Source: a plasmid
Strand: one strand, 5' to 3'
DNA: 6,174 bases
Sequence record: NZ_CP093950.1
Each line of letters opens with the position of its first letter. Position 1 is the first letter of the stretch. A program made the position numbers and the translations under genes. Under the pieces are notes generated by a model. It made no database searches. It saw nothing but the letters and a program-made list of their open reading frames with translations, and was not told where the DNA came from. Positions 1 to 6,174 of this stretch are shown here, in pieces.

Positions 1-196
1 CCTCTTTACCAACATGTTTTTAGCAAAGGAGCCTTTAGGCGACTGCGCAGTACAATGTGAGAGCGTAGCGATCACACCTTTTTGGCGACCGTAGGAAGCA
101 AGGTTTTGGATTGGCAGTTTTGAAAAATGCGCGAACCTGTTTAAAGAAAAAAGAAGTGGTTTTTAGGCGGGAAAATTAGCCCCCCTCTTTTTATAT

Positions 197-229
197 CTCT
201 TTTTAAACCTCTTTTTAAACCTCTTTACC
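197..229. repeat. Short direct repeats (ctctttttaaacc x2 plus partial) in the AT-rich region upstream of the iterons; possible DNA-unwinding region of a theta origin
   Basis: ctctttttaaacc occurs at 197-209 and 209-221, with a partial copy tctttacc at 222-229. The surrounding 140-260 is AT-rich. Lactococcal Rep_3 replicons of the pCI305/pWV02 type, by established knowledge, have an AT-rich segment with short repeats upstream of 22-bp iterons. Confidence 0.5.
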
Positions 230-269
230 GTAAGCTGTGTCCTTACTCTACCAATGGATACAGAATGTT

Positions 270-357
270 ATGAAGGACATTTTGTCTGTTTATGAATGAC
301 ATTTTGTCTGTTTATGAATGACATTTTGTCTGTTTATGAAGGACATTTTGTCTGTTT
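270..357. repeat. Four contiguous 22-bp iterons (atgaaKgacattttgtctgttt) forming the plasmid origin and RepA binding sites
   Basis: Read directly: four copies at 270-291, 292-313, 314-335 and 336-357 with no spacers, differing only at position 6 (g/t). They sit immediately upstream of a Rep_3-type rep gene. 22 bp is the iteron length of the Rep_3 lactococcal/enterococcal theta replicon family. Confidence 0.85.
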
Positions 358-365
358 GAACGTCA

Positions 366-406
366 AATATGAATGTCTTGACATTTAAAAAATGTCATTC
401 ATAATT
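366..406 (+). promoter_or_regulatory. repA promoter (TTGACA-17-ATAATT) overlapping an inverted half-iteron and a small palindrome; likely RepA autoregulatory operator
   Basis: ttgaca at 378-383, a 17-nt spacer, then ataatt at 401-406. The RBS gaggtga lies at 412-418 and the ATG at 423. aaaatgtcattcat (390-403) is the exact reverse complement of the iteron core atgaatgacatttt. aatgtcttgacatt (373-386) is a 6-2-6 palindrome. Confidence 0.6.
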
Positions 407-422
407 GGATTGAGGTGATTAT

Positions 423-1367
423 ATGGCTAATGAGATTGTAAAATACCACCATGAATTAAATACAATTCCTTTAAGAAAATTTACACCGGTTGAAATGAAT
501 TTGTTTTTTTCCATCGTGTCTAGAATGCGTGAAAAAGGGGATAAGACAGTTCGTTTTACGTTTGACCAACTAAAAGATTTAAGTAACTACAAAGCAACTG
601 CAAATGTACGATTTGTAGAAGATTTAAAAGCAACTTATGAAAAAATCTTATCTTTACGCTTTGGTCGTAGAAGTGAGTCTGGGCTTTCTTACGATATGTT
701 TGTAATGTTTACAGAATTTAAAATCAACGGGGACGTAGAAAATCCTTACGTAGATATACGAATTTACGAAAAAGCACTGCCTTTGTTAAATAATTTAGAC
801 GAGTGGGTACGCTATTCTTTACAACAATTCAACGAGCTACAAAGTGGCTATGCAAAGACTATGTTTCGTCTGTTAAAGCAATACAGAACCAAAGGTTTCG
901 CATATTTCTCCAAAGAAGACTTTCTTGAATTATTAGATATTCCTAAAAGTTATAAGCAACCTGATATAGATAAACGAGTTATAAAACCTATACGTCAAGA
1001 ACTAACTGCAATCTTCAAAGGACTAACAATCAAAAAGAAATACGGAAAAGGACGGGGAAAACCTGTTATTGGCTATCAATTTACGTTCAAACCTGAGATC
1101 AAAAAAGCAGACGACTTTAACAAACATGCACCAACCAAAGAAGACCAAAATAAAGCATTGGCTTTAGCTGATAAACAAAAAGAATACGAAGAACCCGCTA
1201 CAACAATTAACGAAAAAATCAAACAGAAGAAACGAGAACTTGAACTCCTCCAACAAATCAAACAACTAGAAAAAGAGAAAAAAGCTCTTGAAAAACAAAC
1301 AGAGTCCGCACTTTCGGAAAAAGAGAAAAAAAGTTTATTATCTGATTTAGATAATTTATTCCAGTAG
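423..1367 (+). CDS. repA: Rep_3-family theta-replication initiator protein (RepA/RepB type)
   Basis: 314-aa ORF directly downstream of the iterons. The N-terminus MANEIVKYHHELNTIPLRKFTPVEMNLFFSIVSRMREKGD matches the conserved N-terminal pattern of Rep_3 initiators from Gram-positive theta plasmids, as I recall it. The C-terminus is a K/E-rich predicted coiled coil. An RBS and consensus promoter lie upstream. Confidence 0.9.
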   Translation: MANEIVKYHHELNTIPLRKFTPVEMNLFFSIVSRMREKGDKTVRFTFDQLKDLSNYKATANVRFVEDLKATYEKILSLRFGRRSESGLSYDMFVMFTEFKINGDVENPYVDIRIYEKALPLLNNLDEWVRYSLQQFNELQSGYAKTMFRLLKQYRTKGFAYFSKEDFLELLDIPKSYKQPDIDKRVIKPIRQELTAIFKGLTIKKKYGKGRGKPVIGYQFTFKPEIKKADDFNKHAPTKEDQNKALALADKQKEYEEPATTINEKIKQKKRELELLQQIKQLEKEKKALEKQTESALSEKEKKSLLSDLDNLFQ

Positions 1368-1387
1368 CAACCTAGGAGGCAACCAGT

Positions 1388-1921
1388 ATGCAACCACAAG
1401 AAACCTTTACAATAAAGGAATTGTCAGATCTTTTTAAGATGAGTAGGCAAGCAATATCGAAACATATCCAAAAATTAGATTCTTCCATGATAGCTAAAAA
1501 TGAGCGTGGTTATAAGGTTGTATTGCGTTCTGGAGTATTGCAACTTGCTCGCAACTTAGACAATCAAAGGTTGCTAGATAAGTTGCATAAACATGAACAA
1601 AACAACGATAAAAATGCTTATATACCAAACAAAAACGTGGTTGCAAACAAGTTGCTAGATCAGTTGCGTGAAGAAAATGAATTTTTACGAGAACAACTTG
1701 CCCTCAAAGAGCAAAATAATTCTCATATACAAAAACTACTCGACCAGCAACAACAACTCACCCTGCAAGCCAACCAACAAATCGAAAAACTTCAGGAGCA
1801 ACTGCAGTTGACTTATACGGAAGAGTCTTCAGAGAATAGTTCAACGACTCTTTCTGAAGCAACAGAAACAATGGACGAACAAACAAAGAATTGGAAAAAA
1901 TGGTGGCAGCTATGGAAATGA
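1388..1921 (+). CDS. repB: RepB-like replication-associated DNA-binding protein (N-terminal HTH, C-terminal Q/L-rich coiled coil)
   Basis: 177-aa ORF starting 20 nt after the repA stop, with a strong RBS aggagg (1373-1378). The N-terminus TIKELSDLFKMSRQAISKHIQKL is a helix-turn-helix pattern. The C-terminus has a heptad-like L/Q repeat. Its position and architecture match the repB genes found downstream of Rep_3 repA in lactococcal and enterococcal plasmids. Confidence 0.7.
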   Translation: MQPQETFTIKELSDLFKMSRQAISKHIQKLDSSMIAKNERGYKVVLRSGVLQLARNLDNQRLLDKLHKHEQNNDKNAYIPNKNVVANKLLDQLREENEFLREQLALKEQNNSHIQKLLDQQQQLTLQANQQIEKLQEQLQLTYTEESSENSSTTLSEATETMDEQTKNWKKWWQLWK

Positions 1922-1935
1922 AGAAGGAAATACTT

Positions 1936-2106
1936 ATGACAAAAAAACACTTGCTATTCGGTTCTATCCTACTAGGAATATTAAGCTTTAGCCCAATGTT
2001 ATTATCAGTGGCCAACAAAGGAAATAAAAAAGGGGAACTAAAACTCAATCCTAATTACTACAACAGTCAAAATGAGGAAGTATTTGTAGAAAAACTTGAT
2101 AAATAA
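1936..2106 (+). CDS. Small (56-aa) protein with an N-terminal signal-peptide-like or TM segment and a charged C-terminus; function unknown
   Basis: ATG at 1936 follows an RBS aaggaa (1924-1929) with a 6-nt spacer, just after the repB stop at 1919-1921. The sequence is MTKKHLLFGSILLGILSFSPMLLSVA followed by NKGNKKGELKLNPNYYNSQNEEVFVEKLDK. A perfect stem-loop terminator follows. The tracked start at 1891 overlaps repB and lacks an RBS, so 1936 is preferred. Confidence 0.4.
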   Translation: MTKKHLLFGSILLGILSFSPMLLSVANKGNKKGELKLNPNYYNSQNEEVFVEKLDK

Positions 2107-2107
2107 G

Positions 2108-2134
2108 AAAAGACTGCTCGTACGAGCAGTCTTT
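2108..2134. terminator. Rho-independent, likely bidirectional terminator ending the rep operon
   Basis: aaagactgctcg / ta / cgagcagtcttt is a perfect 12-bp inverted repeat with an A-run on one side and a T-run on the other. It lies immediately after the stop codon at 2104-2106. Confidence 0.6.
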
Positions 2135-2473
2135 CTGAAAGAGATTATCCTATTATTAACCTTAGAAAAGAATAATAAATGAATATGAGATATGTAAAAA
2201 GCATAACAAACACAAACAAAAATAACAAGTATTTAAAAAATGACCGATCAATATTCACAAAGAATTAGAAAGAAACAACCGCAGAAAACCAAGCCTTAAA
2301 AAGAGCTTTTAACCTAGACCAATAAAAATTCACAAAATCAGCGCCTGGATCCCTTGGTACAGGCGTTACTTGGTAGTATGTACATTATGTCTACTAGCTG
2401 TTTAAATAACTGATCTTATAATTTTATTTAAACGATTATGAATTCAAAACTACTTTTTATGACGTTAATCATT

Positions 2474-2503
2474 GTTATATAATAAAATGTTATATAATAA
2501 AAT
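2474..2503 (+). promoter_or_regulatory. Tandem 15-bp direct repeat (gttatataataaaat x2) carrying TATAAT-like boxes; probable promoter/regulatory region of the bacteriocin operon
   Basis: Exact copies at 2474-2488 and 2489-2503, about 60 bp upstream of the bacteriocin start. Each contains tataat. The region is extremely AT-rich. Exact -35/-10 assignment is uncertain. Confidence 0.4.
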
Positions 2504-2560
2504 TACTAAGATTATTTAATATAACAAGCAATTTTAAAAAAACGAAAAGGAAAAACAATC

Positions 2561-2785
2561 ATGAAAAAGAAAGTATTAAAACATTGTGTTATTCTAGGAA
2601 TATTAGGAACTTGTCTAGCTGGCATCGGTACAGGAATAAAAGTTGATGCAGCTACTTACTATGGAAATGGTCTTTATTGTAACAAAGAAAAATGTTGGGT
2701 AGATTGGAATCAAGCTAAAGGAGAAATTGGAAAAATTATTGTTAATGGTTGGGTTAATCATGGTCCATGGGCACCTAGAAGGTAG
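2561..2785 (+). CDS. Class IIa (pediocin-like) bacteriocin prepeptide with a sec-type signal peptide; bacteriocin 31 / bacteriocin 43 / T8 / hiracin JM79-like
   Basis: 74-aa ORF with RBS aaagga 9 nt upstream. The N-terminal 30 aa [30 protein letters not shown] form a typical sec signal (K-rich n-region, hydrophobic core, VDA cleavage site). The predicted mature 44 aa, [44 protein letters not shown], carry the YGNG(V/L) pediocin box and two Cys spaced CxxxxC. From memory this mature sequence matches the bacteriocin 43/T8/hiracin JM79 group. Confidence 0.93.
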
Positions 2786-2804
2786 TGGTAGGGAGGTTAT
2801 TATA

Positions 2805-3092
2805 ATGGATTTTACTAAAGAAGAAAAACTTTTAAATGCAATTAGTAAAGTATACAATGAAGCAACTATAGATGACTATCCTGACTTAAAAGAAAAGCTC
2901 TTTCTTTATTCTAAAGAAATCAGTGAGGGAAAAAGTGTTGGTGAAGTTAGTATGAAATTAAGTAGTTTTCTTGGAAGATATATTTTAAAACATAAATTTG
3001 GATTACCTAAATCTTTAATAGAATTACAAGAAATTGTTAGTAAGGAATCTCAAGTATATAGAGGATGGGCTTCTATTGGTATTTGGAGTTAA
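2805..3092 (+). CDS. Class IIa bacteriocin immunity protein (pediocin/enterocin-A immunity family, ~95 aa, helical)
   Basis: ATG at 2805 is preceded by gggagg (2791-2796). The 95-aa product MDFTKEEKLLNAISKVYNEA...GWASIGIWS sits immediately after the bacteriocin gene, which is the canonical structural-immunity gene pair. Its size and helical K/E-rich character fit the four-helix-bundle immunity family. The tracked start at 2727 would overlap the bacteriocin gene and has no RBS. Confidence 0.85.
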   Translation: MDFTKEEKLLNAISKVYNEATIDDYPDLKEKLFLYSKEISEGKSVGEVSMKLSSFLGRYILKHKFGLPKSLIELQEIVSKESQVYRGWASIGIWS

Positions 3093-3114
3093 TTCTTTGG
3101 AATAAAATGAAAAT

Positions 3115-3148
3115 GGGACTGAAGAATCAATTCTGATTCATCAGTCCC
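3115..3148. terminator. Stem-loop terminator after the immunity gene (possibly bidirectional)
   Basis: gggactgaagaatca / attc / tgattcatcagtccc has 15-bp arms with one mismatch. The T-tract on the + strand is weak, while a T-rich run follows on the - strand. It lies 23 nt after the immunity stop. Confidence 0.55.
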
Positions 3149-3263
3149 ATAAATTATAGAGCCGAAAAATTATCATATTTATAGATTTATTAATAGTAAA
3201 TGGCATAAGAATCTTTGAACAACGAAAAAAATGTAGCTCTACCTAATTATTGATTTGCAACAA

Positions 3264-3540
3264 TTTCACCGAAGGTGAAACAAGCGAAACTTTACAAAAA
3301 GTGGCTAGCATTTGCTAGCCTTTTTTGTATTGTGGAGCGTGGTTTTTGAGGGGGATTCAAGGGGGAGCTTGCGCCCCTTTGACAAGCGGTTATTTGCACC
3401 AAATACGTAGGTATTTGGCTAGCAAATATAGAGCTTGCCAAGCCCTTTAGTAAGCTTTAGTGAGCTTTACTTATTGTACCTTTTTAGGTACAATGGTATT
3501 GCGAACGATACGTCCGTAGGACGTACTGAAAGGGTGGGAC
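3264..3540 (+). other. Candidate oriT / mob promoter region with multiple inverted repeats, repeated gagcttgc motifs, a MOBQ-like gcttgcgcccctttg candidate nic motif and a palindrome in the mobC leader
   Basis: Inverted repeats read directly: tttcacc-gaa-ggtgaaa (3264-3280); ggctagc-attt-gctagcc followed by a T6 run (3303-3326); ccaaatac-gtag-gtatttgg (3399-3418); a third ggctagcaaa arm (3417-3426); attgtacct-tttt-aggtacaat (3473-3494); tacgtcc-gta-ggacgta (3519-3535). Imperfect direct repeats gagcttgcgcccctttgacaagc (3364-3386) and gagcttgccaagccctttagtaagc (3431-3455), plus agctttag/gagctttac at 3452-3468. The region lies directly upstream of mobC, as oriT does in pC221-type mob cassettes. 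Confidence 0.55.
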
Positions 3541-3542
3541 TT

Positions 3543-3923
3543 ATGAGCGAACAAAATCAATATTTGGCTAGCAATCATTCTAAAAAATATACCTATCGAT
3601 CCGAGCCAAAACAAATCAGTTTTCGAGTGAGCGAATCCGAATTTGCAAAGCTGAAGCAGTCAGCTGAAGCTTTGCAAATGAGTGTGCCGGCTTTCGTGAA
3701 AGCCAAGGCACAAAACGCGCGTCTGGTGACACCGAAAGTGGCGCCAGACATTGCTCAGGCAATCGCGCGCGATTTAGCCAAAGCTGGCGGGAATATCAAT
3801 CAAATTGCCAAGTGGTGCAACACACACCAACACGACGTTGATCCTGGCGACGCCCAACGCTTATCCGAAAACCTAAAAATCATGCAAAAGGAGCTACAAA
3901 AGATATGGCAACAGTTAAAGTAA
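3543..3923 (+). CDS. mobC: Mobilization accessory protein MobC (relaxosome DNA-binding component)
   Basis: 126-aa product beginning MSEQNQYLAS. The motifs ISFRVSESEFAKLKQSAEALQMSVPAFVKAK and LAKAGGNINQIAKW match the ribbon-helix-helix-like and G-N-N-Q-IA signatures of the MobC family as I recall them. It sits just downstream of the IR-rich candidate oriT and its stop overlaps the mobA start. The tracked start at 3435 would read through oriT with no RBS. Confidence 0.85.
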   Translation: MSEQNQYLASNHSKKYTYRSEPKQISFRVSESEFAKLKQSAEALQMSVPAFVKAKAQNARLVTPKVAPDIAQAIARDLAKAGGNINQIAKWCNTHQHDVDPGDAQRLSENLKIMQKELQKIWQQLK

Positions 3924-4819
3924 GCCGAACCACTTCTTGTAGCCGAGCGATCAATTACGCCGAACCACGAGCAACCGTCAAAACAGGGATAAACTGTGAC
4001 ATTGATTATGCCAAAAGCGAAATGAAACAAATTCGCATGCTGTATGGAAAAGACGATCGTGTACAAGCACACTTATTGATCCAGTCTTTTCGACCAGGAG
4101 AAATTACCGCTGAAAAAGCCAATCAACTAGGGGCAGAGTATGCGAAAAAAATAGCCCCTGACCACCAAATCGCGATTTACACACATACAGACAAAGACCA
4201 TATTCATAACCACATTGTCATTAACTCCGTCAATCTGGAAACTGGGAACAAATTTCAAGCCCATGGTCAAGCATTTTTAAACAAATGTTATGACCTAAAT
4301 GACGAGATTTGTCTTGAACATGACTTAACAATCACTGAACGAGGGAAGAAACCCGAAAAACGAACCATGTCTGAAATCAAATTAAAAGAAAAAAATGAAC
4401 CTGTTTGGAAAGACGAAATTCGGTTTGCGATTGATCAAACAATGAAAAACAAAAAAACTCGAACGTATAACCAATTTTGTGATTCTCTTAAAACATTCGG
4501 CATTCATTGCTTGAATCGTGGGAAAAATTTTACTTACGAATTGATCCACAAAAAGAAAAAAGTACGATCCAACAAACTAGGAAAGGATTACGAAAAGGAG
4601 ACGATTTTACATGAGCTGGACAGACGAGAACGAGCCTACAATCAACAACGAACCAACGAGCTACGAAGAGCTCGAGCTAGCATTCGCGAAACTGCAAAAG
4701 AAGTACGAAGAGAACAACGAACTCTTACGACTGAACAACCGGAAATTAGACCGACTCGAAGAAACCATGACCAACACGTTGAAAGAGGAGCAGACTACCA
4801 ACAAGAATTATCGTTCTAA
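3905..4819 (+). CDS. mobA: MobA relaxase (Relaxase/Mobilisation nuclease domain, MOBQ-like; pC221/pRI1-type)
   Basis: 304 aa. The histidine triad HTDKDHIHNHIVIN is the 3-His metal-binding motif of MobA/VirD2-type relaxases. The N-terminal region, starting MATVKVSRTTSCSRAINYAEPRATVKTGINCDIDYA, should contain the catalytic Tyr. RBS aaaggag lies upstream. The gene overlaps the mobC 3' end by 19 nt, consistent with an operon. Confidence 0.9.
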   Translation: MATVKVSRTTSCSRAINYAEPRATVKTGINCDIDYAKSEMKQIRMLYGKDDRVQAHLLIQSFRPGEITAEKANQLGAEYAKKIAPDHQIAIYTHTDKDHIHNHIVINSVNLETGNKFQAHGQAFLNKCYDLNDEICLEHDLTITERGKKPEKRTMSEIKLKEKNEPVWKDEIRFAIDQTMKNKKTRTYNQFCDSLKTFGIHCLNRGKNFTYELIHKKKKVRSNKLGKDYEKETILHELDRRERAYNQQRTNELRRARASIRETAKEVRREQRTLTTEQPEIRPTRRNHDQHVERGADYQQELSF

Positions 4820-5057
4820 AACGTTACAAGACATAGAAAATGAAATAAAGAAACAACGTGCTTTTCTTGCACCTTATACCAAAGAAAGAATACAAACTAC
4901 AATTGATTCACAAGTCAAAAAATTCCACCATGCGCTATTAAACCAGCGAAATAAAGAACAGAAAAAAGTAATTATGCAGCGATCAATGGATATTCTTGCC
5001 CCCTTATGTTGCTTAATCATGACACTGTTAGCCTTTTGGCTGGTATGGGGAGAATAA
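4611..5057 (+). CDS. mobB: MobB-like mobilization protein, overlapping the mobA 3' end in a different frame, with a C-terminal hydrophobic anchor
   Basis: 148-aa ORF with a strong RBS aaggag (4595-4600) and a 10-nt spacer. It starts 209 nt before the mobA stop in another frame, the same overlapping mobA/mobB arrangement known from pC221-family cassettes. It has a coiled-coil-like central region and a C-terminal TM tail LAPLCCLIMTLLAFWLVW. Confidence 0.65.
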   Translation: MSWTDENEPTINNEPTSYEELELAFAKLQKKYEENNELLRLNNRKLDRLEETMTNTLKEEQTTNKNYRSKTLQDIENEIKKQRAFLAPYTKERIQTTIDSQVKKFHHALLNQRNKEQKKVIMQRSMDILAPLCCLIMTLLAFWLVWGE

Positions 5058-5063
5058 ATAGAA

Positions 5064-5753
5064 ATGGCATTCTATTTACCCTATCTACTCATTTTTGCCA
5101 GTATTTTAGGAATTATTTGGCTTAGCTATAAGGCTTATCAAACAAGATATTCATTAAAAGGCTCTAAAATTCGATTTAAGAGGTTTTTATTGCCAGGGGT
5201 TATATTTACATTATCAATCGTTTTAAGTGGTTTATTCGGCGTTTTAGAGGGAAATAAACGTATTTCAAGAAGTATTTTATTAGGGGATATCACTCAAAAG
5301 TATGAAGCAGCATGTGATAAAAAGAAAAAGGAGCAAGTGTTAACACAAAAAATGGAAGAGTTTACCACTTGTTATGAGGAAATGAACGATATTTTTGTGA
5401 ATCAAGAAAAACGTTTGACGGATAAAAACATGGAAAAACTCACTCGTCTTTATCAAAACTTGCCAGAAAAACAGCAAAAAGAGGTTCAAGACAACTATGA
5501 GCGAACCAAAAAAGACGTGCAATATTTTAAAGATACGCAGACAGAAGAAGCTTGTTATAATTTATTCAGTGATACAATCCCTTTTTCAACTAGTGAACAG
5601 GAACGAAAAGAACGGCAACAATCAGTTACCTACGAACGTTATAAAGCACTGCTTCAGCAAGCAACGAACATACAAAATCCAACGAAAAAAGAAACGGCAT
5701 TAAATTATCTAAAAAGTGTCAAGGAATGGTTAGATCAGCAACAGCAAAATTGA
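5064..5753 (+). CDS. Uncharacterised 229-aa protein with two N-terminal TM helices and a ~165-aa charged helical domain containing 3 Cys; co-transcribed with the mob operon
   Basis: ATG 6 nt after the mobB stop, with RBS ggggag (5047-5052). TM1 is about residues 4-22 (FYLPYLLIFASILGIIWLS) and TM2 about 42-62 (LLPGVIFTLSIVLSGLFGVL). The remainder is K/E/Q-rich. I recognise no motif in it. A strong terminator lies 60 nt downstream. Confidence 0.7.
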   Translation: MAFYLPYLLIFASILGIIWLSYKAYQTRYSLKGSKIRFKRFLLPGVIFTLSIVLSGLFGVLEGNKRISRSILLGDITQKYEAACDKKKKEQVLTQKMEEFTTCYEEMNDIFVNQEKRLTDKNMEKLTRLYQNLPEKQQKEVQDNYERTKKDVQYFKDTQTEEACYNLFSDTIPFSTSEQERKERQQSVTYERYKALLQQATNIQNPTKKETALNYLKSVKEWLDQQQQN

Positions 5754-5792
5754 ATTTGATCGGCAATCATGTTAAACTAAACATGCAAATGA

Positions 5793-5969
5793 TCAAACAT
5801 TAGATACACGAAAGCCCCAGAGAGGTCGGATTCTCTGGGGCTTTTTTTCAGGTTGATGTCGCCTTTATTGATTTTACTTCTTGTTTCGGTTATTCAACCA
5901 ATAACTGAATAAAGAGACACAAACTTCTATAAGAAGGGGGCAAATGAACAATTCAAACATTAGATACAC
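5793..5969. repeat. Pair of identical 17-bp direct repeats (tcaaacattagatacac) bracketing the terminator and ~140 bp of non-coding DNA
   Basis: Exact copies at 5793-5809 and 5953-5969, read directly. The feature span covers both copies plus the intervening segment. Confidence 0.8.
5813..5848 (+). terminator. Strong rho-independent terminator ending the mob operon
   Basis: agccccagagag / gtcggatt / ctctggggc followed by ttttttt (5842-5848). The stem is GC-rich, 12 bp with one bulge. Confidence 0.85.
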
Positions 5970-6174
5970 CTCCTTCCAGTCGCAAGACTGTCGGATAGGC
6001 GACAAGTTATTATATCTTAAAAAATTAAACTTGTGTGGTGTTTTTAAGTATCGCTTATTTTAGGGTTGTTAGGGCTTGCCCTGACCGCCTGTAAGGCGCT
6101 TTAAAGCTAGATAAGGATTTTTATCCAAGACTGTCTTAAAACGGCTTAGATAAGCATTCAGAACCGCTCAAAGG

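Follow-up and report, generated by a model that had tools for sequence, protein, structure and literature searches.

A 6.17-kb mobilizable plasmid, almost certainly pDT1-like and from Enterococcus faecium, with the known bacteriocin T8/hiracin JM79 operon as its cargo

Among the class IIa bacteriocins, only a minority is Sec-dependent, for which reviews name T8/hiracin JM79, enterocin P, bacteriocin 31, enterocin SE-K4 and listeriocin 743A. A 2012 review regarded hiracin JM79 as identical to bacteriocin T8, and a more recent study treats T8, hiracin JM79 and bacteriocin 43 as the same bacteriocin (Nature Microbiology, 2025). The T8 plasmid published in that study has a size of 6,173 bp, a rep11a type and mobABC, while pDT1 has been described as carrying bacA, bacB, mobC, mobA, repA and repB. 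In recent work, ST80, ST117 and ST1478 are described as having replaced older hospital VRE lineages, a change that has been linked to the T8/bac43 plasmid.

Three other groups of described systems are useful for comparison. The bacteriocin 31 group of E. faecalis (bacteriocin 31, RC714 and enterocin SE-K4) belongs to the same class IIa subgroup as T8, with the consensus YGNGL(V)xCxKxxCxVxW, and shares with it the Sec-type leader, the GPWAPR tail and the two-gene layout without a transporter, whereas its signal peptides differ from that of T8. Enterocin P of E. faecium, another class IIa member with Sec-dependent export, also lacks a dedicated transporter and has its immunity gene downstream, but it differs from T8 by a mature identity of about 51%, a YGNGV box and another C-terminal half. 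Operons of the pediocin PA-1/sakacin A type have PF01721 and the immunity fold in common with T8, and man-PTS as the presumed common receptor; however, they rely on a GG leader of 18-24 aa and on an operon-encoded C39-peptidase ABC transporter with an accessory protein, and the T8 plasmid has neither the GG motif nor the transporter.

The DNA analysed here (hereafter the window, which means the whole stretch of 6,174 bp) aligns over 100% of its length and with 99.7% identity to complete circular E. faecium plasmids of 6173 bp, such as NZ_CP066658.1 and NZ_CP066672.1, which are typed in PLSDB as mobilizable, MOBP and rep_cluster_1197 and from which the window differs by a rotation of 422 bp. 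Outside the bacteriocin module, which is listed further below, the following features were assigned.

268-377, 22-bp iterons of Rep (repeat family D1, from the repeat search)
423-1367, plus strand, Rep_3-family replication initiator of the rep11a type (PF01051, PF21205, RefSeq)
1388-1921, HTH/DUF536 protein (Pfam)
1936-2106, 56-aa ORF
2411-3256, no strand, cargo slot of the backbone (blastn against L002 and L003)
3543-3923, plus strand, mobC with NikA/MobC domains (Pfam, RefSeq)
3905-4819, plus strand, mobA relaxase (Pfam, RefSeq)
4611-5057, 148-aa ORF overlapping mobA (UniRef label "Mobilization protein")
5064-5753, 229-aa ORF, unknown

The UniRef representatives of the backbone ORFs, A0JBR8, A0JBR9 and A0JBS2, come from one accession series, and the RefSeq-annotated match shows the same gene order, with a class II bacteriocin followed by a bacteriocin immunity protein. 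In size, gene content and order the window hence fits what has been published on the 6,173-bp T8 plasmid with rep11a and mobABC as well as on pDT1. Compared to the 6173-bp T8 plasmid records it is 1 bp longer, and the best plasmid match differs from it at about 18 positions and by one indel, all of them in the backbone and, judging by the exact protein matches, none in the two bacteriocin genes, which leaves nothing of substance between them. From our point of view, the window is thus almost certainly a complete, pDT1-like, mobilizable and theta-replicating E. faecium plasmid of about 6.17 kb, the cargo of which is the known T8 operon. The bacteriocin, its immunity gene, the Sec-type export and the plasmid itself are already known and have been described since 2006. 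The pair and the plasmid are therefore not significant as a discovery, although they are biologically relevant.

The bacteriocin module comprises the following features.

2472-2527, plus strand, candidate promoter/operator region (repeat search)
2547-2551, plus strand, Shine-Dalgarno sequence AAGGA of the bacteriocin gene (read from the sequence)
2561-2785, plus strand, bacA / hirJM79 / T8 structural gene (ATG ORF, 74-aa prepeptide, Pfam PF01721)
2561-2650, plus strand, Sec-type signal peptide of the bacteriocin prepeptide, 30 aa (leader features)
2651-2782, plus strand, mature class IIa bacteriocin, 44 aa (translation; stop codon at 2783-2785)
2790-2796, plus strand, Shine-Dalgarno sequence AGGGAGG of the immunity gene, 8 nt before the ATG at 2805 (read from the sequence)
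2805-3092, plus strand, bacB / hiriJM79 immunity gene, 95 aa (Pfam PF08951; 288-nt ATG form in RefSeq)
3103-3164, plus strand, orphan terminal end (right inverted repeat) of ISEfa11, ISL3 family (62 bp, 98.4% identity)

A first-pass annotation of this DNA, made from the letters alone, had proposed a pediocin-like bacteriocin and immunity pair with products of 74 and 95 aa. Its ORF coordinates and lengths proved right, the 74-aa sequence it quoted is exact, and the pair is borne out by the Pfam search, for which the curated cut-offs served as the criterion: the prepeptide scores 54.5 bits with PF01721 (Bacteriocin_II, cut-off 24.5) and the 95-aa protein 31.5 bits with PF08951 (EntA_Immun, cut-off 22.1) over residues 6-75, both far above chance. 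No NCBIfam model matched either protein. The mature peptide contains the pediocin box YGNG[VL]xCxxxxCxV, with the cysteines at positions 10 and 15, and was calculated to have 44 aa, a mass of 5093.7 Da in the reduced form, a pI of 9.15 and a net charge of +3, i.e., it is cationic and well below 10 kDa. Modification genes are absent from the plasmid according to the Pfam search. The bacteriocin also matches, by sequence, the solved chains of curvacin A/sakacin A, sakacin P, enterocin HF, carnobacteriocin B2, pediocin PA-1 and leucocin A. Judged by these sequence features, the 74-aa product is a class IIa (pediocin-like) bacteriocin that is followed by its immunity gene.

As to which member of the class it is, the mature peptide is identical in 44 of 44 positions to the HirJM79 string printed in PMC4363639. 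In addition, the exact 74-aa and 95-aa sequences were each found on at least 1000 public contigs in an exact-sequence look-up, and the source names of these matches include "Bacteriocin hiracin-JM79" (HJM79_ENTHR) and "Hiracin-JM79 immunity factor" (HJMI_ENTHR), both being UniRef cluster labels that come without a stated cluster identity level. The 30-aa leader string had no match in the full-text literature search. Since only the mature peptide matched a printed sequence, the identity of the leader and of the immunity protein to the type sequences rests on the database labels. The surmise that the pair matches the group of bacteriocin 31, bacteriocin 43, T8 and hiracin JM79 and has probably been described before can now be made specific, namely as 100% identity to hiracin JM79, which is T8 and bacteriocin 43, and 88% identity (38 of 43 residues) to a bacteriocin-31-type relative; comparison of the mature peptide with this group thus ended in identity and ruled out that no close relationship exists.

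The nearest distinct relatives in a search of 5.8 billion proteins are of the bacteriocin-31-type, with 86-88% mature identity and Sec-type leaders throughout. They differ from the mature T8 peptide by E13Q, Q21K, K23S, G24R/K and N36Q and by the missing second C-terminal Arg. One of the related sequences, P0042, we take to be a bacteriocin-31-like sequence. Two other assignments were tried and rejected, namely bacteriocin 31 proper, because the identity is just 88%, and a new peptide, because the identity to a known one is 100%. Another relative, P0036 (110 cluster members), combines the signal peptide and the N-terminal half of T8 with a different C-terminal half. Possibly it is the counterpart of the "bac43 partial" cluster, which has been reported in 40.7% of isolates.

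With regard to function, T8 plus immunity was cloned in the 2025 Nature Microbiology study with primers that have exact matches in the window, at 2360-2379 (plus strand) and 3128-3150 (minus strand); of the forward primer, 20 nt at the start of its annealing part were counted. It was hence this DNA on which the functional experiments of the study were performed. The cloned fragment conferred killing on E. faecium in vitro, both in spot-killing assays and in liquid competition, and T8 production was advantageous during competition in the mouse gut (Nature Microbiology, 2025). For the identical peptide, activity against Enterococcus and Listeria has been reported, with man-PTS targeting being assumed. 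The plasmids described for T8, hiracin JM79 and bacteriocin 43 thus share with the window not only the rep11a replicon but also the mature peptide, the plasmid size, the gene content and order, and the primers.

One could nevertheless ask whether, despite the presence of the genes, this plasmid copy represents a non-producing variant in which they are silent or have decayed. IS disruptions of bacA or bacB are known from some pDT1 variants, an IS end remnant lies just 3' of the immunity gene, and the consensus scan assigned no promoter. However, neither ORF is damaged, and both have the sequence of functional versions. The 791 bp from 2360 to 3150, at the ends of which lie the two exactly matching primer sites of the functional study, recur in NZ_LR135390.1 with 100% identity. 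Moreover, the isolates with conserved bacA and bacB were both producers and immune, as all of the 124 tested (124/124) killed a sensitive strain and resisted bac43. A silent or decayed copy is hence improbable, even if it fares best among the alternatives considered, and we regard the operon as an intact version of the functional one.

The signals around the two genes deserve a closer description in this context. An exact 15-bp tandem repeat, TGTTATATAATAAAA, occurs twice at 2473-2502, with TATAAT in each copy, and is overlapped by a 21-nt inverted repeat (2472-2492 and 2507-2527) that is located 35-90 bp upstream of the start codon. A sigma-70 consensus scan of 2100-3560 returned 8 sites where 6.7 were expected, which is not above chance, and for this reason we do not claim a promoter for the operon. 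The Pfam search found no genes for a histidine kinase, a response regulator or an induction factor on the plasmid.

Downstream of the immunity gene, a 62-bp stretch aligns at 98.4% identity with the IS terminus that is present in L004 and L005. As the homology ends at the terminus (...TATAGAGCC) and the window holds no transposase, we consider this ISEfa11 end to be an orphan. Inside of it, 20 bp past the immunity stop codon, lies a hairpin (3113-3150) with arms of 17 bp, which was not called by the terminator scan because it is not accompanied by a T-tract. It is probable that this ISEfa11-derived structure acts as the 3' hairpin of the operon. About 400 Enterococcus plasmids match this 48-bp piece, because the piece is an IS end.

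The export route can be read from the leader, for which the first-pass annotation had postulated a classical Sec signal peptide instead of a double-glycine leader. Its n-region, MKKKVLKH, has a net charge of +4 and is followed by an h-region of 18 residues with a mean Kyte-Doolittle value of 2.06 and by the c-region KVDA, with V at -3 and A at -1, after which the mature peptide starts with ATYY. A Gly-Gly motif is absent from the whole 30-aa leader, and together with the n/h/c architecture and the V-D-A cleavage motif this agrees with the postulate. A lipoprotein signal was also tried and rejected, as LAGI is not followed by a Cys at +1 and the leader has no lipobox cysteine.

The second statement, that the window holds no ABC transporter or accessory gene, also withstood closer inspection. 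The longest ORF in any frame is that of Rep with 314 aa, neither Pfam nor NCBIfam returned an ABC, C39-peptidase or HlyD-type domain in any ORF of the window, and besides the pair the nine main ORFs hold only Rep_3, HTH/DUF536, NikA/MobC and relaxase domains. Because the window is a complete replicon that encodes no transporter, the plasmid cannot supply a dedicated one. Among the Sec-dependent examples that the first-pass annotation had named, hiracin JM79, bacteriocin 43 and T8 stand for a single peptide and should not be counted separately.

From the type of leader and from transporter-free heterologous secretion, we infer that T8 is exported in a Sec-dependent manner. One alternative would be that a chromosomal double-glycine ABC transporter, for example that of enterocin A, exports the peptide in trans. 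Such a transporter would usually be on hand, with the enterocin A locus occurring in about 97% of E. faecium isolates, and a direct Sec-depletion experiment was not found in the accessible texts. The leader, however, has the classical n/h/c build with V-D-A at its end and is free of Gly-Gly, the leaders of all close relatives are of the Sec type, and active HirJM79 has been secreted heterologously via Sec, with its own leader, from lactic acid bacteria (L. lactis, Lb. sakei, E. faecium and E. faecalis). Export in trans is thus very improbable, slightly more so than a silent operon, and Sec-dependent export stays our preferred explanation. Lastly, a new Sec-dependent class IIa peptide that merely resembles the bacteriocin 31/43 group stands practically no chance against the full mature identity to published HirJM79, the hiracin-JM79 labels of the exact prepeptide and immunity matches on at least 1000 contigs and the identity of the 791-bp module to NZ_LR135390.1.

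The immunity gene requires some further comment. Its ATG at 2805 is found nineteen bases after the bacteriocin stop codon, and the ORF list also contains an alternative form that starts with TTG, spans 2727-3092 (121 aa) and overlaps the bacteriocin gene. On the essentially identical plasmid L001, RefSeq annotates the 288-nt ATG form at 2383-2670, which corresponds to 2805-3092 of the window, as "bacteriocin immunity protein". By sequence, the 95-aa protein matches SPy2152 (2FU2) among the solved structures with E=1.6e-10. A single-sequence AlphaFold model (pLDDT 84.4, pTM 0.75) places helices at residues 5-17/20-24, 26-40, 45-62 and 69-81 and a disordered tail at 90-95. The best Foldseek matches of this model are 2FU2 (TM 0.72/0.86), the carnobacteriocin B2 immunity protein ImB2 (1TDP) and PedB (2IP6), with 7XNO_B (the immunity chain of the sakacin A ternary complex) and EntA-im (2BL8) at lower ranks; the E-values past the first match are weak, as is expected for a small bundle. 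The immunity product is accordingly predicted to be a cytoplasmic four-helix bundle with a flexible C-terminal tail.

In a pairwise spot assay, the empty-vector strain failed to grow on a lawn of the clone with T8 plus immunity (Nature Microbiology, 2025). It has also been reported in one study that T8-positive strains are still partly susceptible to T8 producers, and T8 immunity against strong producers or a high dose may thus be incomplete.

Based on these data and on what is known from related systems, the following mode of action can be imagined. The prepeptide would be exported by the general Sec translocon of the host and be cleaved by signal peptidase I after V-D-A, and the cationic mature peptide would form a disulfide between Cys10 and Cys15. 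If T8 behaves like other class IIa bacteriocins, from which this step is extrapolated, it would bind the IIC/IID components of the man-PTS of sensitive enterococci and Listeria and wedge the transporter open as a pore. The cytoplasmic immunity protein would dock on the bacteriocin-bound man-PTS from the inside and plug the pore, an arrangement that is structurally known for sakacin A/SaiA and not for T8. The pair helps its host to outcompete others in the gut and spreads together with hospital VRE lineages. For practical purposes, finding the plasmid in a sample points to an E. faecium background that is competitive and probably clinical, and it implies resistance to probiotic strategies that are based on hiracin JM79.

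Any novelty would lie in the cargo slot and the IS-end remnant and not in the bacteriocin pair. The backbone homology with L002 and L003 covers 423-2410 and 3257/3258-6174, and the slot in between is the only segment that is not shared. In L002 the slot contains genes for a 177-aa protein with a Sec signal and a 67-aa protein. In L003 it contains those for a C47 staphopain-like peptidase and a 147-aa protein labelled as a lipoprotein. One could speculate that the rep11a/MOBP backbone is a cassette carrier for pairs of a secreted effector and its protector that are exchanged by IS- or homology-mediated recombination, or that the alternative cargos are further bacteriocin/immunity-like systems. 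This idea is derived from the unrelated two-gene modules in the slot of the siblings, each of which starts with a secreted protein, and from the orphan ISEfa11 terminus at the end of the T8 module, and we consider it rather improbable.

The first-pass annotation had called the pair the plasmid's payload, a view that is supported by the siblings, which carry other two-gene cargos in the same slot; it has to be restricted in so far as the pair is not the sole accessory function, since an Fst-type toxin module is present as well. The latter consists of a 28-aa ORF of the Fst family of type I toxins on the minus strand (5874-5960), the exact sequence of which is annotated as Fst toxin on about 990 contigs, and for which Pfam Fst_toxin gave 22.1 bits, a score below the cut-off. 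In Rfam nothing exceeded the gathering thresholds, SpF66_sRNA reaching 28.5 bits (threshold 42) over the Fst-like region. An exact 17-nt direct repeat (5793-5809 and 5953-5969) overlaps the Fst start codon, and a bidirectional terminator hairpin with arms of 13 bp is located at 5811-5844. These elements are arranged as one would expect for a par-like module of a toxin and an antisense RNA.

One fixed slot in a common Rep/Mob backbone carries a different two-gene cargo in the window and in the sibling plasmids L002 and L003:

Window, 2411-3256: cargo slot with bacteriocin T8 and its immunity protein
L002, 1989-2931: cargo slot with two proteins, one of 177 aa that bears a Sec signal and one of 67 aa
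L003, 1989-3689: cargo slot with a staphopain-like C47 peptidase, proregion included, and a 147-aa protein that carries the label lipoprotein

Neither the 177-aa nor the 67-aa protein of L002 has a match in Pfam. From our point of view, the alternative cargos of L002 and L003 may represent additional secreted effector/protector pairs.

Immediately upstream of the bacteriocin gene, region 2472-2527 holds an exact 15-bp tandem repeat (two copies of TGTTATATAATAAAA, each including TATAAT), which is overlapped by a 21-nt inverted repeat. This region may be considered a candidate promoter or operator. The plasmid carries no regulator gene. On the other side of the pair, the immunity gene is followed by a remnant of an insertion sequence:

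3103-3164: orphan terminus of the ISL3-family element ISEfa11, 62 bp, 3' of the immunity gene
3113-3150: hairpin inside the ISEfa11 end, downstream of the immunity gene

The remnant shares 98.4% identity with the IS terminus carried by two comparison sequences (L004 and L005), the similarity ending at the IS boundary, and no transposase is encoded in the window. About 400 Enterococcus plasmids show a match here because ISEfa11 is present in them.

Among the relatives of T8 recovered in the large protein search, P0036, the cluster of which comprises 110 member sequences, is a natural chimera. Its signal peptide and N-terminal half are the same as those of T8, and its C-terminal half (NWGQSWSEGLKRWGDNLFGSFSGGR) is unrelated to that of T8. 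It may be equivalent to the 'bac43 partial' cluster, which 40.7% of hospital isolates have been reported to carry, or else to BacAS9.

Outside the cargo slot, the plasmid contains the following further elements:

184-404: replication origin region, upstream of rep
1936-2134: conserved ORF of 56 aa, its N-terminus hydrophobic and signal-like (MTKKHLLFGSILLGILSFSPMLLSVA...), together with the adjoining palindrome
4611-5057: 148-aa ORF, in a different frame from the relaxase gene, whose 3' end it overlaps
5064-5753: 229-aa ORF with a hydrophobic segment at its N-terminus
5793-5969: Fst-type module, with the 28-aa Fst-family type I toxin ORF (MFELFICPLLIEVCVSLFSYWLNNRNKK) at 5874-5960 (minus strand)
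5811-5844: bidirectional terminator hairpin of the Fst-type module

The Fst-type module has a par-like arrangement of toxin and antisense RNA. An exact 17-nt direct repeat (5793-5809 and 5953-5969) overlaps the start codon of the toxin, which is annotated in the RefSeq record of one sibling plasmid and absent from that of another. In Rfam, the region returned SpF66_sRNA alone, below threshold (28.5 bits versus 42).

In the origin region, a 22-bp iteron occurs about 4.5 times (268-377) and once more as a partial copy in inverted orientation (389-404), together with three CT-rich repeats spaced by 12 bp (184-226), an organisation typical of Rep_3 theta origins. The 56-aa protein, directly followed by a perfect palindrome with 13-bp arms (2109-2134), occurs as the exact sequence on about 990 contigs and is labelled 'hypothetical' every time. 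Both the 148-aa ORF, a 'Mobilization protein' in UniRef that is missing from some RefSeq annotations, and the 229-aa ORF, for which no family match was found, are part of the conserved plasmid backbone.

Fragments of the plasmid proteins, as cluster members, are also filed under Klebsiella pneumoniae, Acinetobacter baumannii, Staphylococcus aureus, Streptococcus pyogenes, E. coli, Pseudomonas and Stenotrophomonas. These non-Enterococcus labels most likely reflect cross-contaminated samples or mislabelling in public assemblies rather than the true host range.
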